Origin: Minisyncoccota bacterium | GTDB taxonomy: Bacteria; Patescibacteriota; Minisyncoccia; Phycocordibacterales; DATDWN01 | NCBI GenBank assembly: GCA_036517395.1 | Contig: DATDWN010000016.1 | Coordinates: 11,262-75,261, forward strand | DNA: 64,000 nt | Reading direction: 5' to 3' | Shown here: in pieces, positions 1 to 64,000 of the stretch | Numbering within the stretch: position 1 is the stretch's first letter | Layout of the letters: the number at the start of each line of letters is the position of its first letter | The notes under the pieces: model-generated | What the model was told of the DNA's origin: nothing | What the model saw: only the letters and a program-made list of their open reading frames with translations | The model's database searches: none | Made by a program: the position numbers and the translations under genes

Positions 1-653
1 TTTATTGTTTATATGTTATAGTTCAAAGAGACTGTCCAACCATCTCTGCTGAACTGCAGGGGCTTGGGTAAAAACCCAAGTAATCTTCCTGAACTGGAGA
101 GGATCATGTTCAATCGAAAAAAGCGTCCTGTGCTCACTGCGACAACTTGCAACGGAATGGAGAACCTGCGTCTAGCAATTGAGGTTCTCACGAGATAGAT
201 ACAAACATGTTTCTAAGCAACCAGCTTTCCTTCGACGATCCCCAGCAAGTTTTTCAAGGAATAGGTAGACCCTATTATTATCCAGAGTCTGCTTTGAAGA
301 AAGGTTATGCCAAGCCGAAGTCGAAAACTTATAGGATTGGGGTTTATAAAAACTATCCAAAATCTTTCGAGAAAGAAATAAAGTTAGTGGGGATAGAATA
401 ATCCTTAGGTAGTTGCATTTCTTGGTTTCTTTATGTATGCTGTCTCTACTTTTGACTTTATGACTTTATGAATTTTAACTAAATTTTTATGTCACAGGAT
501 AGATTAATACCACTAAGAAACAAGGAATCCGGAGACGTCTTCTGGACTTCGAAAAATAAGAAAAAAGTTGAGCGTAAAATTGAGCTCAAAAAATATAGTA
601 AGACGCTTCGAAAAAGAGTGATTTTTAAAGAGGAGAAGTCACCTCTGAAAGCC

Positions 654-2486
654 TTAAAGAAGTAGAACAAAAAATCGCCAAAAGGGTGTTTTTTTGTTAT
701 ATTGGTGATGTATTGGGGGATTAGTTAAGTGGTATAACAGCGCTCTCCAAAAGCACTGTCGGGAGTTCGATTCTTCCATCCCCCGCATTGTAGCGAATGA
801 AGTCTCAAAAGCTTCTTTTTGCCTTGTAGTATAGCCACGCTTTTTAGGTTCGAGCGAAGCAAAGAGGACTTTCTGAGACCGAAGTTCATTTTCAATGAGC
901 AAATACGGATGTATGCGTTCTATATTGAGCTTTTTATCTTTTAGAGTTAGGTTCGAGCCGATGGTAGAAAATATATTACGCTTCTTTTGAATGTCATCTG
1001 TAACAAAGTGTTTTAACGCAAATCTACAGAAATTAAATGTACGCTCTGTTGTCTCTATGGATTGGTCAAATTTTGTTTTTACTTCATTAAGTTCAGTTTC
1101 AATCGCTCCTCTCTCTTTTAACAACCCTCTTTTCTGTTCAAGATATTCGTCTGGTGTATATAACTCATGATTGATATTTTGAGGTGAAGTATATTCTCGA
1201 TGAAGATTTGCGATACGAGTTTGCACATTATCATAAGTGGCTTGCAGTGAGTCACGAATTCTTTTCTCTCCACTTGTAGAGTCATTTTGTTTTTCAGAAA
1301 GATAATCAAGAGCAACTCTTAGATATTCTTCGTCAATCGTTAGACCAGAAAGAACTTCGTTGAATTGTGTATCGAGGTCTTCAAGTTTTATGGACCTCTG
1401 AGTACAGGTTTTACATGGTCTCTTCGTGCAGTGAAAATAAGTGTAGTGAAGAATGGTGGGATTAATCATCTCTGATATATCTGTTTTACATTTTGCACAA
1501 GCAGTTCTGCCTTCATACGCAAATTTGTATTTACATTTTGTACAAATAATCTGATGTTTTTCTTCTGCTGTGATAGTTCCATTACATTCTCCGCACTTAA
1601 TAAGTCCTGTCGCATAGAAATTTCTAGTTTTTGGTTGAGGCTTACCTTGCCTTCCAAGAAGGACCTGTGCTCGCCAGAATTCTTTTTCCGTAATCATTGG
1701 CTGATGATTACCTTTGTATAATTCTTTTTCTCCGGTCTCATCATTCTTCCATTCAAAAGACCCATAGTAAAAAGGTTCTTTGAACATTTCATAAATCTGT
1801 GTACGACTTAATGGCTTACCACCAAGGCGTTTTCTTATTGTTGTTCTTAGCCCCCATTTGGTATTTGCTGTATCAAGGATTTTGGTCACTGAATATGTGC
1901 CTGTGAGAAACAGGTCCCACATTTTTCGGACAATTTCAAAATTTTTCTCATCGGGTACAATAATTTTTTCTCCTTTGTCGCCTTGATTTTTATAACCTAT
2001 TGGAGCAAGGCTTGGTCGCCAACCCTTTGCGACTCTTGAATTCAAGCCTCGCTTAACATTCTTAGAAAGTCTGACCACATAGTCGGTAGCACGACCACCT
2101 TCAATACTCATAAGAAGACCAGCATCTTCTGGATAGAATGAGCGACTTGGAGTTTTAATTACTTTTATGACAGATTTTTGGAGCATCCATTGTAACCGCC
2201 CATTATCAATCGGATTTCGAGATAAGCGGTCAATATCCCAACACAAAAGACCGTCTGCCTCGCCATTTTGAATACGATCTAGCATTTCATTAAAGACTTT
2301 TCGCCCAGGATCCTTTGCACTCTTTTCTTCAGTGAAAGGTGCTTTTGCTAGAAACAATTCTTCACGGTCTGCAATCTGTTTAAGAGCGTCTGTTTGGTCG
2401 CCAATAGATGCAACTTGCCGTTGAGAGTCTTCAGAACTTTTACGACAGTATACGAAGTATTTTATTTTAGTATTATCTTGGGTCAT
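654..2486 (-). CDS. large serine recombinase (resolvase catalytic domain + recombinase domain + zinc ribbon)
   Basis: N-terminus 'YFVYCRKSSEDSQRQVASIGDQ' is the serine-recombinase catalytic motif; downstream 'CGECNGTI...CTKCKYKF' is a Cys4 zinc ribbon; 610 aa. The ORF reads through tRNA-Trp on the opposite strand. Confidence 0.8.
   Translation of the reverse strand: MTQDNTKIKYFVYCRKSSEDSQRQVASIGDQTDALKQIADREELFLAKAPFTEEKSAKDPGRKVFNEMLDRIQNGEADGLLCWDIDRLSRNPIDNGRLQWMLQKSVIKVIKTPSRSFYPEDAGLLMSIEGGRATDYVVRLSKNVKRGLNSRVAKGWRPSLAPIGYKNQGDKGEKIIVPDEKNFEIVRKMWDLFLTGTYSVTKILDTANTKWGLRTTIRKRLGGKPLSRTQIYEMFKEPFYYGSFEWKNDETGEKELYKGNHQPMITEKEFWRAQVLLGRQGKPQPKTRNFYATGLIKCGECNGTITAEEKHQIICTKCKYKFAYEGRTACAKCKTDISEMINPTILHYTYFHCTKRPCKTCTQRSIKLEDLDTQFNEVLSGLTIDEEYLRVALDYLSEKQNDSTSGEKRIRDSLQATYDNVQTRIANLHREYTSPQNINHELYTPDEYLEQKRGLLKERGAIETELNEVKTKFDQSIETTERTFNFCRFALKHFVTDDIQKKRNIFSTIGSNLTLKDKKLNIERIHPYLLIENELRSQKVLFASLEPKKRGYTTRQKEAFETSFATMRGMEESNSRQCFWRALLYHLTNPPIHHQYNKKTPFWRFFVLLL
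715..785 (+). tRNA. tRNA-Trp (anticodon CCA)
   Basis: Hand-folded cloverleaf: acceptor GGGGGAT/ATCCCCC, D-stem GTTA/TAAC, anticodon loop CTCCAAA (CCA at 747-749), T-arm GGGAG-TTCGATT-CTTCC. One C-A mismatch in the anticodon stem; 3' CCA is not encoded. Confidence 0.75.
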
Positions 2487-2880
2487 AAAATATTTTACCT
2501 ATGTTCAGATTATTATTGTCGTCTTCGTACCCATGAATAATTACTTGTAGACCCGCTGTTTCACCTTTCAGGACTAGTCTCTTTATTTCCATGAGTTGAT
2601 TGAATTTATCCTTCCACATTTCTCCATATTGTTCACGCAAGACCCTTTTAACATTTTTTATATCGTCACTATCAACTACTGGTTTCCGACATTCAAAACA
2701 TTCAATTAATCCGCTTTCATTAATTTTGTAATAATGTGTATGTTTCTGACCCTCACAATTTTTTGAAACATACACATCCACATCTTCAACTGATTTTATT
2801 ATAGCTTTTTTCATATAATTTGTATTTAGTTTACTTGGTAATTTATCAATATAAGCAATATATGCTTGCCGAGTTACCAC
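2473..2880 (-). CDS. hypothetical protein (island)
   Basis: 135-aa ORF overlapping the recombinase start by 14 nt; no recognisable motif. Confidence 0.4.
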   Translation of the reverse strand: MVTRQAYIAYIDKLPSKLNTNYMKKAIIKSVEDVDVYVSKNCEGQKHTHYYKINESGLIECFECRKPVVDSDDIKNVKRVLREQYGEMWKDKFNQLMEIKRLVLKGETAGLQVIIHGYEDDNNNLNIGKIFYDPR

Positions 2881-2941
2881 CCTTTAGCCAAGAAGAAAGA
2901 AAGCCAATTCGGCAAAACGGCAACATATTTATTAACTACTA

Positions 2942-4051
2942 CTAAAATAATCCTTTTTCGTCTTCAACTAAGGGTTTTTCTTCTTCTCTTGGTAGAAAGT
3001 ACAGATTTTGCCTGCCTTGCTTAACACAATCAATCATTCCCTCGTTCACCAACTCTATAAGAGCCATCTGAACATTTTTTGTCCCTGCTGTCTTTTTTAA
3101 CATCTCAACCATCTCTCGTTTGGTTTTACTCCCATCAGGAAGAATGTCCAAAATCTTCTCTTTTGCTTCTTCTTTCTTATTCTCTTGGTCCTCAATCTCT
3201 CCACCATAAGTGAGTTCTGTTTTCACTATTTCGTCTTTAACATGGTCCCGTATAATCGTCTTAAAGGGGTTTATTTCCCTTGTGAGACGGTTTTTTCGCT
3301 GGTATACATCTATCTCTTCTCCTCCTGGTTCGCTCTTCAACATAAGCAGTATTTCCACAGAAGCAGTTTTATCTGTGCTTCCGAAGAGAAATTCTTTTTT
3401 TGGAACCTTGCCCTCAAAGTTGGATGGTTTTCTGAAATGGTCTAAGAAAACTACTGCAACACCCTTATCCTTTAAGATTTTAAGCCTATTAAAGAAGGTT
3501 CTAATTTCATCTGCTTTTTCTTCTTTTATTCCACCTGCAACTGCTCTGAATGTGTCTAGAAATACAACTTTAATATCATAGTAATCAATAACATTTAATA
3601 ACCAGTCAACCCCTCTATCTTCATTGAGGTCTAACTCTGTATCACTATAGACTAAAATCTTTTTGTTAGTTTCACTAAATCCTAATTGTTTTCCTCTTCG
3701 TTGTGCTTCACTTTGCGACATCTCCATGTCGACATAGAGAACATTTCCTGCTTCAGTTTTGAAATCTTTGTTACCAAGAAAATCAATTCCTAATGCGATA
3801 CAACGAGCCATCTCCATCGCAAACCAAGTTTTCTTTTCTCCTGTAACAGAAGCTAGTATGACAAAACCTTCATATGGAATGAGATTTTGGACCAACCATC
3901 TTTGTTTGGAAAATTCTTTATTATCTAGAGTTGTCCAATGCATAGGTTCAAAGAAATGTTTCTCAACTTTTCTTTCTGCTCTTTTATATCCTGCATCCAA
4001 ACCTCTTTCCATAGAAAAATCTTTGAATGTTTGGTTTCTATTTTCCTCCAT
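2942..4051 (-). CDS. RecA-like AAA_25 / RepA-type replication ATPase with C-terminal wHTH
   Basis: Walker-A-like 'SVTGEKKTW', 'YVDMEMSQSEAQRRGKQLGF' and 'VFLDTFR' motifs resemble plasmid/phage RepA-primase-associated ATPases; the C-terminus is wHTH-like. Confidence 0.55.
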   Translation of the reverse strand: MEENRNQTFKDFSMERGLDAGYKRAERKVEKHFFEPMHWTTLDNKEFSKQRWLVQNLIPYEGFVILASVTGEKKTWFAMEMARCIALGIDFLGNKDFKTEAGNVLYVDMEMSQSEAQRRGKQLGFSETNKKILVYSDTELDLNEDRGVDWLLNVIDYYDIKVVFLDTFRAVAGGIKEEKADEIRTFFNRLKILKDKGVAVVFLDHFRKPSNFEGKVPKKEFLFGSTDKTASVEILLMLKSEPGGEEIDVYQRKNRLTREINPFKTIIRDHVKDEIVKTELTYGGEIEDQENKKEEAKEKILDILPDGSKTKREMVEMLKKTAGTKNVQMALIELVNEGMIDCVKQGRQNLYFLPREEEKPLVEDEKGLF

Positions 4052-4220
4052 AATTTTTTGGGATTATTACCTCCTTTGGATTTAAGTGACTTGTTATTGT
4101 ACTAACGAGGCACACTAATTTTTCAAAATACTCAAGAGCCAACTCATCTGATAGAGTCGTTTTGTTTTTAAGCTCGTATAGCTTCCTTACCCTCTGGATG
4201 TACTTCGTTTTATCGACCAA
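4038..4220 (-). CDS. small hypothetical protein (possible excisionase/HTH-like)
   Basis: 60-aa ORF upstream of the ATPase gene. Confidence 0.25.
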   Translation of the reverse strand: MVDKTKYIQRVRKLYELKNKTTLSDELALEYFEKLVCLVSTITSHLNPKEVIIPKNYGGK

Positions 4221-4318
4221 AATAAAAACCCATTCCTAGTTTTGCGGACTACTTGGAGGTTATCCGCAAAACCCGAAATAGGTTAAAGGTTCTCCAAGTA
4301 CAAACACCTACAAAAACA

Positions 4319-4345
4319 ACCGCCTAAAGCGGTGTTTTCTTGCAC
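4319..4345. terminator. bidirectional hairpin (CCGCCTAAAGCGG) followed by a T-run on both strands
   Basis: Stem CCGC/GCGG with TGTTTTCTTG downstream on the + strand and TTGTTTTTG on the - strand. Confidence 0.35.
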
Positions 4346-4791
4346 ATTAATATCAAGTGACAAGAAGACAGTAGCTTTTTAGCTAAACTGAATTTGTCCC
4401 TAGTGAGGTGCCGGTAGCTAGTGCGATGGCGACTGGTATAGTCTTGGAGCCTGTGCTGATGCTGGTGGCTATGAGGGGTGTTTTCTAAACTGAAAATGAA
4501 TTAACCAAAGTATATATCTGTCAAAAAATAAGTCAATCCTATTATCCACCACCTTGAATAAAAGTAATTACTCTGACATGATTAAATTACAACTTAATAA
4601 AAAGTTGACCTAACCCCCATAGTTTTCTGTGGGATATGGTCAAAAACCGGTAAGAGACAAAGAACCCATCATATAGGGCTACTCTTACCGGTCCCTGCGG
4701 GAAACTGCAGGTGGAGGACCTCGGTCCTCACCTATGTGGTGGGCTTTTTGTGTCCAAAATACGAATTATTTTTATTATTAAATAAATTATT

Positions 4792-5013
4792 ATGTATAGT
4801 ATAAAACTACTTCTTGCTATGACTGTTTTTACTTTTTTAAGTTACATGGTTCTTCCTACACTTGTTAAAAAATTACGATTAAAAGACAGTGAAAAAATGA
4901 AGAATAGTTTACCAGTAACCGCAAATGCCAAAGCCGGGTTATTTATTTTAGCAGGAATTATTGGATTATTTTTTATTATTTATATCTTTGGCACAATACT
5001 AGGTTGGGACTAG
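4792..5013 (+). CDS. small membrane protein (2 TM)
   Basis: 73-aa hydrophobic ORF. Confidence 0.35.
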   Translation: MYSIKLLLAMTVFTFLSYMVLPTLVKKLRLKDSEKMKNSLPVTANAKAGLFILAGIIGLFFIIYIFGTILGWD

Positions 5014-5134
5014 TATTTAGTAGATCAAAAAATATTAAAATAATTGCTAGATAAATATTGACTTGTGTTTATATATATTGAGGAGTAACATATGAATACT
5101 TGATTATTAACAAATTACTAATAAAGATACACCT

Positions 5135-5635
5135 ATGTTTTGCGAACATTGTGGAACAAAAATAGAAGGAGGTGCTCAATTCTGCCAAAATTGTGGTAAG
5201 ACAACTTCGGGGACTACCAAAACCACTCCATCAACAAACCCAATTTCTGATCCAGCTGAGGTAAAAACTGAAGCAATAGTTAAATGTGGAAATTGTGATT
5301 ATGTCGGTCCTGGAGAACCAGCGAGATCACCAGGTGCGATTTTTCTAGCTTGGGTTTGTATTGTTATTGCATGGCCAATTACTGTCCTTTATTTTGCAAC
5401 AACTCATAAATATCGATGCCCAAAATGTAAATCAACATTTCTGGGAATTAAGGATAAAGAAGGAAAATTTACGGCTCCAAGTGGTGGTAATAAAAGTCCA
5501 GTAATGATACTTGTTTGGGTTCTTTTAGTAATAGCCATAATCGGCATTCTTTCGTCTGTTGTACTTGCTTCATTGAATACAGCTCGTGAAAAAGGAAGGC
5601 AAGCACAAGAACAAAGTTCAGGACAATATAAGTAA
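5135..5635 (+). CDS. zinc-ribbon domain membrane protein with pilin-like C-terminal helix
   Basis: N-terminal 'CEHCG...FCQNCG' double CxxCG ribbon; a second CxxC pair; C-terminal 'LLVIAIIGILSSVVLASLNTAREKGRQAQ' resembles a pilin/pseudopilin N-helix. Confidence 0.6.
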   Translation: MFCEHCGTKIEGGAQFCQNCGKTTSGTTKTTPSTNPISDPAEVKTEAIVKCGNCDYVGPGEPARSPGAIFLAWVCIVIAWPITVLYFATTHKYRCPKCKSTFLGIKDKEGKFTAPSGGNKSPVMILVWVLLVIAIIGILSSVVLASLNTAREKGRQAQEQSSGQYK

Positions 5636-5641
5636 AAGATT

Positions 5642-6547
5642 ATGTACTGTAAAAACTGTGGCACTAAATCAGATGGTATAAAAAAATTCTGCACTAAATG
5701 CGGTAAAGAATTCTCTAAATCTGACAACGCAAAAGAAAATACAAATTCAGCTCAATCAGCACCAAGCTTTTCACAGACTCCAAGCGAGTCCTCATGGAGT
5801 CCGGGGAGAATAATCGGCATAATTATTGTTCTAGCTTTTATTGGATGGAGTGTATATAGCTCTCAAGATGATGCTGTTGTTGAAAAGAATAACAATGCCA
5901 TAACAGCTTTCGACTCTGGAAATAGTGATCAAGCGATTACCCAATTCCAAGAAGCATCAAAAGATGCAGTGACAAATGATAATAAAATTAATACCTTAAA
6001 AAATCTTGCTTATGTATATTCTTCTAAGGGACAAAATGATTTAGCGATAAGTACATTCAAACAGGCTCTTGCGTTAACTTCAGGAGACTCCTTCGATTAC
6101 TATTTGATTGCTGGAGAAATTGCCATCCTTGAAAATAAGCCGAATTCAGCACAGATATCTTATAATAAAGCATACGAAAAAAACCCTAATGATTTTCAAA
6201 TCAACAATGCTCTCGCTCTTTTCTATCTTGATATAGAGGGTATTGCACCTCAATATGCTGATTATAAAAAAGCTGTTCAATATGCACTAAGAGCGACACA
6301 ACTTACTGATTTACAGTTAGCCAAGCAAAATCTTGGCTTAGCTTATTACTTTAATGAAAACTATCCTCAGGCAATATCGACTTTTAGTAATCTCACTTTG
6401 GACAAAGACTCAACTACTGCATATTGGTTAGGTTTGTCATATGCGAGAAATGGCGATCCGACAAATGCGAAATTTTATCTAAGGAAAGCTATCGCTAATG
6501 GGGTAGATGTACCTCAGGAGGTTTATGATTATATAAATTCAAATTAA
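5642..6547 (+). CDS. zinc-ribbon + TM + TPR-repeat protein
   Basis: N-terminal 'CKNCG...FCTKCG', one TM helix, then TPR-like repeats (LAYVYSSKGQ..., LGLSYARNGD...). Confidence 0.6.
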   Translation: MYCKNCGTKSDGIKKFCTKCGKEFSKSDNAKENTNSAQSAPSFSQTPSESSWSPGRIIGIIIVLAFIGWSVYSSQDDAVVEKNNNAITAFDSGNSDQAITQFQEASKDAVTNDNKINTLKNLAYVYSSKGQNDLAISTFKQALALTSGDSFDYYLIAGEIAILENKPNSAQISYNKAYEKNPNDFQINNALALFYLDIEGIAPQYADYKKAVQYALRATQLTDLQLAKQNLGLAYYFNENYPQAISTFSNLTLDKDSTTAYWLGLSYARNGDPTNAKFYLRKAIANGVDVPQEVYDYINSN

Positions 6548-6548
6548 T

Positions 6549-6941
6549 ATGTACTGCGAACATTGTGGAACAAAAATAGATAAGTCACATAAATTCTGTA
6601 CTAAATGTGGAAATGCAACTGACCCTGCACAAGTAAAGGCCACCGTGACACAACATCCTGTATTAGCACTTAATGACAAGTGGTGGCACCGACTCCTAAA
6701 AGTTTTATATATCATTGTATATTTTCCGTTGTTAGGTATTGTTCCAATGGTTTGGAGTTCAAATGTTCCATATTGCTATGCTTCTTATTCATGCTATGGC
6801 TCATATAGCGAGGCTTTTTGGTACTCAGTTCTCACTTTGGTTATTTATGTAGTGACAATTAGATTAATCAAGATTGCTGTTATATATGTGGCTTTTGGTC
6901 GAAAAGCTGAATGGAAAAAGGAGTTTAAGAAACCTTTCTAA
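6549..6941 (+). CDS. zinc-ribbon domain membrane protein
   Basis: N-terminal 'CEHCG...FCTKCG' followed by TM helices. Confidence 0.55.
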   Translation: MYCEHCGTKIDKSHKFCTKCGNATDPAQVKATVTQHPVLALNDKWWHRLLKVLYIIVYFPLLGIVPMVWSSNVPYCYASYSCYGSYSEAFWYSVLTLVIYVVTIRLIKIAVIYVAFGRKAEWKKEFKKPF

Positions 6942-6945
6942 ATTT

Positions 6946-7410
6946 ATGATCATTTTTGGTTGGGGATTTCAGACAATTAAAAACTTTGGTCCGGCTTTTA
7001 AGAACCTTTGTAGTCATTGTAATAATGAACAGTACTGGGTTCTGACGAGGATCATGACATGGTTTACATTATTTTTTATTCCGATATTTCCATATGAAAT
7101 TACATATCGCCTATCATGTCCTGTATGCAAATATGGACTTACATTAAACCAGAAGCAAGTCAGTGAGATAAAACCGCTTGCTGAGTTAAATCAACTACTT
7201 GTTGAAGGCCAAATCACTCAAGAAGAATATCAAGTTCGGCTAAATCGACTCAATGATGGACCTTCTGAACCAATTGAAGCAGAAATTGTAGAAACTAAGG
7301 CTTTAACTGAAAATGTATCCAGCCTGAGCTACTGTGCAAGCTGTGGGGGCAAGGTTACAGAAGAATTAAGGTTTTGTGGAAATTGTGGAACTCCTACTAC
7401 AACAAAATAA
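6946..7410 (+). CDS. membrane protein with C-terminal zinc ribbon
   Basis: ATG at 6946 directly after the previous stop (the track ORF starting at 6874 overlaps in another frame). C-terminal 'YCASCGG...FCGNCG'. Confidence 0.5.
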   Translation: MIIFGWGFQTIKNFGPAFKNLCSHCNNEQYWVLTRIMTWFTLFFIPIFPYEITYRLSCPVCKYGLTLNQKQVSEIKPLAELNQLLVEGQITQEEYQVRLNRLNDGPSEPIEAEIVETKALTENVSSLSYCASCGGKVTEELRFCGNCGTPTTTK

Positions 7411-7413
7411 TTT

Positions 7414-8361
7414 ATGTTTTGCAAAAATTGTGGCAATGAAATAAAACAAGGAATTAAATTTTGCACTAAATGTGGAAAAGAAAGTTTGCCTATCCAAATC
7501 CCTATTAAAACTAAGTATAAAATACTGTTAAAAAACAAACTGAAGAAATTTCATCAGTTTTTAACAAAGAAAAAATTGATTATTGGGTGGGTCACACTTA
7601 CCATCCTAGTTCTAGGTGCATACTTTATATATACAAAAGGAAAACATAAGATACCGACAGCTGATCAAATACAGAAAGATATTGCGTCTGTTGTTGTAAA
7701 TATCTATTGCGAAGGATCCAATGGGTGGGATGACGAAACTCAAATATCTGGTGGCTCAGGTACTATTATTACTACTGATGGTCTTGTACTTACAAATGCA
7801 CATATAATTCCGCAAGGTAAAGACGAAAGCCTTTACGATAAAAGTTGTTTAGTAAGCCTTCCCGATCCAACAACAGGAGCTTCAAAGGAAATATATTATG
7901 CGAGACCTATTGTGGTCCCAGATATAAGTGAGAAATATGACCTCGCTTTCCTACAAATAGATGATGTTTATTATGATGAAGCAGAAGATAAATTTTATGG
8001 TGAATACCCTAAAGTATTTCCTGCGTATGATGATGAAAAATATTGTAAGGCAGAGGATGTAAAGCTTGGTGAACCAGTTAGAATATATGGTTACCCTGCA
8101 ATAAGTGGTGGATATGCACTCACTATTACTGACGGTATAGTTAGTAGTCTACTCCCAAAATCTGGATACATTATAACTTCTGCAAAAATTAGTCATGGAA
8201 ATTCTGGTGGTCTTGCAGTTGATCAATATGGGTGCAGAATTGGAGTACCATCAATGGTTAGCGGTGATGATTATGAGAGTTTAGGGGTCATCATTTCAAA
8301 CAATCTTATATATGATTTCACGGAGGAAATAAGAACCATATTAAATACTACAGACAACTAA
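7414..8361 (+). CDS. zinc-ribbon + TM + trypsin-like (S1) serine protease domain protein
   Basis: N-terminal 'CKNCG...FCTKCG', TM, 'TDGLVLTNAHI' (His) and 'GNSGG' (Ser) S1 motifs. Confidence 0.65.
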   Translation: MFCKNCGNEIKQGIKFCTKCGKESLPIQIPIKTKYKILLKNKLKKFHQFLTKKKLIIGWVTLTILVLGAYFIYTKGKHKIPTADQIQKDIASVVVNIYCEGSNGWDDETQISGGSGTIITTDGLVLTNAHIIPQGKDESLYDKSCLVSLPDPTTGASKEIYYARPIVVPDISEKYDLAFLQIDDVYYDEAEDKFYGEYPKVFPAYDDEKYCKAEDVKLGEPVRIYGYPAISGGYALTITDGIVSSLLPKSGYIITSAKISHGNSGGLAVDQYGCRIGVPSMVSGDDYESLGVIISNNLIYDFTEEIRTILNTTDN

Positions 8362-9272
8362 TGAATAATTCTAATACTAAAGAACTTGTTATAGGAATAG
8401 TTATTTTAGTCATCTCAGCTTCAAGTCTGCTTATTAAAAGTATTCCTATTATATGGATCGGAGGTTTTATTTGGGGAGGTAGCATGATAGCTAAAGCATT
8501 AAATAACAAAAAACAATATTCTTTTCGGACCACAGAAATTGAAAAAGAAATAATAACATGTGATAACTGTAAACAAAAAATAAGAGTGCCAAAAGACAGA
8601 CAAAGATTTATCAATATTACTTGTCCCCATTGTAAAGAGAGTCCATTTTTGAGTTTATCTGATAGATTTCATAGAAGTCCTAGAAAAACAAAATTGCTTT
8701 GGATTGGAGGTCTAATTTTTGTAATCCTTGTATTTACATATGTGATATTCAAAAGTGGAAATTCTGTTACCACTCCACCTGTAACCCCAGTAGTCGCAAC
8801 CACAATAACACCTCAAAAGACTCAACAACCCTCAATAGTTCCAACCCCAACTAATATAGTTTCTTTTTCAAACGGAGAGTTTCTTACTAAAAATTCTTAC
8901 TATTTACAAGGATCAGGAAACTTAGAAATTAGAAATGGAACCAATAATAACGCAGTAGCGAAACTTGTGAGTACGGTTACAGACAAATCAGTGGCGACTG
9001 TCTATATTGGAGCAAATAACACTTACACCTTAAAAAATATTTCTAATGGAAGTTACAGATTGGTTTTTAACTTAGGTCACGATTGGGATACCATAAGTAA
9101 AAAGTTTACAAGAAATTCTAGCTACTCGGTTTTTGAGGAGAATTTCGACTATACAACAAGATCATCTAGCGATGGCTACTACTACCGAACATTTGAAGTT
9201 ACCCTAAACCCAGTTATTGGTGGGACAGCTGAAACTAATGATATAAACCAAGAAGAGTTTAGTGCTTACTAG
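8361..9272 (+). CDS. membrane protein with internal zinc ribbon (CDNC...CPHC) and Pro/Thr-rich linker
   Basis: TM helices, 'CDNCKQKIRVP...CPHCKE', PT-rich segment, C-terminal beta-rich domain. Confidence 0.5.
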   Translation: MNNSNTKELVIGIVILVISASSLLIKSIPIIWIGGFIWGGSMIAKALNNKKQYSFRTTEIEKEIITCDNCKQKIRVPKDRQRFINITCPHCKESPFLSLSDRFHRSPRKTKLLWIGGLIFVILVFTYVIFKSGNSVTTPPVTPVVATTITPQKTQQPSIVPTPTNIVSFSNGEFLTKNSYYLQGSGNLEIRNGTNNNAVAKLVSTVTDKSVATVYIGANNTYTLKNISNGSYRLVFNLGHDWDTISKKFTRNSSYSVFEENFDYTTRSSSDGYYYRTFEVTLNPVIGGTAETNDINQEEFSAY

Positions 9273-9339
9273 CCACACTCTCGGCCAGGACCATCCATTG
9301 GTCTAGGTAAGTCTTTAATGCTAAACTCAACTTATTACA

Positions 9340-10185
9340 ATGAAAAAATATTTCCTAATTATTATTTTAATAATACTAGTAATTCCATCCGTCACTTTTG
9401 CTTCTTGGTGGAACCCTTTCACTTGGAAAGTCCCTGTTAAAAATAAATCTTCCCAAACAGTACCAGCTCGGCTAGCCACTACGACTCAAGCTAAAAGTGA
9501 GATTGAAGAATTAAAAAATCAACTCAAATTAGAAAGTGAAAAACGCCAAGAATTAGAAAAGAAAATTCAAACTACAAAGGAAAGTCCAAAAACTAAGACC
9601 CAGACAGTTTCTCCGCAACCATCTACATCAGTCCAAAAACCAGTAGAACAAAAAACCTTCACTACACCCAGTGGTAGTGTTATAGACTCCAGTGGAAATG
9701 TAATATCAACACCTAAAATAGACCAGACACAAACAACCGTTCAGCCCACTAGCGACCCAACCATAGGTCCTCGCTATTATGACTCTAAAAAAACTTGTAT
9801 CGGTCTCTCAGGTAGTCAATACTCTGATTGTGTAAACTATGCATTTAGCCCTCAAGTGCAACAAAAAGAAACTCAGCAAAACACGCAACAAAGGACTACT
9901 CAAGGTGAGACGATGTCCTACACTGAGGGAGCTAGGGCGAGAGCACAACAGGATTTAGTTACAGAATATAATAATGCTAAAGCTTATATAGACCAACAAA
10001 TTATTGATATAAAAAATAAGTATTATTTAGACCTAGAACAGAATAACAACCGAGCAGTTCCAATGTCTTTTATAGAAGGAATGGCACAAAAATTACTTAC
10101 AGATGCAAATAATAAAATTAATAAACTTATACTTCAGCAACAACAATTACAGCTTGATTATCAAATAAAACTAAATAATTTATAG
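9340..10185 (+). CDS. secreted coiled-coil / Q-rich protein
   Basis: Signal peptide, 'EIEELKNQLKLESEKRQELEKK' coiled coil, Q/T-rich. Confidence 0.45.
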   Translation: MKKYFLIIILIILVIPSVTFASWWNPFTWKVPVKNKSSQTVPARLATTTQAKSEIEELKNQLKLESEKRQELEKKIQTTKESPKTKTQTVSPQPSTSVQKPVEQKTFTTPSGSVIDSSGNVISTPKIDQTQTTVQPTSDPTIGPRYYDSKKTCIGLSGSQYSDCVNYAFSPQVQQKETQQNTQQRTTQGETMSYTEGARARAQQDLVTEYNNAKAYIDQQIIDIKNKYYLDLEQNNNRAVPMSFIEGMAQKLLTDANNKINKLILQQQQLQLDYQIKLNNL

Positions 10186-10194
10186 ATACTGAAT

Positions 10195-10539
10195 ATGAAA
10201 AAATTAACTTTATTAATAGCATTATTCTGTTTCACTTTCTTTCCCTTAGTTTCTTTTGCTCACCCAGGAAGGACAGACTCATCAGGTTGCCACACCTGCA
10301 AGACTAATTGCCCTAATTGGGGGCTATCATATGGAGAGTATCATTGTCATAACTCCAAAGGCACTACCCAGCCCAAAGAGCCTATAAAGAGCACTTATGG
10401 GGCAAATGGGACCGGTTCCGTTTCTCCAGCTCCTGAGTATAAGACACCAAAGGTGGAGGCAGTTAAAACTAATACTCAAACAAGTGCGAAGACTGCAGAA
10501 AAAAGTAATTGGTTCACTCGATTATTTAGTTGGCTTTAA
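10195..10539 (+). CDS. small secreted Cys/His-rich protein
   Basis: Signal peptide; 'CHTCKTNCPNW...YHCH'. Confidence 0.45.
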   Translation: MKKLTLLIALFCFTFFPLVSFAHPGRTDSSGCHTCKTNCPNWGLSYGEYHCHNSKGTTQPKEPIKSTYGANGTGSVSPAPEYKTPKVEAVKTNTQTSAKTAEKSNWFTRLFSWL

Positions 10540-10796
10540 TAATTAATATGGAAAAGATAAAACAACAAAAATATGTAATTTTAATATCACTAATAATATT
10601 AGGGTTTGTTTTTTATTGGTTTGAATTAAGACCAAATAATATTAGAAAAGAGTGTATAAAAACTTATCCTGATGCTTTTAGAATACCGACTGATGATAAC
10701 GGTATTGGTCGTTTAATAAGTGTCGGTAACTATAAAGGTAGTATTGATAAAGCAGGTTATGAAAAATGTCTACGGGAAAATGGTTTAGATAGATAA
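10530..10796 (+). CDS. small membrane-anchored hypothetical protein
   Basis: 88-aa ORF with an N-terminal TM helix. Confidence 0.35.
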   Translation: MALIINMEKIKQQKYVILISLIILGFVFYWFELRPNNIRKECIKTYPDAFRIPTDDNGIGRLISVGNYKGSIDKAGYEKCLRENGLDR

Positions 10797-10802
10797 AATT
10801 AT

Positions 10803-11114
10803 ATGAGAATTAATAAAATATTATCAATAGTATCTGGAGTAATGCTTCTACTGGCAATTCCATCTATGTGGCCATATGGTTATTATCAATTACTTCGATG
10901 GGTAGTCTCAATAGTCGGAATTTCTAACGCTTATCAGACTTATAAATTAAATTCAAAAGGTTGGGCAATAACAATGGTAGTTATAGCTATTCTTTTTAAT
11001 CCCATAGAACCATTAATTTTCTCAAAAGGAACTTGGATTTTATTTGATTTAGCTACAGCTTTTATTATGTTTACGATGTCGTCTAAATTCAAAAATGAAG
11101 TAATAAAAAATTAA
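10803..11114 (+). CDS. small membrane protein
   Basis: 103 aa, 3 predicted TM helices. Confidence 0.4.
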   Translation: MRINKILSIVSGVMLLLAIPSMWPYGYYQLLRWVVSIVGISNAYQTYKLNSKGWAITMVVIAILFNPIEPLIFSKGTWILFDLATAFIMFTMSSKFKNEVIKN

Positions 11115-11119
11115 TTAAT

Positions 11120-11305
11120 ATGAGAAACTTAATAGCACTTATATCTACAGAAGGAAAGTCTCCGGAACAAATTAAAAAAGAGACAGTTTTGGCATTTCAA
11201 AAATATCAGGAAGTAAAAAGCCAAGTTGAAAAGCAATTAAAAGAAACCCAAAAGGAAGTGAGATCACAGATAGTCTTTATTCCGAAGTTTGTCCCAAAAA
11301 AATAG
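11120..11305 (+). CDS. small charged hypothetical protein
   Basis: 61-aa K/E-rich ORF. Confidence 0.3.
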   Translation: MRNLIALISTEGKSPEQIKKETVLAFQKYQEVKSQVEKQLKETQKEVRSQIVFIPKFVPKK

Positions 11306-11595
11306 GATTTTAGAAAGAGTCGTCATTCATAGATGTCTGTACATCAAAATGAACTTTTACCTCCTAAAAACTCTTCTAAAATGCTGTATTACTTCAAAAA
11401 TGTGGATAACTTGACCTTTTTATGTATGTGGAATAGTATAATGAACCTACACGAATGTACCGTGCTCTATAATTCCTTACGGTACACATACACAAATAAT
11501 TATGTTTTCTTGCCACTTTTTTCTGATAAAGAGAAAAAAGTCTGCGGTCTCCGTGAGGAGCTCTTTTTTATTATATAAAATTTCGGCGTAAGATG

Positions 11596-11698
11596 TGAGC
11601 TGGATAGGACTCGAACCTATATCATGACCTTAGAATGGTCAGCCCTGGGGAGGGTATAGTTTTCAAGACTACTGTTCTATCCATTGAACTACCAGCCC
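11596..11698 (-). tRNA. atypical tRNA, anticodon UGA (Ser-like) with extra hairpin; ~103 nt
   Basis: Reverse complement folds: acceptor GGGCTGG/CCAGCTC, D-arm GTTC-AATGGATA-GAAC, anticodon arm GTAGT-CTTGAAA-ACTAT, variable hairpin CCCT-CCCC-AGGG, an additional TGACC-ATTCTAA-GGTCA hairpin, T-arm ATAGG-TTCGAGT-CCTAT. Confidence 0.55.
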
Positions 11699-12757
11699 AC
11701 ATCCTACTCCAAAATTTGGAGTAGAGAAAAACCAATTAAAGTTTTTTCTTTTTATCAGAAGTGCCTTTCTTCTTTGCGGGAGGGGGCATTTTCTGTTTTT
11801 CCTCGTCAACTTCAAAACAAAACGCTCTCAGACCTTTTTCCCATGCATAAAGTATTTTTCCGTTACGCAAAGTAATAAAAGGTCTACATATGAGTGTAGC
11901 CACTTTATTTTATCTATCTGTATCCTAATAATGCCTTTGCTCTTTAGGCGAGCCGTTACGGCTGACACAATTTTCCGTTGGTATAGTTTAGATTACTTAT
12001 TATATAGCTAATCTTATAAACCCAACTCGGCTTTTTGCTTTAGGAACGATTTAGTGGACAGCACTCTGGGAGTTACCCCTCAAGTTTACACCTGGGAAAG
12101 TTTCCTTCCCCAAAATGCTTTCCACCAAATCTTTCAAAAAACATCTTGTCGAGTGCTGTCCACCAATGACTTATTCATCGGTACCATAATTATACTACAT
12201 ACAGTTTTCATTGCAAATAAAATTTCAATATAAAGTTGTGGACAGCCCAAAAAATCAGAAAAATAAAAAATAGATTTTGACTAATCTGTTTTTATAGAAA
12301 AGCTTGGGTAGGGTATGTACCCCCCCACCCCAAAAACACCCTTTATTGCATGGGATGACCTATTGGCGGTATTTCCTCACCACCCCCTGCCAAAGTCGGG
12401 GGTAGATGCACCTCCACCCCCTGGACCATATACGAAGCTTGGAGCGTGTTATGTTAAGATTGGTACATAAAACATTGTGTTTTGGCTCTCATACCAAGTT
12501 CTAACAGCCTCAACAGTGTTCCGCATATACGACGAACCCCACGCGCTCAGCTTACGCGTGGGGACAGGCTGGTAGCTCTCAGGAGAACAGTGATACTACC
12601 AACCATCGAAGAAGGAACGGGAAACCGAAGACGATCACTATGGTCATGATGACCATGCCAAGCAGTAGGGCTTGGCCGTCATGCTCAGTGCAAGACTCGG
12701 GACTGGTCACAATTACCCTCCACTATTCTTTTTACTACAAAACCAATTTTTAATCAA

Positions 12758-12788
12758 CCCTGTAGTGAGTTTCGCTCTACTACGGGGC
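12758..12788. repeat. family B (CCCTGTAGT...ACTACGGGG) element, short copy upstream of miaA
   Basis: CCCTGTAGTGAGTTTCGCTCTACTACGGGG. Confidence 0.6.
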
Positions 12789-12809
12789 AAGGAATCTCTT
12801 AATTTCTCT

Positions 12810-13694
12810 CTAAATCCTAGTTATTTCACCAGGTTTAAACCATTTTATTCTTTTGTCTCTCTTAAACCAGACCATTTGGCGTTTGGCATAGTGCCAGATT
12901 TCGGTTTCGAGTTTTTTGATAAAGTTTTCTTTCGTAATTTTCTTTTCCATAAAATCGGCGAGATATCTATACTCCAAACCAAGCTCTCTCATACGTTTCC
13001 AAGATAGGCCGTTTTTATGTAGATTTTTTGCCTCGGTTATCATGCCTGCTCTAATTCGCGCGAATAGGCGAACATGTATTCTCTTTTTTAATTCTTTATC
13101 AGGCAACCTCAATCCTATTTGTAAAAATTTGTAAGGATTTTCACCCATTTTTATTTCCGGAGTTCTGCCTAGTGCTGTTGCAATTTCAATGGCTCGTATT
13201 AGTCTCACAGGGTTTTTAATATCAATATTTGAAAATCGTCTTGGGTCTAATTTAACCAAGATTGTTTGTAATTCCGCCAAACCTTTTTTCTCTAATTTTT
13301 TTCGCAATACTTTATTTGGTGGTACTTCTGGTAGGATAACATTTTCAACTATTGATTGAATATAAAATCCAGTGCCCCCACAGATTATGGGCAGTTTGCC
13401 TCGAGAGATTATGTTTTTAATTATTTTTTCCGTTTTTTCCTTCCATTCGCTTACCGTAAAAACTTTTTTTGGCGATACTATGTCTAGCATATGGTGGGGA
13501 ACACCTCGCATCTCTTTTTTCGTAATTTTTCCCGTACCGATATCCAAATCTTTGTAAACCTGTCTCGAATCAGCAGAAATCACCTCGCCCTTATATTTTC
13601 GAGCGAGTTTTACAGCCAAACCGCTCTTGCCCGTGGCTGTTGGGCCAAGAATTACAAGAATTTTAGAACTATTTTTGCTTGATTTTTCTCTCAT
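12810..13694 (-). CDS. miaA: tRNA dimethylallyltransferase
   Basis: P-loop 'GPTATGKSGLAVKLA', 'ISADSRQVYKDLDIGTGK', 'VPHHMLD'. Confidence 0.9.
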   Translation of the reverse strand: MREKSSKNSSKILVILGPTATGKSGLAVKLARKYKGEVISADSRQVYKDLDIGTGKITKKEMRGVPHHMLDIVSPKKVFTVSEWKEKTEKIIKNIISRGKLPIICGGTGFYIQSIVENVILPEVPPNKVLRKKLEKKGLAELQTILVKLDPRRFSNIDIKNPVRLIRAIEIATALGRTPEIKMGENPYKFLQIGLRLPDKELKKRIHVRLFARIRAGMITEAKNLHKNGLSWKRMRELGLEYRYLADFMEKKITKENFIKKLETEIWHYAKRQMVWFKRDKRIKWFKPGEITRI

Positions 13695-13715
13695 TTCCGT
13701 TATTATACATTACAT

Positions 13716-13801
13716 GTCGGAGTGGCGGAACGGTAGACGCGATGGACTCAAAATCCATTGATGGCAACATCATGAGAGTTCAAGTCTCTCCTCCGACACC
13801 A
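13716..13801 (+). tRNA. tRNA-Leu (anticodon CAA), class II
   Basis: Acceptor GTCGGAG/CTCCGAC, anticodon arm ATGGA-CTCAAAA-TCCAT, long variable arm TGATGGCAACATCATGA, T-arm GAGAG-TTCAAGT-CTCTC, CCA encoded. Confidence 0.8.
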
Positions 13802-13807
13802 GTTTAA

Positions 13808-15160
13808 TTAATCCAAGACTTTTATATTTGCTCCAATAGCGTTTAGTCTTTCAGCTATATTTTCATATCCGCGTTTTATGGAATACACATTGCGCAAAGT
13901 GGATTCTCCCTTAGCACCGAGCATCGCAACCAAAATCATCGTTGCTGGGCGTAGAGCGGGGGGACACACAAGATCATTTCCCTTCAGATCTGTTGGCCCC
14001 TGGACAAAAACTCTATGTTGATCAGCTAAAACAATATTTGCGCCAAGGTGATTTAACTCGGTAAAATAAATTGCCCGATTTTCCCACATCCAATCATGAA
14101 TCAGTGTCGTGCCGTTAGTCGCTGTAGCAATAGGCACAAAAAACGGCAAATTATCACTGTTAATTCCAGGATATGCCGAGGCGTGGATTTTTTCGCCTAA
14201 AGCTTGGAGTAGGGAAGGGTGGATCGTGATGTCGCACAAACGAGTTCGGCCGTTTTGAGCGAAATATATTTCTGATTTTTCATAATTTAGTCCCATTTTC
14301 TCAAGTTTCAAAAGTTCAAGGGATAAAAAGTCAATCGGGCATCGTGTTATAGACAACGTGGAGCCTGTGACAATAGCGGCAGAAATAAACATCATTGATT
14401 CTGTCGGGTCTTCGCTGTTGAAATACTCTATGGGTTTGTTTATCTCCTTTATTCCATGGACTACAAGAGTCGATGTGCCAATTCCGTCAATTATTACTCC
14501 GCATTTTTCCAAGAAAAAACAAACCTCTTGGACTTGGTAGTTCGGTGGGGTAAATCGCAAAGTGGTTTGGCTGGGAATCAATGCTGAAGTCAAAAGAAGA
14601 TTTTCTGTAGCGGTGTCTGAGGCTTCGTAGAGGACAATGTCCGCTGGTTTCAATTTATTACAGGAAATTTCGTAATAGGATTCTTTTGTCAAAATTTTTA
14701 CACCCAATGATTCCAAACCATATTTGTGAGCGGCAATAGTTCGCTGTCCCATTTTACATCCGCCGGCGTGTGGTAGGCTAAATTTTTTCTCGAAATGTAT
14801 TAAAGCTCCGATTCCCATTATTATTGAACGGATTCTACTAGATGCCTTACTGTTTATTTTTTCAATATGAAACTTTTTGGGTGGAGTAATTCTAACAGAG
14901 TTTTTTCCAATCCATTCCACTTTTACTCCTATGCTTTCAAATATTTCTATAATACGAAATATTTCCTCTATGCGAGGAATACCATGCAGTATGGTCTCTG
15001 CTTTATTCAGAAGTGATGCACAAAACAGTCCCATGGCACCGTTTTTGGAAGTGTTTGTCTGTATCGTGCCAGAAAGTTTCCTCCCTCCGACTATCTTGAA
15101 ATTGTCAGTTTCGCTTGTTGTTTTTTCCATCAGGCGGATTATAGCATATCGATTATGCAT
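13808..15160 (-). CDS. murA: UDP-N-acetylglucosamine 1-carboxyvinyltransferase
   Basis: Whole-length similarity to MurA, e.g. 'RVFVQGPTDLKGNDLVCPPALRPATMILVAML...', 'IKRGYENIAERLNAIGANI'. Confidence 0.9.
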   Translation of the reverse strand: MHNRYAIIRLMEKTTSETDNFKIVGGRKLSGTIQTNTSKNGAMGLFCASLLNKAETILHGIPRIEEIFRIIEIFESIGVKVEWIGKNSVRITPPKKFHIEKINSKASSRIRSIIMGIGALIHFEKKFSLPHAGGCKMGQRTIAAHKYGLESLGVKILTKESYYEISCNKLKPADIVLYEASDTATENLLLTSALIPSQTTLRFTPPNYQVQEVCFFLEKCGVIIDGIGTSTLVVHGIKEINKPIEYFNSEDPTESMMFISAAIVTGSTLSITRCPIDFLSLELLKLEKMGLNYEKSEIYFAQNGRTRLCDITIHPSLLQALGEKIHASAYPGINSDNLPFFVPIATATNGTTLIHDWMWENRAIYFTELNHLGANIVLADQHRVFVQGPTDLKGNDLVCPPALRPATMILVAMLGAKGESTLRNVYSIKRGYENIAERLNAIGANIKVLD

Positions 15161-15241
15161 TAATCATTTGAGCTCATAGTTGTTCCGTGATATTATTATT
15201 GGACTTTCACACTTTATACTTTCAACTTTTAACTAATCATC

Positions 15242-16276
15242 ATGTCACAATTTTATAACGATTCTATTTTCTGGGTTGATGTGGACAAAATACATCCAAA
15301 CCCCTTTCAGCCAAGGCGGGAGTTTGACCCCGCTCAAATGCAAAGCCTTTCTGACTCCATAAGACAGTACGGTGTGTTGCAGGCCCTTGTCGTAACTCGT
15401 GTAGAAAAGCCAAAAGAGGACGGGGGACTGGCTGTGGAGTATGAACTCATAGCAGGTGAGCGCCGTCTTCGCGCCTCTAAACTGGCTGGACTTTCACAGG
15501 TGCCTGTTCTGATAAAAGTGGGAGATGAAGGCAACGACTTGATGAAACTTGAGCTGGCTATAATAGAAAACATTCAGCGCGAGGATCTCAATCCTGTTGA
15601 TCGTGCTCGTGCTTTCCAGCGTTTGATAGACGAGTTTGGTTTTACACACACGGCAATCGCCAAAAAAGTTGGAAAGAGTCGCGAGTATGTTTCCAACTCT
15701 GTCCGTCTTCTTGCTCTTCCTCCTGAAATTTTGGACGCACTATCTCAAGGTAAAATTTCCGAAGGGCACGCTAGACCTCTCATGATGCTCGGTGACAGAC
15801 CAGAAGAACAGAATACGTTGTTTAAAGAAATAATGTTCAGAAAGCTTACTGTTCGCGAGGCAGAAGCCATAAGTCGTCGTATCGCTTATGACAAAATCAG
15901 GAAGAAGGGTGCAACTCTTGACCCGGAAACACAGGAAATGGAAGAGAAACTAACCGAGACACTTGGTACGCGAGTTTCCATAGAAAAGCGTGAAAACGGT
16001 GGTAAGATTTTGATAGATTTTTTCTCAACTGAAGATCTGAAGGGGATATTGGAACTTTTGAAATCAAATAAAACAAAATCCCCAACAGAACTTCTAGACA
16101 AGCACATAGGAGCCAACCCGATCCCGCCAGTAAACGAATTTGTCCCAAACTATGTTCGCGACGAAAAACTAGCTGATATGACGCTGGCTGACTTGGATGA
16201 CAGAACTCCAGAGCAAAAGAAGCAAGAAGAGAATAGTGAGGATGAGATATACTCGATAAAAAATTTTAGTATATAA
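15242..16276 (+). CDS. parB: ParB/Spo0J-like partition protein
   Basis: 'LIAGERRLRASKLAGL' ParB box and 'IENIQREDLNPVDRA' HTH region; no adjacent parA. Confidence 0.8.
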   Translation: MSQFYNDSIFWVDVDKIHPNPFQPRREFDPAQMQSLSDSIRQYGVLQALVVTRVEKPKEDGGLAVEYELIAGERRLRASKLAGLSQVPVLIKVGDEGNDLMKLELAIIENIQREDLNPVDRARAFQRLIDEFGFTHTAIAKKVGKSREYVSNSVRLLALPPEILDALSQGKISEGHARPLMMLGDRPEEQNTLFKEIMFRKLTVREAEAISRRIAYDKIRKKGATLDPETQEMEEKLTETLGTRVSIEKRENGGKILIDFFSTEDLKGILELLKSNKTKSPTELLDKHIGANPIPPVNEFVPNYVRDEKLADMTLADLDDRTPEQKKQEENSEDEIYSIKNFSI

Positions 16277-16284
16277 ATGTAAAA

Positions 16285-16400
16285 AATAAACCTCGTCGAA
16301 CCAAATCTTTTGGAAGACTCCGCAGACGATTTGGAAATTAAGAAGGTAATCCGACTATAATTTCCTAGATCGTCGAGGCTAAGCAAAATCGTACCAACGA
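16285..16400. repeat. family E-related palindromic element between parB and relA
   Basis: AACCTCGTCGAACC...GATCGTCGAGGC arms; core GGAAATTAAGAAGGTAATCCGACTATAATTTCC resembles the 39750 core. Confidence 0.45.
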
Positions 16401-16438
16401 TTTATGCGGTCTGGAAAAAGGGTTGGTGAGTAAGAGAT

Positions 16439-17899
16439 TTATTTTTTACTGTCCAAGGCGTTATTGATTCGCCTCTTTGCCATTGTTGTCTTGCAAAACG
16501 GCAACCATTTTTGATTTGGTTTGGCACTTTTTTTGGTTTCTATCTCCACCCGATCACCACTAACCAGTGTGCTTGTTATGGCTACCATCTTTCCATTGAC
16601 CTTTGCTCCTGACATATGGTCACCGACGTCGGTGTGTATTGCATAGGCAAAGTCTATGGTCGAAGAACCCTTTGGCAGATCAATAACATCGCCGATGGGC
16701 GTGAAGACAAAAATACGTTCTTCAAAAAAGTCATGTTTGATTCCTTCTACGAATTCATCCCCAGCCTCTTTTTGATATTCGATCAGCTCTTTAATCCATC
16801 CCGCCACACCTTCTTCTTTATATGATAGATGCGAGGCTATTCCATGCTCGGCTTCTTTATGCATATCTTCCGTTCGTATCTGAACTTCGATAATACCTCC
16901 GTCACCGGTAAATATAGTGGTGTGGATAGATTTGTAACCATTTAACTTTGGTGAGGCAATATAGTCCTTGATCCTTCCCGGAAGAGGTCTCCATGAACCA
17001 TGTATTATGCCTAGTATTTTATAGCAATCAGAAAGTTTCGAAACAATTATTCTCAAAGCCGAGATATCATAAATGTTTTCTACATTTTCCTTGTACTTCT
17101 GCATTTTCTTGTAGAGGGAATATATGCTTTTGACACGGTGGTCCATGCTGAAATCGGTGATACCGTTTTTGGCCAACTCTTTCTTTAAGGATTTTTGAAA
17201 TTTGTCCAGATGCTTTTCCACTTCTCCTCTTTTCTCTTTCATTATTTTTTTTATCTCTTTTGATTTTTCCGGATAAAGATAAGCAAAAGACAAATCCTCC
17301 AACTCTCTTTGCAGTTTTTTGATTCCTAATCGGTATGCTAAAGGGGCGTATATTTCCAGAGTCTCTTGGGCGATGCTAAGTTGTTTCTCTTTTGGAAGAA
17401 ACTCCAAGGTTTGCATATTGTGTAAGCGATCACAGAGCTTTATGATTAATACTCTCAAGTCTTTTGAGACCGCTAAGAAAAATTTACGTAAACTTTCATT
17501 GTATCGGTTTGTACCCCCGTATTTTATTTTTCCAAGTTTTGTCACACCCTCCACAAGAAATAAAATCTCATCACCAAACTCCTTTTTTATATCCTCTGCT
17601 GTAGTTTTCCTATCTTCTATGCAGTCATGCAAAAAGCCAGCAGCAATAGTTGAGACTCCCATACCCAGTTCGGCGATATTTTTTGCTACTGCAAAGAGGT
17701 GATCAAAATATGGCCCACCGCTTTTTCGGAGATGACCCTCATGAGCTTTTTGGCTAAAAGCATAGGCTTTTTGGATTAAATCAAGATCTTTTGGGCTTGG
17801 ATTATCCAAAAAAGATGTAATTTCTTTTACATTGTTCATTCCCCAATTGTAGTCAAAATAGGATAGATTACAATTACTTTGATTTCTTTTTGAAACCAC
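16439..17899 (-). CDS. (p)ppGpp synthetase/hydrolase, short RelA/SpoT form (HD + synthetase + TGS)
   Basis: HD 'FLHDCIEDRKTTAEDI', synthetase 'YDISALRIIV', TGS 'GDVIDLPKGSSTIDFAYAIH'. No C-terminal ACT. Overlaps topA by 26 nt. Confidence 0.8.
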   Translation of the reverse strand: MVSKRNQSNCNLSYFDYNWGMNNVKEITSFLDNPSPKDLDLIQKAYAFSQKAHEGHLRKSGGPYFDHLFAVAKNIAELGMGVSTIAAGFLHDCIEDRKTTAEDIKKEFGDEILFLVEGVTKLGKIKYGGTNRYNESLRKFFLAVSKDLRVLIIKLCDRLHNMQTLEFLPKEKQLSIAQETLEIYAPLAYRLGIKKLQRELEDLSFAYLYPEKSKEIKKIMKEKRGEVEKHLDKFQKSLKKELAKNGITDFSMDHRVKSIYSLYKKMQKYKENVENIYDISALRIIVSKLSDCYKILGIIHGSWRPLPGRIKDYIASPKLNGYKSIHTTIFTGDGGIIEVQIRTEDMHKEAEHGIASHLSYKEEGVAGWIKELIEYQKEAGDEFVEGIKHDFFEERIFVFTPIGDVIDLPKGSSTIDFAYAIHTDVGDHMSGAKVNGKMVAITSTLVSGDRVEIETKKSAKPNQKWLPFCKTTMAKRRINNALDSKK

Positions 17900-20159
17900 G
17901 CCTTTTTTTCTCTTCCTGCAAAATTTCTAGTGCGCGGGGAAGTTCTATTGTGTACACATCATCTTCTTTCAGAGAGCGAAAATCTTTTTGATGTACTATG
18001 TATGGCCCGAAACGTCCAATGTTTGCCGTTATCTTTTCACCGGTATCAGGATGAACCCCCAAGACTTTCGGAAGCGACAAATATTTTAGTGCATCAGCCA
18101 ATGTCACCGTGCTCAAATCTTTCTCTCTCGGTATTGATGCCATTTTTGGCTTAATTGCTTTTTTCGAACCCTTGCCCTTCACCCTCTCTCCAACCTGAAC
18201 ATATGGCCCGTACTTTCCAATATTTACAAAAATCGGCAAACCAGATTCCGGATCAACTCCTACGGGTTCATCCTTTTTAATCTCCTCTCCCGCCATAGTC
18301 AAAGCACCTTCACAGTCAGGATAGTTAGAACAGGAAAGAAACTTGCCGTTTCGAGAAAGTTTTATAATCATATCTTTGCCACATTTTGGACATCGGAATT
18401 CGAGACCGGCGTCACCCAGGTTTGTGATCTTATCAATTTTTTCCTTGGCTTTTACATCGGCCAAAAATGGCTTATAAAAAGTAGCCAATGTTTTTACATA
18501 TTCTTCCTTACCCTCGGCTATGAGGTCGAGTTTATCTTCCATGTCAGCCGTGAAGCTGTCGCTTATGTACTCGGCAAAATTTGCTTCCAAAAAACTAGAT
18601 ACAACATCGCCCGTGTCAGTGGGTACCAGTGCCTTGCTCACTTTCTCCACGTAACCTCTATCCTCCAAAGTTTTTATGGTTGAAGCGTATGTACTAGGCC
18701 TTCCTATGCCTCTTTTCTCAAGTTCCTTAATCAATCCTGCTTCAGAGTATCTTCCTGGTGGTTCGGTCTGCTTTTCTTCTGTATTAATTTTTTTCAAATT
18801 AAGAGCCTCACCGATTTTGACTTTTGGCAATTCAACATCATCTCCTCGCGAAGCCGGATCTCCGAGGAGCCATCCAGCAAATTTAATTTGCGAACCAGTT
18901 ATAGAAAAATCCGGAATATGTGTGTCAAGGACAGTCCTTGACATTGACACATTTGCTGATATTTTGGTTCGAAGTGTCAGAGCATCTTTCATTTGCGATG
19001 ACACAGTTCGTCGCCATATGAGCTTATAAAGTTTTTTCTGTTCATCATTAAAACCGACATGCTCGGCTTCAAAATGTGTTGGGCGTATAGCCTCGTGCGC
19101 CTCCTGTGCGTTTTTGGATTTAGTTGCAAATTTTCGTATTTGTAAATATTCTTTACCAAACTTTTTCTCCACCACTGCCGCAATCTGTGCTATAGCAACA
19201 CCACTCAAGTTTGTCGAGTCCGTGCGCATGTATGTAATATGTCCACACTCATATAATTTCTGTGCAATACCCATTGTTCTTGATGGAGAAAATCCTAGCC
19301 GTGATGATGCTGTCTGTTGAAGTGTGGAGGTTATGAAAGGCGCACGAGGGGATTTTTTCACATCCGTCTCTTTTACATCTTTCACAAACCAGCTGTTTTC
19401 CTTTCCTCCCTTTTCTGCAATTTCCACAATCCGCTCCATTTCTTTTTTATCTGTTGGTTCTTCTTCGCAGACAACAGTAAAAATCTGTTTTCCCCTAGGC
19501 AACGCCTCGGGAGATTTATCTGAGGTATCCGAGGCGTTGCCTAGGGAAGAGATCTCTGCTGAAATAATCCAGAAAGCATGAGACTTAAAAGCCCGGATTT
19601 CTCTCTCGCACTCCATGATAATGCGCAGAGCGGGGGATTGGACGCGTCCGGCAGAGAGGCCATATCGTACTTTTTTCCATATCAAACCCGACAAGTCGTA
19701 TCCCACGAGCCTATCGAGGACTCGCCTTGCTTCCTGCGCTTGTCGCAAATTCTGATCGATATCCCGTGGATTTTTCAAAGCTTCCTCTATCGCTTCCTTA
19801 GTAATTTCCTGATATGAAACCCTCTTCACTTTTTTGTTATGTACTATATGTTCTGTGCCCTTATCATTAATAAGTTCTGCCAAGTGCCATGCTATCGCCT
19901 CACCCTCGCGGTCGGGGTCAGTTGCAAGCAGAACTTCACTGGACTTTTTGGCCAAAGCTTTTATACCATTGACCACTTTCTCCTTGCCTTTGGAAATTTC
20001 ATAGTGCGGCACGAAACCACCCTCGATGTCGATGGCCACTTTGTTCGACTTTGGCAAATCACGAACATGGCCGACAGAAGCAACCACTTCATATCCACTT
20101 CCAAGATATTTTGAAATAGTCTTGGCTTTGGCGGGGGACTCAACGATAAGTAACTTCAT
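17874..20159 (-). CDS. topA: DNA topoisomerase I
   Basis: Toprim 'LLIVESPAKAKTISKYLG', active-site region, C-terminal Zn ribbons 'CPKCGKDM', 'CSNYPDC'. Confidence 0.9.
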   Translation of the reverse strand: MKLLIVESPAKAKTISKYLGSGYEVVASVGHVRDLPKSNKVAIDIEGGFVPHYEISKGKEKVVNGIKALAKKSSEVLLATDPDREGEAIAWHLAELINDKGTEHIVHNKKVKRVSYQEITKEAIEEALKNPRDIDQNLRQAQEARRVLDRLVGYDLSGLIWKKVRYGLSAGRVQSPALRIIMECEREIRAFKSHAFWIISAEISSLGNASDTSDKSPEALPRGKQIFTVVCEEEPTDKKEMERIVEIAEKGGKENSWFVKDVKETDVKKSPRAPFITSTLQQTASSRLGFSPSRTMGIAQKLYECGHITYMRTDSTNLSGVAIAQIAAVVEKKFGKEYLQIRKFATKSKNAQEAHEAIRPTHFEAEHVGFNDEQKKLYKLIWRRTVSSQMKDALTLRTKISANVSMSRTVLDTHIPDFSITGSQIKFAGWLLGDPASRGDDVELPKVKIGEALNLKKINTEEKQTEPPGRYSEAGLIKELEKRGIGRPSTYASTIKTLEDRGYVEKVSKALVPTDTGDVVSSFLEANFAEYISDSFTADMEDKLDLIAEGKEEYVKTLATFYKPFLADVKAKEKIDKITNLGDAGLEFRCPKCGKDMIIKLSRNGKFLSCSNYPDCEGALTMAGEEIKKDEPVGVDPESGLPIFVNIGKYGPYVQVGERVKGKGSKKAIKPKMASIPREKDLSTVTLADALKYLSLPKVLGVHPDTGEKITANIGRFGPYIVHQKDFRSLKEDDVYTIELPRALEILQEEKKRRGFKKKSK

Positions 20160-20198
20160 AGCTATTGATTATTACCTCAAAAAAAATATTTGTCCAAT

Positions 20199-20350
20199 TT
20201 TATCTGCGACGAGAGAGGAGCGCGTGAATGTGTAATCACATTCACAGCGTCCGAACGAGGAGTAGCAATGGTAAAAACCCCGCCCCTCTGGGGCGGAACA
20301 GGGGTCCAGGGCTTGCCCTGGGGTTTCATACCATTGATTAAAAACAATTG
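20199..20350. repeat. 140-bp structured repeat (family C), copy 1, between topA and dprA
   Basis: Near-identical to 42403-42540; hairpins GTGAATGTG-TAAT-CACATTCAC, GCCCC-TCTG-GGGGC, CCAGGGC-TT-GCCCTGG; carries the SD and mini-ORF. Confidence 0.8.
20267..20350 (+). CDS. 27-aa mini-ORF (MVKTPPLWGGTGVQGLPWGFIPLIKNN) inside the 140-bp repeat, perfect SD
   Basis: GAGGAG 5 nt upstream of the ATG. A second copy at 42471 differs by a synonymous CCC/CCA change. Confidence 0.4.
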
Positions 20351-20570
20351 AGCCTCGTGATGGAATCACGAGGCTCTCAAGAACGACGGAGTGTCTTACG
20401 GAGTTGTCTCAACTCCAGTGGCCATTTGCCCGAGCGGACGAGGTGGTCTTCCTACCCACGAATCCTCGACTCGTTTCGACCAACATCTTTCACAGAATGC
20501 TGCTCTTGTTCCTGGTGGGACGAGTGGTCCCCAGTGGTGAATGCACACATTCCCCACTTGAACACAAATT

Positions 20571-21425
20571 CTATTTCAAATGTATCTCACCCATCATTTC
20601 CTCAATCAGTCCCTTTATCTCCATCGTAGCAATTATAGTCTGAGCCGCGTAAACTGGTTTCCCTAGGCGGCGGATTATTTCATCTCGGGAAAGCGGCTCG
20701 TGCAAAAGCTCAATCAGCTCGCGTTCGTCCGTCGAGCAGTCGGAGTAGTCACGCATTTGGACCAGCTCGTCGCGCGGGCGCAGGCCGAGAGCTGTGACTA
20801 TGTCACTTGACTGTGTTATGGGTGTTGCCCCAAGTCGCAGAAGCATGTGTGGCCCCTCGGAAGTTTTGGAAAAAATAGAGTTCGGTACGGTGAAAACATC
20901 ACGGTTGTATTCGGTGGCGTATTTTGAAGTGATGAGTGTGCCTGATTTCAATTCCGCTTCGACAACTAGTGTTGCCTGACTTATTCCCGCAATGATTCGA
21001 TTGCGTTGTGGAAAATTATATGGAAACGAGGGGTAGCTATCTTCAAATTCAGAAATGAGTGCGCCTCCACTTTCTACAATTTCTTCAGCAAGTTTTCTAT
21101 GGCTGTGAGGATATAAAACTTTTTCCGAAAGCCCAGATCCGGGAACCGCCACAGTTGGTAAACCAGTTTTCAGAGCCGCACGATGTCCGATTGAATCAAT
21201 ACCCAAAGCCAGACCGGACACTATGGTAATAGAATATCCACGCAAGCCTTCAATTAATTTCTCACAAACATTTCTCCCATACTCGCTATATTTTCTTGAA
21301 CCAACCACAGATAAATATTTCTCCGTCTTCGGCAACTCGCCCACGATTCGCATTTTTTCCGGCGGGTCGTGTATTTGAAGCAGGAGTGGAGGAAAATCTT
21401 TTTTCAATAAATCTCTAATTTCCAT
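20571..21425 (-). CDS. dprA: DNA processing protein DprA/Smf
   Basis: 'VVGSRKYSEYG...IVSGLALGIDSIGHRAAL' Rossmann-like DprA core. Confidence 0.85.
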   Translation of the reverse strand: MEIRDLLKKDFPPLLLQIHDPPEKMRIVGELPKTEKYLSVVGSRKYSEYGRNVCEKLIEGLRGYSITIVSGLALGIDSIGHRAALKTGLPTVAVPGSGLSEKVLYPHSHRKLAEEIVESGGALISEFEDSYPSFPYNFPQRNRIIAGISQATLVVEAELKSGTLITSKYATEYNRDVFTVPNSIFSKTSEGPHMLLRLGATPITQSSDIVTALGLRPRDELVQMRDYSDCSTDERELIELLHEPLSRDEIIRRLGKPVYAAQTIIATMEIKGLIEEMMGEIHLK

Positions 21426-21520
21426 AGCTTTATTATATTGGAAATTATAAATTAAGTCATTGAAAATTGACTGAAAATTGGAAATTGTAAATTGAAAATT
21501 CCAATAGTGTTTGGTACACT

Positions 21521-22810
21521 ATGGCTATGCTAGATATAAAATTCATAAGGGAAAACAAAGATCTTATTTCTGCTGGAGCTCTAAAAAAGCACATCCAGTT
21601 TGATGTGGAAGCACTTCTCAAACTTGATGACAAGCGTCGTGAGCTTATGACTTCTATCGAGCAGAAGAGGGCCGAACAAAATGAAGTTAGTGAGAAAATA
21701 GTCAAAATCTCTGACAAGGCTGAAAAAGAGCAAATGATAGCCGAGATGAAGTTGGTCAAGGACGAGTTGCAAAAAGAAGAAGAGGAGCTGAAAACGGTTA
21801 TGCACGACTGGCAGGTACTGATGGTAGCTGTGCCAAACATACCCGATATATCCGTGCCTGATGGTGTGGACGACAAAGACAATAAAGAGCTTAAACGATG
21901 GTCTCTTTTTGGGGGCGATATTCCAAAGTTCGATTTCACACCGAAAGACCATATCGAGCTTATGCAAAATCTCGGCATACTCGACATCGAGCGTGGGGTA
22001 AAAGTGGCGGGCTTTCGAGGGTACTTTCTCAGAGGCGATGGCGCAAGACTGCAGTTTGCCTTGTGGAGATTTGTCGAGGATTTCTTTTCCAAAAAGGAAG
22101 GCTTTGTGCCGATGATTGCTCCTACGCTTTTAAAAAGAGAAACTTTTATGGGTACTGGCTATATTCCGCAGGGCGAGGAGGATTTGTATAAAACTCAAGA
22201 TGGCGAATATCTGGCGGGTACGGCCGAAGTCGGAATGATGGGCTACTACATGGATGAAGTTTTGCAAAAAAAAGATTTGCCAATAAAAATGCTTGGATTC
22301 TCTTCTTCTTTTCGTCGTGAGGCCGGAAGTCATGGCAAGGACACTCGGGGTATTTTGCGTGTGCACGAGTTTTATAAATTTGAACAAGTTGTTTTGTGCG
22401 AAGCTTCACACGCCGAGTCAGTAAAATATCATGAGGAAATACAGCGCAATACAGAGGAGATTACGGAGGCTTTGGGTTTGCCATATCACGTCGTAGCGAA
22501 TTGTGGAGGGGATCTCGGGTTGGGACAGGTCAAAAAATATGATATCGAAGTCTGGCTTCCATCGGAAAATACGTATCGCGAGACAGGCTCGGCTTCTTAC
22601 TTTCACGATTTTCAGACTCGTCGCTTAAACATCCGCTACAAAGATGACGACGGCAAAATGAAGTTTGCTCACTCGCTAAACAATACCGCTCTTTCTGGTA
22701 GGCCACTTATTATGATTGTAGAAAACGGACAGCAGGCTGATGGTTCGATAAAAATTCCAAAAGTGCTTCAGCCGTACATGAACGGTCAAACAACTATTTC
22801 AAGGAAATAG
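21521..22810 (+). CDS. serS: seryl-tRNA synthetase
   Basis: N-terminal coiled coil and class II motifs ('FRREAGSHGKDTRGILRVHEF', 'GRPLIMIVENGQ'). Confidence 0.9.
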   Translation: MAMLDIKFIRENKDLISAGALKKHIQFDVEALLKLDDKRRELMTSIEQKRAEQNEVSEKIVKISDKAEKEQMIAEMKLVKDELQKEEEELKTVMHDWQVLMVAVPNIPDISVPDGVDDKDNKELKRWSLFGGDIPKFDFTPKDHIELMQNLGILDIERGVKVAGFRGYFLRGDGARLQFALWRFVEDFFSKKEGFVPMIAPTLLKRETFMGTGYIPQGEEDLYKTQDGEYLAGTAEVGMMGYYMDEVLQKKDLPIKMLGFSSSFRREAGSHGKDTRGILRVHEFYKFEQVVLCEASHAESVKYHEEIQRNTEEITEALGLPYHVVANCGGDLGLGQVKKYDIEVWLPSENTYRETGSASYFHDFQTRRLNIRYKDDDGKMKFAHSLNNTALSGRPLIMIVENGQQADGSIKIPKVLQPYMNGQTTISRK

Positions 22811-22888
22811 TTGTAATTTAGACTTTTTAATTTAGAATTTAAAAATTAAGTCTAAATTCTAAATTTTAAATTAAAAATTTACTACCTT
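22811..22888. repeat. AT-rich palindromic repeat (family D) 5' of the ftsQ-like gene
   Basis: AATTTAGACTTTTTAATTTAGAATTTAAAAATTAAGTCTAAATTCTAAATTTTAAATT; a similar copy lies at 23792-23875. Confidence 0.65.
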
Positions 22889-23791
22889 ATGATTTCCTCA
22901 ACTTCGTCATCACTCTCTCACGAGGTATACCTGAGAAAAAAGAGAAACAAAAAACTTTTTCGGTATGGGTTAATTATTTTTATCATCGTAGCTCTCGTCG
23001 CTCTTGTTTCTTATGTTTCTCACAGACCACAGATTCGTATATCAAAGGTTGAACTTTCTGGAGGTGTTTTGGTTACAGAGACCGATGTCGATGCCAAATC
23101 CCGAGAGTATTTGTCCGGCTCGTATCTCTGGCTTTTCCCAAAGAACAACACTTTTTGGTATTCCGAGGGAGGCCTAGCGGACTATCTCAAGGAAAGTTTT
23201 AAAAGAATTGACACCATAAGTATTCACAGAAAAGATCTGAAAACTTTGGTGGTGGAAATAAAAGAACGCAAACCAGTAGCCATGTGGTGCGAAGGTAATC
23301 CAGGAGAAGTGCGACCAAGCTTGAATGCTGGGTCAGAAGTGCAACCGAGCGGGAGCGAGGGCGTACTGAGCTCAGCAGAGCGAACGTGCTATTTCCTAGA
23401 CCAGAATTCAACCATTTTTGCCAAAGCCCCAAACTTCTCGGGTGATGCCTATTTCAAATTTTATGGTTCGATTTCCGGAAACAATCCAATCGGCACGGAA
23501 TATATAGCAAGTAGCACAGAGTTCGCCGAGCTTTCTGATTTTATAATAAAGACAAAACAACTTTCACTTCGGCCTCAATATATGATTGCAAAAGATGGCG
23601 GGGAATTTAGTCTAGTTATTGCCGGTGGCGGACAGATTATGTTTGATATGCGCTTGCCCTTAGCAACTGTTGCTCAAAATCTTGAAGCGCTTTTGCGTAC
23701 ACAAGTATTGGCTACTAGCACAAGCGGAGTTCTCCCTGTCGAGTATATTGATCTGAGATATGGAAATAAGCTATTTTACAAAATAAAATAG
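22889..23791 (+). CDS. FtsQ/DivIB-like cell division protein (TM + POTRA)
   Basis: N-terminal TM, POTRA-like 'IRISKVELSGGVLVTETDV', beta domain. Confidence 0.55.
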   Translation: MISSTSSSLSHEVYLRKKRNKKLFRYGLIIFIIVALVALVSYVSHRPQIRISKVELSGGVLVTETDVDAKSREYLSGSYLWLFPKNNTFWYSEGGLADYLKESFKRIDTISIHRKDLKTLVVEIKERKPVAMWCEGNPGEVRPSLNAGSEVQPSGSEGVLSSAERTCYFLDQNSTIFAKAPNFSGDAYFKFYGSISGNNPIGTEYIASSTEFAELSDFIIKTKQLSLRPQYMIAKDGGEFSLVIAGGGQIMFDMRLPLATVAQNLEALLRTQVLATSTSGVLPVEYIDLRYGNKLFYKIK

Positions 23792-23875
23792 CAATTTAAA
23801 ATTTAGACTTTAAAATTTAAAAATTAACTATAAATTCTAAAGTCTAAATTTTAAATTTATAATGTTGAACTTCTC
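23792..23875. repeat. AT-rich palindromic repeat (family D) 3' of the ftsQ-like gene / 5' of dus
   Basis: Direct near-repeat of 22811-22888. Confidence 0.65.
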
Positions 23876-23900
23876 GTCTAAGTTAAGATAATTTATAAAT

Positions 23901-24962
23901 ATGAACTTCTGGCATCAACTCAAACGCCCTATCATGGTTCTCGCGCCCATGGCTGACGTAACGGATGCGGCTTTTCGTCGCATCATTGCAAAATATGGTA
24001 AGCCGGACGTCATGTGGACAGAATTTGTTTCGGCTGACGGTCTGTTTATGGGAGGATATGAACATCTAATAAAAGATCTGGCTTTCACAGAAGCCGAGAG
24101 ACCTATCGTGGCCCAATTTTTCACAAGTAAACCGGAGATGATGGAGAAAGCGGCGGAGCTGGCGTGTGATCTAGGTTTTGATGGGATAGATATAAACATG
24201 GGATGTCCCGACAAATCAGTGGAAAAGCAGGGAAGTGGTTCAGCTCATATAAAAGATTATAAAAATGCTCAAAAAATTATTCGCGCGGCCATGAGAGGTG
24301 CGGAGAAAGCATTCCAAAGGTCCGACCTTAAAAACCCAAACTCCCAAGGTCGGACCTTGGGTCCCATACCCGTTAGTGTCAAAACGCGTATTGGTTACAA
24401 TAAAAATGAACTTGATACATGGCTACCGGCACTTCTTGAGACCAATCCCGCGGTGATAACAATCCATGCACGAACCAGAAAAGAAATGTCCTCTGTTCCT
24501 GCTCGTTGGGAGCATGTGAAGGAAGCTGTGGAGATAAGAAATAAATTTTTTGATTCTAGTGGCAAGAAAAGTCAGACGCTGATTTTTGGCAATGGAGATG
24601 TCGTAGGCACTGATGACGCTAGGAGAAAGTGTGAAGAAACCGGATGTGACGGTGTCATGCTCGGTCGCGCGATTTTCGGAAACCCGTGGCTTTTTAACAA
24701 ACCACTCCAGATGTCAAGGACAGTCCTTGACACGAAAGATAAGGAGGTCTCGATTCCAGAAAGGTTGAGAATAATGGTTGAGCACACGAAACTTTTTGAA
24801 GAAATATTGCCATACAAAAGTTTTGCAATAATGAAAAAACACTACAAAGCCTACGTGACGGGTTGGCCTGATGCAAAAGAACTAAGATTGAAACTGATGG
24901 AAGCCAAAGATGCTGGGGAAGTGGAGGCTGTTGTGGGAGAGTATCTAGCTAGTCTGACTTGA
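23901..24962 (+). CDS. dus: tRNA-dihydrouridine synthase
   Basis: 'MVLAPMADVTDAAFRRI', 'GFDGIDINMGCP', TIM-barrel Dus motifs; contains two palindromic in-frame segments. Confidence 0.85.
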   Translation: MNFWHQLKRPIMVLAPMADVTDAAFRRIIAKYGKPDVMWTEFVSADGLFMGGYEHLIKDLAFTEAERPIVAQFFTSKPEMMEKAAELACDLGFDGIDINMGCPDKSVEKQGSGSAHIKDYKNAQKIIRAAMRGAEKAFQRSDLKNPNSQGRTLGPIPVSVKTRIGYNKNELDTWLPALLETNPAVITIHARTRKEMSSVPARWEHVKEAVEIRNKFFDSSGKKSQTLIFGNGDVVGTDDARRKCEETGCDGVMLGRAIFGNPWLFNKPLQMSRTVLDTKDKEVSIPERLRIMVEHTKLFEEILPYKSFAIMKKHYKAYVTGWPDAKELRLKLMEAKDAGEVEAVVGEYLASLT

Positions 24963-25299
24963 CTTATTTTTCATATAAGCAGATTCTATAAGTAGAAATC
25001 ACAGGTATGGGGTAGCGGGATACTGCGGGATGTTTCCCGGCGACCCATAACTGGGTCTTAATGGCTCTCGCGTTTCTTACTGTGATTTTTAGGGCTTGAC
25101 GTGCTGGGGCGTCTTGGGGGCGTCGGTATGTGCATGAAGTGCACGCCGATTTACATAGCTCCGAGACGCAGCTGGTGTCTCCCCGCATTCTCTGAAAGGA
25201 GATTGCAATCGCTAGATCAGACTTTATACCTCGGGGTCGGGACGAGACCCCGAGGTATCCAACGCCGACTCGCATACGAGCGGTGTTTTTTGTTATACT

Positions 25300-25440
25300 A
25301 TATCCGCACACTAACTTTGCTCTCGTTGCATTCAGTCTCAAAATATAGATGTATATCTTAGATTTAGATATAATTTCTAACTTTTGCTTGATTGTTAATG
25401 TGGCAACAGGGAGACAAGAGCAAAGTTAGTGTGCGGATAA
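25300..25440. repeat. family A MITE-like element, copy 1 (TIR TATCCGCACACTAACTTTGCTCT), abuts dnaX ATG
   Basis: Terminal inverted repeats; right end GTGTGCGGATAAATATG includes the dnaX start codon. Confidence 0.8.
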
Positions 25441-25442
25441 AT

Positions 25443-26462
25443 ATGTCAGAAGCTCTCTATCGAAAATACAGGCCGAAAAAGTTTGGCGATGTCATCGGTC
25501 AGGATCACATCGTCAAGGTCCTAGAAGCCGAGGTCAAGTCGGGAGACATCTCTCATGCTTATCTTTTTTCTGGTACTCGAGGAACGGGCAAGACCTCTGT
25601 AGCTAGGATTTTTGCAAGCGGAATCGGAACATCACCAAACGATATTTATGAAATCGACGCGGCTTCAAATACTTCGGTTGAGGATGTTCGGGCGTTGAAC
25701 GAGTCAGTTTTCACGTTACCCTTTGAATCAAAATACAAAGTCTATATATTGGACGAGGTCCATATGCTTTCCAAGTCGGCTTCAAACGCTTTGCTTAAAA
25801 CTCTGGAGGAGCCACCAACTCATGTGGTTTTTATTCTTGCCACCACGGAAACCCACAAGATTTTGGAAACTATTTTTTCTCGATGTGAGGTTTACGCTTT
25901 CAAAAAGCCTTCTCAAGAAATTTTGAAGAAAGTTGCAATGGCAACGGCCAAAAAAGAAGGATATGGAATCGACGAGCCTTCAGCCGAGATCATCGCACTT
26001 CTCGGTGACGGCTCTTTCAGGGATACACTGGGGATTGTTCAGAAGATTTTAGCATACTCCCAAAGTAAGAAAATATCCGAAGAAGAGGTTCGTCTGGTTA
26101 CTGGTGCTCCGGCAATCGAACTGGTCCATGGCGTGGTCTCTGCCATTGCCGAAAAAGATTTACTCAGCGGTTTAACTGTTGTAAAAAAAGCAGTTAGTCA
26201 AAATATAGATATGTCCGTATTTCTAAAACTCATACTCCATACAACTCGCGCGGTTATGTTGGTGCGATTTGGCGCAGGAAACTCTGTCAAAGATGATTTG
26301 TCTGAAAAAGAGTTTGAGTTTGTTTCGGGTCTAGCCAAGACGGGCGATAATTTCTCGTCCCAAACCCTGGTCGAACTTTTGACGGCGTATGAACGCACGA
26401 CAGGTGCGTATATTTCACAACTTCCTCTTGAACTGGCGTTAGTAACCATTTGTTCTAAATAA
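25443..26462 (+). CDS. dnaX: DNA polymerase III gamma/tau subunit (short form)
   Basis: 'YRPKKFGDVIGQDHIV', 'GTRGTGKTSVARIFA', 'ILDEVHMLS', 'FILATTE'. The ATG is fused to the MITE terminal repeat. Confidence 0.85.
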   Translation: MSEALYRKYRPKKFGDVIGQDHIVKVLEAEVKSGDISHAYLFSGTRGTGKTSVARIFASGIGTSPNDIYEIDAASNTSVEDVRALNESVFTLPFESKYKVYILDEVHMLSKSASNALLKTLEEPPTHVVFILATTETHKILETIFSRCEVYAFKKPSQEILKKVAMATAKKEGYGIDEPSAEIIALLGDGSFRDTLGIVQKILAYSQSKKISEEEVRLVTGAPAIELVHGVVSAIAEKDLLSGLTVVKKAVSQNIDMSVFLKLILHTTRAVMLVRFGAGNSVKDDLSEKEFEFVSGLAKTGDNFSSQTLVELLTAYERTTGAYISQLPLELALVTICSK

Positions 26463-27629
26463 ATGAAACAACGGCAAAAGTTTAACAAATACAGACCATC
26501 CATATCATTTATTTTTGTTATGTGTGTTTTTATTGTCTCTATTATTTTATATAAAGTTGTTAAAGTTCCAAGGCAACTAGAATTTGTTAGTTTTGCAACA
26601 ACTCCATATCCAGTTCAATACTCGGATGAGCATATTACAGAAAACGCCATAGCTACGGCGCCAAAGTTTCGACAGATAACATTTGCTAATAACGTAAATC
26701 AGTTTGCAAATATCATAAGTTCCATAAATAAAAACAGTGATGTCATAAAATCCGAAGGTCCAGAAAACGGCACATGGTTGTGGACTCCGATTCTTTCTAT
26801 TACTCCACAATACAGAAAAACGATAATATCTAACGCAAAAAACAGGGGAATAAAAAACATTTATATTTCTATTGATTCTTATTTGGATATATATGTTATG
26901 CCTGATGGTTCAGAGAAAATTGCTAAGAAAAAAGCTTTTGATGCTGTGCTTGCGGCGTTTATACAACTTGCAAATAAAAACGGCATAAGTGTTGACGCCG
27001 AGGCTGGTTGGCGAAACTGGGCCGAGGATGGTAATACATACAAAGCTTTTGCTACCGTTAACTATGCTATTGAGTTCAATAAAAACCACCAAACCAAACT
27101 GCGAGGTTTTCAGTATGATGTCGAGCCGTATCTGCTAGATAGGTACAAAAAAGAAAAGGCAGATGTCCTTGTAAGTTTTATAAAACTTGTTGACCAGACG
27201 GTCTCTCAGCTTTCGGATAGCGATTTGCAGTTCATGGTAGTTATTCCAGAGTTTTATGATAAATCAAGTGGCTCACCAAAATTTGTCTACAAAAATGTCT
27301 CAGGGTTTGCCATTGATCACTTGCTTTCAGTGCTAGATCAGAGAGAGGGAAGTAAAATAATTATCATGTCGTATCGCAATTGGAGTCTTGGCGAGGACAG
27401 CTCGGTGGAAATTTCTCAAGACGAGATTAGGACGGCTGATTCTCACCAGACTAAAATAGTAGTGGCTCAGGAAACGGGCGATGTTATGCCATCATACGTC
27501 ACATTTCACAACACTTCTCGAGCTTATCTCAAAAGCCAGACCACCAATATCCAAAAAGCATTTGCAAAAAATAAAAGTTTTGGCGGCTTGGCTGTGCACT
27601 ACATAAATGCGTTCATGGAGCTGAAATGA
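26463..27629 (+). CDS. membrane-anchored hypothetical protein
   Basis: 388-aa ORF with an N-terminal TM helix; no motif recognised. Confidence 0.45.
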   Translation: MKQRQKFNKYRPSISFIFVMCVFIVSIILYKVVKVPRQLEFVSFATTPYPVQYSDEHITENAIATAPKFRQITFANNVNQFANIISSINKNSDVIKSEGPENGTWLWTPILSITPQYRKTIISNAKNRGIKNIYISIDSYLDIYVMPDGSEKIAKKKAFDAVLAAFIQLANKNGISVDAEAGWRNWAEDGNTYKAFATVNYAIEFNKNHQTKLRGFQYDVEPYLLDRYKKEKADVLVSFIKLVDQTVSQLSDSDLQFMVVIPEFYDKSSGSPKFVYKNVSGFAIDHLLSVLDQREGSKIIIMSYRNWSLGEDSSVEISQDEIRTADSHQTKIVVAQETGDVMPSYVTFHNTSRAYLKSQTTNIQKAFAKNKSFGGLAVHYINAFMELK

Positions 27630-27682
27630 TTAATGGAATTGAGTCAGGTGGAATTTACAAATAGGCAGATAGGGCGGTTCCT

Positions 27683-27714
27683 CTTGATACCCACTTAACT
27701 TACGCGGTCGCGAG
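27683..27714. repeat. 32-bp hairpin, left partner of inverted pair flanking the PaaX-like gene
   Basis: CACTTAA-CTTACGCGGTCGCGAGAT-TTAAGTG is the reverse complement of 28329-28360 (1-2 mismatches). Confidence 0.7.
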
Positions 27715-27743
27715 ATTTAAGTGGAGGTGATAATATTTCATAT

Positions 27744-28319
27744 ATGGGGAATATCGAAATTAAATCTCGCAAAAGAAAGTCAAGAAAGGATATTCAGAAA
27801 GCTATTCTCACTTCTGTCAAAATGGCGGGATTGTTAAGTATTGCGCTTGTCGCTCCAAATGCTGTTCAATGCTTAAAATCATTTGGTCTGCTTTCAGGAA
27901 GGAGACAAGAAGAAATCATGAATAGATCTAGAGAAAATCTTATTAGAGATGGTCTTTTGAAATATGAAAAAGGATTTCTCGAATTGACCAATAAAGGCCA
28001 AACTCGTCTAGACTTTTTGGAAATGAATGATTGGAAAATGAATAGACCTCGCAAATGGGATGGTAGGTGGCGGATGCTTATATTTGATATACCGGAAAGA
28101 AGAAAAGGCCTCAGGGATAAAATTCGAAACACTCTTTTAAGTATGGGATTTCTCAAACTTCAAAATAGTGCTTGGATATACCCTTATGATTGCGAAGATT
28201 TGATCAATTTACTGAAAGCGGATTTCAAAGTCGGCAAAGACCTTCTGTATCTTATTGTTGATTCCATAGAGAACGACAAGAGTTTTCGAAAATCGTTTGC
28301 TCTACCATTAGAAAAATAA
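27744..28319 (+). CDS. PaaX-like protein: N-terminal wHTH + C-terminal Cas2-like domain
   Basis: C-terminal 'WRMLIFDIPERRKGLRDKIRNTLLSMGFLKLQNSAWIY' resembles the Cas2 / PaaX central-domain fold (compare Cas2 'LVLVTYDV...RVQNSVF'); the N-terminus is wHTH-like. Confidence 0.55.
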   Translation: MGNIEIKSRKRKSRKDIQKAILTSVKMAGLLSIALVAPNAVQCLKSFGLLSGRRQEEIMNRSRENLIRDGLLKYEKGFLELTNKGQTRLDFLEMNDWKMNRPRKWDGRWRMLIFDIPERRKGLRDKIRNTLLSMGFLKLQNSAWIYPYDCEDLINLLKADFKVGKDLLYLIVDSIENDKSFRKSFALPLEK

Positions 28320-28328
28320 ATTCCAATT

Positions 28329-28360
28329 ACACTTAAATCTCGCGACCGCTAAAGTTAAGT
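28329..28360. repeat. 32-bp hairpin, right partner of the inverted pair
   Basis: CACTTAA-ATCTCGCGACCGCTAAAG-TTAAGTG; embedded in a longer palindrome CCAATTACACTTAA...TTAAGTGTAATTGG. Confidence 0.7.
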
Positions 28361-28452
28361 GTAATTGGTTATATTGATTATATACTTTATTTAAGAAAAT
28401 AAATGGAAAATAAAGTCTAAATGTGTTATAAATTAGAGCGTTGATCGAATAT

Positions 28453-28526
28453 TGCCCGATCGTCTAATGGTAGGACACTAGGTTTTGGTCCTAGGTATCG
28501 TGGTTCGAGTCCATGTCGGGCAGCCA
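28453..28526 (+). tRNA. tRNA-Gln (anticodon UUG)
   Basis: U1-A72 acceptor TGCCCGA/TCGGGCA, D-arm GTCT-AATGGTA-GGAC, anticodon arm CTAGG-TTTTGGT-CCTAG, T-arm CGTGG-TTCGAGT-CCATG, CCA encoded. Confidence 0.75.
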
Positions 28527-28636
28527 AAGTTTAGAGAGTTCACAACTCAGACATAATACAAATTATAAGTGATATACTTTAGGTATTATTCACTAACATA
28601 ATTACTACTATAGATGTATAGATATAGTAGAATGAT

Positions 28637-29029
28637 ATGAAAACATACGAGTGGTACCAAACTCTATCAAAGCCGATGTGGGCTCCGCCAACGTGGCTGT
28701 TTGCTCCAGTATGGACAGCTCTTTATACAATAATCGCAATATCATATGGATATGTCGGTTATCTATTTTTTGCCAAGAAGATTTCTTTTATCATAGTTTT
28801 GCCATTTGTTCTCAATCTAATATTCAACTTCGCTTTTACTCCGATACAATTTGGTTTGCAAAATAATTTTCTTGCGGCGCTTGATATTCTTCTAGTTCTT
28901 GGAACTTTGGTGTGGGCGCTGGTTGCTGTCTATCCACATGTAAAATGGGTTACATATGTAAACATTCCATATTTAGTTTGGGTTTTGTTTGCTACTGTAC
29001 TTCAGCTCACCATAACTTTTACCAATTAA
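28637..29029 (+). CDS. TspO/MBR-like tryptophan-rich membrane protein
   Basis: 'WYQTLSKPMWAPPTWLFAPVWTALY' matches the TspO signature; 4-5 TM. Confidence 0.6.
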   Translation: MKTYEWYQTLSKPMWAPPTWLFAPVWTALYTIIAISYGYVGYLFFAKKISFIIVLPFVLNLIFNFAFTPIQFGLQNNFLAALDILLVLGTLVWALVAVYPHVKWVTYVNIPYLVWVLFATVLQLTITFTN

Positions 29030-29317
29030 CTCACACAATATGAAAGGATATATTGCAAATATTGAAAAACTAATATGGCAAAACACTTAATTCAAAAGAG
29101 TTTTTAGAAAGTTGGTCAAATAGAAAATAAAATAATTGATTACTTGACTGTTTAAGGCTTTACTCATACCTCTTGCCGTGCCCCAGCCATGGCAAATGTT
29201 CTGTAAGTACGAATGAAGAAGCCCCGTCCGTTGCCTAGCGCGTCGTCCAGAGGCTTTTTTCATATAAAAGCCCAACTGATTTGAAAAAGGTTTTATAAAA
29301 TGTTAGATTAGTTTTAT

Positions 29318-29854
29318 ATGGGACTTGATGCTCCAAAAAGTAATGAAATGTTTGCTGGTAATAACTGGGAGTTGCCTACTGATATACATTTAGTTGATTC
29401 AGCCGCTGATGCATTTGTTGACAGGCTTGTTGAAGCAGGATGGGACAGAGAGTCTGACAATGTTTTTTATTTGCAAATTGCATTTCGAGAAGCTCTTGCA
29501 AATGCTATTGCTCATGGAAATTTAGGAGTTGCAATGCCCGAGAACAGTGATCAAACCATTAGCCAAATAGCAGAAGCGGAACAAGAAAGAAACCCTAGTG
29601 AAAAAAAAGTTCACGTTGATATTGAAGTTGATGATAGAAAGGTTTCTGTGACTATTACTGATGAGGGTACAGGGTTTGACTTTGAAAACCCACCAAATGT
29701 GGCGGAGGGAGAGAAAGCGCTACAGGCCAGTGGTAGAGGGATTATGGTCATGAAAGGATCATTTGATTCTGTTGCCTATAGTAAGGAGGCTGGAGGAGGA
29801 ACAAGAGTGACAATGACTAAAGAGAGACAGGAGGAATCAGCAATTTCTGCATAA
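29318..29854 (+). CDS. anti-sigma regulatory factor-like HATPase_c (RsbW/SpoIIAB family)
   Basis: 'EALANAIAHGN', 'DEGTGFD', 'GRGIMVMKGSFDSVAY' GHKL-ATPase motifs in a 178-aa protein. Confidence 0.6.
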   Translation: MGLDAPKSNEMFAGNNWELPTDIHLVDSAADAFVDRLVEAGWDRESDNVFYLQIAFREALANAIAHGNLGVAMPENSDQTISQIAEAEQERNPSEKKVHVDIEVDDRKVSVTITDEGTGFDFENPPNVAEGEKALQASGRGIMVMKGSFDSVAYSKEAGGGTRVTMTKERQEESAISA

Positions 29855-29858
29855 TGAC

Positions 29859-30311
29859 ATGAAGAAAAATATTATATATGTATTAACAGCCTGTGCTCTT
29901 CTTGTCCTGTTTTTGTTCGGTATGTATTCTATATTCTTAAATGGATTTTTTACTCCTCCTAAACACCCTATCACTTACACCAACGCAACGGCTGACAATA
30001 TAAAAGTCACATTTCCTATTCCGGATGCCGTCGTCGGTAAAGAATTTTTGGTAACAGGATCAGCTCGTGGAACATGGTTTTTCGAGGCATCTTTTCCAGT
30101 GGAGGTTTTGGATAAAGACGGAAAAGTACTGGTGGCAACTCCGGCTCAGGCAGAAGGCGAGTGGATGACTCCTGACTTTGTTCCTTTCAAAGCAGATATT
30201 AAAATACCGGACTCATACACAGGTCCAGCTACTCTGGTTTTGAATAGAGACAATCCATCTGATTTACCACAAAACGCCGCGTCTATTTCATTCCCTATAA
30301 CCATCAAATAA
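29859..30311 (+). CDS. secreted/membrane-anchored hypothetical protein
   Basis: Signal or TM helix plus a beta-rich domain. Confidence 0.4.
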   Translation: MKKNIIYVLTACALLVLFLFGMYSIFLNGFFTPPKHPITYTNATADNIKVTFPIPDAVVGKEFLVTGSARGTWFFEASFPVEVLDKDGKVLVATPAQAEGEWMTPDFVPFKADIKIPDSYTGPATLVLNRDNPSDLPQNAASISFPITIK

Positions 30312-30312
30312 T

Positions 30313-31440
30313 ATGAATGAGACCCGTACATATTATCGAAACAAAGTTGTTTCCAATTTGTACAGAAATCTTCTCAAACCAGTTTTTTTTCACAATGACC
30401 CGGAGTTTGTTCATGATTGCATGACAGGATTTGGTGCTTTTTTGGGTCGCTATACTTTGGGGCAGAGAATGACAAAAAGTTTTTTTGATTATGAAAATTC
30501 GGCTTTAATACAGGATGTGCTAGGTATTAGTTTCAGAAATCCCATTGGTCTCTCGGCGGGTTTTGATAAAAATGCAGAGCTTGTAGATATTTTGCCGTCT
30601 GTTGGGTTTGGTTTTGCTGAAATCGGCTCTATCACCGGAAACCCGTGTTTAGGAAATGCTAAACCTCGACTGTGGCGTTTGCCAAAATCCAAAAGTCTCC
30701 TCGTTTATTATGGTTTAAAAAATGACGGCTGTGTGGCTATCGCAGAAAAACTGCATGATAAGTTTTTTACCATCCCGATGGGCATGAGTATTGCCATGAC
30801 GAATTGCGAGGAGAATTTGGTTCTAGAAAATGCCATAAAAGATTACGCAAAAGCTTTTGCCACTATGGAGCCTTTTGGTAACTACATAACTATAAATATT
30901 AGTTGTCCGAATGCTCTCGGTGGTCAGCCCTTTATTGCTCCAGACAAACTTGAACACTTATTGGACACTTTAGACAAGATTCCTAGTCAAAAACCAATTT
31001 TTATTAAACTCTCCCCTGATCTCAGTAATGCAGAGTTAGACGCTCTTCTTGATGTTGCTCGTCGTCACAGGGTTCACGGTATTATTTGCACAAACTTGAG
31101 CAAAAAAAGAGACAATCCAAAAATCATCGACGCTGGTATACCTTCAAAGGGTGGTTTCAGTGGCAAAGTAGTTCAACAGCTTTCTGATGACATGCTCTCT
31201 TATATTTACAAAAAAGAGGGACAGAGATTTATTCTTGTTGGCTGTGGCGGAGTTTTCACGGCGGAAGATGCTTACAAAAAAATCCGGCTTGGAGCATCTC
31301 TTGTCCAGTTGATTACCGGAATGATTTTTGAAGGCCCACAGGTCATAAGCCAGATTAATCAAGGCCTTGCGGAACTGTTAAAACGAGATGGTTTTGCCAA
31401 TATTAAAGAGGCTGTTGGTGTGGATTCATCCACACACTAA
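30313..31440 (+). CDS. pyrD: dihydroorotate dehydrogenase (quinone, class 2)
   Basis: 'GLSAGFDKNAE', 'GFAEIGSIT', 'ITINISCPN', 'GCGGVFTAEDAYKKIRLGASLVQL'. The last 4 codons and stop lie in the MITE repeat. Confidence 0.9.
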   Translation: MNETRTYYRNKVVSNLYRNLLKPVFFHNDPEFVHDCMTGFGAFLGRYTLGQRMTKSFFDYENSALIQDVLGISFRNPIGLSAGFDKNAELVDILPSVGFGFAEIGSITGNPCLGNAKPRLWRLPKSKSLLVYYGLKNDGCVAIAEKLHDKFFTIPMGMSIAMTNCEENLVLENAIKDYAKAFATMEPFGNYITINISCPNALGGQPFIAPDKLEHLLDTLDKIPSQKPIFIKLSPDLSNAELDALLDVARRHRVHGIICTNLSKKRDNPKIIDAGIPSKGGFSGKVVQQLSDDMLSYIYKKEGQRFILVGCGGVFTAEDAYKKIRLGASLVQLITGMIFEGPQVISQINQGLAELLKRDGFANIKEAVGVDSSTH

Positions 31441-31500
31441 CTTTGGTATTGTGTATTTTCAAAACGTGGTGAAGTAATGTAAAAGTTAGTGTGTGGATAA
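31428..31500. repeat. family A element, copy 2 (short, ~73 bp)
   Basis: ATCCACACACTAA...TTAGTGTGTGGATAA; the left TIR provides the pyrD stop codon. Confidence 0.75.
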
Positions 31501-31553
31501 GTATGTCTAGACTCAGGTATATAATATAGCGGTTATTATCTAACTAAAATATT

Positions 31554-32348
31554 ATGAAACAAAAATCTCTTGCAGATTTGTTTAATCTCGTGGGCAAAAC
31601 AGCTATTGTCACGGGTGGGGCAATGGGTATAGGTTTGGGGATTGTCAGACGACTTGCAGAAGCTGGGGCAAATGTAGTAATCGCTGATATAAATGAAGAG
31701 GCGGGGAATGCCGCTGTCAAAGAAATCGAGAGTTCCGGTTTTAAGGCTGTGTTTGTAAAAACCGATGTTTCGGATGAAAAAAGTGTTGGTGATGCTACTG
31801 ATTTTGCTATGAAAACTCATGGTGGAGTTGACGTGCTGGTAAACAATGCCGGAATTTATCCGACTATTCCGGTTATGCAAATGAAGACCGCTGATTTTGA
31901 GAAAATAATTGCGGTTAATTTGAAAAGCGTCTTCCTCTTCACAAAAGCGGTGTCGGAGGTGATGATAAAACAGGGGCGAGGTGGCAAGATTATAAACATT
32001 ACTTCCATCGACGCTCTGCATCCGTCATCCGTTGGGCTTGCAGTTTATGATGCTTCTAAACACGGTCTGTGGGGATTTACAAAAAACACAGCTTTGGAAC
32101 TGGCGCCACACAACATATCTGTCAATGCTATTGCCCCAGGGGGAATTACCACTCCTGGAACTGGGGCGGATGGTCCGGTAAGCGCTGAGATGGAGGAGAT
32201 TTTGAAAAAATTTATGCTTAAAATCCCAATGAAGCGCATGGGTGAGCCGGATGATATAGGTATGGTGGCCTTGTTTCTGGCTTCTGGTCTCTCGAGCTAC
32301 ATGACCGGCTCACAAGTTGTTGTAGATGGTGGTGTGCTTCTGTCTTAA
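31554..32348 (+). CDS. SDR family oxidoreductase (FabG-like)
   Basis: 'TGGAMGIGLGI' Rossmann motif, 'NNAG', 'YDASKHG' catalytic YxxxK. Confidence 0.85.
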   Translation: MKQKSLADLFNLVGKTAIVTGGAMGIGLGIVRRLAEAGANVVIADINEEAGNAAVKEIESSGFKAVFVKTDVSDEKSVGDATDFAMKTHGGVDVLVNNAGIYPTIPVMQMKTADFEKIIAVNLKSVFLFTKAVSEVMIKQGRGGKIINITSIDALHPSSVGLAVYDASKHGLWGFTKNTALELAPHNISVNAIAPGGITTPGTGADGPVSAEMEEILKKFMLKIPMKRMGEPDDIGMVALFLASGLSSYMTGSQVVVDGGVLLS

Positions 32349-32379
32349 ATCCAAGTTTTTTGTTATACTCGTTTCTATT

Positions 32380-33246
32380 ATGAAGACATCAAATAAAGTC
32401 CTTGGGTTTTTTCTTTGTCTGGCTTTTTTCGTCCCGACTCTAATTTTTGCCGCTTCGGAGGTTCATATAACAAGCGACGGCAAAGCTACAGTCTCGCAGT
32501 TAAAAGTTATGCAAATATTTGGCAGTACTCTGGCCACTCGGATGTATTGGGGTAGTGCCTACGTCAGGCTGACTGTGAAAACTGGTGATAAAACCAAGTT
32601 TTACAGAGGTACAGGAGAGGTGACTACTCTCTCTGAAATAACCGAGGGGAATATTCTTGATATAACTGGAGAGTTGGAGTCGGGAAGTGACAGTCTTTCT
32701 CTGGTTGCCTCAACGGTTAAAAACTCTTCTGTTCAAAAACAACAGACAGTCATCTCTGGTGTGGTAACTGGCGTTGATTTAGGAAACAAAAGGTTTAGTA
32801 TGAAGAGTTCAAAATATGGCGTGGTGACTATAAATGCAAGCGGAGGGACGGTTTTTACAAAAGGCACACGAAGCCTCGATATCGAGCATGTTAAAGTAGG
32901 AGATATGGTGACAAAAGCCTCTGGTGATTATGACTTGAGCACAAAAACCATGACTGCTACATCTGTCACAACATTCATTGATCCAAAAACTTTTGTGGCC
33001 AAAAACTATGAGGGCTCTCTCGTCGAAGTGGGCTCTGCTACATTACCGACAACCCTGAAAGTAAAAATAGGCTCTCTCACATACATAGTAAACTTGAGTG
33101 CCAAAGCGTCAGTTTTGAGAAAAAACCGAAATGCTGTCGGACTGAATCGATTTGTTGCTGGTGACTCTGTGCGTTTGTATGGTGCCATCCGCGAAGTTGA
33201 TGACCCTATAATAGATGCGGAGATAATAAGGAATCTTAGTTTATAA
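32380..33246 (+). CDS. secreted hypothetical protein
   Basis: Signal peptide 'MKTSNKVLGFFLCLAFFVPTLIFA'. The track start at 32326 overlaps the SDR gene; the internal ATG at 32380 is preferred. Confidence 0.45.
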   Translation: MKTSNKVLGFFLCLAFFVPTLIFAASEVHITSDGKATVSQLKVMQIFGSTLATRMYWGSAYVRLTVKTGDKTKFYRGTGEVTTLSEITEGNILDITGELESGSDSLSLVASTVKNSSVQKQQTVISGVVTGVDLGNKRFSMKSSKYGVVTINASGGTVFTKGTRSLDIEHVKVGDMVTKASGDYDLSTKTMTATSVTTFIDPKTFVAKNYEGSLVEVGSATLPTTLKVKIGSLTYIVNLSAKASVLRKNRNAVGLNRFVAGDSVRLYGAIREVDDPIIDAEIIRNLSL

Positions 33247-33731
33247 TGGACAAAATGAATAATTATGCTTTTATAGACAGTAACAATGTGTATCTCTCAA
33301 TAAGATCGCAAGGATGGAGTATTGAATGGGAGAGATTTAGAGTTTATCTTAGAGAGCATTATCGTGTCGCTATTGCCTATCTCTTCATTGGCTATATTGA
33401 AGGTAATAATGATGTTTATGTTCGACTACAAAAAGCAGGATTTATTTGCATTTGGAAACCAGTTCTTACATACAAAGACGGAACAGTAAAAGGAAATGTG
33501 GATGCGGAACTAGTTCTTCATACGATGATACAACTACCTAATTTTGACAAAGCGGTGATTGTAACAGGAGATGGCGATTTTTATTGCCTTGTTCAATATT
33601 TGTTGGAGCAAAATAAATTACAAACCGTCCTTGTACCAAATCAACATAAATACTCAGCACTTTTGAAGAAATTTGCTAAAAAGAATATCGCTTTTATGAA
33701 TGACTTGAAAAATAAAATAGGCTTAAAATAG
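33246..33731 (+). CDS. NYN/LabA-like PIN-fold domain protein
   Basis: 'AFIDSNNVY', 'VDAELVLHTM', 'AVIVTGDGDF' acidic PIN-like residues. Confidence 0.55.
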   Translation: MDKMNNYAFIDSNNVYLSIRSQGWSIEWERFRVYLREHYRVAIAYLFIGYIEGNNDVYVRLQKAGFICIWKPVLTYKDGTVKGNVDAELVLHTMIQLPNFDKAVIVTGDGDFYCLVQYLLEQNKLQTVLVPNQHKYSALLKKFAKKNIAFMNDLKNKIGLK

Positions 33732-33862
33732 AATAGAAATAAAAAGGACCCTTGCGGGACGAACCTGCAAGGGGACTTTTCGTGGTGATGAGTATATCCT
33801 AGCAAATCACATATAAATGTCAAGTAAAGAATGAAAGTTAAGTTTTAGGTTATAATATATAG

Positions 33863-34426
33863 ATGAAAAGAGTAATTGTTGTGCATAAGTGGTCTGGTAG
33901 TCCGAGGGATGATTGGCGGCCATGGTTGAAATCTGAGTTGGAAAAACTGGGATACGAAGTCTCAGTTCCAGAAATGCCAGAGGCGGACGCTCCTGTTATA
34001 GAAAAATGGACTGCAAAGTTGGCAGAAGTTGTTGGTACTCCAGACTCCGAGACGTATTTTGTCGGTCATAGTATTGGATGTCAGACAATTCTTCGATACT
34101 TGGAAACCATAAATACACCAGTTGGAGGTGCTGTTTTTGTGGCTGGCTGGTTTAATTTAGAAAATCTTGAAGACGAAGAAACAAAAGAAATAGCGAAACC
34201 ATGGATTGAAACTCCTATCGATTTAAAAAAAGTAAGAGCAGTTCTTCCCAAATCAACCCTGATTATTTCGGACAATGATCCTTATGATTGTTTTGAAGAA
34301 AATAAAAAGAAGTTTGCTGAAGTAGGATCTAAAATAATTGTTCTGCCAAACGCAGGGCATATTACAAGCGAGGATGGATTTTTAGAGTTTCCGGAAGTAT
34401 TATTTGCCTTAAATACCATATCATGA
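33863..34426 (+). CDS. alpha/beta serine hydrolase, YdeN/RBBP9 family
   Basis: 'VVHKWSGSPRDDW...FVGHSIGC' nucleophile elbow; ~190-aa single domain. Confidence 0.6.
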   Translation: MKRVIVVHKWSGSPRDDWRPWLKSELEKLGYEVSVPEMPEADAPVIEKWTAKLAEVVGTPDSETYFVGHSIGCQTILRYLETINTPVGGAVFVAGWFNLENLEDEETKEIAKPWIETPIDLKKVRAVLPKSTLIISDNDPYDCFEENKKKFAEVGSKIIVLPNAGHITSEDGFLEFPEVLFALNTIS

Positions 34427-34764
34427 GTACTCGCATTCTTAGATTTAGAAAAGTTAATAAAGCAGACTTTGAAAGATTACGAAATGGAATTAAATCCGTG
34501 GAAACTCGTGCTGCTAGTCTCAAGTATAGATCACTTGAAGAAGGCGACATTCTGATTTTTGTTTGTGGCAAGGACAAGTTTTCTAAAATCATAAAAAAGA
34601 AATATCATTTCAAAAGTATTGACGCTATGTTCAAAAAAATACCATTTAAAAAAATCTGGCCTGAAGTAAAATCAGCAAAAGAGCCCGAGAAAATATACTA
34701 CTCCTACCCAAACTATGAGGAGAAAATAAAGAATTTTGGTATACTGGCTTTTAAGTTGAAATAA
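34423..34764 (+). CDS. ASCH/PUA-like domain protein
   Basis: 'KSVETRAASLKY...GDILIFV'. Confidence 0.45.
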   Translation: MSTRILRFRKVNKADFERLRNGIKSVETRAASLKYRSLEEGDILIFVCGKDKFSKIIKKKYHFKSIDAMFKKIPFKKIWPEVKSAKEPEKIYYSYPNYEEKIKNFGILAFKLK

Positions 34765-34805
34765 AACATCAAGACCGGCGGCTTATATTTTGAGTATAGG
34801 TAAAA

Positions 34806-35348
34806 ATGAAATATCTTTTAGTTACATTAGGAATAGTCCTCGTCGTGGGTGGAGGGGTTGCTCTGGCCTATCATTATAGGAGTCCAGCTCCGGACAACGG
34901 TGGAGTTGCCTGTACCATGGAGGCCAAGATTTGTCCTGATGGCAGTGTTGTTGGACGTACTGGGCCTAAATGTGAGTTTGCTGAGTGTCCTGCCTACTCT
35001 CCTCCAGCTTCCACAACTCCTCCAGTTTCAAAAAGCGAAGAGGGTAGCGTTTTGGGTAGAATCACTTTAGGTCCGACGTGTCCCATAGAACGCAATCCGC
35101 CCGACCCAAACTGTGCTCCAAGGCCGTACCAGACATATGTCAACATAATAAATCTTTCAAACAGTAAAGTCGTAAAAACCATCAAATCAGATTCAAACGG
35201 TCAATTTAGTACAAATCTTTCGGTTGGTTCGTACAGACTGGACGCCTTGGGAGCACAGGTCTACCCAAGGTGTAGCCCTGTGGAGGTAAAAATAATCGCC
35301 AATAAAAATACTGTGTCTGACATATCATGTGACACTGGTATTCGGTAA
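34806..35348 (+). CDS. secreted Cys-containing hypothetical protein
   Basis: Signal peptide; paired Cys residues; beta-sandwich-like C-terminus. Confidence 0.4.
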   Translation: MKYLLVTLGIVLVVGGGVALAYHYRSPAPDNGGVACTMEAKICPDGSVVGRTGPKCEFAECPAYSPPASTTPPVSKSEEGSVLGRITLGPTCPIERNPPDPNCAPRPYQTYVNIINLSNSKVVKTIKSDSNGQFSTNLSVGSYRLDALGAQVYPRCSPVEVKIIANKNTVSDISCDTGIR

Positions 35349-35378
35349 TAAAATCCATAGACCTACGGCTTCCATAGT

Positions 35379-35744
35379 ATGATTATACTTCTTATTCTCG
35401 GTATACTCTTGGGTGGAGCGGCTGTTGTATTTGCACTACAGAACACTACAGCTATAACGGTGACCTTTTTCGCTTGGCAACTCGGTGGGTCGCTCTCCAC
35501 CATAATCATATTGGCGATTCTCTCAGGAGTTGTTGCCTCGCTTCTTATTGTCTTACCTGAAAGTGTAAGTAATTATTTCAGATATCGTAAATTGAAAAAA
35601 GAAAATGTAAAGCTTGAAGAACTATTGCGCAAACAAAAGGAACTGACAGTTTTCGCTAAAGACACCCCGCCTGATATTAAAACTATAGAAAAAATCGAAA
35701 ATGGGGCAATACATCATGAGTTGTTAGACGATCGTTCTCTATAA
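35379..35744 (+). CDS. small membrane protein (LapA/DUF1049-like, TM + coiled coil)
   Basis: Two TM helices, then 'KLKKENVKLEELLRKQKE'. Confidence 0.4.
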   Translation: MIILLILGILLGGAAVVFALQNTTAITVTFFAWQLGGSLSTIIILAILSGVVASLLIVLPESVSNYFRYRKLKKENVKLEELLRKQKELTVFAKDTPPDIKTIEKIENGAIHHELLDDRSL

Positions 35745-35766
35745 CTGTCTGTGTTATTATGGGTGA

Positions 35767-36312
35767 ATGACATTACTAGCAAAAATCGAGGTGCAAAAAC
35801 TTTTGGAAGAACACGTACAGGACCAGTACCAGCGTTATCATGCCCTGATGGTGGCTACAGCTATGGAAGGCTACGCAAAGACGCTGGGTGAGGACGAGGG
35901 TCTCTGGTATATCACAGGGCTTTTACATGATATTGATTTTGAAAAATACCCAGAGGCTCATCCTCGGGAGTCTCTGGGCTGGTTTAAGGAGTGGGGATAT
36001 CCGGAAGACTTGTCACACGCTATTGAGGCGCACGCCTATGGTTTCAATGGATTTACGACCTTACCTCAAAGCAAACTGGCGGCGGGTTTGATGGCTTGTG
36101 ACGAAATCAGCGGAATTTTTTACGCATACAAAAAACTCAATCCTATTTCATATGGCGAAATGAAGGTTAGTTCCATAAAAAAGCGTCTCGCCGAAAAATC
36201 CTTTGCCGCCAAAATAGACCGCCAAACCGTCTATCGTGGTTGTGAATCTTTGGGTGTTTCTGTCGACGAACACATTGCTAACCTCATCAAATTTTTCGCT
36301 GTTTTAGTTTGA
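35767..36312 (+). CDS. HD-domain phosphohydrolase
   Basis: 'HALMVATAM...LLHDIDF' HD motif. Confidence 0.6.
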   Translation: MTLLAKIEVQKLLEEHVQDQYQRYHALMVATAMEGYAKTLGEDEGLWYITGLLHDIDFEKYPEAHPRESLGWFKEWGYPEDLSHAIEAHAYGFNGFTTLPQSKLAAGLMACDEISGIFYAYKKLNPISYGEMKVSSIKKRLAEKSFAAKIDRQTVYRGCESLGVSVDEHIANLIKFFAVLV

Positions 36313-36396
36313 AATTAAACTCTTTTTAATGAGAAAGAGATTTGGATCCCTGAAATATCTCCTAGCGAAAAGTTGTATTAGTTGTATAGTAGATAA

Positions 36397-36969
36397 ATGA
36401 ACATTCATGGCTCAGATTTTTCTGACGAAGAGTTGGCACAAAAAGTCCAAGGAGGGGACTCTGAGCTTTTTGGTATTCTAATGGAACGTTACCAAGCAAA
36501 AATATTTCGTTACGGCAAAAAATTTCTTTCCAGCGAAGAAAATATAGAAGATGTTGTCCAAGAAGTTTTTATAAAAACATATCAAAATATTCAAAGTTTT
36601 GATGTTTCTCAAAAGTTTTCCCCGTGGATTTATCGGATTGCCCACAACACATTTATAAACACCCTTAAAAAATATTCACGAGGCCCGCTTTATCTTTTTG
36701 ACTTTGACACATTCCTCTCCTATACCGTCACCGATGACCCGATAGCAAAAGAGCGTGAAAATGAAGAAATGAAAGCTGTAGTGGACAAGGGTCTTAAAGA
36801 ACTAGAACCGAAATACAGAGAAATATTGGTTCTATATTATCTCGAGGAACTGAGCTATAAAGAAATTGCCGATGTCTTGCATATTCCTATAGGTACTGTG
36901 GGAATACGCATCTTGCGGGCCAAAGAGGCATTGAGGAAGACATATAAAAAATTAGGAATTGAAATATAA
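36397..36969 (+). CDS. RNA polymerase sigma-70 ECF-type sigma factor
   Basis: Region 2 'VQEVFIKTYQNI...WIYRIAHNTFIN', region 4 'LSYKEIADVLHIPIGTVGIRILRAKEALRK'. Confidence 0.85.
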   Translation: MNIHGSDFSDEELAQKVQGGDSELFGILMERYQAKIFRYGKKFLSSEENIEDVVQEVFIKTYQNIQSFDVSQKFSPWIYRIAHNTFINTLKKYSRGPLYLFDFDTFLSYTVTDDPIAKERENEEMKAVVDKGLKELEPKYREILVLYYLEELSYKEIADVLHIPIGTVGIRILRAKEALRKTYKKLGIEI

Positions 36970-37702
36970 AAGTATGGACAACAACACACAACAAAATAAT
37001 ATTAAGCAGGATGTTCTAGAAAAAATAAAAACCGGACAAATCCAGATGAAGTCGCGGGCTCGCTTCATTTCCGGTGTGACCGTATTAGTTTGCGTTACGA
37101 TATTGGTTTTTATAATCTCAGCTTTACTCATAAGTTATATTTTCTTTAGTATTTATACGAGTGGTCATTTATTTCTTCTTGGTTTTGGGACAAGAGGTTT
37201 TTACCAGTTTATCTTATATTTTCCATGGCTTCTTCTTGCTTTAGATGCTCTCCTTCTTTTACTTCTTGATTTCTTGTTAAAGCGGTTCAAGTTTGTTTAT
37301 CACCGCCCCGTTCTCATCATATTTTTAGGAACATTATTTCTAATTGCCTTCATAGGTTTTCTAGTTGACTTAACCTCTCTTCATAGAGCTATGATGTATC
37401 GTGCCGAAGAAAGAAATCTTCCGGTTTTTGGAGGTTTTTATGATGGTTTAAGAAAATCACACAGAGAAAGGGGAATTGTTCACGGGGAAGTTATTTCTAT
37501 AAATGGCAGTGAGCTTGTTCTGAGGCGTGACGATTATGATGACTATGGTTTTGCCACTGCCAGTTCTACACTGAGAGTGGTCGCCCCCATTAGCCTAAAA
37601 GTCGGTACATTTTTACAGGTGGGAGATGAAGTCTTTGTGGCTGGAGATATAATAAATGGCGAGATTCATGCTTATGGAATAAGAAAAATAAATACTAACT
37701 GA
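36959..37702 (+). CDS. membrane protein, putative anti-sigma factor partner
   Basis: Overlaps the sigma gene stop; multi-TM. Confidence 0.4.
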   Translation: MKYKSMDNNTQQNNIKQDVLEKIKTGQIQMKSRARFISGVTVLVCVTILVFIISALLISYIFFSIYTSGHLFLLGFGTRGFYQFILYFPWLLLALDALLLLLLDFLLKRFKFVYHRPVLIIFLGTLFLIAFIGFLVDLTSLHRAMMYRAEERNLPVFGGFYDGLRKSHRERGIVHGEVISINGSELVLRRDDYDDYGFATASSTLRVVAPISLKVGTFLQVGDEVFVAGDIINGEIHAYGIRKINTN

Positions 37703-37741
37703 TAAACGAAATAAACTTCTATCCTCTATTGTATATAAGGT

Positions 37742-38119
37742 ATGGCAAACAAAAAATATAGAAAAATGAAGAAGGTTTTATTGGCTAGTGCTAGTACGGG
37801 TATAGTGGCGGGTATGTTTCTACTCGGTTCTGCGCCGGTTTTGGCCGAGAATGTGGATTCTTTTGTGCCAGCTTACACCCAGAATACGCTCAACACGGGT
37901 ATGCATATGATGCATCGTTGGAATTCCACCACAAAAGTAAACGCCTTGGCAAATCGCCTAGGTCTTGATCCGGTAGCTGTAAATTCGGAGCTTAAATCCG
38001 GTAAAACATTGAAGCAGATCTTGCAGGAAAACGGTATAGTGCCAGATCAGTTGCATAAAGTTATCACTACTAAAAAAGCTAGTAATAAAATGTGGAAGAA
38101 TCACAGAAGCTCCTTGTAA
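37742..38119 (+). CDS. small secreted protein
   Basis: Signal peptide. Confidence 0.4.
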   Translation: MANKKYRKMKKVLLASASTGIVAGMFLLGSAPVLAENVDSFVPAYTQNTLNTGMHMMHRWNSTTKVNALANRLGLDPVAVNSELKSGKTLKQILQENGIVPDQLHKVITTKKASNKMWKNHRSSL

Positions 38120-38173
38120 ACCAATTTCAAATCAAATATAATCATCTGGATTAATACTAATTAAATAATATTC

Positions 38174-38713
38174 ATGGATGGAAAAAGAGGGAGCAGTTCT
38201 GTTCTCGTGTGGTCGGTTGTTGTGATTGTTGTAGTTGCAGGTGTTTATGGGATTTTTCGATATACACAAAAAAGCTCTAAAAGCGTAGCTCAAGTGCCAA
38301 TCGATACTTCCCTAGATACTGCTACACAGACTCCACCGATAGAAAATACAGCGACCCAAACTCTGCCAGTAGTTCCGCCTGTCACACCGCCAAAACCAAA
38401 ACCAACTACATTTGTATACAAAAATGCTACATACTCTGCCGACGGAAACTATTTCTCACCAGGAGGTTCAGAGCAGATTGCTGTTAGTGTTACTATAAAA
38501 GACGATGTTGTAACAGCTGCATCTGTAAATGCCAATGCTCCGTCTGGACCAACAGCAGCTAAATATCAAAGTATATTTGTAGATAATTTCAAGCAATATG
38601 TCGTTGGCAAGAAAATAGATGAGATAAATCTGACAAAAGTTTCCGGATCATCTCTCACTCCAAAGGGTTTTAATGATGCTTTAGCCAAAATAAAAGTTGA
38701 GGCCAAAGCCTAG
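38174..38713 (+). CDS. membrane-anchored FMN-binding domain protein
   Basis: 'YKNATYSADGNYFSPGGSEQIAVSVTIKDDVVTAASV' FMN_bind-like (Thr flavinylation context); N-terminal TM. Confidence 0.5.
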   Translation: MDGKRGSSSVLVWSVVVIVVVAGVYGIFRYTQKSSKSVAQVPIDTSLDTATQTPPIENTATQTLPVVPPVTPPKPKPTTFVYKNATYSADGNYFSPGGSEQIAVSVTIKDDVVTAASVNANAPSGPTAAKYQSIFVDNFKQYVVGKKIDEINLTKVSGSSLTPKGFNDALAKIKVEAKA

Positions 38714-38716
38714 GGT

Positions 38717-38804
38717 AATTTACAATTATCAATTTACAATTTCCAATCAATTCTCAATGTTCCAATGATTCAATTTGAAAATTGAGAACTGAAAATTGAA
38801 AATT
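38717..38804. repeat. ~88-bp AT-rich repeat (family D) abutting the apbE ATG
   Basis: ...CAATTCTCAATGTTCCAATGATTCAATTTGAAAATTGAGAACTGAAAATTGAAAATT-ATG; ~95% identical to 41342-41430. Confidence 0.75.
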
Positions 38805-39671
38805 ATGCAATTCGATGCTATTGGTACTCACTGGCAGATAGATATAAATGAAGAGGTGGAGGAGTCAAAAGTCCATAAAGTCAGAAAGTCTATAAAGGAG
38901 AGAATAGATATTTTTGACAAAGACTACTCGCGTTTTCGTGATGACTCGCTGGTGACGAAGATGTCACATGAGTCCGGTGGTTTTGTCTTGCCAAGTGATG
39001 CGGATAAAATGGTTTCTCTTTATAAAAAAATGTACGATATCACGGGTGGGCTTGTCACGCCTCTCATAGGTCAAGCCATATCAGACGCTGGATATGATGC
39101 AAAATATTCTCTCTCACCAAAACCTATGACCAAAGCACCCAAGTGGGAGGATGTTTTAATTTGGCATAACCCCAAACTTATGCTTTCAAAACCTGTCCTT
39201 CTTGATTTTGGTGCTTGTGGCAAGGGTTATCTAGTAGATATAGTTTCTGAAATATTAGAAGGTATTGGAATCAAATCCTACTGCGTTGATGCTGGGGGTG
39301 ACATGAGATGTAGAAGCGCAAAAGTTAAAAGTGAAAAGTTAAAAGTAGGGTTGGAGAATCCAAATAATAAAGAAGAGGTGATTGGTGTCATAAATCTAGG
39401 GAATCAAAGCTTATGTGGTTCCAGCGGCAACAGGAGGACGTGGGCAAATTTTCACCACATCATAAACCCAGAAACACTTACTTCACCTCGTGAAATTTCA
39501 GCTGTCTGGGTAGTGGCAGACGAAACTATCAAAGCCGACATCCTAACCACAGGACTTTTCTTTGTTTCTCCCGAAACTCTCTTAAAACATTTTGATTTTC
39601 AGTATCTTATTCTATATCCCGACTTTTCCATCAAAAAATCCGATGGATTTGATGCGAAAATATTTACGTAA
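38805..39671 (+). CDS. apbE: FAD:protein FMN transferase (ApbE family)
   Basis: 'FDKDYSRFRDDS', 'LDFGACGKGYLVD', 'DAGGDM' ApbE motifs; ATG at 38805 (the track start at 38796 is TTG). Confidence 0.75.
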   Translation: MQFDAIGTHWQIDINEEVEESKVHKVRKSIKERIDIFDKDYSRFRDDSLVTKMSHESGGFVLPSDADKMVSLYKKMYDITGGLVTPLIGQAISDAGYDAKYSLSPKPMTKAPKWEDVLIWHNPKLMLSKPVLLDFGACGKGYLVDIVSEILEGIGIKSYCVDAGGDMRCRSAKVKSEKLKVGLENPNNKEEVIGVINLGNQSLCGSSGNRRTWANFHHIINPETLTSPREISAVWVVADETIKADILTTGLFFVSPETLLKHFDFQYLILYPDFSIKKSDGFDAKIFT

Positions 39672-39715
39672 AAACAAACTGAAAGTGATACCAACAAAAT
39701 CTCCCCTCCTCATGT

Positions 39716-39850
39716 TTCGAGAAAGGCCTTTCGCAGGAGCTTAGAAAATAACGAGGTAATCCGAGATTATTTTCTTGAGCGACGAGAAGTTCGCTGGGCG
39801 AGCTCGCCCAGACAGATTGCCTTTCGAGGAATATGAGGAGGGGAGATTTT
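39716..39850. repeat. long palindromic element (family E): 19-bp perfect arms CAAAATCTCCCCTCCTCAT / ATGAGGAGGGGAGATTTTG around a ~100-bp structured core
   Basis: Seen directly; the core shares GAAAATAACGAGGTAATCCGAGATTATTTTC with 16330-16380. Confidence 0.6.
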
Positions 39851-39871
39851 GTACTGTGATATAATTTTCAT

Positions 39872-41341
39872 ATGAAATTCATGGATAACTTTCTCAATAA
39901 GATAACAATGTACAGGCTGGTTTTGTACGGTCTTTTTGTGCTAGCTGGATTGGCAATTATTTTCGGATTTACGGGAATACTCTCATACTCGGGCCTTAGC
40001 CTTATTTATTCTCTGCTCGTTATTATCGCAGTTTGTGGTGTGGCAAACTATATCTTGGCAAAACTCTTCAAAGTTCAAACAAACGTCGAGTCGGTCTGGA
40101 TTACATCTCTTATTTTATTTCTTATACTTTTTCCCATAGCATCTTGGACCGACTTCGGAACCTTTATTCTCGCCGGTGTCTTGGCAATGGGGTCAAAATA
40201 TATTCTGGCTATAAATAAAAAGCACATATTTAACCCCACAGCTATATCAGTTTTCATACTCGGGCTTTTTGGTTTCGGAATATCTTGGTGGGTAGGGAGC
40301 TCGGTTATGTTTATTCCGGTCGCTGTTCTCGGTTTGCTAGTCCTTCGTAAGATTCGCCGGTTTAGTTTATTTTTCTCATTTCTTTTGGCCAGTGTGGCAA
40401 GTATTTTTGCCGTAGGTTTTTCTCAAGGGATTGGATTTTATGAAATTCTCGGCTCGACACTTATATCAGGCCCAATTATTTTTTTCGGTACGATAATGCT
40501 GACCGAGCCATCGACTACTCCGCCAACAAGAAAGTTACAGATTGTGTACGGTTTGATAGTCGGCGGAATTTTCGGATTACAGTTCCATTTTGGACCAATA
40601 TACTCGTCGCCAGAGCTTGCTTTGATTCTCGGTAACTTGTTCTCATACTTTGTAAGTCCGAAAATTCGCTCGGTGTTGACACTAGTCAGAAAAGATAAAT
40701 TAACGGCAGATGTTTATGACTATGTTTGGCAACCAGACAGAAAGGTATCATTTAATGCGGGACAATATTTGGAGTGGACATTGGGACACTGGCCATCCGA
40801 CAGCAGGGGAAACAGGAGGTATTTTACTATTGCTTCATCTCCAACAGAGGAAAATATTCATCTAGGTGTAAAGTTTTATCCAAACGGGAGTAGTTTCAAA
40901 AATAAATTATCGCAACTTAACGCAGGGGATACTATCGTCGCCTCACAACTCTCTGGCGACTTTGTCCTGCCAGAAAACAAAAACCAAAAACTTGTTTTTA
41001 TTGCTGGGGGTATTGGTGTCACGCCTTTCCGAAGCATGGTCAAATATCTTGTTGATGCCAACGAAAAAAGAGATGTCGTACTTTTTTACTCAAACAGAAC
41101 TCCGGAAGATGTTGCCTACAAAGACCTGTTTGACTCGGCAGGGCAGAGTATAGGATTCAAAGTGATTTACGCTGGGCTGATAGATAAGAATATGATTATA
41201 AAAGAAGTGCCGGATTATACGCAAAGAAAGTTTTATATTTCCGGACCGCATGGCATGGTTGATGTTTTTGAAGGCGTTTTGAAGGATATTGGGGTGAAAA
41301 ATAGCAATATAAAAGTGGATTTCTTCCCGGGATATGTTTAG
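39872..41341 (+). CDS. membrane oxidoreductase: polytopic N-domain + C-terminal FNR-like FAD/NAD(P)-binding domain
   Basis: 8+ TM helices; 'RRYFTIASSP' (RxYS FAD motif) and 'GGIGVTPFRSM' (NAD-binding) motifs. Confidence 0.6.
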   Translation: MKFMDNFLNKITMYRLVLYGLFVLAGLAIIFGFTGILSYSGLSLIYSLLVIIAVCGVANYILAKLFKVQTNVESVWITSLILFLILFPIASWTDFGTFILAGVLAMGSKYILAINKKHIFNPTAISVFILGLFGFGISWWVGSSVMFIPVAVLGLLVLRKIRRFSLFFSFLLASVASIFAVGFSQGIGFYEILGSTLISGPIIFFGTIMLTEPSTTPPTRKLQIVYGLIVGGIFGLQFHFGPIYSSPELALILGNLFSYFVSPKIRSVLTLVRKDKLTADVYDYVWQPDRKVSFNAGQYLEWTLGHWPSDSRGNRRYFTIASSPTEENIHLGVKFYPNGSSFKNKLSQLNAGDTIVASQLSGDFVLPENKNQKLVFIAGGIGVTPFRSMVKYLVDANEKRDVVLFYSNRTPEDVAYKDLFDSAGQSIGFKVIYAGLIDKNMIIKEVPDYTQRKFYISGPHGMVDVFEGVLKDIGVKNSNIKVDFFPGYV

Positions 41342-41430
41342 GAATTTTCAATTATCAATTTACAATTTTCAATCAATTCTCAATGTTCCAATGATTCAAT
41401 TTGAAAATTGAGAACTGAAAATTGAAAATT
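41342..41430. repeat. ~88-bp AT-rich repeat (family D) abutting the msrA ATG
   Basis: Near-identical to 38717-38804. Confidence 0.75.
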
Positions 41431-41433
41431 ATC

Positions 41434-41982
41434 ATGCATACTAAAATAGAAACAGCAATCTTGGGTGGAGGTTGCTTCTGGTGTACGGAGGCAGTTTTTC
41501 AGATGTTGAAGAGCGTGAAATCTGTCGAGCCGGGTTATGCAGGTGGAAATGTATCAAACCCAATATATGAACAAGTTTGCGGGGGAAACACTGGTCATGT
41601 TGAGTGCATAAAAATAGAGTTTAACCCAGAAGAAATTTCATATCGAGATTTATTGACCGTCTTTTTTGGAAGCCATGATCCAACAACACTAAATATGCAG
41701 GGAAATGATATTGGCACTCAATACCGCTCTGTTATTTTTTATACAACGCCAAAGCAGAAAGAAACAGCCGAAAGTTTTATACAAGAATTAAATGACTCCA
41801 GCCCAGACGGTCGACCTATTGTCACAGCGGTTGAACCGCTGGAGAGTTTTTACGTTGCTGAAAACTATCACAAGGATTATTATGAGAGAAATAAAGAAGC
41901 CCCCTATTGCCAGGTCATTATCAATCCAAAATTAGAAAAAGTACAAAAACAATTTGCAAGTCTTTTAAAAACTAATAAATAG
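41434..41982 (+). CDS. msrA: peptide methionine sulfoxide reductase A
   Basis: 'GGGCFWCTEAVF' active site; ATG at 41434. Confidence 0.9.
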   Translation: MHTKIETAILGGGCFWCTEAVFQMLKSVKSVEPGYAGGNVSNPIYEQVCGGNTGHVECIKIEFNPEEISYRDLLTVFFGSHDPTTLNMQGNDIGTQYRSVIFYTTPKQKETAESFIQELNDSSPDGRPIVTAVEPLESFYVAENYHKDYYERNKEAPYCQVIINPKLEKVQKQFASLLKTNK

Positions 41983-42030
41983 AATAAAATCATTCCGACA
42001 TTCTCAAGAATGTCGGAATGATTTACTAAA

Positions 42031-42438
42031 ATGGATATGGATATAGACGAGGAAGAATTAAAAAATAAACTTACGCCAGAGGAGTATGCGGTTTTGAGAG
42101 AAAAGGGAACAGAAACTCCATTTAGCGGAAAGCTTTTACACGATGATAGAAATGGAATGTATAAATGCAAAGTCTGCGGCGCTTCACTTTTTTCATCCGA
42201 TGCCAAGTTTGATTCTGGTACCGGTTGGCCAAGTTTTGATCAGGCCATTCCCGGAAGTGTCAAAGAAGTGAAGGATGACACCCTCGGAATGAGTCGTATA
42301 GAAGTGGTTTGCGCAAAATGTAACTCTCATCTCGGTCACTTATTTGATGACGGTCCAACTAAAACTGGAAAAAGATATTGCTTGAACTCCGTCTGCCTTG
42401 ATTTATCTGCGACGAGAGAGGAGCGCGTGAATGTGTAA
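42031..42438 (+). CDS. msrB: peptide methionine sulfoxide reductase B
   Basis: 'CKVCGASLF', 'CAKCNSHLGHLFDDGP', 'RYCLNS'. The last ~10 codons extend into the 140-bp repeat. Confidence 0.9.
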   Translation: MDMDIDEEELKNKLTPEEYAVLREKGTETPFSGKLLHDDRNGMYKCKVCGASLFSSDAKFDSGTGWPSFDQAIPGSVKEVKDDTLGMSRIEVVCAKCNSHLGHLFDDGPTKTGKRYCLNSVCLDLSATREERVNV

Positions 42439-42590
42439 TCACATTCACAGCGTCCGAACGAGGAGTAACAATGGTAAAAACCCCGCCCCTCTGGGGCGGA
42501 ACAGGGGTCCAGGGCTTGCCATGGGGTTTCATACCATTGATCCGCACACTAATTCTGCCATGGTCCTGTTTTGAAATAATCCTAAAATAA
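42403..42590. repeat. 140-bp structured repeat (family C), copy 2, after msrB; mini-ORF 42471-42590
   Basis: Two substitutions versus copy 1; the one inside the mini-ORF is synonymous (CCC to CCA). Confidence 0.8.
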
Positions 42591-42677
42591 ATATCCATAA
42601 AATTTATTACAGTATATTGTTACAAATTCTGAAATTTAGTCAGGACAAAAAACAATGGCAGATTTAGTGTGCGGATG
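42541..42677. repeat. family A element, copy 3
   Basis: TCCGCACACTAATTCTGCCATGGTCCTG ... CAGGACAAAAAACAATGGCAGATTTAGTGTGCGGATG. Confidence 0.8.
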
Positions 42678-42766
42678 TAGGAGAGTAAATAATTCTTTGT
42701 GCATAACTCCTACCAGTCTCTCGCTTGTTTGATATAATTAAGGATATAAACTAACCCTTAATTATT

Positions 42767-43261
42767 ATGCAATCAATAAACAATTTTCTTTTTTCAAACC
42801 CAAAACTTTCTTGGTTCTGGCTTATTGTTAGAGTTTATGTAGGATATGAATGGATTATGGCTGGATATGAAAAAATAATAAATCCGGCATGGGTAGGGAG
42901 TTCCGCTGGGGGAGCGATAACCGGTTTTGTAAATGGGGCTTTGGCAAAAACTGCGGGAGCTCATCCGGACGTCTCAGAGTGGTATGCTTGGTTTCTAACT
43001 CACGCTGTTTTGCCCAATGCAAACCTCTGGTCTCATGCTGTTGCATACGGCGAGCTCGCGGTTGGTTTGGGTTTGATTTTTGGAGTGCTCACATTCTGGG
43101 CCGCTTTCTTTGGTTTCTTTATGAACTTAAATTACCTTCTGGCCGGAACCGTAAGCACGAATCCAGTTTTGCTCGTTCTCGCTCTTCTCATAATGCTGGC
43201 ACATCGCGTAGCTGGACGTATTGGATTTGATTACTATATATTTAAAAATAGATTTAGTTAG
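42767..43261 (+). CDS. DoxX-family membrane protein
   Basis: 'WLIVRVYVGYEWIMAGYEKI' DoxX-like; 4 TM; flanked by two direct MITE copies. Confidence 0.5.
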   Translation: MQSINNFLFSNPKLSWFWLIVRVYVGYEWIMAGYEKIINPAWVGSSAGGAITGFVNGALAKTAGAHPDVSEWYAWFLTHAVLPNANLWSHAVAYGELAVGLGLIFGVLTFWAAFFGFFMNLNYLLAGTVSTNPVLLVLALLIMLAHRVAGRIGFDYYIFKNRFS

Positions 43262-43262
43262 T

Positions 43263-43401
43263 TTATCCGCACACTAAATATGCCATCGTCCTGTTTTTAA
43301 ATAATATAAAAATAAATATCTTCTAATTTATCACAGTATATTGTTACAAATTATAAAACTAAGTCAGGACAAAAAACAATGGCAGAATTAGTGTTCGGAT
43401 G
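43263..43401. repeat. family A element, copy 4 (same orientation as copy 3, ~85% identical)
   Basis: TTATCCGCACACTAAATATGCCATCGTCCTG ... GGCAGAATTAGTGTTCGGATG. Confidence 0.8.
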
Positions 43402-43483
43402 AATACGAAGAATGGCAGGTCGCGTTGACCTGCCATCTAGGGGATTGACCCTATCTCGGTTTTGTCCCGCCGAGTTGCGGGTG

Positions 43484-44710
43484 TTACTTGTCGGTGCCGG
43501 TCCGAGCCGTCAGCGCCTTGGAACGGCGCTGACGCTTCGGAGTGACCGACATGTTGAACGAGGAGCCCGTCATCGTGATCATACCGGTCGCTTCGTCCAC
43601 CGTGAAGTGGGCGCCGCGATCGAACGTGATGACCCGATCGCCGATGGTGACCGTGGACCGACCCTCCGTCTCCGCTCCCGCACGAATGCGGGCGACGGCG
43701 ATTGAGGGGTGGGGAAGCGCCTGAGGTGCGGGTTGAACCGGTTCCGGTGCGGGCACCGCGACGGCGCGGGCCGTGAACGTGAATCCACTGAGACCCCCGC
43801 CGTAGAAGACGGGGTTCATGCATCCCTGAAGCGACATGAGCTCAGGCTCGCTGCCGTCGGGGAAGTGGAATCGTGCCCTGTACCCGGGTTGCGGTGGGTT
43901 GATCCGGCGCGGACGGGCGCGGTCGGCGTAACCGACCATGCCCTCCCCCGAGATCATACCTTCCTCGACTGGTCCGATGCGTCGGATGTTCTGGCGAACC
44001 GTGGCGGCTTCTGCACCGGGTGTCGCGCGAATGTACTGCGCGACCGCCTGGTCCTGGAAGTGGTTCGTCAAACGCTCCGTCTCCGTCGGCGTGATGCCGC
44101 CGACAACGATTGGAGGACCAGACGTGACCGGATTCTGCTCCAGCTCACGACCCCAGTGTTCACGGGCGTTCTCCTCGCGCTCCCTCGCCATCGCCGCATC
44201 ATGTCGTCTTGCGATGTAATCGCGAAGGAACCAGAGTGCGATGAATGTGACGGCGCCCAGCAGAAGCAGTAGGGAGAACCACAGATAGTTATCGTACCTG
44301 CTCGCCGATGCAGTCGCCGTGGTGCTTTCGGGCTTCTTCTCCTCGGCCGCCTTGACCACGTGGGTCTCGGGCGGGGGAGGTGTCGCCGCCTCGTTCGTGA
44401 TGAACTCGTTCACCGCCATGCCGGCGGGAACACACAACACGTCACCACGCGAATCGTACAGCCATGCGATGGTGTCCTTGCCCTTGCCTGACACCCGGGC
44501 TTGAAGCCCCGGGTTCGTGGCGAGTAGCATATTCCACTTGGGTCCGTATTTCTGGTACAACACGTCGCCGTGCTGGACCGTATAGACGGTTCCGTTGTAG
44601 ATCGCTTTGCAGTTGGTCGCGGTGAGCGGCGTGATGCGGTTGATCGTCTGCGCCGCGGCCGTGACGGCCGAGAGCGCGAGAACGATCGCGAGAGACGTGA
44701 TACGTTTCAT
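43484..44710 (-). CDS. high-GC LysM domain protein with signal peptide and central TM (foreign origin)
   Basis: ~65% GC versus an AT-rich flank; LysM 'YTVQHGDVLYQKYGPKWNMLLATNPGL'; signal 'MKRITSLAIVLALSAVTAAAQ'; TM 'LWFSLLLLLGAVTFIALWF'. Confidence 0.7.
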   Translation of the reverse strand: MKRITSLAIVLALSAVTAAAQTINRITPLTATNCKAIYNGTVYTVQHGDVLYQKYGPKWNMLLATNPGLQARVSGKGKDTIAWLYDSRGDVLCVPAGMAVNEFITNEAATPPPPETHVVKAAEEKKPESTTATASASRYDNYLWFSLLLLLGAVTFIALWFLRDYIARRHDAAMAREREENAREHWGRELEQNPVTSGPPIVVGGITPTETERLTNHFQDQAVAQYIRATPGAEAATVRQNIRRIGPVEEGMISGEGMVGYADRARPRRINPPQPGYRARFHFPDGSEPELMSLQGCMNPVFYGGGLSGFTFTARAVAVPAPEPVQPAPQALPHPSIAVARIRAGAETEGRSTVTIGDRVITFDRGAHFTVDEATGMITMTGSSFNMSVTPKRQRRSKALTARTGTDK

Positions 44711-44824
44711 CGACTGGTCCTTTCAAGTAACATCGCAGGTATCTAGTCCCTAGGGGACGAGCTATACCGCGATTCTGGCGAGTACCATAGCATAGTCTAT
44801 ATATACTGTCAAGCACTTTATTGA

Positions 44825-44893
44825 CCCCAGTAGTAAAGTACCCCGTAGTACAGCAGAGCTGACTACGGGGCAAAGAAGCTCACTACGGGGTAG
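44825..44893. repeat. family B element copy between the LysM island and the DEAD-box gene
   Basis: CCCCAGTAGTAAAGTACCCCGTAGTACAGCAGAGCTGACTACGGGGCAAAGAAGCTCACTACGGGGTAG. Confidence 0.65.
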
Positions 44894-44948
44894 ACATCAA
44901 AGTAGATTTACTGTATAGTGGCCTTATTGAGCCTTCTCATTAAAACAT

Positions 44949-45081
44949 GCATCCCGTTAGAAATCATTCAGTTTGTTAATGAGAATAATGTATTTTAATA
45001 AGGGTCATATTTACTAACACAATATAAATAATAACTACGGAAAGGCTTTAGCAAAAGGCTTTCCTATTTCTAACGGGATGC
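44949..45081 (+). promoter_or_regulatory. 16-bp inverted repeat pair (GCATCCCGTTAGAAAT / ATTTCTAACGGGATGC) whose downstream arm contains the DEAD-box helicase start codon
   Basis: Arms at 44949-44964 and 45066-45081; the ATG is at 45078-45080. Confidence 0.4.
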
Positions 45082-46301
45082 AAACAAGAACATTTAGAAA
45101 ACCTAGCTTTGGGGGTGGGCGGAATCGACCACGATTTTCTGGAGGAGGAAGACCTGTCCGCCGTAGCTTTAGCGGAGGTGGAGGCCATGGACCTAGCAAA
45201 TACATAGACCCCAACAAGTTTATAAACAAAGCGGTCATAACAGAGCAGGCGTCGCATTTTGTGCCCGAGCACAATTTTATTGATTTTGAGGTTGACGCAA
45301 AACTGAAAGCAAATATTATTTCAAAAGGATATTCAACACCGACGCCGATTCAGGATAAAGCAATTCCACATGTTTTAAAAGGACAGGATGTGGTAGGTAT
45401 CGCAAACACAGGTACTGGCAAGACCGCGGCATTTCTCATACCCCTCATACACAAAGTTCTAACTGAGCACAAAGAAAATATTTTGATTGTCGTACCAACC
45501 CGAGAGCTTGCTCTACAGATCGAGGAGGAGCTGACAGGTTTTATCATGGGCATGAAATTGTATTCTACGGTTTGTGTTGGTGGTACTCCTATCGGTTCGC
45601 AAATTCGCGCTCTACGATATAGAAACGAGTTTGTCATTGGAACTCCGGGAAGGATCAAAGATTTGGTTGAAAGAAAGTGCCTTCACCTGGGGCACTTTAA
45701 AACAGTGGTTCTAGATGAAGCGGACAGAATGCTGGACATGGGTTTCATAAACGACATGCGATTTTTTATGAACCTGATGTCGAAAAATCGTCACACACTT
45801 TTCTTTTCAGCTACATGGTCACCAGAAATTGAAAAATTAGTCAAAGAGTTTCTGAAGGATCCGGTTATGATTTCAGTTAAAACACAGGACACGGCCAAAA
45901 ATGTTGACCAAGATGTTGTGCGTGTGGGCAGGGGCGACAACAAGCTTGATATTCTCCACAGCATGCTTATAAAACCCGACTTCAACAAAGTTCTGATTTT
46001 CGGAAGGACAAAACATGGGGTGGAGAAACTAACCTCCCTACTAGTTGCTCGCGGTTTCAAAGCCGAATCGATTCACGGAAATAAAAATCAGTCCGGCCGA
46101 CAGCGCTCTCTCAAACTTTTCAAAGAAGGCAAGGTTCAAGTGCTTGTGGCGACAGATGTAGCTGCAAGGGGTCTCGACATAAGCGATGTCTCGCATGTAA
46201 TAAATTTTGATATTCCCGCAACGTACGAGGACTATGTACACAGAATAGGCCGAACGGGTCGGGCAGGTAAAAAGGGGAAGGCACTGACTTTTGTTGAATA
46301 A
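45078..46301 (+). CDS. DEAD-box ATP-dependent RNA helicase with N-terminal RGG-rich tail
   Basis: Q-motif, 'ANTGTGKT', 'PTRELA', 'DEAD', 'SAT', 'HRIGRTGRAG'; N-terminal 'GGGRNRPRFSGGGRPVRR'. Confidence 0.9.
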   Translation: MQTRTFRKPSFGGGRNRPRFSGGGRPVRRSFSGGGGHGPSKYIDPNKFINKAVITEQASHFVPEHNFIDFEVDAKLKANIISKGYSTPTPIQDKAIPHVLKGQDVVGIANTGTGKTAAFLIPLIHKVLTEHKENILIVVPTRELALQIEEELTGFIMGMKLYSTVCVGGTPIGSQIRALRYRNEFVIGTPGRIKDLVERKCLHLGHFKTVVLDEADRMLDMGFINDMRFFMNLMSKNRHTLFFSATWSPEIEKLVKEFLKDPVMISVKTQDTAKNVDQDVVRVGRGDNKLDILHSMLIKPDFNKVLIFGRTKHGVEKLTSLLVARGFKAESIHGNKNQSGRQRSLKLFKEGKVQVLVATDVAARGLDISDVSHVINFDIPATYEDYVHRIGRTGRAGKKGKALTFVE

Positions 46302-46317
46302 GAACTCAGACTCTTCG

Positions 46318-46472
46318 AATAATACTTTTCAAAACATTCGCAGACCCCGAGCTTGGCGTTGTCAACGACCCTGAGCGAAGCGAAGGGCTCTTGACAACGA
46401 GGGGTCGAGGACCCGAACGAGGCTTCCGCAGGAAGAAGCCGAGTGTTTTTGAAAAGTATTATTCGAAGAGTC
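46318..46472. repeat. long palindromic element (family E-like): 27-bp perfect arms ACTCTTCGAATAATACTTTTCAAAACA / complement around a GC-rich palindromic core
   Basis: Seen directly; located 3' of the DEAD-box helicase gene. Confidence 0.6.
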
Positions 46473-46493
46473 TTGTGATACAATAGTCGGATG

Positions 46494-46640
46494 CCCTAGT
46501 AGTAGAGCAGAGCTCACTACAGGGCTATCCCGTAGTGAAAATGAAATTATGCACAAAAACACAAACTGGTCGGCATTATTAACATATAATCTTGAAATGA
46601 TACTAGGATCATAAGGCAATTTCATTTTCTACTACTGGGA
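46494..46640. repeat. family B element copy with TIRs (CCCGTAGTGAAAATGAAATT / AATTTCATTTTCTACTACTGGG), abuts dedA ATG
   Basis: Left CCCTAGTAGTAGAGCAGAGCTCACTACAGGG; right end ...CTACTACTGGG-ATG. Confidence 0.65.
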
Positions 46641-47254
46641 TGCACTATCTGATTGATCTAATTACTACTGTCGGGTATTTCGGCTACGCAATTGTTTTTG
46701 TCATTATTTTACTTGAATCTTTTCCACCGACATTTTTTCTACCCGGAGACAGTCTGCTTTTCACGACGGGGTTTTTGGCTTCACAGGGTTATTTTAATTT
46801 TGCTTTGCTGGTGGGTGTTTTGTATATCGGCAGTGTCTTGGGTTATATGTTCAGTTATGCTATGGGTCAAAAAATTCGCGACGTCATTTTGCGAAATCCA
46901 GATAAATATTGGTTCAAGAAAAAGCATTTAGACTATACAGAGGAGTTTTTTGGCAAGTATGGTGATAAAACAGTAGTTATAGGACGGTTTATTCCCATAG
47001 TCAGGTCTTTTGCACCAACTCTGGCTGGTTCTGTCAGGATGCCATATCGTAAATTTATTCGTGATGTGCTTATCGGCGGATTTTTGTGGACAGGAGGTTT
47101 AACCAGCATAGGATTTTATCTTGGACGCATAATTCCTCACGCTGATAGATTTCTGACACCGATTATTATATGTATAATATTTGTTTCACTTTTGCCAGCT
47201 ATAATTGAATACATTAATAGGTTGAGGAAGAGAAATAAAATTTCCAATGACTAA
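46640..47254 (+). CDS. DedA/TVP38 family membrane protein
   Basis: 'LLESFPPTFFLPGDSLLFTTGFLASQG' DedA signature. Confidence 0.7.
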   Translation: MHYLIDLITTVGYFGYAIVFVIILLESFPPTFFLPGDSLLFTTGFLASQGYFNFALLVGVLYIGSVLGYMFSYAMGQKIRDVILRNPDKYWFKKKHLDYTEEFFGKYGDKTVVIGRFIPIVRSFAPTLAGSVRMPYRKFIRDVLIGGFLWTGGLTSIGFYLGRIIPHADRFLTPIIICIIFVSLLPAIIEYINRLRKRNKISND

Positions 47255-48350
47255 TAAAGTTGTCTCTATCAGTGATTATCTCAATAAGCTAAATAGTACT
47301 CTGAGAGGGGAGAAAGCTAAAATCGTCGGTGAAGTTTCTGAGCTGAAAATGTATGAGGGCAAGAGCTATTTGTTTTTCTCTCTTCGTGATAAAAAAGATC
47401 AGAGTGTCATAAACTGTATAATGTGGAAGAGAGATTTTGTTATTTCTGGTGTGGAATTGCGAGACGGTTTGGAAGTTATCATCAGCGCCTATCCTGAGGT
47501 GTACAAACCGAGCGGTCGCATGACTTTCAAGGTGGAGGCAGTTGAGCTTGTGGGCGAAGGAGCTCTGCAGATCGCATATGAGAAACTAAAAAAGAAACTG
47601 GAAATAGAGGGACTTTTTGCTGAGGAGAGAAAAAGATTACTGCCACAATACCCGCATAAGATAGGAGTGATAACATCGAAAAGCGGAGCGGTCATAAACG
47701 ATTTTCTCTCAAACATAGGCAAATTTGGCTACGAGATTTTATTTGTGGATTCTCGTGTAGAAGGCGTTGAGGCAATAAAAGATTTGTTGTCGGCGGTTGA
47801 AACTCTGAAAAAAAGTGATATAGATGTTCTGGTTATAATGCGGGGAGGCGGCTCTCTGGAATCTTTTCTTTCTTTCAACAACGAGACTCTAGTGCGGGCC
47901 GTGGCGGATTTCCCCGTACCAGTTTTAACAGGCATTGGCCATGACAAAGACATACCGCTAGTCTCTCTGGTTTCAGATAAAAATGTTTCTACGCCCACGG
48001 CCGTAGCCAATCTTTTGAACTCTAGCTGGATTGAAGCCGTGGTTGAGGTCAGGATCTCAGAAGAAAAGATCATGAGACATTTTAGTGCGCTATTGGATGT
48101 GTTCCATCGCGCCGAAGAGACCATGCTCCGGGCGATGGACAGAATAGAGTCAGGAATAAAAGGAGTTTCTGATCTTTTAAAACATTCAGAAAGAGTTATC
48201 CTCTTAGGCAGTCCAGAGCGGATTATCTCCAGTGGTTATAGTATTGTGCGTCTGGGTGGAAAAATATTGAGGAGCATAAAAAAAGTGAGAGAGGGGGACA
48301 ATCTTGATATTCTGGTTTCAGACGGTATAATCAAATCACAAGTAACATGA
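47247..48350 (+). CDS. xseA: exodeoxyribonuclease VII large subunit (short form)
   Basis: N-terminal OB fold 'ISDYLNKLNSTL...KIVGEVSE', catalytic 'VITSKSGAVINDF', 'RGGGSLE'. Confidence 0.8.
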   Translation: MTNKVVSISDYLNKLNSTLRGEKAKIVGEVSELKMYEGKSYLFFSLRDKKDQSVINCIMWKRDFVISGVELRDGLEVIISAYPEVYKPSGRMTFKVEAVELVGEGALQIAYEKLKKKLEIEGLFAEERKRLLPQYPHKIGVITSKSGAVINDFLSNIGKFGYEILFVDSRVEGVEAIKDLLSAVETLKKSDIDVLVIMRGGGSLESFLSFNNETLVRAVADFPVPVLTGIGHDKDIPLVSLVSDKNVSTPTAVANLLNSSWIEAVVEVRISEEKIMRHFSALLDVFHRAEETMLRAMDRIESGIKGVSDLLKHSERVILLGSPERIISSGYSIVRLGGKILRSIKKVREGDNLDILVSDGIIKSQVT

Positions 48351-48373
48351 CTAAATCAAAGCCATCTCAAACA

Positions 48374-48450
48374 AACCCGCACACTAAAATTGGCATCGTC
48401 GGGATTACCGACAGTACAAAACATAATGCCAATATTAGTGTGCGGGTAAA
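48374..48450. repeat. family A element, copy 5 (short) in the xseA-xseB junction
   Basis: AACCCGCACACTAAAATTGGCAT...ATGCCAATATTAGTGTGCGGGTAAAC. Confidence 0.75.
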
Positions 48451-48628
48451 CATAAACGACACTTTAAAGAAACTAGCTAAAATAGTGGACTGGTTTGAAT
48501 CCCAAAACGAACTGGATGTGGAAAAAGGTTTGGAATATGTAAAAGAAGGAGCCACTCTCATAAAAGCCTCACGCCAAAGACTTTCCGAAATAGAAAACGA
48601 ATTCAAGGAGATAAAGAAAACGATTTAG
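48440..48628 (+). CDS. xseB: exodeoxyribonuclease VII small subunit
   Basis: 'LKKLAKIVDWFESQNELDVEKGLEYVKEGATLIKASRQRLSEIENE' XseB helix pair. The preferred start is GTG at 48440 inside the MITE repeat (the track ORF from 48347 includes the repeat). Confidence 0.65.
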   Translation: MRVNINDTLKKLAKIVDWFESQNELDVEKGLEYVKEGATLIKASRQRLSEIENEFKEIKKTI

Positions 48629-48634
48629 CCTTTT

Positions 48635-49426
48635 TTAGTCGTACTTGATTATTCTGCCGTCTCCTGGTTCTATTACGATGCCGTGTTTTTCTAGGTCGTT
48701 ATGTGAGTATGAAAACCCGATTCCGTTTCGCACAGGCGTGTTGCGGATTATTTTTAAAATTTCATCTTCATCATCTATTATTGTGTAAAGGGTTAAGTCT
48801 TCGGCGTCTATCATTCCACGGCTGAGCATCTCTTTTCTCATTAGTTCGTCTAGATGCTTCCAAAATTCCTTACCCACCAGTATGATTGGCACTTTTTCTA
48901 TTTTACCGGTTTGGACTAGTGTGATAATCTCAAAAAATTCGTCAAATGTTCCAAAACCTCCTGGAAAAAATATATATGATTCGGCCGAGAAACCCAGACA
49001 GACTTTCCGGCTAAAAAAATAGTGAAAGTTCAAGTATCGGTTTATATATGGATTTTGGACTTGATGATGGGGCAGTTCAACATTGAGACCGACAGATTCT
49101 CCACCAGCCTCGAAGGCTCCACGATTTGCCGCTTCCATAATTCCCGGACCTCCACCTGTAAATATGGCATATTTTAGTTCTGTTGCTATTCGGTGCCCAA
49201 GGTTGCGGGCTTTTATATAGTAGGGATTATCTTCTTTTATTAAGTTTCCGCCAAAAATAGTAACCGATTTTGGATAATTTCGTAAAAAATTAAAACCATC
49301 CGTGAACTCTTTAGATATGAGGTGTACTCTCTCCACGGCCGTGTCGTGAATCTCCTGTTTTGTAAGAGGTTGTATTCCAAGGTCTTTTGTCGGTAGATTT
49401 ATTTTTGGTTTTTCTGATTCTAGCAT
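48635..49426 (-). CDS. LOG family protein (Rossmann-fold nucleotide-binding / cytokinin riboside 5'-monophosphate phosphoribohydrolase-like)
   Basis: 'IFTGGGPGIMEAANRGA', 'PGGFGTFDE' LOG motifs. The ATG abuts the MITE repeat. Confidence 0.8.
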   Translation of the reverse strand: MLESEKPKINLPTKDLGIQPLTKQEIHDTAVERVHLISKEFTDGFNFLRNYPKSVTIFGGNLIKEDNPYYIKARNLGHRIATELKYAIFTGGGPGIMEAANRGAFEAGGESVGLNVELPHHQVQNPYINRYLNFHYFFSRKVCLGFSAESYIFFPGGFGTFDEFFEIITLVQTGKIEKVPIILVGKEFWKHLDELMRKEMLSRGMIDAEDLTLYTIIDDEDEILKIIRNTPVRNGIGFSYSHNDLEKHGIVIEPGDGRIIKYD

Positions 49427-49428
49427 AA

Positions 49429-49571
49429 TTTATCCGCACACTAACTTCTGTCTCGTTACCTGTGCAATGTATTAAAAGTTTATATAATTCTATTCCGCTA
49501 ATAATTATTATACCATGACAAATCTATAACAGGTAACAAAATGCACAAGATAGAAGTTAGTGTGCGGACAG
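49429..49571. repeat. family A element, copy 6, abuts LOG start (minus strand)
   Basis: Reverse complement of the left end reads GTGTGCGGATAAATTATG, which is the LOG start. Confidence 0.8.
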
Positions 49572-49603
49572 GTTATACTTTTTTGACCGAGTGTTTGCAA
49601 TTT

Positions 49604-50353
49604 TTACAACCCAACACTTTTCAAAAATACATTCAACTCCTCTCCAACTATTTCTCGGTAAGTGTTTTGAGCGATTTTTCCCAGTTCTATATTTTGAACA
49701 CGAACTCTTCGAAGATCTCGAACAGTGTACCCAAGCTTCTCGGTCATTCTTCTCAACTGGCGATTCTTGCCTTCAGTTAGCACAATGCTGAAAAAATTTT
49801 CCGACAGCTTTTTCACTATTGCCGGTTTAGTCACCCCATCTCCAATGTTCACCCCATCTTGCATGTGTTTCAGAAATGCCGGTGTAAATTTTCTATCAAC
49901 TTCTACAATATATTCTTTCTCATGATCATGCGCGGGGTTGAGAAGTCGGTCGGTTATCCTACCGTCGTTTGTCATAATCAATAGCCCGTAAGACTCCTTG
50001 TCCAGTCTCCCAACAGGGAACACCCCTGCGGGGAACTTTGCGCTCTGCATTATTCCTTTCTCTTTTTCTTGAGGGTTTGTACTGACTACCCCTCTCGGTT
50101 TGTTGTAGGCCAGATAAATGAGCTTCTTTTTTGTATGCACTCCTCTGATTTCCACATTGTCGCTTTCCATAACTTTATCACCGAGGATTGCCACTCGTCC
50201 GTTTATTAGAACCTTCTTACTTTTTATAAGCTCATCCACTCCCGTGCGAGTGGCTACGCCTTTGTGGGCGAGGTATTTATTTATCCGCACACCAACTCTG
50301 GCATCGCTTTTTGTGTTCTGGCTTAGTTTTGTAGCGTATTTTTTATTTTTCAT
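49604..50353 (-). CDS. rluB: rRNA pseudouridine synthase (RsuA/RluB family, S4 + catalytic domain)
   Basis: S4 'RINKYLAHKGVATRTGVDELI', catalytic 'PVGRLDKESYGLLIMTNDG'. The N-terminal ~24 codons lie inside a MITE copy, so the true start is uncertain. Confidence 0.8.
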   Translation of the reverse strand: MKNKKYATKLSQNTKSDARVGVRINKYLAHKGVATRTGVDELIKSKKVLINGRVAILGDKVMESDNVEIRGVHTKKKLIYLAYNKPRGVVSTNPQEKEKGIMQSAKFPAGVFPVGRLDKESYGLLIMTNDGRITDRLLNPAHDHEKEYIVEVDRKFTPAFLKHMQDGVNIGDGVTKPAIVKKLSENFFSIVLTEGKNRQLRRMTEKLGYTVRDLRRVRVQNIELGKIAQNTYREIVGEELNVFLKSVGL

Positions 50354-50424
50354 AAATTGATTTCAAGGGATAATTTTAGTTAAAAAGCAGAACAATGCTA
50401 GAGTTGGTGTGCGGGTTTATCCTC
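50281..50424. repeat. family A element, copy 7, contains the rluB 5' end
   Basis: TTATCCGCACACCAACTCTGGCATCGC ... GCTAGAGTTGGTGTGCGGGTTTATCC. Confidence 0.75.
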
Positions 50425-50443
50425 ATGGGATATGCATCCATAT

Positions 50444-50577
50444 TTACCCACACACTAAATCTGCCATTGTTTTGTCCTGGTTCTGTCTATAATCTGCTAT
50501 TATACATTATAGTAGATTTGTAAGTGTTGTATAATATTATAAAAAAAGGACGATGGCAGAATTAGTGTGTGGGTTTA
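50444..50577. repeat. family A element, copy 8 (tandem with copy 7, upstream of the FKBP gene)
   Basis: TTTACCCACACACTAAATCTGCCATTGTTTTGTCCTGG ... GACGATGGCAGAATTAGTGTGTGGGTTTAC. Confidence 0.75.
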
Positions 50578-50608
50578 CAATATATATTACCCATAATATA
50601 ATACAAGG

Positions 50609-51067
50609 ATGAAAACACTAAAAAAAGAAGAGTGGGTGGCGGTTATTATCGCTGTTTTTGTCGTCGGTTTTGTATTTATATTTGGTCAGGGTTTAATGTC
50701 GATATTTAATAATAAAAAATTAGGAACTAGCATGACCCAAGCACCAAAAGTTTTGATACAAGATGAGGTATTTGGCACAGGGGAAATGGCGGCAGTGGGT
50801 GATCGTGTCATTGTGAACTATGTTGGACATTTTGTTGATGGTAGAGTTTTCGATAGCTCCCTCGCTCGTAACGAGCCATTCCAGTTTGTTCTGGGTGTAG
50901 GTCAGGTCATAAAGGGATGGGATGAGGGTATAGTCGGTATGCGAGTTGGTGGAAAGAGGCTTCTCCAAATACCTTCGAGCCTTGGTTATGGGGTTAATGA
51001 TTACGGTCCGATTCCGGGCGGCTCGACATTGATTTTTGAAGTGGAGCTTTTGAAAGTGGAGAAGTAA
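50609..51067 (+). CDS. FKBP-type peptidyl-prolyl cis-trans isomerase (membrane-anchored)
   Basis: 'VNYVGHFVDGRVFDSS...FVLGVGQVIKGWDEGIVGM...GSTLIFEVELLKV'. Confidence 0.85.
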   Translation: MKTLKKEEWVAVIIAVFVVGFVFIFGQGLMSIFNNKKLGTSMTQAPKVLIQDEVFGTGEMAAVGDRVIVNYVGHFVDGRVFDSSLARNEPFQFVLGVGQVIKGWDEGIVGMRVGGKRLLQIPSSLGYGVNDYGPIPGGSTLIFEVELLKVEK

Positions 51068-51134
51068 ACTCTACCTGACTCTTTAAACAAAAAAGTCTTA
51101 AAATAAGGGCTTTTTTGTTGTCCACAAAATCTGC

Positions 51135-51163
51135 TTGACAGCATAGACATAGTATGCTAAGCT
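51135..51163 (+). promoter_or_regulatory. near-consensus sigma-70 promoter (TTGACA-17-TGcTAAGCT, extended -10)
   Basis: TTGACA at 51135-51140, 17-nt spacer, TG at -15/-14, TAAGCT at 51158-51163. Confidence 0.55.
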
Positions 51164-51169
51164 ATACAT

Positions 51170-51576
51170 CAGGAAGGGTGCCTGATCAATAGAGCATCCG
51201 AGGGGACAACGTTGCAGGGGCGAAAAAAAAGAAAGGTCCATTTTTTCAGCGTCAGTCCCGAGGAGGCCAGATTGGCTTGATGTTTCTAGGGCATCAAACG
51301 GGTGAGAAGAGCTAGACTTCTGCCCGGAGCCAGTCTGATGGTTGTGTGGCCGCCTCAATGTTTCACACTCGGCGGGGGGTTATCCCGCTTAAATACATCC
51401 AGGCAGTTACGTTCATGTTGCCTAAGTGCCATGTATGTAACACCCGTCAGAGCGGAAGCGTTTATTGCTTTCGCCGAGGACAACCTGTTTAGTTAGAGGG
51501 GTAGAGGGCCGACGAAAAACTAGCCGCCGACTCTCTCACCCAATCACGCGCCGATCCCTCTGGGCTCGGCGTTTTG
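51170..51576 (+). ncRNA. candidate structured RNA (~400 nt) or long cis-regulatory leader of tgt; class undetermined
   Basis: GC-enriched relative to flanks; starts downstream of the promoter; ends in hairpin GCCGATCCCTCTGGGCTCGGC plus a T-run, 47 nt before the tgt ATG; no convincing ORF. Confidence 0.4.
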
Positions 51577-51622
51577 CATTATAAAAATTTCTTTTTTTAT
51601 GCATAAATGCTAATCTGGTTTA

Positions 51623-52909
51623 GTGAAATCTTTTTCTTTTGATATACATTCTGAACTTCCAAATTCTCTCGGACGAGTTGGTACAATACACACTCCACAT
51701 GGTGACATACAAACACCGGCATTTGTCGCAGTTGGAACAAAAGGCACGGTAAAAAGTTTGACGCCGGAACAGGTCGCAGATACTGGCACACAAGTCATAA
51801 TCGCAAATACATATCATTTATATTTAGAGCCCGGAGACGAAAAGATAAAAAATATTGGAGGGTTGCACAAAGCGATGAACTGGTCTGATCCTCTTATGAC
51901 CGACTCTGGCGGCTTCCAAGTTTTTTCTCTAGGTGTCGCATATGGCAAAAAGATTAGCAAAGTTTCAAAAAAAGATGAACTAATACTATCCAAGCCTCTC
52001 CCTATGTCCGACATAGGGAGATTTGCGGAAACAAGACTTCAACAAGATGAGGCAGTACCAAAGATTGCTCGAATTGATTCCAATGGGGTAATGTTCCGCG
52101 ATCATATATCGGGCAGCGCTCACTATTTTACTCCGGAAAAATCGATAGAGATTCAGCACAATCTCGGCGCAGATATTATTTTTGCCTTTGACGAATGCAC
52201 CTCACCTCATGAGTCGCTTCATTATCAGAAAGAAGCGCTTGAGAGAACTCACCGCTGGGCTCGACGTTCTCTTGAACATCATTCCGACATTCTCAAGAAT
52301 GTCGGAATGAATGGCCCTGCGATTTTTGGCATTGTGCAGGGCGGGCGAGATGAAACCTTGCGTAAAGAAAGTGCAAAATATATGGCAGATTTAAGGGCCG
52401 GAGGTCCTGAACGAAGCGAAGGATTCGACGGTTTCGGAATAGGCGGATCATTTGAAAAAGAAGATATGAGCAAGGCAGTAGAATGGTGCAATCAGATTTT
52501 GCCAAGAGAGAAGCCAAGGCATCTGCTTGGTATCGGCGAGCCAACCGATTTATTTATGGCGGTTGAGTTCGGGTGTGATTTGTTTGACTGTGTTTCACCC
52601 ACTCGTATCGCTCGAAACGGCGGAGTTTATACAAAAGAAGGAAGAGTCAATTTACTGAATCAAGAATTTCGAGAAGATTCAAAACCTCTCGACCAAGGTT
52701 GTCTCTGCTACACATGCAAAAACTTTTCGTGCGCTTATGTTGCACATCTCTTTCATGCAAAAGAAATTTTGGCTTATACGCTGGCATCAATACACAACCT
52801 TTATTTTATAACTCACATGGTGGATGGTATGCGCGAGACTATGCAAAGCGGGGATTTTGAAAGCTACAAAAAAGATTTTTTAAGTAAATACTACAGGACT
52901 AATTTGTGA
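51623..52909 (+). CDS. tgt: queuine tRNA-ribosyltransferase
   Basis: 'LMTDSGGFQVFSL', 'DCVSPTRIARNGG', Zn site 'CLCYTCKNF...H'; carries a 30-bp palindromic segment at 52290-52319. Confidence 0.9.
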   Translation: MKSFSFDIHSELPNSLGRVGTIHTPHGDIQTPAFVAVGTKGTVKSLTPEQVADTGTQVIIANTYHLYLEPGDEKIKNIGGLHKAMNWSDPLMTDSGGFQVFSLGVAYGKKISKVSKKDELILSKPLPMSDIGRFAETRLQQDEAVPKIARIDSNGVMFRDHISGSAHYFTPEKSIEIQHNLGADIIFAFDECTSPHESLHYQKEALERTHRWARRSLEHHSDILKNVGMNGPAIFGIVQGGRDETLRKESAKYMADLRAGGPERSEGFDGFGIGGSFEKEDMSKAVEWCNQILPREKPRHLLGIGEPTDLFMAVEFGCDLFDCVSPTRIARNGGVYTKEGRVNLLNQEFREDSKPLDQGCLCYTCKNFSCAYVAHLFHAKEILAYTLASIHNLYFITHMVDGMRETMQSGDFESYKKDFLSKYYRTNL

Positions 52910-52921
52910 TATATTAGGCGA

Positions 52922-55021
52922 ATGCAGTTTAAAATACACAGGGAGTTCGAGCCCGCGGGGGATCAGCCCAAAGCTATTGAAGCATTAGTTGATGGAGTAA
53001 AAAAAGGTCTGAAACATCAGACACTTTTTGGTGTGACTGGATCCGGTAAAACTTTCACGGTAGCAAACGTCATACAAGAAATCCAAAAACCAACTCTGGT
53101 CATCGCCCACAACAAAACTCTAGCCGCTCAGCTGGCTCAGGAATATCGCGAATTTTTCCCGAACAACGCCGTGCATTATTTTGTTTCTTATTACGACTAC
53201 TACCAACCCGAGGCCTACATGCCCGTCTCTGACACATATATAGAGAAGGAAGCAATGATAAATGAGGAGATTGAGAGACTTCGTCACGCTTCGACGCAGG
53301 CTCTTCTCACACGAAAGGATGTTATCATCGTCGCCTCAGTTTCTTGCATCTATGGCCTCGGTTCTCCCGTCGAATATGAAAAAGTAAATATGAAAATAGC
53401 CGTGGGACAGGAAATTTCTCGGGCGGAATTTATCAGAAGTTTAGTTGATGTCCATTTTGAGAGGACTAGCGCAGATCTTTCGTCGGGACAATTTCGAGCC
53501 ATAGGGAACATGTTAGAAATTATGCCGATTTCAGAAAAAAATATTTACCGTATTGAAATCGAGGCCGGCAACCACAGTACCAGAGCAAAGCTCGGTACGG
53601 GGCATAGAATAAAACAAATATTGGAAATTGACTCGATTACTCGAAGTATAGTAAGAGAAGTCAGCGCATTTTTTCTTTTTCCCGCCAAACATTTCATTTC
53701 CACGAAAGAGCAAAACGAAAGAGCCTTCAAATCTATCAAAGCGGAACTGACCGAGCGACTAAAAGAATTAGAAAAAGAAGGCAAGTTGCTCGAAGCGGAA
53801 AGGCTGAAGAGACGCACGACTTATGACTTGGCTCTTATCCGCGAGATGGGATATTGCAACGGCATAGAAAACTACTCTCGGCATTTTTCTGGGAAGATGG
53901 CGGGAGAAGCGCCTGACACTTTGCTTTCATATTTTCCCCACAAGGCCGACGGTTCGGCAGATTTTTTGACGATTATCGATGAGTCTCACGTTACGGTTCC
54001 GCAAATAGGTGCTATGTATGGAGGGGATTCATCTCGAAAACAGTCGCTTGTTGATTTCGGATTTCGATTACCAAGCGCAAAAGACAACAGGCCTTTGAAA
54101 TTTAAAGAGTTTGAAGAGAGGATGGGACAGTGTATATATACGAGCGCCACCCCGAATGATTATGAAAGAGAACACTCACAGCAGACCGTGGAGCAGGTTA
54201 TACGACCGACGGGTCTTATTGATCCAGTTGTTGAGGTTCGACCAATAGTATCCTCCCCGAGGTCTGACCTTGGGAAATTAGATGTTAAAGGTCAGACCTC
54301 TGGAATTCCGTATCCGGGTCAAATAAAAGATTTCATACAAGAATCCGAGAAAGCCATAAAAAAAGGTGGGAGGGTTATAGCCACAACTCTAACTAAAAAG
54401 ATGGCAGAAGATTTAAGCGAATATTTGAAAGAGGGGAATATTAAAGCGGAATATTTGCACAGTGATATAAAAACAATACAGCGCATTGAGATACTGACAG
54501 CTTTTCGTCGCGGTGAATTTGATATTTTAGTCGGAGTGAATTTGCTTCGAGAAGGTTTGGATTTGCCGGAGGTGACGCTTATTGGTATTTTGGAAGCGGA
54601 TAAAGAAGGATTTCTACGAAGCGAAACTTCTCTTATACAAATTATAGGTCGTGCGGCGCGAAATGTAGATGGAAAAGTCATTTTGTACGCCGATCACATG
54701 ACCGGTTCGATGGAGTATGCCATAAACGAGACAAACCGCAGACGCGCTCTGCAAGTGGACTACAACACAAAACACGGTATCACTCCGAAAACTATAATAA
54801 AAAAGATTCAGGACATAACCGACCAGATGAAGACAGAACATGCGAAAACTGTGAGCGATTTACTCGAAATTGATAAAAAACTATTTGAAAAAGATCCACA
54901 GAAATTGATAAAGCAAAAAGAAAAACAAATGGAGGGAGCTGTGAAAATCTTGGACTTTGAGACGGCCGCTATCTTGCGTGACGAGGTTTTGGAATTACAG
55001 AGGTTACTTGGAAAAAAATGA
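52922..55021 (+). CDS. uvrB: excinuclease ABC subunit B
   Basis: 'GDQPKAI', 'GVTGSGKTFT', helicase motifs, C-terminal UvrB/C interaction 'AAILRDEVLELQ'. Confidence 0.95.
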   Translation: MQFKIHREFEPAGDQPKAIEALVDGVKKGLKHQTLFGVTGSGKTFTVANVIQEIQKPTLVIAHNKTLAAQLAQEYREFFPNNAVHYFVSYYDYYQPEAYMPVSDTYIEKEAMINEEIERLRHASTQALLTRKDVIIVASVSCIYGLGSPVEYEKVNMKIAVGQEISRAEFIRSLVDVHFERTSADLSSGQFRAIGNMLEIMPISEKNIYRIEIEAGNHSTRAKLGTGHRIKQILEIDSITRSIVREVSAFFLFPAKHFISTKEQNERAFKSIKAELTERLKELEKEGKLLEAERLKRRTTYDLALIREMGYCNGIENYSRHFSGKMAGEAPDTLLSYFPHKADGSADFLTIIDESHVTVPQIGAMYGGDSSRKQSLVDFGFRLPSAKDNRPLKFKEFEERMGQCIYTSATPNDYEREHSQQTVEQVIRPTGLIDPVVEVRPIVSSPRSDLGKLDVKGQTSGIPYPGQIKDFIQESEKAIKKGGRVIATTLTKKMAEDLSEYLKEGNIKAEYLHSDIKTIQRIEILTAFRRGEFDILVGVNLLREGLDLPEVTLIGILEADKEGFLRSETSLIQIIGRAARNVDGKVILYADHMTGSMEYAINETNRRRALQVDYNTKHGITPKTIIKKIQDITDQMKTEHAKTVSDLLEIDKKLFEKDPQKLIKQKEKQMEGAVKILDFETAAILRDEVLELQRLLGKK

Positions 55022-55050
55022 TTTTATGATATTCTGTGTGAGGAGGGGTT

Positions 55051-55152
55051 ATGATGCACATTCTCGCCTGGGCATTTGTGCCGGTGCTTGTGATTCTGGT
55101 TTTCGGGTCTGTGCTGAATCTCAGCACAACCAAGATCACCAAGCGCTGAATA
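55051..55152 (+). CDS. 33-aa GC-rich hydrophobic mini-ORF with strong SD (MMHILAWAFVPVLVILVFGSVLNLSTTKITSAE)
   Basis: AGGAGG 4-5 nt upstream; single TM helix; followed by hairpin GGCGGGTC-GACCA-GACCCGCC and a T-rich tail. Confidence 0.4.
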
Positions 55153-55162
55153 GGTTTTGAGG

Positions 55163-55200
55163 CGGCGGGTCGACCAGACCCGCCGTTCGTCGTATTTGTG
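55163..55200 (+). terminator. intrinsic terminator-like hairpin after the mini-ORF
   Basis: 8-bp GC stem followed by TTCGTCGTATTTGTGTG. Confidence 0.45.
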
Positions 55201-55252
55201 TGTTTGTGGTAAGATATTGTCCTCACCCAATAGGCAGTCGGGGAGTTTATTT

Positions 55253-55394
55253 GCATGTCCGCACACCAACTTTGGCATTGTCTCTTTGTTGCTAGGTTAG
55301 GAATTACATCAAATTTTAGATGTATATCTATATATGGATGTATGTATAAACTCTGAGACAGGGCAATGATGCCAAAGTTGGTGTGCGGATAAAT
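55253..55394. repeat. family A element, copy 9, abuts uvrA ATG
   Basis: CATGTCCGCACACCAACTTTGGCATTGTCTC ... GATGCCAAAGTTGGTGTGCGGATAAATATG. Confidence 0.8.
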
Positions 55395-58013
55395 ATGAAA
55401 AATGAAGGTTTAATCATCGTTAAAGGGGCGCGGACCCATAACTTGAAAAATATCACAGTCGAAATGCCACGGAACAAAATGATGGTTTTTACCGGTTTGT
55501 CTGGCTCGGGCAAATCCTCTCTGGCTTTTGATACTATATTTGCCGAGGGACAGAGACGATACGTTGAGTCTTTGTCCTCATACGCTCGACAATTTTTGCG
55601 TCAGATGCAAAAGCCGGATGTGGACGAAATATCCGGCCTCTCCCCTGCCATTTCCATTGATCAGAAATCTCGTTCAAACAACCCACGATCGACCGTGGCC
55701 ACTATCACAGAAATTTACGACTACTTGCGTATTTTGTATTCACGCATCGGCCATCCGCATTGTTTGGTTTGTGGCGATGAAATCACAAAGCTCTCGAACG
55801 AAGAAATTAAGAATTTTGTCTTGGAGAAAATTTCTAATTATCTTACACCAACACGAAGTGTTGGCACAGAAAGGTATAAGGCGTCAGCTACGACAGAAAT
55901 ATACGCTCCGGTGGTTAAGGGTCGCAAGGGTGAATATTATCAAATGCTTTATGACTTGCTAGGCAAAGGCTACTCGCATGTCCTTATAGACGGTGAGAAA
56001 AAATCACTTCGAGAGAAAATTGAACTTTCGAAAACAAAAAGACATGTTATAGATGTGCTTGTGGATAGTATTTCTCTATTAGATTTTAGGATAGATAAAA
56101 AAAGCGCAGAAGAGAGGCTGTCGGAAGATTTGGAAAAGGCGCTTGGTGAGTCGGATGGTCAGGTCAAAGTGGTTTTCCGAGATATGGCCCTTGAAAAAAA
56201 CAAGGACTATAAGCCCGAAAAAGTTTTCATGTCCTCCAAGCTGTCGTGTCCCAAAGATGGCTACTCCTATCCTGAAGTCGAACCACGGCTTTTTTCTTTC
56301 AACTCTCCTTATGGTGCCTGTCAAGAATGTAATGGTTTGGGCACACGACATTTTTTCGGCAAGGAAGCTTGTCCCAAGTGTAAGGGCGCTCGTCTGCGCG
56401 AGGAAGCGCTTCACGTTTTGATTGGAAAGCGCAATATCGTCGAGCTGACTGCGATGTCCATAAAAGATGCTTATGATTTCGTAACAAATTTAAAACTGAC
56501 AGAACGAGAGAAAAATATTTCCAAAGTTGTTATGCGAGAAATCGAGTCACGACTTCTTTTTATGATTAATGTCGGTATTGAATATCTTTCTCTGGACAGG
56601 CGTGCTCACACTCTTTCTGGCGGAGAAGCTCAGAGAATTCGCCTAGCATCCCAACTTGGTTCCGGACTTGTTGGCGCTCTGTATGTTCTTGACGAGCCCA
56701 CTATCGGACTACACTCTCGCGATAACGATCGGCTAGTTAAAACACTTCTTAACCTGCGAGATCTAGGAAACACTATTATTGTGGTCGAGCACGATGAAGA
56801 CACTATTTTCGCCTCGGATTATATTGTTGATATCGGGCCTCGTGCCGGAGTTCACGGTGGCCATGTTGTTGTGGCGGATTATCTAGACAAACTAATCACG
56901 GCAAAAACTAATCCTTCTGGATCTCTGACGCTCGACTATTTGCGCGGAGATAAAGTTCTGGAAGTGCCAGAAGAGAGACGAACATATCCAAAAGGCGATC
57001 TACAAATCCGTGGTGGAAAGATTTTTAATATAAAAAATATGAACGTCGATATTCCGCTCGGCAGATTTATTGCCGTCACAGGCGTTTCTGGCTCGGGCAA
57101 GTCTTCTTTTGTTTACGAAATTCTGCACAAAAACCTCCAAGCGCGTTTTGAGAGAAAATATCGCTCGGCAGAAATTTTTAACTGCAAATCTTTCACTGGC
57201 ACAGAATATCTAGGCAGGGCGATTTTGATAGATCAATCCCCAATAGGTCGAACGCCTCGATCGAACCCAGCGACATACACAGGTTCGTGGACATTTATTC
57301 GGGATTTATTCGCCGAATCAGCCGAAGCTCGAGCTCGTGGTTGGAAAGCCAATAGATTTTCTTTCAATGTGAAGGGTGGTCGATGCGAAACATGTCAGGG
57401 TAACGGTATGATAGAAGTGGAGATGCATTTCTTGCCGACTGTTTATGTGCCGTGCGATGTCTGCAAAGGTAAAAGATTTATGAAAGAGACCTTGGAAGTG
57501 CATTATAAGAAAAAAAATATTTATGATGTGTTGAAAATGACCGTGGAGGAGGCGTTAAAGTTTTTTGAAGATATCCCGTCGATATACGATCGTCTGAAAT
57601 CAATGGATGATGTTGGTCTTGGCTATCTCGAGCTCGGGCAGAGCGCCACAACTCTTTCTGGTGGCGAAGCTCAGAGAGTGAAAATATCCTCAGAGCTTTA
57701 TCGTCCGCATTTACAAAAAACTATTTATCTTTTGGACGAGCCAACTATCGGTTTGCACTATGAAGATGTCAAAAAATTAATCGAGATTTTGCAAAAGCTT
57801 GTGAACAAAGGAAACACCGTTCTTGTCATCGAGCACAATATGGATATTATAAAGTCGTGTGACTATGTTTTGGACATAGGCCCAGAGGGTGGAGATGGTG
57901 GGGGGCAACTGGTGGCCAAAGGTACACCTGAGGAAGTAGCGGAGAATGAGAAGTCGTACACTGGTAAGTATTTAAAGAAAGCACTTAAACAATATAAGGC
58001 GTATAGGAAATAA
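55395..58013 (+). CDS. uvrA: excinuclease ABC subunit A
   Basis: '[10 protein letters not shown]', two ABC modules '[14 protein letters not shown]' / 'GVSGSGKSS', 'LSGGEAQR' x2, Zn fingers. ATG at 55395 is fused to the MITE repeat (alternative GTG at 55383). Confidence 0.95.
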
Positions 58014-58020
58014 ACAAAAC

Positions 58021-58044
58021 GGCGCCGAGGTTGTCCTCGGCGCC
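58021..58044 (+). terminator. perfect 10-bp GC hairpin after uvrA (GGCGCCGAGG-TTGT-CCTCGGCGCC)
   Basis: Seen directly; lacks a U-tract. Confidence 0.4.
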
Positions 58045-58062
58045 TACCAGACTCATCCAGGC

Positions 58063-58236
58063 TTATCGTCGCCGAAGCCGAATCGTGTCACAGATCTCGT
58101 CGATGATGCAACCAAGCATGGTCAGCCCTGCTCCCAAAGCGAGAGTATGACGAATCGTCATCATGTCCGCTGTGAGCAACACTATCGCCATCTCGAGAAG
58201 TGCAAACCACAGGTTGTTTCGTTGCCTCTCAGTCAT
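58063..58236 (-). CDS. 57-aa GC-rich small membrane protein with strong SD (MTERQRNNLWFALLEMAIVLLTADMM...)
   Basis: AGGAGGG 4 nt upstream of the ATG on the minus strand; two hydrophobic helices; GC-rich versus flanks. Confidence 0.4.
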   Translation of the reverse strand: MTERQRNNLWFALLEMAIVLLTADMMTIRHTLALGAGLTMLGCIIDEICDTIRLRRR

Positions 58237-58270
58237 GAGCCCTCCTACTTCGTATAATATCATATTTATA

Positions 58271-59668
58271 ATGAATAATCGAAATATTAAAAAAGTAATA
58301 TCTAAATTCCCGGATTCTCCTGGGGTGTATATTTTCCTTGGCTCGCCGAAACGTAGTGGAGGCGGCAAGTCCAAAAGTGAAATTCTTTACATAGGCAAAG
58401 CCACATCCCTCCGTGACCGAGTTAGAACTTACATGTCAAGGACAGTCCTTGACACTCGAAGTCCACTCATAGCTAAGATGCTGGAGGAGTTTGAAGATAT
58501 CGAATACATAAAAACAGATTCTGTTTTGGAAGCACTTGTTTTGGAAGCCAATCTCATAAAAAAACACCAGCCGGAAGCAAATATAAAAGAAAAAGATAAT
58601 AAAAGTTTTAACTTTGTTGTGATTACCAAAGAAGATTTTCCTCGTGTTTTAGTTATCCGCGGTCGTGAACTGCTGCAATCGCGCATTATGTCAAGGACGC
58701 CCCTTGCCAAAAATTCAAAAATGGCAAAGGGCGTCTTTGACATTAAAAATCAGTTCGGTCCATTTCCAAACGGCGGACAGCTGAAGGAAGCACTGAAAAT
58801 AATTCGCAAGATGTTTCCGTATCGGGATAAGTGTAATTCTGCGGAAGTCCGACTTCCGCAGAAAACGTATTCAGGGAAGCGACCGAGCGGGAACGATGGG
58901 AGTACTGAGGCCAACAGGCCGAATGTAGCCTGTTTTAATCGTCAGATAGGTTTGTGTCCAGGAGTTTGTACAGGAGAAATTACAAAAGAGGATTATCAGA
59001 AACAAATCCAAAATATTATTTTGTTTTTTCGGGGTAATAAAAAGCGATTGCTGAAAAACCTTGAGAAACAAATGCGAGGTTTCGCAAAAAATCGAGAGTT
59101 TGAGAAAGCCGGCGAAGCTAAAAAAACAATTTTTCTTCTAAAACATATTCAGGATATATCGCTTATAAAAGAAGATTGCAAAGGTTCGACCTTAAAGAAT
59201 GGTGCCCAAGGTCGAACCTTGGATTCAGAGACATTCCGAATCGAATCTTATGATGTCGCACACATGTCTGGACAAAATGTTGTTGGGGTTATGATTGTTG
59301 TCGAGGATGGTGAAGTGAAGAAGTCTGATTATAGGAAGTTCAAAATAAAAAACAATCCAAGTGTAAACGATACTAAAGCCTTGACAGAAGTACTGTCGAG
59401 AAGGTTGGCACATATAGAATGGCGATTTCCTGATTTGATTGTTGTCGATGGAGGGACGGCGCAAAAGAGAGTGATGGAAAAGATTTTGCGGGAGAATAAA
59501 GTGAATATTCCCGTTGTTTCTGTTGTCAAAGATGAGAGACATAAACCGAAGAATATACTAGGTGACAGACAGTGGTTAAAATATGAGAGAGAAATAATTC
59601 TAGCAAACAGCGAATCACATAGATTTGCTATTGGATATCATAGAAAGCTCAGAGGGAAGTTTGGATAA
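58271..59668 (+). CDS. uvrC: excinuclease ABC subunit C (short form, lacks C-terminal HhH)
   Basis: GIY-YIG 'GVYIF...ILYIGKATSLRDRV', UvrBC-binding 'LLKNLEKQMRGFAKNREFEKAGEAKK', RNaseH-like endonuclease domain. ATG at 58271 preferred over the track start. Confidence 0.85.
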   Translation: MNNRNIKKVISKFPDSPGVYIFLGSPKRSGGGKSKSEILYIGKATSLRDRVRTYMSRTVLDTRSPLIAKMLEEFEDIEYIKTDSVLEALVLEANLIKKHQPEANIKEKDNKSFNFVVITKEDFPRVLVIRGRELLQSRIMSRTPLAKNSKMAKGVFDIKNQFGPFPNGGQLKEALKIIRKMFPYRDKCNSAEVRLPQKTYSGKRPSGNDGSTEANRPNVACFNRQIGLCPGVCTGEITKEDYQKQIQNIILFFRGNKKRLLKNLEKQMRGFAKNREFEKAGEAKKTIFLLKHIQDISLIKEDCKGSTLKNGAQGRTLDSETFRIESYDVAHMSGQNVVGVMIVVEDGEVKKSDYRKFKIKNNPSVNDTKALTEVLSRRLAHIEWRFPDLIVVDGGTAQKRVMEKILRENKVNIPVVSVVKDERHKPKNILGDRQWLKYEREIILANSESHRFAIGYHRKLRGKFG

Positions 59669-59771
59669 TTTCAAATTTCAAAATCCAAATTTCCAATCAG
59701 TATCAAAGAATCAAATGTCAAAGTTTTGGATTTCGATATTTGGATTTGGTTTGACATTGGAAGTTTAGGTT

Positions 59772-60770
59772 TTGATATTATACAATATATCTATGCCAAC
59801 TCTTTCTCCATCACTTCACATAGGCGTACTTCGTGGGGGACCGTCGTCGGAGTATGATGTCTCACTAAAAAGTGGTGCTAATGTCCTACGGCATCTTTCG
59901 GAAACTCACAGGCCGCTGGATATTTTTATTTCTCGTGATGGCAAATGGCATATAGCGGGTGTGGAGAGATCACCGGAAAGAATTTTGCAAAATGTCGATG
60001 TTGTTTTCAATGCTTTGCACGGTGCCTATGGTGAGGATGGTGGAGTACAGGAAGTTCTCGGCTACCTCGGCGTTCCGTATACCGGCTCCGGGCGGTATGA
60101 GTCCGCTATCGCCATGAATAAATGGATGACAAAGGAAAGGGCGACGGCGGCCGGAATAAAAACACCAGTTTTTGCCATTGTGAGAGAGACTGACAATTTG
60201 GCGCAAAAAGCCAAAGAGATTTTCAACTCCATACCGCATCCGCTCATAGTTAAACCAGCATGTGGAGGCTCGTCCCTAGGGCTTTATAAAGTGTCCTCCT
60301 ATAGCGAACTCTTGTCCGCTCTGGAAAGTGTCTTGTCTGAGCATGGTTCGGCGATCGTGGAGGAGTGTATTATTGGTAAAGAAGCTACATGTGGTGTTAT
60401 AAATAATTTTCGTGAGCGAGATGTGTATGCACTACCTCCTATCGAGATTATTCCGCCAAAAGGCAAACTGTTTGACTATGATTCAAAATATAATGGAGAG
60501 AGTAGGGAAATCTGCCCTGGGAATTTTAGTCAATTGGAGAAAAAAGAAATAGAAAGATTATCGGCTCTCATTCACCAAACTCTGGGCTTATCGCATTATT
60601 CTCGATCAGATTTTATTGTTTCACCACGTCGTGGGATTTATTTTCTGGAGGTCAATACTCTTCCCAGATTAACTCCAGAGTCTCTTCTACCAAAGTCTCT
60701 CAAAGCTATTGGTTCTAGTGTTCAGGAGTTTTTGCATCATGTTATCGGCCTTGCATTAAATAAAAAATAG
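59772..60770 (+). CDS. ddl: D-alanine--D-alanine ligase
   Basis: 'GVLRGGPSSEYDVSLKSG', ATP-grasp 'VKPACGGSSLGL', 'EVNTLP'. Confidence 0.85.
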   Translation: MILYNISMPTLSPSLHIGVLRGGPSSEYDVSLKSGANVLRHLSETHRPLDIFISRDGKWHIAGVERSPERILQNVDVVFNALHGAYGEDGGVQEVLGYLGVPYTGSGRYESAIAMNKWMTKERATAAGIKTPVFAIVRETDNLAQKAKEIFNSIPHPLIVKPACGGSSLGLYKVSSYSELLSALESVLSEHGSAIVEECIIGKEATCGVINNFRERDVYALPPIEIIPPKGKLFDYDSKYNGESREICPGNFSQLEKKEIERLSALIHQTLGLSHYSRSDFIVSPRRGIYFLEVNTLPRLTPESLLPKSLKAIGSSVQEFLHHVIGLALNKK

Positions 60771-60782
60771 AAGGATAGGTTA

Positions 60783-60937
60783 CCCCAGTAGTAGAGCGTA
60801 GCTCACTACAGGGTAAACCCCGTAGTGAAAATGACATAAAATTTTATGCAAAGTTATTACTTTGCCATGTCATTTTCTACTACGGGGTTATCCACAGCGC
60901 ACTTGACTTGTGATACCCCGTAGGGGTATAGTGAGTT
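60783..60937. repeat. family B element copy containing the csoR promoter/operator
   Basis: CCCCAGTAGTAGAGCGTAGCTCACTACAGGG...CCCCGTAGTGAAAATGACAT...ATGTCATTTTCTACTACGGGG...ATACCCCGTAGGGGTAT. Confidence 0.65.
60903..60932 (+). promoter_or_regulatory. csoR-copA promoter (TTGACT-18-TATAGT) with embedded CsoR-type operator palindrome ATACCCCGTAGGGGTAT
   Basis: Perfect 7-3-7 palindrome at 60913-60929, like known CsoR operators (B. subtilis copZA type). The -10 box ends 6 nt before the csoR ATG, implying a leaderless mRNA. Confidence 0.55.
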
Positions 60938-60938
60938 T

Positions 60939-61202
60939 ATGAATACAAACAAGCAAAAACTTATTCGTCGGTTGAAGATAGTGGAAGGTCAGGTTCGTGG
61001 ATTGCAGGACATGCTTTCCAAAGACGCATACTGTATTGATGTTATTACTCAAACATCCGCTGTAAAACAGGCGCTCTCTGGTATTGAAGACGCTATAATG
61101 GAAAGTCACTTGAGTACATGTGTTGTGCCTCAAATAAAAAAAGGCAAAGGCGAGGCATCAGTCAAGGAAATATTAAAAGTTTATCGGCTAAAACGAAAAT
61201 AG
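60939..61202 (+). CDS. csoR: CsoR/RcnR-family copper-sensing transcriptional repressor
   Basis: '[16 protein letters not shown]...[16 protein letters not shown]' with Cys/His ligands. Confidence 0.85.
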
Positions 61203-61203
61203 T

Positions 61204-63489
61204 ATGGCATTCACTTCAGTATATAAAATAAATGGCATGCACTGCGCTTCGTGCGCTGGTATCATAGAAAAGATTTTTAGAAAAACAGATGGTGTCGTGT
61301 CAGTAGATGTGAATTATGGAACTGAGAGCGCCAGACTGTCATTTGATAACACAAAAACTAATCCGGCAGAACTTTCAAGGCAAATCGAAAAACTTGGCTA
61401 CTCCTTGGTTTTGCCCAACAAAGAATCAAAACGGGAAAAATTATCTGAATTGAAATCTATGCGAAACAAGGTTTTTTCCGCTATGCCTCTGGCTGTTATA
61501 AGCGTTGTTATCATGGGTTGGGATATTTTTTCTAGGTTTGGTCTTGTTCCAGAGATGTCATATTTTTGGCAAAACATTTTTCAATATCTGCTTCCACTGA
61601 TGGCCATCGCTACATTTGTTATCCTCGGTAAACCATATTTGCTCGGAGTATATCGTTTTCTACGTTATGGCAGGGCGAACATGGACACGCTCATAGGCAT
61701 AGGCACATCCGTCGCTTTTCTCTACAGTTCTGTCGTCACGGTTTTTGGAGAAAGTCTAAAAGCATTTATAAATACTCAAAGCACATATTTTGATGTTACC
61801 ATTATCGTTATTACTTTCATTGCTCTTGGAAAGTATCTTGAGGCACGGTCAAAATTGAAAACAGGAGATGCTATAGAAAAACTTTTGAACCTTCAAGCCA
61901 AAACAGCGCTAGTGGTCCGTGATGGCAAAGAAATTGAAATCTCAGTTGACCAAGTGGTGCATGGTGATTTGATTGTGGTAAAACCTGGGAGCGCTATTCC
62001 TGTTGATGGTATTTTGACCAAAGGGTCTTCGTATATAGATGAATCAATGATTACAGGTGAGCCGATGCCAGTGGCTAAAAAAGTTGGTGATGCTGTGGTT
62101 TCTGGCACGATAAATACGACGGGTTCATTTATTTTTGAAGCTACAAAAATCGGTTCGGAAACTATACTGTCTCGAATTATAAAAATGGTAGAAGAGGCGC
62201 AAGGGAGCAAGGCGCCTATCCAAGCACTGGCTGATAAAATCTCTAGTATTTTTGTGCCGGTGGTTTTAGTTTTGTCTTTTGTGGCTCTGGGATTGTGGCT
62301 TGTTATTGGCACGCAGTATCTCGGTTTTTCTCAAGCACTCTCTTTCGGTCTGGTTTCTTTTGTCGGTATTCTCGTCATCGCCTGTCCATGCGCATTGGGA
62401 CTTGCAACTCCCACGGCTATTATTGTCGGTGTTGGTAAGGGAGCAAGAGAAGGTATACTAATAAAAGATGCGGGGACTCTAGAAAAACTTGGCAAAGTAA
62501 ATGTGGTTGTGGTGGACAAGACGGGAACGCTAACACGAGGAAAACCCGAACTTGTCTCTATTAAAAATTTTTCTAACAAAAAAGACGCAGAATTAATTTC
62601 AATCCTTGCTTCACTTGAAAATAAATCAGAACACCCCATCGCTCACGCAGTTGTCTCTTATGCAATTGAAAATAAAATCGGTTTAACTGCTCTGGATACT
62701 TTTGAGGCGATTAAAGGCAAGGGTGTCAAAGGGGTTGTTGAAAATACGGAATATTATGCGGGCAACACTAAACTTGTAAAAGATCTCAGACTTCATTTTG
62801 ATAGCACGGGGAATGAGAAAGAAACGCTAGAAGGGAAAACTCCTGTTATTTTGACAACAAAAGAAAAAGTTCTCGGGGTTTTTATGATAGCAGATAGCAT
62901 TAAACCGGAGGCTGTAGAAGCGGTAAAAAATCTGCATAAACTGGGCATAAAAGTTGTCATGCTTACTGGGGATGATAGAAATACTGCCACATTTATTGCA
63001 AGGCAGGTTGATATAGACGAAGTTGTTGCGGAGGTCATGCCAGAGGACAAACTTAGGATAATAAAGGAATTACAGGAAGGAAGATTTGAAAATTGGAAAT
63101 TGGAAATTGGAAATTCCAACCGAAGGTTGGTGGTGGCCATGGCTGGGGATGGAGTGAACGATGCACCAGCTCTGGCACAGGCCGATGTCGGTATTGCTAT
63201 GGCTACGGGGACAGATGTGGCTATTGAGAGCGCCGGCATTACTCTGCTTCATGGTGATATTTCTAAACTAGTCAAGGCTATAAATCTGTCAAAAATAACA
63301 ATGCGAGGCATAAGACAAAATCTGTTCTGGGCTTTCTTTTACAATATTATTGGTATCCCACTTGCTGGTGGCTTGTTTTATCCAATTTTTGGCTGGATGC
63401 TCTCACCCGTGTTTGCTGGGTTTGCCATGGCCATGTCTAGCGTCTCGGTGGTTAGCAATTCATTAAGGTTAAAAACTAAAAAATTATAA
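61204..63489 (+). CDS. copA: copper-translocating P-type ATPase
   Basis: N-terminal HMA 'GMHCASCAG', 'CPC' ([11 protein letters not shown]), 'DKTGTLT', '[10 protein letters not shown]'. Contains an in-frame (GAAATTG)n insertion at 63088-63117. Confidence 0.9.
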
Positions 63490-63493
63490 AACT

Positions 63494-64000
63494 ATGAAAA
63501 CATATACATTTCATGTCCAAGGTATGCATTGTCACGCTTGTATTTTATTGACGGAAAGTGAACTCGAGGAAGTATCCTATGTCACAAAGGCAAAATCTAG
63601 TTTGAGTAATCACACTGTCGAGATTCTGGGTGAGTTTGGTGACAAATCACAAGATATGATTGCAGAGGAACTGTCGCAAGTCCTTATTAAGCATGGATAT
63701 TCTCTGTCGGTTGAGCGGGAGGAGAAAATAAAAAATTGGTCTGATTTTAAAATCGCTATACCTATAGCACTAGGCTTTGCGGTTTTGTTTGTAGTTTTGC
63801 AGAAAATCGGTTTAGTTAATCTGGTTGGCACAAACAGCGTCTCGTACGGCACAGCATTTGTTATTGGTATCATCGCATCGCTTTCTACATGTATGGCTGT
63901 GGTGGGAGGACTTTTGCTTTCTATGTCGGCAACATTTGCCAGAGAAGGGGATAAAGTTAAACCACAAATTCTTTTTCATGTTGGTCGTATCATTTCTTTC
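63494..64000 (+). CDS. HMA-domain membrane protein (partial, runs off window); CcdA/DsbD-like permease core likely
   Basis: 'GMHCHAC' HMA motif, then TM helices with 'SLSTCMAVVGG'. Confidence 0.45.
   Translation, partial: MKTYTFHVQGMHCHACILLTESELEEVSYVTKAKSSLSNHTVEILGEFGDKSQDMIAEELSQVLIKHGYSLSVEREEKIKNWSDFKIAIPIALGFAVLFVVLQKIGLVNLVGTNSVSYGTAFVIGIIASLSTCMAVVGGLLLSMSATFAREGDKVKPQILFHVGRIISF

What the first reader, a model, noticed from the sequence alone, without database searches (positions are those of the whole stretch)
51135..51622. ~400-nt promoter-to-terminator unit with no ORF directly upstream of tgt: stand-alone ncRNA or riboswitch-type leader
A near-perfect sigma-70 promoter (TTGACA-17-TGcTAAGCT) is followed by GC-enriched sequence with many local hairpins and ends in an intrinsic terminator 47 nt before the tgt ATG. 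The size fits the RNase P RNA or tmRNA class, but I could not match their invariant motifs by eye (only a weak GAAAGGUCCAU resemblance to P4). The alternative is a long regulatory leader with a terminator/antiterminator controlling tgt.
Basis: partly seen in the sequence, partly recalled or inferred. Interest (0 to 1): 0.6.

Follow-up and report, generated by a model that had tools for sequence, protein, structure and literature searches.

The report
Orphan 406-nt RNA unit before tgt
A strong promoter and a good terminator bracket about 406 bases with no believable gene in a groundwater CPR bacterium, but it matches no known RNA, occurs only in this species, and does not control the neighbouring tgt gene, so it is best read as an ordinary species-specific non-coding RNA candidate.

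Summary
TTGACA-17-TGcTAAGCT (51135-51163) is followed by a GC-enriched stretch (0.54 against 0.40). The stretch ends in a -16.5 kcal/mol hairpin plus UUUU (51548-51575), 48 nt before the tgt GTG start codon.

The specific identifications do not hold:
- Rfam 15 gives nothing for RNase P, tmRNA or any riboswitch, even at E<=10. ARAGORN finds no tmRNA. The P4-like segments cannot pair.
- It is not a tgt leader. tgt has its own extended -10 box (TGCTAATCT) 6 nt before its start codon. That leaderless geometry recurs in relatives and in at least 10 other genes of the window.
- In the nearest relatives (76-79% Tgt identity) the FKBP gene abuts tgt with no spacer.
- In other Zambryskibacteria the same spot holds unrelated GC-rich promoter-to-terminator payloads. 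Some encode small membrane proteins and some have no ORF.

No homologue of this RNA was found in any collection searched, so covariation could not be tested. Its folding z-score (-3.4) is not unusual for this genome. No ORF shows coding signal or homologues.

Verdict: a real, stand-alone, species-specific transcription unit, most likely a non-coding RNA of unknown trans function sitting in a variable spacer. Interest is modest.

The parts
51086..51119 (+). Intrinsic terminator of the upstream FKBP-type isomerase gene (50609-51067). It is the left boundary of the unit.
   Evidence: A/U-flanked hairpin at -14.2 kcal/mol, z -6.22.
51135..51140 (+). -35 hexamer TTGACA
   Evidence: Read from the sequence. 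It belongs to one of only 4 TTGACA-N13-15-TGNTANNNT sites in the window, against 0.20 expected.
51155..51163 (+). Extended -10 TGcTAAGCT (hexamer TAAGCT at 51158-51163), 17-nt spacer from the -35
   Evidence: The hexamer matches the consensus at only 3 of 6 positions, so the generic scan did not list it.
51170..51575 (+). Predicted primary transcript of about 406 nt. The 5' end is inferred at 5-8 nt after the -10 box and the 3' end in the U-tract. It is non-coding by all tests run.
   Evidence: - GC is 0.54.
- The + strand folds at -153.6 kcal/mol (z -3.15); the - strand has z -1.76.
- No start codon lies at the predicted +1.
- No gene was called on four public contigs that span the spacer.
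- The ORFs lack coding signal or homologues.
51170..51488 (+). Predicted multi-branch core closed by CAGG (51170-51173) pairing with CCUG (51484-51487). It contains six hairpin domains, including an A-rich 14-nt loop at 51222-51235.
   Evidence: The MFE and MEA structures agree and pair probabilities are mostly above 0.9. The core has z -3.38. This is a prediction only and has no covariation support.
51499..51541 (+). 3' hairpin preceding the terminator
   Evidence: -16.7 kcal/mol, z -1.93.
51548..51575 (+). Intrinsic terminator: a 7+3 bp stem with a UCU loop, then UUUU
   Evidence: -16.5 kcal/mol, z -3.56. The stem pairs form with probability 0.89-1.0 in the full-length ensemble.
51608..51616 (+). 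tgt's own extended -10 box TGCTAATCT, 6 nt upstream of the GTG start. It is not part of the RNA unit but it decides the interpretation.
   Evidence: The box is found at 6-7 nt from the start codon in L007, L008, L009 and L012, with variant boxes in L010 and L089. The same -10-to-start geometry is seen at 15 of 59 gene starts, against 3% of all ATG/GTG.
51623..52909 (+). tgt (queuine tRNA-ribosyltransferase, 428 aa, GTG start), probably leaderless. It is the right-hand neighbour.
   Evidence: Pfam PF01702. The N-terminus MKSFSFDI is shared with homologues.

Best explanation
This is an independent, species-specific transcription unit. A strong sigma-70-type promoter with an extended -10 fires at about 51170. 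The RNA, about 406 nt and 54% GC, folds into a compact multi-hairpin body and is released at an intrinsic terminator (51548-51575). It is not translated.

It is not part of the tgt mRNA. tgt starts afresh from its own extended -10 promoter as a leaderless message, and the terminator insulates it from the strong upstream promoter.

The unit sits in a spacer between the FKBP-type gene and tgt that turns over quickly in Candidatus Zambryskibacteria. Different species hold nothing there, or unrelated GC-rich promoter-to-terminator payloads.

If the RNA has a function, it acts in trans, by base pairing or by binding a protein.

Shown: the signals, the absence of coding evidence, the independence from tgt, and the restriction to this lineage. 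Inferred: that the RNA is made, its exact ends, its fold, and any trans activity.
For: - **Promoter.** It belongs to a class enriched 20-fold over chance in the window.
- **Terminator.** It is strong and has no competing structure.
- **No leaderless ORF.** No start codon lies at the predicted +1, in a genome where leaderless starts are common.
- **No coding signal.**
  - ORF codon log-odds are -0.21 to +0.12 per codon, against a mean of 0.27 and a 5th percentile of 0.10 for real 60-codon windows.
  - GC3 is about equal to GC, unlike the GC-rich real gene at 43484-44710, where GC3 is 0.77 and GC is 0.64.
- **No protein homologues.**
  - The 64-aa ORF has no true homologue among 1.84 billion representative proteins. 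The only hit is a repetitive junk protein.
  - Six ORFs give no Pfam or PHROGs match.
- **Strand preference.** The sense strand folds better than the antisense strand.
- **tgt's own promoter.** The -10 box sits 6 nt before the start codon and recurs in relatives.
- **Nearest relatives.** FKBP abuts tgt in the species at 76-79% Tgt identity.
- **Other relatives.**
  - They carry unrelated payloads at the same site, all 9-20 GC points above their locus.
  - L008 and L009 share flanks at 88-94% identity, including the payload's promoter, but their payloads cannot be aligned.
Against: - There is no expression data.
- No homologue was found anywhere, so there is no covariation and no sign of purifying selection. 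The six public contigs are identical across their overlap.
- The folding z-score is within the range of this genome's own sequence. 14% of control windows are as low.
- None of the nine predicted hairpin loops is a GNRA or UNCG tetraloop. That is unlike established large structured RNAs.
- The GC richness could reflect recent foreign origin rather than selection for structure.
- Two short ORFs preceded by a Shine-Dalgarno-like sequence exist, of 22 aa (51212) and 52 aa (51338).
Confidence: 0.5

Rival explanations
1. It is a transcribed but functionless remnant. A cassette acquired or generated in a fast-turnover spacer, perhaps once a small-protein gene like those at the same site in relatives, has lost its ORF. 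Its promoter and terminator are still intact.
For: - The same site in relatives holds small membrane-protein genes: L008 with 49 aa, L014, L019, L011 with 216 aa, and L089 with a TM segment plus zinc ribbon.
- The payload is restricted to this lineage.
- It has no tetraloops and an unexceptional z-score.
- All three + frames are open over 51300-51580, as expected for GC-rich non-selected sequence.
Against: - There is no frameshifted similarity to any protein or to the relatives' payloads.
- In a 40% GC genome, a decaying sequence would be expected to lose GC, and both transcription signals should erode. Here the -35 is perfect and the terminator is strong.
- About half of the payloads at this site in relatives also lack an ORF (L007, L009, L013, L016). 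That suggests ORF-less payloads are a maintained state.
Confidence: 0.2
2. It is an mRNA for one or two very small proteins: the 22-aa basic peptide from TTG 51212, the 52-aa peptide from ATG 51338, or both.
For: Both ORFs have a GAGG or GGAG 8 nt upstream. Small proteins occupy this site in relatives. The 52/64-aa frame begins with a weakly signal-peptide-like stretch.
Against: - The codon log-odds are below the 5th percentile of real genes, and there is no GC3 signal.
- No homologue exists among 1.84 billion representatives. No family matches.
- Gene callers left the spacer empty on four spanning contigs.
- The peptides are not hydrophobic like the relatives' small proteins.
- Both start codons lie inside predicted stable helices.
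Confidence: 0.13
3. It is a long regulatory leader of tgt, of the riboswitch or attenuator type. Ligand- or tRNA-dependent read-through of the terminator would control tgt-uvrB.
For: The unit is co-directional with tgt and lies immediately upstream. The U-tract is only 4 U long, so some read-through is plausible.
Against: - No riboswitch, T-box or leader family matches, even at E<=10.
- The terminator forms with probability 0.89-1.0 and no antiterminator alternative is seen.
- A recurrent -10 box lies 6 nt before the tgt start, between the terminator and the gene.
- The sequence is absent from, or replaced by unrelated sequence (in some species protein-coding), upstream of tgt in every relative.
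Confidence: 0.04
4. It is a highly divergent housekeeping RNA (RNase P RNA, tmRNA, 6S or SRP RNA) that the Rfam models miss in CPR bacteria.
For: The length of about 400 nt fits, and it is a stand-alone gene. Three short strings loosely recall RNase P CR-I, J12/13 and CR-V in the right order.
Against: - No RNase P, tmRNA or other housekeeping-RNA family is reported at E<=10 in a 901-nt search, where the filters are lax. ARAGORN is negative.
- The P4 helix cannot form.
- A housekeeping RNA would be recognisably conserved in species with 60-79% identical neighbouring proteins. Nothing similar is found in 90 related loci, and the syntenic site is empty in the nearest relatives.
Confidence: 0.02

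Closest known systems
Stand-alone bacterial small RNA genes (sigma-70 promoter, Rho-independent terminator, lineage-restricted 'orphan' sRNAs)
   Same: It shares the architecture: its own promoter, no credible ORF, a 3' hairpin followed by a terminator hairpin and U-tract, an intergenic location, and a narrow phylogenetic range.
   Different: - At about 406 nt it is longer than most base-pairing sRNAs, which run 50-300 nt (my own knowledge).
- It has no identified seed region or target. A duplex scan against 58 start regions in the window showed nothing special, and tgt ranked 14th.
- The organism is a CPR bacterium. My literature searches found no described sRNAs or chaperones for this group.
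Bacterial RNase P RNA, type A (Rfam RF00010)
   Same: The size class, the GC enrichment in an AT-rich genome, and the stand-alone gene are shared. There is also a superficial GAAAGGUCC string.
   Different: There is no covariance-model hit at E<=10. The P4 long-range pairing is absent. It is not conserved in relatives.
Large GC-rich intergenic ncRNA classes found by the GC-rich-IGR approach (OLE, GOLLD, ROOL, HEARO, raiA; all in Rfam)
   Same: It is detected in the same way, as a GC-rich, ORF-free, well-folding intergenic island in an AT-rich genome.
   Different: It matches none of these models. It has no homologues, no GNRA tetraloops, and no associated phage or mobile-element context.
preQ1 riboswitches and other transcription-attenuating leaders
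   Same: It lies upstream of, and co-directional with, a queuosine-pathway gene, and it ends in a terminator.
   Different: No aptamer model matches. tgt has its own promoter after the terminator. No alternative antiterminator fold exists. The element is not conserved upstream of tgt.
Small membrane-protein cassettes at the same FKBP-tgt site in related Zambryskibacteria (L008, L011, L014, L019, L089)
   Same: They share the position, the GC enrichment and a terminator just before the tgt promoter. In L008, L011 and L019 a strong TTGAC(A/T)-type promoter is also visible. In L089 the contig starts inside the unit, and in L014 the ORFs lie on the opposite strand.
   Different: Those payloads contain Shine-Dalgarno-led hydrophobic ORFs. 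This one has none and shares no sequence with them.

Membership tests
RNase P RNA (bacterial type A/B, Rfam RF00010/RF00011) | Scores at or above the gathering threshold against the family covariance model | tested here: not met
   There is no hit in the window at gathering scores. No hit was listed at E<=10 in 50900-51800 on either strand.
RNase P RNA (bacterial type A/B, Rfam RF00010/RF00011) | Long-range P4 helix between the CR-I (GGAAAGUCC...) and CR-V (ACAGAA.CCGGCUUA) strands | tested here: not met
   The pair probability between 51226-51242 and 51474-51498 is 0.0000. The best duplex is 4 bp at -6.7 kcal/mol, against -13.3 for the E. coli strands.
RNase P RNA (bacterial type A/B, Rfam RF00010/RF00011) | Universally conserved housekeeping gene, recognisable in related species | tested here: inconclusive
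   Nothing similar is found in 90 related loci, and the syntenic site is empty in the nearest relatives. Whole genomes of the relatives could not be searched.
tmRNA | tRNA-like acceptor/T-arm domain plus a tag-peptide reading frame | tested here: not met
   ARAGORN finds no tmRNA in the window. There is no Rfam hit.
Riboswitch or transcription-attenuation leader of tgt | A recognisable conserved aptamer or leader family | tested here: not met
   No riboswitch, T-box or leader family is listed at E<=10.
Riboswitch or transcription-attenuation leader of tgt | The leader is continuous with the regulated mRNA, with no promoter between the terminator and the ORF | tested here: not met
   TGCTAATCT at 51608-51616 lies 6 nt before the GTG start. 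It recurs in relatives with and without a payload. The same geometry is seen at 15 of 59 gene starts, against 3% background.
Riboswitch or transcription-attenuation leader of tgt | Mutually exclusive terminator and antiterminator structures | tested here: not met
   The terminator pairs have probability 0.89-1.0 in the ensemble of the whole transcript. This is an equilibrium calculation only; co-transcriptional folding was not modelled.
Riboswitch or transcription-attenuation leader of tgt | Conserved upstream of the regulated gene in related genomes | tested here: not met
   It is absent in L087, L092, L094/L095 and L096, where FKBP abuts tgt. In L007, L008, L009, L013, L016 and L089 it is replaced by unrelated sequence.
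Stand-alone non-coding RNA gene (generic) | Own promoter | tested here: met
   TTGACA-17-TGcTAAGCT is one of 4 such sites against 0.20 expected. This is sequence evidence only.
Stand-alone non-coding RNA gene (generic) | Own terminator | tested here: met
   A -16.5 kcal/mol hairpin followed by UUUU.
Stand-alone non-coding RNA gene (generic) | No protein-coding capacity | tested here: met
   Peptides of 22 and 52 aa cannot be formally excluded.
Stand-alone non-coding RNA gene (generic) | Structure supported by covariation in homologues | tested here: inconclusive
   No homologue was found to align. The six same-species contigs are identical across their overlap.
Stand-alone non-coding RNA gene (generic) | A discrete transcript is detected | not testable with these tools
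   No transcriptome data are available here.
Known large ncRNA classes (OLE, GOLLD, ROOL, HEARO, raiA, 6S, SRP) | Covariance-model match | tested here: not met
   The best hit overlapping the region is 24 bits against a 64-bit threshold, for an unrelated Streptococcus sRNA model, and that hit mostly covers the FKBP terminator.

The most novel reading that the evidence does not exclude
The FKBP-tgt spacer of Zambryskibacteria may be a promoter-anchored, rapidly exchanging expression slot. Each species would express a different GC-rich payload there, either a structured RNA or a small membrane protein. This 406-nt RNA would then be the first member of a new class of CPR-specific structured RNA, perhaps involved in the episymbiotic lifestyle or in defence.
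Probability: 0.1. Interest if true: 0.55.

Novelty: new member of a known kind. Interest (0 to 1): 0.3.

Why it matters
If the RNA is real and functional, it would be among the few candidate regulatory RNAs in the Candidate Phyla Radiation, a very large and uncultivated part of bacterial diversity. My literature searches found no described sRNA biology for this group.

The more general point is the site rather than this RNA. Closely related Zambryskibacteria keep the flanks, and in one sister pair even the promoter, while carrying unrelated GC-rich payloads. That pattern would be worth a systematic survey.

As it stands, the unit is present in a single species, cannot be tested by covariation, and has no inferred function. 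Its practical value is mainly negative. It is not RNase P RNA, tmRNA or a tgt riboswitch, and tgt should be annotated as a leaderless gene with its own promoter.

Tried and rejected
**Identity searches**
- Rfam at gathering scores over the whole window, and at E<=10 over 50900-51800, gave nothing relevant. ARAGORN found no tmRNA.
- Rfam on 16 relatives' loci gave no ncRNA near tgt.

**Homologue searches**
- nhmmer and sensitive blastn of the RNA against 96 fetched loci returned only identical same-species contigs.
- blastn (word size 11) against the phage and plasmid collections gave nothing.
- A JGI metagenome scan with an RNA 20-mer gave 0 hits. A control 25-mer at the tgt start also gave 0 hits. 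The collection therefore lacks this species, and the negative only excludes that exact 20-mer elsewhere.
- Six IMG/VR scans with exact or stem-masked patterns gave one chance hit inside a coding region (L091).
- There is no sister species to use. The apparent 89% Tgt relative (P0002) is a protein-assembly chimera, so the next real relatives are at 79% or below.

**Coding tests**
- Codon log-odds, phmmer of the 64-aa ORF against 1.84 billion representatives, and Pfam and PHROGs were all negative.

**Other tests**
- Folding z-score as evidence of structure was rejected after the control showed that this genome's own windows average z -1.3 with sd 2.4. A first attempt at that control timed out.
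- A trans-target guess against the tgt 5' end gave no signal. tgt ranked 14th of 58, and duplexfold on long RNAs is unreliable.
- Shared k-mers with the relatives' payloads were at chance level only.
- A DGR template or internal-repeat idea was dropped because the window holds no second copy.
- I ran no further search on the other spurious ORFs. The chance that a homologous RNA locus had been called as a gene in the same frame seemed too low for the cost.

Full report
**Setting**

The window comes from a Candidate Phyla Radiation bacterium. The closest species-level genome by Tgt identity (75%) is Candidatus Zambryskibacteria RIFOXYD1_FULL_40_13. All 80 best Tgt matches are Paceibacterota/Parcubacteria-type MAGs. 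The same sequence occurs on 11 public metagenome contigs. Six were fetched, and they are identical across the region they cover.

The finding lies in a 555-nt spacer. On its left is an FKBP-type peptidyl-prolyl isomerase gene (50609-51067, +). On its right is tgt (51623-52909, +, GTG start), which is followed directly by uvrB.

**Check of the observation**

- **Promoter.** The sequence shows TTGACA (51135-51140), a 17-nt spacer and TGcTAAGCT (51155-51163). The -10 hexamer matches the consensus at only 3 of 6 positions, so the generic promoter scan does not list it. However, the -35 is perfect and an extended -10 TG is present. The pattern TTGACA-N13-15-TGNTANNNT occurs 4 times in the window against 0.20 expected, and none of 100 shuffles reaches 4.
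- **Composition.** GC rises to 0.53 against about 0.40 in the flanks. The transcribed part is 0.54.
- **Terminator.** The unit ends in a hairpin at 51548-51572 (-16.5 kcal/mol, z -3.56) followed by UUUU. The generic scan missed this hairpin because of an internal mismatch. The last U is 48 nt before the tgt start.
- **Left boundary.** The FKBP gene has its own terminator at 51086-51119.

The described anatomy is real. The predicted RNA runs from about 51170 to about 51575, roughly 406 nt.

**Is it coding?**

Several lines of evidence argue against coding:
- No start codon lies at the predicted +1.
- ORFs of up to 64 aa (+) and 86 aa (-) exist. Their codon log-odds are -0.21 to +0.12 per codon. 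Real 60-codon windows of this genome average 0.27, with a 5th percentile of 0.10.
- GC3 equals overall GC in these ORFs. The GC-rich real gene at 43484-44710 has GC3 of 0.77 against GC of 0.64.
- The 64-aa ORF has no genuine homologue among 1.84 billion representative proteins. The single hit is a tandem-repeat junk protein matched in 7 stretches.
- Six ORFs give no Pfam or PHROGs match.
- Gene callers left the spacer empty on four independent contigs that span it.

Only a 22-aa ORF and a 52-aa ORF have a Shine-Dalgarno-like sequence upstream. I treat coding as unlikely but not excluded.

**Is it a known RNA?**

- Rfam 15 finds a LOOT RNA and four tRNAs elsewhere in the window, but nothing in this region.
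- At E<=10 over 50900-51800, only five chance-level hits to unrelated sRNA models appear. The best is 24 bits against a 64-bit threshold. None is RNase P, tmRNA, 6S, SRP, a riboswitch or a T-box.
- ARAGORN finds no tmRNA.
Their pair probability is 0.0000 and the best duplex is 4 bp at -6.7 kcal/mol. The E. coli P4 strands give -13.3.

**Is it a leader of tgt?**

Four points argue against it:
1. Between the terminator and the start codon lies TGCTAATCT (51608-51616), an extended -10 box exactly 6 nt before the GTG.
   - The same box, at 6-7 nt from the start codon, is found in L007, L008, L009 and L012. Variant boxes occur in L010 and L089.
   - This -10-to-start geometry marks leaderless mRNAs and is common here. 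15 of 59 gene starts have a TAnnnT box 6-7 nt upstream, at least 10 of them without any re-choice of start codon. The background rate over all ATG/GTG is 3.0%. The FKBP gene and uvrB also have it.
2. The terminator forms with probability 0.89-1.0 in the ensemble of the full transcript. No antiterminator competes with it.
3. No aptamer family matches.
4. The sequence is not conserved upstream of tgt (see the next section).

**Relatives**

- nhmmer and sensitive blastn of the RNA against 96 loci find only the identical same-species contigs.
- In the four nearest real relatives (Tgt 79, 78, 77 and 76% identical), the FKBP stop codon abuts or overlaps the tgt start, with 0-10 nt between them.
- The apparent 89% relative P0002 is a chimera. 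Its N-terminal half is that of P0008 and its C-terminal half is ours. It comes from a protein-level assembly with no DNA record.
- In somewhat more distant Zambryskibacteria the spacer varies between 39 and 970 nt.
- Where there is an insert, it is again a GC-enriched unit ending in a terminator just before the tgt promoter, and in most cases it starts with a TTGAC(A/T)-type promoter. These payloads are 9-20 GC points above their locus, and their content is unrelated to ours.
  - Some hold small hydrophobic proteins: L008 (49 aa), L014, L019, L011 (216 aa), and L089 (TM segment plus zinc ribbon).
  - Others have no ORF: L007, L009, L013 and L016.
- L008 and L009 are sister genomes with flanks 94% and 88% identical, and the left alignment includes the payload's promoter. 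Their payloads of 263 and 300 nt cannot be aligned.

The spacer therefore turns over quickly. The unit in the window is one species' version of it.

**Searches beyond relatives**

- No similar sequence exists in 50,697 phage or 72,556 plasmid records.
- An RNA 20-mer is absent from the JGI metagenome collection. A control 25-mer from the tgt start is also absent. That collection therefore does not contain this species, and the negative is weak.
- Six IMG/VR pattern scans gave one chance hit in a coding region.
- The window holds no second copy.

**Is it structured?**

- The + strand folds to -153.6 kcal/mol (z -3.15) and the - strand has z -1.76. The core 51170-51488 has z -3.38. Pair probabilities are sharp.
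- However, 63 control windows of the same length from the same 64 kb have mean z -1.3 and sd 2.4, and 14% reach -3.38 or lower. Much of that tail comes from long intergenic inverted repeats.
- None of the nine predicted hairpin loops is a GNRA or UNCG tetraloop.
- With no homologues, covariation cannot be tested.

The fold is a prediction and is not evidence of function.

**Interpretation**

The best-supported reading (confidence 0.5) is a stand-alone, species-specific non-coding transcription unit. Its terminator insulates the leaderless tgt-uvrB promoter from a strong upstream promoter. Any function would be in trans.

The rivals, in order of confidence:
- a transcribed remnant of a decayed cassette (0.2);
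- an mRNA for a 22-aa or 52-aa peptide (0.13);
- a tgt leader (0.04);
- a divergent housekeeping RNA (0.02).

Two observations favour a maintained RNA over a remnant. The transcription signals are intact and the GC content is high in a 40% GC genome. About half of the payloads at this site in relatives also lack an ORF. Neither observation is decisive.

**Comparison with known systems**

In architecture this is an ordinary orphan bacterial sRNA gene, though long at 406 nt. It fails every tested defining feature of RNase P RNA, tmRNA, riboswitch leaders and the known large ncRNA classes.

I rate it a new member of a known kind, with modest interest (0.3). The most novel reading still open is that the FKBP-tgt spacer is a promoter-anchored slot for rapidly exchanged payloads and that this RNA founds a CPR-specific class (probability about 0.1).

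Noticed in passing
window 50446-50470/50550-50574; 25301-25326/25414-25439; 46308-46334/46447-46473; 16279-16294/16434-16449: Long intergenic inverted repeats with 16-27-nt arms, 92-100% complementary, 79-139 nt apart. They give folding z-scores down to -10. The arms at 25301 and 50446 share CCnCACACTAAnTnTGC, and a similar palindrome lies in the FKBP-tgt spacer of relative L011. The right arm at 50550-50574 abuts the -35 of the FKBP promoter. These could be a MITE/REP-like or operator-like element family.
   Followed up: partly
window 12758-12769(+), 44859-44870(-), 44879-44890(-), 46513-46524(-), 60802-60813(-), 60818-60829(+): The motif CCC(C/T)GTAGTGAG, half of a hairpin CCCYGTAGT...ACTACGGGG, occurs 6 times against 0.39 expected. 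All copies lie in intergenic gaps. One pair sits just upstream of the perfect promoter at 44812.
   Followed up: partly
window 11596-11698 (-): A tRNA model hit (61.2 bits) with anticodon UGA and a 32-nt insertion in the variable region that can form two small hairpins. ARAGORN does not call it. It may be an unusual class II tRNA-Ser or a tRNA with an insertion.
   Followed up: no
window 4607-4729 (+): A full-length LOOT RNA match (71.8 bits against a gathering score of 46.4, E 1.5e-11) inside a 1.1-kb gene-free gap.
   Followed up: no
window 43484-44710 (-) with promoter 44812-44784: A 408-aa ORF of 64% GC (GC3 0.77) in a 40% GC genome. It has a signal-peptide-like N-terminus and no Pfam match, and it sits behind a perfect TTGACA-17-TGCTATGGT promoter. 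It looks like an acquired or fast-evolving secreted protein.
   Followed up: partly
window 12290-12740, ORF 12579-12710 (-): A second GC-enriched island (about 0.50) inside a 1.7-kb stretch without large ORFs. It contains a Shine-Dalgarno-led 43-aa hydrophobic ORF (MTSPESCTEHDGQALLLGMVIMTIVIVFGFPFLLRWLVVSLFS), the same kind of payload as in the relatives' FKBP-tgt spacers. It has no Rfam match.
   Followed up: partly
window-wide, e.g. starts at 13694(-), 21425(-), 27744, 33863, 35767, 36397, 39872, 50609, 51623, 52922: A -10 box (TAnnnT, at least 4 of 6 matches) lies 6-7 nt before the start codon at 15 of 59 gene starts, against 3% of all ATG/GTG. Leaderless mRNAs appear to be common in this Zambryskibacterium.
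   Followed up: partly
L008 2373-2635 versus L009 3665-3964: These sister genomes share 94% and 88% identical flanks, and the left alignment includes the TTGACA/TGCTATAAT promoter. The transcribed payloads between the promoter and the terminator are unrelated: a 49-aa membrane protein in L008 and an ORF-less 300 nt in L009.
   Followed up: partly
window 18938-18965 (+) and 33823-33796 (-): The two other perfect TTGACA plus extended -10 sites in the window. One lies inside a 761-aa ORF on the opposite strand. The other points back into the 3' end of the ORF at 33246-33731. They may be antisense promoters.
   Followed up: no
protein P0002: The only apparent close relative of this Tgt (89%) is a chimera. 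Its N-terminal half is that of P0008 and its C-terminal half is that of the window protein. It comes from a source without contigs.
   Followed up: yes
L092 2297-2908: In a 78%-identical relative, a 612-nt stretch with no called gene lies downstream of tgt. The first ~310 nt look GC-rich and hairpin-prone; the rest is AT-rich. In the window, tgt and uvrB are only 12 nt apart there. This may be a second variable spacer in this gene neighbourhood.
   Followed up: no

What the first reader, a model, noticed from the sequence alone, without database searches (positions are those of the whole stretch)
52290..52319. 30-bp palindrome CATTCCGACATTCT-CA-AGAATGTCGGAATG inside tgt coding sequence, duplicated as an intergenic hairpin after msrA
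The identical palindrome forms the msrA/msrB intergenic hairpin (41986-42024, terminator-like) and also sits in-frame in tgt, encoding HHSDILKNVGMNG. This is a third, distinct palindromic family occurring in both coding and non-coding contexts.
Basis: seen in the sequence. Interest (0 to 1): 0.6.

Follow-up and report, generated by a model that had tools for sequence, protein, structure and literature searches.

The report
Conserved CPR operator palindrome inside tgt
The 30-bp palindrome seen inside tgt and after msrA is one of several hundred near-identical copies found across the ultra-small Patescibacteria (CPR). It is most likely the DNA binding site of a small, uncharacterised ArsR-type regulator, and it is unusual because it is also written in frame into housekeeping genes.

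Summary
The palindrome is real. There are two identical copies, but the tgt copy lies at 52280-52309, not 52290-52319. It is not a local oddity. Exact copies occur in 44 genome stretches (43 are CPR MAGs) and 104 metagenome stretches, and none occur in viral, phage or plasmid collections.

Each arm is CATTC-nnn-CATTC-T, so the site has four pentamers in 12-2-12 (14-2-14) geometry.

About a third of the copies flank one gene, a ~95-aa ArsR/SmtB-fold winged-helix protein specific to CPR. The upstream copy supplies the -35 box and the 17-nt spacer of that gene's promoter. A second copy overlaps its stop codon.

Other copies sit just after gene 3' ends, or in frame (HSDILxNVGM) in Tgt, TsaD, TsaC, MnmA, MiaA, PrmC, YchF, UvrC and others, often at the same position in orthologs. 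In Tgt orthologs the site stays a perfect palindrome while the peptide changes, so the constraint acts on the nucleic acid, not the protein.

Best reading (about 0.58): it is the operator-type binding site of this regulator, and the two window copies are orphan sites. The regulator gene was not found in the 84 kb of this genome that I could see. What the window copies actually do is inferred, not shown.

The parts
41991..42020 (.). Copy A of the palindrome (CATTC-CGA-CATTC-T-CA-A-GAATG-TCG-GAATG). Complementarity extends to 41987-42024. It lies in the 48-nt msrA-msrB spacer, 9 nt after the msrA stop and 11 nt before the msrB ATG.
   Evidence: hairpin -24.5 kcal/mol, z -7.0
52280..52309 (.). 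Copy B of the same palindrome (arms extend to 52279-52310). It is in frame in tgt and encodes H220-M229 (HSDILKNVGM). This segment forms the last two turns of helix 199-227 and the start of the loop before strand 233-238.
   Evidence: AF2 model; alignment to Z. mobilis Tgt
42001..42029 (+). Possible weak promoter built on copy A, with the geometry seen at CA-type regulator promoters: TTCTCA (42001-42006), 17 nt, TACTAA (42024-42029), directly before the msrB ATGs at 42031 / 42037. The -10 matches only 3 of 6, so this is inference only.
   Evidence: sequence, by analogy; not reported by the consensus scan
51623..52909 (+). tgt (queuine tRNA-ribosyltransferase), host gene of copy B. The loop between RSLEHH and AIFGIVQGG is hypervariable in CPR orthologs.
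41422..42438 (+). msrA and msrB, the gene pair that flanks copy A. In another CPR genome (L159) the cognate regulator gene, with its sites, lies directly downstream of msrA-msrB.

Best explanation
Both window copies belong to a Patescibacteria-wide family of ~30-bp palindromic protein-binding sites. Each site has four (C/T)ATTC pentamers in 12-2-12 / 14-2-14 geometry, with a free 2-bp centre and semi-free 3-nt spacers. The cognate protein is most likely a ~95-aa ArsR/SmtB-fold winged-helix repressor found only in CPR bacteria.

Shown: the regulator's own gene is bracketed by two such sites. The upstream site contains the -35 hexamer and the 17-nt spacer of its promoter, so a bound dimer or tetramer would occlude RNA polymerase. 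This is the classic autorepression layout. The downstream site overlaps the stop codon.

Inferred: the other copies are orphan sites for the same protein. They lie just after gene 3' ends or are embedded in frame in permissive helix-end or loop segments of non-essential housekeeping genes. The window's copies are of this kind: one separates msrA from msrB, and one lies inside tgt. When occupied they would act as roadblocks or attenuators of transcription through msrA-msrB and tgt-uvrB. The strong RNA hairpin would be a by-product.

Shown: in tgt orthologs the DNA symmetry, not the peptide, is what is preserved.

Not shown: actual binding, the signal the protein senses, how the site was dispersed, and whether this genome encodes the regulator.
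For: (1) Distribution. Exact 12-NN-12 copies occur in 44 stretches of species-representative genomes, 43 of them CPR MAGs of many classes, and in 104 metagenome stretches. There are none in IMG/VR, phage or plasmid collections.

(2) Link to the regulator. 52 of 165 exact copies lie within 150 nt of one gene family, 32 upstream of it and 21 at its 3' end. It is the only recurrent neighbour: 41 cases, against 5 or fewer for any other family.

(3) Identity of that gene. Pfam HTH_5 scores 33 bits against a cut-off of 22. The best PDB sequence hits are HlyU, CadC, CzrA and SmtB. The AF2 model has pLDDT 93, and Foldseek's top hits are HlyU, SqrR, CzrA, CadC and SmtB. There are at least 1303 clusters, and every source-given name in the 120 listed hits is CPR or an unclassified 'bacterium'.

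(4) Promoter geometry. At 43 sites upstream of the regulator, the centre reads TG in 34, CA in 6 and GC in 3, in gene orientation. TG gives TTGAGA followed 17 nt later by a TAnnnT box, often TGnTAnnnT. The CA sites use TTCTCA-17-TAGAAT (sequences).

(5) Sample not selected for palindromes. Three regulators fetched by protein alone all have a perfect site upstream and one over the stop codon. 92 of 120 regulator C-termini are TF[QRSL]HS, which is encoded by the left arm of a site.

(6) Geometry. [quoted passage not shown]

(7) DNA-level constraint. Tgt orthologs carry four different perfect palindromes at the same codons (CGAC, TCAC, CTAC, TCGT), encoding different residues. TsaD copies are 97-100% identical in the site against 54-72% nucleotide identity in flanking codons, with 34-58% identical synonymous codons; these ranges exclude one pair of loci (L033/L132) that is identical throughout.

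(8) Link to msrAB. In L159 the order is msrA-msrB-[site]-regulator-[site].
Against: No regulator homolog is encoded in the window (tblastn and HMM; best E = 0.26) or in the 9.5 + 7 kb beyond it on the same 157-kb contig. The ArsR-family gene found there belongs to a different subfamily and has no site next to it.

No coherent regulon emerges. Genes downstream of sites are mostly singletons. 12 intergenic copies lie between convergent genes, where there is nothing to regulate. Non-regulator sites in tandem contexts show no orientation bias, TG 9 against CA 5.

Near-perfect identity of 26-30 bp across hundreds of copies is unusual for a transcription-factor regulon. It looks more like copying from a template.

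Spacer changes are often symmetric, which protein contacts at the pentamers alone would not require. This could instead reflect hairpin pairing or arm-to-arm correction.

The exact-match scans were ascertainment-biased towards perfect copies of the CGA type.

Binding was not tested.
Confidence: 0.58

Rival explanations
1. It is a selfish, mobile or copy-pasted palindromic repeat, comparable to Rickettsia palindromic elements or REP sequences. It lands at random and survives only at permissive places such as gene ends, loops and helix ends of dispensable proteins. It has no host function, and the winged-helix gene is merely part of, or hitch-hikes with, the repeat unit (palindrome-gene-palindrome).
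For: Sequence identity among copies is extreme, with few intermediates: 40 exact against 16 with 1-7 mismatches in 394 kb. Copies occur in frame in many unrelated genes, almost always in the one frame that gives a benign peptide: 21 of 34 ORF-spanning cases are frame a, and real proteins in frame b are only MurD and a PyrD-like protein. Host genes are mostly non-essential (tRNA modification, repair). The Tgt loop shows presence, absence and decay among orthologs. Intergenic copies lie 6-40 nt after stop codons, including between convergent genes. Flanks are often complementary with locus-specific sequence, as if the element had been inserted into existing hairpins. Both window copies share the rare TCA..TGA flank, seen in 10 of 164 copies, and the same CA centre. 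The regulator gene is bracketed by two direct copies.
Against: Copy number is very low for a selfish repeat: 2 in 84 kb here, and only the 2 regulator-flanking exact copies on a 557-kb contig. No transposase, RAYT or nuclease recurs next to the sites. There are no target-site duplications. Coding copies sit at the same position in orthologs from distant lineages (TsaD x5, YchF, PrmC, MnmA, Tgt). That points to old events followed by DNA-level conservation, not ongoing spread. The conserved -35/-10 geometry at the regulator is a functional feature. There are no copies in viral, phage or plasmid collections.
Confidence: 0.22
2. It functions mainly as RNA: a very stable hairpin acting as a transcription terminator, an mRNA 3'-end stabiliser or an RNase III / processing site. 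Under this reading the sequence conservation is secondary.
For: The hairpins are strong (-24 to -26 kcal/mol, z -5 to -7). Many copies are preceded by A-runs and followed by T-runs, and their stems extend into locus-specific complementary flanks. Most lie 6-40 nt after stop codons. Both-arm compensated variants occur in Tgt. A copy ends nearly every regulator gene.
Against: A helix function does not explain why all four pentamers are invariant while only the 3-nt spacers vary, nor why 22 of 42 variant sites have non-complementary hybrid arms. Copy A has no U-tract on the sense strand, and copy B lies in the middle of a gene. The orientation bias that places TTGAGA 17 nt from a -10 box is a DNA-level promoter feature. 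No Rfam family matches.
Confidence: 0.12
3. The coding copies are selected as a peptide module (HSDILxNVGM) with a function in the host proteins, and the palindromy is a side effect.
For: The same peptide appears in many enzymes, always in one frame. It is modelled confidently as a helix end plus loop.
Against: In Tgt orthologs the residues change (D/H/Y/R; VG/VR/TR) while the DNA stays a perfect palindrome. Most copies are non-coding. Synonymous positions are frozen in TsaD.
Confidence: 0.02
4. It is a chance similarity or an assembly / sequencing artefact.
For: None. Palindromes can be created by some library artefacts.
Against: No shuffle of 100 reached the observed count. The same sequence appears in more than 140 independent assemblies from many projects, restricted to one superphylum, in frame within conserved genes and in a fixed relation to one gene family.
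Confidence: 0.01

Closest known systems
ArsR/SmtB-family repressors with 12-2-12 inverted-repeat operators (SmtB, CzrA, CadC, HlyU, SqrR/BigR)
   Same: The associated protein has the ArsR/SmtB winged-helix fold. The site is a 12-2-12 inverted repeat with a free 2-bp centre. A site overlaps the regulator's own promoter, implying autorepression. Sites of this family are described 'upstream or within' regulated genes (PMC8790569).
   Different: No recognisable alpha3N (CxC) or alpha5 metal site, and no conserved Cys pair. It scores below the NCBIfam HTH_metalloreg cut-off (47 against 55). The operator is perfect rather than imperfect and is almost invariant across a superphylum. A second site overlaps the stop codon of the regulator gene. 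Orphan sites are embedded in frame in housekeeping genes. No transporter or detoxification gene is linked to it.
Rickettsia palindromic elements (RPEs) and other in-frame MITEs
   Same: It is a palindromic DNA repeat found both between genes and in frame inside conserved proteins. It uses one preferred reading frame, sits at structurally permissive positions, and is present, absent or decayed among orthologs.
   Different: It is 30 bp, not 100-150 bp. There are a handful of copies per genome, not dozens or hundreds. It is conserved across many classes rather than one genus. It is tied to a DNA-binding protein gene and contains promoter elements. Coding copies are conserved at orthologous positions and at synonymous sites.
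REP / REPIN elements with RAYT transposases
   Same: It is a short (20-40 bp) palindrome, mostly just after gene 3' ends, able to form stable hairpins.
   Different: It has no GTAG/CGTC tag, no RAYT gene nearby, a low copy number, frequent intragenic copies, and identity across phylum-level distances.
parS centromere sites bound by ParB (and archaeal AspA sites)
   Same: It is a perfect palindrome whose sequence is conserved over very deep phylogenetic distances. There are few copies per genome, they are often inside coding sequences, and one lies at the gene of the binding protein. AspA is itself a small ArsR-like winged-helix protein (weak PDB hit, E = 0.3).
   Different: No ParA/ParB partner lies next to the regulator. 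Clustering near the origin could not be tested. The promoter-overlap geometry points to transcriptional control.

Membership tests
ArsR/SmtB repressor-operator pair | The associated protein has the ArsR/SmtB winged-helix fold (a1-a5 with a beta-wing) | tested here: met
   Pfam HTH_5 33.2 bits > 22. AF2 pLDDT 93 with H8-32, H38-45, H49-61, E65-70/E73-78 and H80-90. Foldseek top hits are HlyU, SqrR, CzrA, CadC and SmtB.
ArsR/SmtB repressor-operator pair | The operator is a 12-2-12 inverted repeat | tested here: met
   TTCCGACATTCT-NN-AGAATGTCGGAA, with centre NN variable (TG 70, CA 49, GC 33 and others). The family rule is quoted from PMC8790569.
ArsR/SmtB repressor-operator pair | The operator overlaps the promoter of the regulator's own gene or operon (autoregulation) | tested here: met
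   29 of 35 regulator genes in held DNA have a perfect-framework site within 150 nt upstream. All 3 of 3 in the sample not selected for palindromes do too. -35 (TTGAGA / TTCTCA), 17 nt, -10 geometry.
ArsR/SmtB repressor-operator pair | The protein physically binds the palindrome | not testable with these tools
   Needs EMSA, DAP-seq or ChIP.
ArsR/SmtB repressor-operator pair | An inducer site is present (alpha3N CxC, alpha5 DxHx10Hx2E, or a redox Cys pair) | tested here: inconclusive
   No CxC and no alpha5 motif. One majority Cys (xCNFKT) is below 90% conserved. The conserved His residues (H14, H21, H55, H76; H55 invariant, the other three >=90%) have unknown roles. NCBIfam HTH_metalloreg 47.3 < 55.
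ArsR/SmtB repressor-operator pair | The regulator is encoded in the same genome as the window's sites | tested here: inconclusive
   It is absent from the 64-kb window and from 16.5 kb of flanks. About 73 kb of the contig and the rest of the genome were not seen.
REP / RAYT repeats | High copy number and extragenic location | tested here: not met
   2 copies in 84 kb. 2 exact copies on a 557-kb contig. 13-20% of copies are in coding sequence.
REP / RAYT repeats | GTAG/CGTC tag and an associated RAYT (Y1 transposase) | tested here: not met
   Flanks are ACA..TGT (127 of 164). The only recurrent neighbour is the wHTH gene.
Rickettsia palindromic elements / in-frame MITEs | In-frame insertion in conserved proteins at permissive sites, with a fixed frame | tested here: met
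   Frame a in Tgt, TsaD, TsaC, YchF, PrmC, UvrC, MnmA, MiaA, TspO, GT4 and others. In Tgt it forms a helix end plus loop.
Rickettsia palindromic elements / in-frame MITEs | 100-150 bp element with terminal inverted repeats, many copies, genus-restricted | tested here: not met
   30 bp, few copies, spread across many CPR classes.
Intrinsic (Rho-independent) terminator | A stable stem followed directly by a U-tract on the transcribed strand | tested here: not met
   Copy A is flagged only on the minus strand, and the + strand tail is ACUAAAAUGG. Copy B is mid-gene. Many other family members do have T-runs.
parS/ParB-type centromere | Bound by ParB (or a ParA-linked adaptor) and clustered near the origin | tested here: not met
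   No ParA/ParB gene lies next to the regulator or the sites. Origin proximity is not testable.
Known RNA family (Rfam) | A match to a curated covariance model | tested here: not met
   No hit at the sites in the window or in L014, L027 or L160.

The most novel reading that the evidence does not exclude
A single small ArsR-like protein and an ultra-conserved palindrome form a Patescibacteria-wide control system. Under this reading the binding sites are deliberately kept inside the coding sequences of tRNA-modification, translation-factor and repair genes (tgt, tsaD, tsaC, mnmA, miaA, prmC, ychF, uvrC) and next to msrAB. There they would act as intragenic roadblocks or chromosome-organising sites. 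This would be a way for ultra-small, operon-packed genomes with few promoters and few regulators to tune individual genes. The site is old enough to predate the split of the major CPR classes.
Probability: 0.3. Interest if true: 0.85.

Novelty: new variant of a known kind. Interest (0 to 1): 0.7.

Why it matters
Almost nothing is known about gene regulation in the Candidate Phyla Radiation, a very large and mostly uncultivated bacterial group. This finding supplies a concrete cis-element and a candidate trans-factor that can be tested. The element is conserved across the group, easy to recognise, and found at orthologous positions inside housekeeping genes.

If the protein binds these sites, it would define what appears to be the first CPR-wide regulon, or possibly a centromere-like system. 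It would also be a clear bacterial example of operators maintained within coding sequence under dual coding constraint.

If the sites instead turn out to be selfish, this would be a second, independent case, after Rickettsia, of palindromic DNA colonising protein-coding genes in reduced genomes.

In practice, the element also breaks assemblies (copies sit at contig ends in one MAG) and adds lineage-specific peptide inserts that could mislead annotation.

Tried and rejected
(1) I looked for the regulator in the window using tblastn and an HMM of 120 homologs against six-frame pieces. Nothing was found (best E = 0.26).

(2) I walked off both window ends on the same 157-kb contig. This found only a different ArsR-subfamily gene, upstream of a short ychF and with no site next to it, and no further palindromes.

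(3) I tried to census proteins carrying HSDILxNVGM in the 5.8-billion-protein database. 

(4) I tried to infer a regulon from genes downstream of sites. Only the regulator itself recurs, and the rest are mostly singletons.

(5) I tested non-regulator sites in tandem contexts for promoter orientation. There was no clear bias, TG 9 against CA 5.

(6) Rfam at gathering threshold, run on the window and on three loci, gave no family at the sites.

(7) IMG/VR, INPHARED phages and PLSDB plasmids gave no copies.

(8) Literature searches by sequence, by peptide and by topic (CPR plus palindrome / ArsR / regulon) found no description. The sequence hits were unrelated shRNA or primer strings.

(9) I considered that the two window copies were copied from each other because both have the TCA..TGA flank. 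This is only suggestive, since that flank occurs in 10 of 164 copies elsewhere.

(10) I rejected the idea that the peptide is the selected unit.

(11) I rejected DNA-uptake-sequence and dif/Xer readings. Copy density is far too low for an uptake signal and too high for a single dif site, and neither explains the fixed link to the wHTH gene.
Full report
**1. Observation**

The 30-mer CATTCCGACATTCT-CA-AGAATGTCGGAATG occurs twice in the window.

- Copy A is at 41991-42020. Its complementarity extends to 18-nt arms, 41987-42024. It sits in the short spacer between msrA (41422-41982, Pfam PMSR) and msrB (42031-42438, Pfam SelR).
- Copy B is at 52280-52309, with arms 52279-52310. Copy B lies inside tgt (51623-52909, Pfam TGT) and is read as ..RSLEHHSDILKNVGMNGPAIFG...

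Four half-site matches were found against 0.62 expected, and none of 100 shuffles reached four. As RNA, each copy would form a hairpin of about -25 kcal/mol. On the msrA sense strand no U-tract follows copy A, and the terminator scan flags it only on the opposite strand.

**2. The element is conserved across a superphylum**

A scan of one genome per species for TTCCGACATTCT-N(0-8)-AGAATGTCGGAA returned 44 stretches. 43 of them come from Patescibacteria/CPR MAGs labelled Saccharibacteria, Paceibacteria, Liptonbacteria, Doudnabacteria, Giovannonibacteria, Tagabacteria and others. A metagenome scan added 104 stretches. IMG/VR, phage and plasmid collections returned nothing.

The window's own Tgt is closest to Zambryskibacteria / Paceibacterota / Minisyncoccia proteins, so the window is a CPR genome.

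Across 165 exact copies the conserved block is (A/T)CA-TTCCGACATTCT-NN-AGAATGTCGGAA-TG(T/A). The centre is TG, CA (the same element flipped), GC or others. Each arm is CATTC-nnn-CATTC-T, giving four pentamers with period 8.

Allowing any spacer finds further variants: TCA, CAA, TAA, CTA and TCG. 20 of these are symmetric and 22 have hybrid arms. The pentamers are therefore the invariant part.

**3. The key association**

In L014, L027 and L028, two copies 320-370 bp apart bracket a homologous ~95-aa gene. The same gene lies next to a site in 42 of 147 loci. 52 of the 165 exact copies are within 150 nt of it. It is the only recurrent neighbour of the sites.

The gene encodes an ArsR/SmtB-type winged-helix protein:

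- Pfam HTH_5 scores above its cut-off.
- The best PDB sequence matches are HlyU, CadC, CzrA and SmtB.
- The AF2 model has pLDDT 93 with the a1-a5 plus wing topology. Foldseek's top hits are HlyU, SqrR, CzrA, CadC and SmtB.

The family has at least 1303 clusters at 90% identity. Every source-given name in the 120 listed hits is CPR or an unclassified 'bacterium', and none carries a functional name.

**4. Operator geometry**

Upstream of the regulator gene, the palindrome is oriented so that its centre reads TG in 34 of 43 cases (CA 6, GC 3). This gives TTGAGA followed exactly 17 nt later by a TAnnnT box, often with an extended TGn. The CA-oriented cases use TTCTCA-17-TAGAAT. The site therefore contains the -35 hexamer and the spacer of the regulator's own promoter, which is the standard layout of an autorepressor.

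A second site ends the gene, and the last codons (..T-F-x-H-S-stop) are its left arm. Among 120 homologs retrieved by protein similarity alone, 92 end in TF[Q/R/S/L]HS.

To remove ascertainment bias I fetched three regulators by protein identity only. All three have a perfect-framework site upstream and another over the stop codon.

12-2-12 inverted repeats, located upstream of or within regulated genes, are the described operator type of this protein family (PMC8790569).

**5. Coding copies**

Among exact copies spanned by long ORFs, 21 are read in the frame HSDIL[K/E/Q]NVG[M/I]. The hosts are:

- Tgt (window, L030)
- TsaD (five loci)
- TsaC/Sua5
- YchF (two lineages)
- PrmC (two lineages)
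- UvrC, MnmA, MiaA, TspO, a GT4 glycosyltransferase and others

Only MurD and a PyrD-like protein use a second frame. The third frame appears only in spurious antisense ORFs. Copies in TsaD, YchF, PrmC, MnmA and Tgt lie at the same position in orthologs from different lineages.

In the AF2 model of the window's Tgt, the ten codons form the last two turns of helix 199-227 and the start of the loop before strand 233-238. Relative to Z. mobilis Tgt, the segment is only two residues longer.

**6. What is conserved is the DNA, not the peptide**

In 120 CPR Tgt orthologs, the segment between RSLEHH and ALFGIVQGG is hypervariable. Most have KSKPNAETQ. A clade related to the window has the palindrome or derivatives of it. 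Others carry unrelated inserts.

DNA of syntenic orthologs (FKBP-tgt-uvrB) shows the following at the same codons:

- Four different perfect palindromes, each changed on both arms: ..TTCCGAC.., ..TTCTCAC.., ..TTCCTAC.. and ..TTCTCGT... They encode D/H/Y/R and VG/VR/VG/TR.
- One version decaying, with 3 mismatches.
- One decayed version (HSLIVANGGI) that still aligns codon by codon.

In TsaD, the ten palindrome codons are 97-100% identical between genomes. Their flanking codons are 54-72% identical, and only 34-58% of same-amino-acid codons are identical. These flank ranges exclude one pair of loci (L033/L132) that is identical throughout.

**7. Other contexts**

De-duplicated exact copies fall as follows: near the regulator 43, inside called genes 36 (lenient gene calling), at contig edges 21, tandem intergenic 26, convergent 12, divergent 6. 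They typically lie 6-40 nt after a stop codon. Many have A-runs before and T-runs after, and locus-specific complementary extensions of the stem. Non-regulator tandem sites show no clear orientation bias, and no coherent regulon emerges.

One informative locus, L159, has the order MnmA | msrA-msrB-[site]-regulator-[site]-TruB. It also has a degenerate site in MnmA at the same position as the exact MnmA copy in L127. This links the regulator to the gene pair that carries copy A in the window.

**8. The window's genome**

The regulator is not encoded in the window. It is also absent from the 9.5 kb and 7 kb beyond the window on the same 157,629-nt contig. The ArsR-family gene found there belongs to a different subfamily and has no site beside it. 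Whether the cognate protein is present therefore remains open.

**9. Interpretation**

The best-supported reading is that the palindrome is the binding site of this CPR-specific ArsR-type protein.

- Shown: the association, the protein fold, the 12-2-12 geometry, the promoter overlap, and the DNA-level constraint.
- Inferred: actual binding, and roadblock or attenuator action at the orphan sites in msrA-msrB and tgt.

The main rival is a selfish, RPE/REP-like palindrome that survives at permissive sites. It explains the near-perfect identity of copies, the in-frame copies in dispensable genes, and the 3'-end and convergent locations. It does not explain the very low copy number, the lack of any transposase, the orthologous positions of coding copies with frozen synonymous sites, or the promoter geometry.

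The two readings are not exclusive: a protein-bound site could have been dispersed by copying.

A purely RNA-level role is less likely. The invariant parts are the four pentamers, and half of the variant sites have non-pairing hybrid spacers.

**10. Novelty**

No paper in the searched library contains the sequence or the peptide in this context, or describes a CPR ArsR-type regulon. No Rfam family covers it.

It is best filed as a new variant of a known kind, an ArsR/SmtB repressor-operator pair. It is unusual in three ways: superphylum-wide sequence invariance, a second site fused to the regulator's stop codon, and operators kept in frame inside housekeeping genes.

Noticed in passing
window 42402-42541 and 20199-20338: A 140-nt direct repeat, 98.6% identical, containing three hairpins (GTGAATGTGTAATCACATTCAC; a CCCCGCCCC..GGGGCGG stem; CCAGGGCTTGCCCTGG). 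The first copy supplies the last ~12 codons and the stop codon of msrB (..LSATREERVNV*). It could be a small mobile element or an sRNA/terminator module.
   Followed up: partly
window 24314-24361 and 54256-54303: A second palindrome family (CC.AGGTCYGACCTT - 16 nt - AAGGTCRGACC..GG). Both copies are inside coding sequences: a Dus (dihydrouridine synthase) gene, 23901-24962, and uvrB, 52922-55021, where it is read as SSPRSDLGKLDVKGQTSGIP. This is another coding palindrome in a tRNA-modification gene and a repair gene.
   Followed up: partly
window 31428-31498, 48375-48447, 19493-19546: Further inverted repeats: the CACACTAA..TTAGTGTG family (two copies with 29-37 nt loops) and a perfect 18-nt-arm palindrome CCCTAGGCAACGCCTCGG.
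   Followed up: no
Tgt orthologs P0023, P0038, P0039, P0080, P0098 (L154 3001-4284): The same hypervariable Tgt loop carries a different recurrent insert in other CPR lineages (..[NR]FL[RQ]VLGKNPQT[TM]QK[SD]F..). This suggests a second element that targets or survives in this loop.
   Followed up: partly
L155 19783-20914 (same contig as the window, ~7 kb past its 3' end): A different ArsR-subfamily gene (ANPKRLEIL..SQHLALL, 102 aa) lies 5 nt upstream of an unusually short YchF (272 aa). In other CPR genomes YchF carries the palindrome in frame in its middle region.
   Followed up: partly
coding copies in L005, L012, L016, L020, L030, L039, L127, L142 and the window: Host genes of in-frame copies are strongly skewed towards tRNA-modification and translation-associated genes (Tgt, TsaD, TsaC, MnmA, MiaA, PrmC, YchF; possibly TruB in L159). 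This could reflect a regulon, or simply tolerance of inserts in dispensable genes.
   Followed up: partly
L012 and L131/L139 (PrmC): In PrmC the palindrome-encoded HSDILQNVGM replaces the native x-S-D-x9-FD segment before the NPPY motif with no change in length. It is a substitution, not a net insertion.
   Followed up: no
L003 ~3200-3260 (3' end of the regulator gene): A chimeric palindrome, ACATTCCGAC-CCCGCCATGGCGGG-GTCGGAATGT. The outer arms belong to the family, but the inner part is replaced by a GC-rich stem, as if one hairpin were nested in another.
   Followed up: no
L001, L021, L034, L040 (MAG CAZTRS01): Copies lie at contig ends and share longer flanks, so in that genome the palindrome is part of a longer multi-copy repeat that breaks the assembly.
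   Followed up: no
L160 2453-3930: Four TCAC-type perfect sites lie within 1.5 kb around the regulator, a tRNA gene and an HTH_17/Fic pair. L038 similarly has five sites and two regulator paralogs within ~2.8 kb.
   Followed up: no
window 654-4051 (minus strand): A large serine recombinase (Resolvase + Recombinase domains, 610 aa) lies next to an AAA_25 protein and near a tRNA at 715-785. This may be the edge of an integrated element.
   Followed up: no
window 4607-4729: A LOOT RNA (RF03000) match, 71.8 bits.
   Followed up: no
L037 3610-3638 and L002 7358-7388: Two outliers have the same arms but 5-nt and 7-nt centres. One is in a MAG labelled Bacillota. The other has 14-nt locus-specific stem extensions and nearby direct repeats of GGTCAAGCCTG.
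   Followed up: no

Follow-up and report, generated by a model that had tools for sequence, protein, structure and literature searches.

In an uncultivated Parcubacteria (CPR) bacterium, a small open reading frame (sORF) between uvrB and uvrA is probably a genuine, lineage-specific gene for a single-pass membrane peptide, carried in a compact cassette that follows the uvrB stop codon and precedes the uvrA promoter. It is an ordinary hypothetical small gene, an orphan member of a known gene kind, and its most interesting aspect is conservation at the level of the uvrB-uvrA slot with turnover of the sequence. On our best reading, the sORF is fast-evolving: the slot is kept in the clade, the peptide sequence turns over rapidly, and selection acts on the presence of a short transmembrane (TM) helix with a basic tail expressed at the slot, not on a specific sequence.

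The locus and its host

The sORF lies in a stretch of 64,000 nucleotides, which is referred to below as the window. Pfam assignments of the neighbours give the gene order tgt-uvrB-sORF-uvrA-uvrC-ddl, which agrees with the location between uvrB and uvrA given in the original prediction. The features of the interval are as follows.

51623-52909, tgt, assigned by Pfam
52922-55021, uvrB, assigned by Pfam
55008-55035, + strand, candidate sORF promoter: -35 TTGGAA at 55008-55013, 16-nt spacer, TG at 55027-55028, -10 TATTCT at 55030-55035
55040-55048, + strand, Shine-Dalgarno (SD) sequence GAGGAGGGG, with AGGAGG at 55041-55046
55051-55149, + strand, sORF encoding 32 aa, MMHILAWAFVPVLVILVFGSVLNLSTTKITKR, with the stop codon TGA at 55147-55149
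55161-55206, + strand, terminator-like hairpin and T-rich tail: GGCGGCGGGTC-GACCA-GACCCGCCGTT at 55161-55187, tail to ~55206
55207-55215, + strand, uvrA promoter with extended -10 TGgTAAGAT, outside the sORF unit and downstream of its terminator
55222-55245, + strand, uvrA leader hairpin CTCACCC/GGGGAG, conserved across Parcubacteria with compensatory changes
55258-55389, inverted-repeat insertion of 132 nt with perfect 21-nt terminal inverted repeats
55395-58013, uvrA, assigned by Pfam

The closest UvrB relatives are found in Parcubacteria/Paceibacteria MAGs (Zambryskibacteria-like), with at most 82% identity in species-representative genomes. On metagenome contigs, the identity of the UvrB C-terminus reached at most 89%, and no copy of the sORF at an intermediate distance was found in that scan. 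Gene callers independently annotated the exact peptide on three public contigs, which represent essentially the same strain and are identical through the uvrB 3' end, the sORF and the spacer; contig L081 differs from the window only by two short mosaic patches within uvrA. Since the only other copies of the sORF are identical and come from essentially the same strain, they are uninformative about selection on it.

The peptide and its expression signals

The region had been described as containing a hydrophobic mini-ORF of 33 aa. The ORF and its hydrophobicity are borne out, but the product has 32 residues, and its C-terminus reads ...STTKITKR instead of the ...TKITSAE given before. The start is ambiguous, as the second ATG of ATGATG (55054) is as plausible as the first (55051), which would make the peptide 32 or 31 aa long. 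Counted from 55051, the sORF starts 29 nt past the uvrB stop codon. The single TM helix that had been proposed is seen as one hydrophobic segment (Kyte-Doolittle 19-residue maximum 2.67) covering approximately residues 4-24, and it is followed by a basic C-terminal tail with a charge of +3. From the three positive charges in this tail, an N-out/C-in topology is predicted.

The AGGAGG noted ahead of ATGATG is present, separated by 4 nt from the ATG at 55051 and by 7 nt from that at 55054. The SD is indeed strong, but it is not the singular site that the phrase "strongest SD in the window" implied: GAGGAGG occurs eight times on the + strand of the window, and four of the eight sites, including that of the sORF, are followed by a start codon. 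The GC hairpin terminator was also correctly recognized. Its stem of 10-11 bp (-22 kcal/mol) starts 12 nt past the sORF stop codon, and its tail, TTCGTCGTATTTGTGTGTTTG, is T-rich and interrupted, without a long T run. Read in the opposite direction, the hairpin lacks a following T run, making it a unidirectional terminator. The raised local GC content is real as well, at 0.553 for positions 55041-55190 vs a window mean of 0.404, which corresponds to the 97th percentile of the window's 150-nt windows.

As to transcription, a promoter for the sORF is weakly suggested by analogy with the related cassettes described below. The candidate overlaps the final uvrB codons and the stop codon and has a weak match to consensus (8/12 hexamer positions plus the TG; P=0.26 vs shuffles). 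The end of its -10 element lies 15 nt before the sORF ATG, which would leave a leader of ~10-20 nt. No terminator was found between uvrB and the sORF, so that read-through from tgt-uvrB is possible, and this may be the main source of its transcription. The sORF would accordingly be served by the weak promoter at the uvrB 3' end, by tgt-uvrB read-through, or by both, and the transcript would end at the hairpin 55161-55187. The peptide would then insert in the cytoplasmic membrane in the N-out/C-in orientation, with its KITKR tail inside. Most characterised bacterial small membrane proteins act as modulators of a larger membrane protein or process, and this peptide would presumably do the same from within the membrane.

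Throughout the window, on both strands, only four SD-led TM ORFs of 20-120 aa lie outside the large ORFs. The sORF with its signals exceeds chance, being of an ORF type that is rare in the window and that recurs at the same position in relatives.

Homology searches with the peptide

A homology search of the peptide, which had been proposed as a check, gave no sequence relative in any database or related locus searched. The peptide forms a singleton cluster at 90% identity, and a HMMER search of 1.84e9 representative proteins recovered, apart from the query, just a 633-aa ORF of repetitive junk sequence. Neither the peptide nor 10 of the slot analogues had a significant match in Pfam, NCBIfam, PADLOC or PHROGs. 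With tblastn, no homologue was found in 160 related loci, where the best E was 0.34, or in the window (overall, no match better than E=0.1-0.3). The sole match of the spacer by blastn in the 160 related loci was to the arms of the 55258-55389 repeat, with one copy in L005. Comparison of the peptide with other occupants of the slot was equally negative: pairwise z values were at most 2.4, and in a leave-one-out profile of the slot analogues the window peptide scored 2.3 bits, with 10.7% of shuffled peptides scoring as high.

Small membrane ORFs in the same slot of related genomes

Among relatives, the uvrB-uvrA spacer ranges in length from 47 to ~4400 bp, and its content is highly variable. Of 70 uvrB-uvrA spacers of 90-1300 bp, 21 have SD-led TM ORFs of 20-120 aa on the + strand, compared with one on the minus strand, and every + strand case came from a locus with a UvrB identity of at least 77%. 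Of the 21 closest non-redundant relatives within this limit (UvrB at least 77%), 15 have + strand SD-led small TM ORFs in the spacer, and the other six have no slot ORF of this kind. The 21 close loci together contain 22 such ORFs in 9.9 kb of spacer vs 14 in 53.8 kb of other non-coding strand. This is a density of 2.2 vs 0.26 per kb, or an enrichment of ~8.5-fold, with a nominal Poisson P of ~1e-13 that is overstated given the shared ancestry of the loci. Shared composition does not account for the enrichment, because the minus strands of the same spacers are without such ORFs.

These ORFs also share an architecture. They begin 29-96 nt past the uvrB stop codon, every one with a GGAGG-type SD. 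A sigma-70-like hexamer pair matching at least 9/12 positions is found upstream in 13 of 16 cassettes, vs 2.2 expected, and in 0 of 16 on the minus strand; the -35 element of the related cassettes (TTGACA or TTGCTA) often lies immediately past the uvrB stop codon. Downstream of most of these ORFs comes a GC hairpin with a T tail, the loci with this arrangement including L009, L010, L013, L090, L085, L006 and L005, and the C-terminal tails are net positive in nearly all slot analogues. For the present purposes, we defined the clade cassette as a + strand ORF of <120 aa that starts no more than 100 nt past the uvrB stop codon and has a GGAGG-type SD, at least one TM segment and a terminator ahead of the uvrA promoter. 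The window sORF has all of these features. Of the two things on which the original prediction had staked the ORF, a translation signal is present, and conservation in related genomes is divided: it is absent for the sequence and present for the position and the architecture.

Three subfamilies of slot ORFs are internally homologous, with pairwise z of 5-14: L009/L089/L090 (with L010 attached), L091/L092 and L006/L007. Within L089/L090/L009, L091/L092 and L006/L007, dN is 0.40-0.59 and dS is above 1.3 or saturated. With dN well below dS, as under purifying selection, the slot holds maintained protein-coding genes in at least some cases. For the window cassette itself, the 3' arm of the terminator and its tail read GACCCGCCGTTCGTCGTATTTGTG, similar to GACCCGCCGGTTCGTCGCTTATTTTG in L010, and ATG-CAC opens both ORFs; there is a hint here that the two cassettes are orthologous and have diverged in place.

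In farther relatives, the slot carries an unrelated double-receiver response regulator, in some cases accompanied by a histidine kinase. The uvrB-uvrA slot may simply be permissive. SD-led TM sORFs are present elsewhere in these genomes too. Among CPR-enriched protein families, 76 of 106 have at least one transmembrane helix (PMC6744442).

Three readings of the sORF had been offered from the outset, and only that of a small membrane regulator or protein fits the evidence, on the strength of the strong SD, the TM helix, the positive tail, the dedicated terminator and the slot ORFs in 15 of the 21 relatives. The type I toxin and the foreign-DNA remnant, taken up below, are not supported.

Could the ORF be non-functional?

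An orphan peptide in a singleton cluster, with no homologue found, might also be explained by a chance ORF or a new "proto-gene" arising in a changing spacer, in which case the hydrophobic frame would be a by-product of T-rich sequence. The variability of the spacer among relatives (47 to ~4400 bp) fits this explanation, as do the weak promoter (8/12 plus TG, P=0.26) and the same-strain origin of all copies, which leaves no measurable selection. Nevertheless, we regard a non-functional ORF as unlikely, since a strong SD at the right distance, an ATG and a dedicated terminator coincide here. It would also have to be reconciled with the ~8.5-fold enrichment of slot ORFs, their strand distribution (21 + vs 1 -) and the existence of homologous slot subfamilies with dN well below dS.

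Possible connection with DNA damage

If the sORF is a gene for a membrane peptide, its place in the uvrB-uvrA-uvrC cluster raises the thought of a role in DNA damage, as a SidA/DidA-type inhibitor or a DinQ/TisB-type peptide. This is a positional guess, drawn solely from that place. In this scenario the peptide would be a small membrane effector that is induced together with the NER genes and either blocks division, by binding FtsW/FtsI-type proteins as SidA, DidA and YneA do, or lowers the membrane potential, as DinQ and TisB do. We consider it rather improbable. Small TM ORFs do recur in the slot among relatives, and the uvrA-uvrC interval contains another small membrane ORF led by an SD (minus strand, 58063-58236), for which no homologue was found in relatives. 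Precedents in favour are SidA, a 29-aa inner-membrane, SOS-induced division inhibitor (PMC4211646), and DinQ, a transmembrane peptide of 27 aa that is under LexA control and has an antisense RNA (PMC3567139). As a class, the small checkpoint proteins of the membrane that respond to DNA damage have no homology between lineages (PMC4211646, PMC6051672), which matches the sequence turnover of the slot.

Like SidA and DidA of Caulobacter, YneA, SosA and ChiZ, the sORF product is very small and single-pass, and the slot is likewise conserved by architecture only. Members of that class, however, have damage-inducible promoters (LexA or DriD) and bind FtsW, FtsI or FtsN, whereas the sORF has no operator detectable by a Cheo-type scan and no lexA nearby; its link to damage is position alone. 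The scan for the Cheo-type LexA box, CGAAC-N4-GTTCG with at most 2 mismatches, gave 13 matches in the window vs 18.8 expected, for a motif that is Gram-positive and not that of Patescibacteria, and no box of this Gram-positive type is present at the sORF, uvrB or uvrA promoters. A LexA motif for Patescibacteria itself was reportedly described in 2017 by Sanchez-Osuna, Barbe and Erill in Environ Microbiol. The uvrA leader hairpin is also absent upstream of the sORF, so that there is no sign of co-regulation. Moreover, two-component genes fill the slot in other relatives, such that the position may lack functional meaning, and the occurrence of SD-led TM sORFs at other sites in these genomes weakens the connection further.

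A second comparison is with DinQ/agrB and TisB/IstR-1, SOS-induced type I toxin-antitoxin systems of E. coli, whose products of 27-29 aa are, like the sORF peptide, hydrophobic single-helix inner-membrane peptides encoded in intergenic regions, with a terminator of their own a few nt past the stop codon (PMC3567139). In contrast to these systems, no LexA boxes (of the Cheo type), long processed leaders that hide the RBS or divergent antisense sRNA genes were detected at the sORF.

The peptide can also be set beside generic small membrane proteins, although Pfam and NCBIfam revealed no homology to AcrZ, MgtS, KdpF or CydX. These four are single-helix proteins of <50 aa that lack a signal peptide and have a short charged tail. 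Such proteins are often lineage-restricted and missed by annotation, modulate larger complexes and in most known cases are encoded in or beside the operon of the partner. The sORF differs in that its neighbours encode soluble DNA-repair enzymes, suggesting no partner. A comparable arrangement is that of Bacillus subtilis csbA, a small putative membrane protein gene directly beside uvrBA. CsbA has ~76 aa, is encoded upstream of uvrB and is controlled by sigma-B; we know of no sequence similarity between it and the sORF peptide.

Type I toxin and leader peptide hypotheses

The original prediction also listed a type I toxin, the translation of which would be restrained by a cis- or trans-encoded antisense RNA. 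At 32 aa, the peptide falls within the usual description of such toxins (<60 aa, hydrophobic, one TM helix), and in size, hydrophobic helix and charged C-terminal tail it resembles Fst, Ldr and DinQ-type toxins, which are moreover typically fast-evolving and orphan-like. The coding RNA is unusually structured by comparison with mononucleotide shuffles (z=-4.0 in the window; -3.7, -3.1 and -4.9 in L089, L006 and L007), but such strong mRNA structure is present in only about four of the 13-14 analogues and missing in nine. Several further observations make a type I toxin very unlikely. A search for an opposite-strand promoter, suggested earlier as a check, found no minus-strand promoter-like site of at least 9/13 from 40 nt upstream to 120 nt downstream in 12 cassettes, that is, the window and 11 related ones; the search was consensus-based, and a trans-encoded or atypical antitoxin lies outside its reach. 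Nor does the hairpin serve as a terminator for minus-strand transcription. The leaders of hok, tisB and dinQ are long and sequester the SD, whereas that of the sORF would be ~10-20 nt, with only 5 bp of pairing at the SD in the MFE structure and the SD unpaired in the centroid fold. Pfam, NCBIfam and PADLOC gave no match to a toxin family, the families considered being Hok, Ldr, Fst, TisB, DinQ, Ibs, ShoB, TxpA and others, and the window contains no further copy of the sORF, in tandem or elsewhere.

An apparent SD/anti-SD pairing of 55035-55044 with 55220-55229 was rejected, since the "anti-SD" belongs to the uvrA leader hairpin, of which it forms the 5' arm, and is separated from the sORF by the terminator.

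Of the uvrA signals, the extended -10 box of the window, TGTGGTAAGAT, is matched by TGTGGTAATAT or TGTGGTATTAT in L003, L004, L006, L008, L091, L092 and L109. For the leader hairpin, the structure was derived from centred seed windows; plain MAFFT left the stems out of register, and RNAalifold gave no structure. In a MAFFT alignment of eight hand-picked clean examples, compensatory changes were present in six of the nine pairs, and 90% of the cells were paired vs 54% with the partners slid by one column. All matches to a covariance model of the hairpin with E<0.01 are uvrA leaders, and the best match elsewhere in 1.5 Mb had E=0.015. Rfam has no family for it. In relatives without the sORF, spacers of 57-118 bp consist of just the uvrA promoter and the leader hairpin. 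With this conserved promoter and leader located past the terminator, uvrA forms a transcription unit of its own, and the sORF does not encode a leader peptide for it. Between the leader hairpin and the uvrA ATG sits the 132-nt insertion, which looks mobile and is separate from the sORF cassette. Matches to miRNA precursors in Rfam within the spacer were discarded as generic matches to the long inverted-repeat hairpin, which leaves no genuine Rfam match there.

It is scarcely credible that the sORF acts as an attenuator or leader peptide, or belongs to a dual-function sRNA, controlling read-through into uvrA, or else a remnant of foreign DNA: the terminator 12 nt after the sORF and upstream of uvrA, the 8 nt inside the sORF (55104-55111) that can pair with the terminator 3' arm at 55175-55182, and the local GC content (0.55 vs 0.40 for the window) would suit these ideas, but uvrA keeps its own promoter and leader downstream of the terminator, also in relatives without the sORF, the sORF has no runs of regulatory codons, the TM character of the slot analogues would serve no role in attenuation, and, as regards foreign DNA, searches of 50,697 phage and 72,556 plasmid records showed no similarity, and there is no adjacent mobility gene and no spacer repeat other than the separate insertion at 55258-55389, while the promoter-sORF-terminator layout is common to relatives.

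Implications for the clade

The preferred reading remains that of a genuine gene for a small membrane peptide, in a slot whose position, strand, SD, single TM helix, basic tail and terminator are conserved. The slot is a natural example of conservation at the level of architecture with near-complete turnover of sequence. Such a pattern is invisible to homology-based annotation, and it bears on the birth and replacement of small genes. If the peptide is made, it is another unannotated, lineage-private small membrane protein in a CPR genome.

A more far-reaching proposal, and a distinctly doubtful one, is that the uvrB-uvrA and uvrA-uvrC junctions of this clade are dedicated slots for replaceable single-helix membrane peptides, the CPR counterpart of DNA-damage checkpoint or membrane effectors of the SidA/DinQ type. 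The peptides would be continually replaced, or would have diverged past recognition, with promoter, SD, topology and terminator kept; we hold this part to be just as doubtful. If true, dedicated slots would tie genome repair to division or to the state of the membrane in organisms with minimal regulation. A link to the excision-repair genes, if there is one, would mean a DNA-damage checkpoint mechanism in uncultivated episymbiotic bacteria.

A stem-loop in the uvrA leader

Directly 3' of the uvrA -10 box lies a stem-loop that is kept across Parcubacteria, with the consensus ACCCCUAKGG-loop-CCWAGGGG. Copies were found at the following positions, those with an L-number being in related loci compared around uvrB-uvrA:

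Copies of the uvrA leader stem-loop
window, 55207-55245 (with the -10 box)
L014, 8064-8095
L028, 10357-10388
L041, 3315-3346
L055, 8243-8274
L063, 8620-8651
L069, 6930-6962
L106, 1756-1787

In a MAFFT alignment of eight hand-picked clean examples, compensatory changes were seen at six of the nine pairs. Some of the pairs are G-U, a sign that the element is more likely to be structured RNA than an operator in the DNA. When a covariance model was built from the same examples, its matches with E < 0.01 were confined to uvrA leaders, and the top match elsewhere had E = 0.015 (1.5 Mb). No Rfam family corresponds to the stem-loop. It is possibly a 5' leader or a regulatory element specific to uvrA.

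A repeat family with one copy in the leader

The uvrA 5' leader of the window also carries an insertion, one of nine intergenic hairpin repeats of ~130 nt or ~70 nt with conserved terminal inverted repeats (TCCGCACACYAAYTYTG...):

Hairpin repeat copies in the window
25303-25437
31429-31497
42541-42675
43266-43399
48376-48446
49433-49568
50284-50415
50447-50573
55258-55389 (within the uvrA 5' leader)

Both arms co-vary within every copy, and the interiors are AT-rich and unrelated from copy to copy. The arms gave 19 matches in the window versus 1.2 in shuffled sequence. Outside this genome, only one arm pair (in L005) and two single arms were detected among the 160 related loci; the family, which is absent from Rfam, is almost private to this genome and is MITE/REP-like.

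Within uvrA itself, comparison with L081, a publicly available contig from the same strain that is otherwise identical to the window over 3.5 kb, revealed two short, densely substituted patches (56795-56933 and 57872-57911). The substitutions fall mostly at third codon positions, and the patches stem either from mosaic recombination of alleles or from chimeric assembly.

Small membrane ORFs and RNAs elsewhere in the window

A second small membrane-protein gene is located at the uvrA-uvrC junction, encoding 57 aa (58063-58236, minus strand; MTERQRNNLWFALLEMAIVLLTADMMTIRHTLALGAGLTMLGCIIDEICDTIRLRRR), with the SD AGGAGGG, an extended -10 (TGATATTAT) and a bidirectional terminator (58021-58045) common to it and uvrA. 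No homologue of this ORF was found in the related loci, where other minus-strand small transmembrane ORFs occupy the same position in relatives. It is overlapped (region 58163-58271) by the 501-aa "uvrC" ORF, in which UvrC-like sequence starts at MNNRNIKKV..., near 58271; the 5' end of the "uvrC" ORF has probably been drawn too far upstream.

Besides the 32-aa single-helix ORF between uvrB and uvrA (the sORF), three remaining SD-led ORFs with a transmembrane segment lie outside the large ORFs of the window:

Remaining SD-led transmembrane ORFs
12579-12710, minus strand, 43 aa, SD GGAGG
20404-20643, plus strand, 79 aa
48367-48561, minus strand, 64 aa, overlapping a hairpin repeat

The 43-aa ORF looks like a further small membrane-protein gene, and the 64-aa ORF may be spurious. 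Among structured RNAs, a LOOT RNA (RF03000, Rfam) was matched over the full length of its model at 4607-4729 (plus strand; 71.8 bits, E = 1.5e-11). A tRNA match at 11596-11698 (minus strand) is 103 nt long, compared with 71 positions in the model; the excess points to an intron or to an insertion of unusual length.

Variable contents of the uvrB-uvrA spacer

The coding RNA of the sORF forms a hairpin of unusual stability (55082-55148; z ~ -4 versus shuffles). Similar structure was present in 4 of the 13 positional analogues, the SD-led small transmembrane ORFs of close relatives, but not in the other 9; possible explanations for the hairpin are mRNA stability, control of translation and a dual-function RNA. 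In Parcubacteria at 70-74% UvrB identity, the spacer instead holds a protein of ~265 aa that, by eye, looks like two receiver domains, sometimes preceded on its 5' side by a histidine-kinase-like gene (~475 aa). These spacers measure ~850-970 bp (L021, L030, L034, L035, L039, L040, L044, L045, L053, L073) or ~2.4-2.6 kb (L020, L027, L028, L058). The uvrB-uvrA junction is a site of variable cargo.
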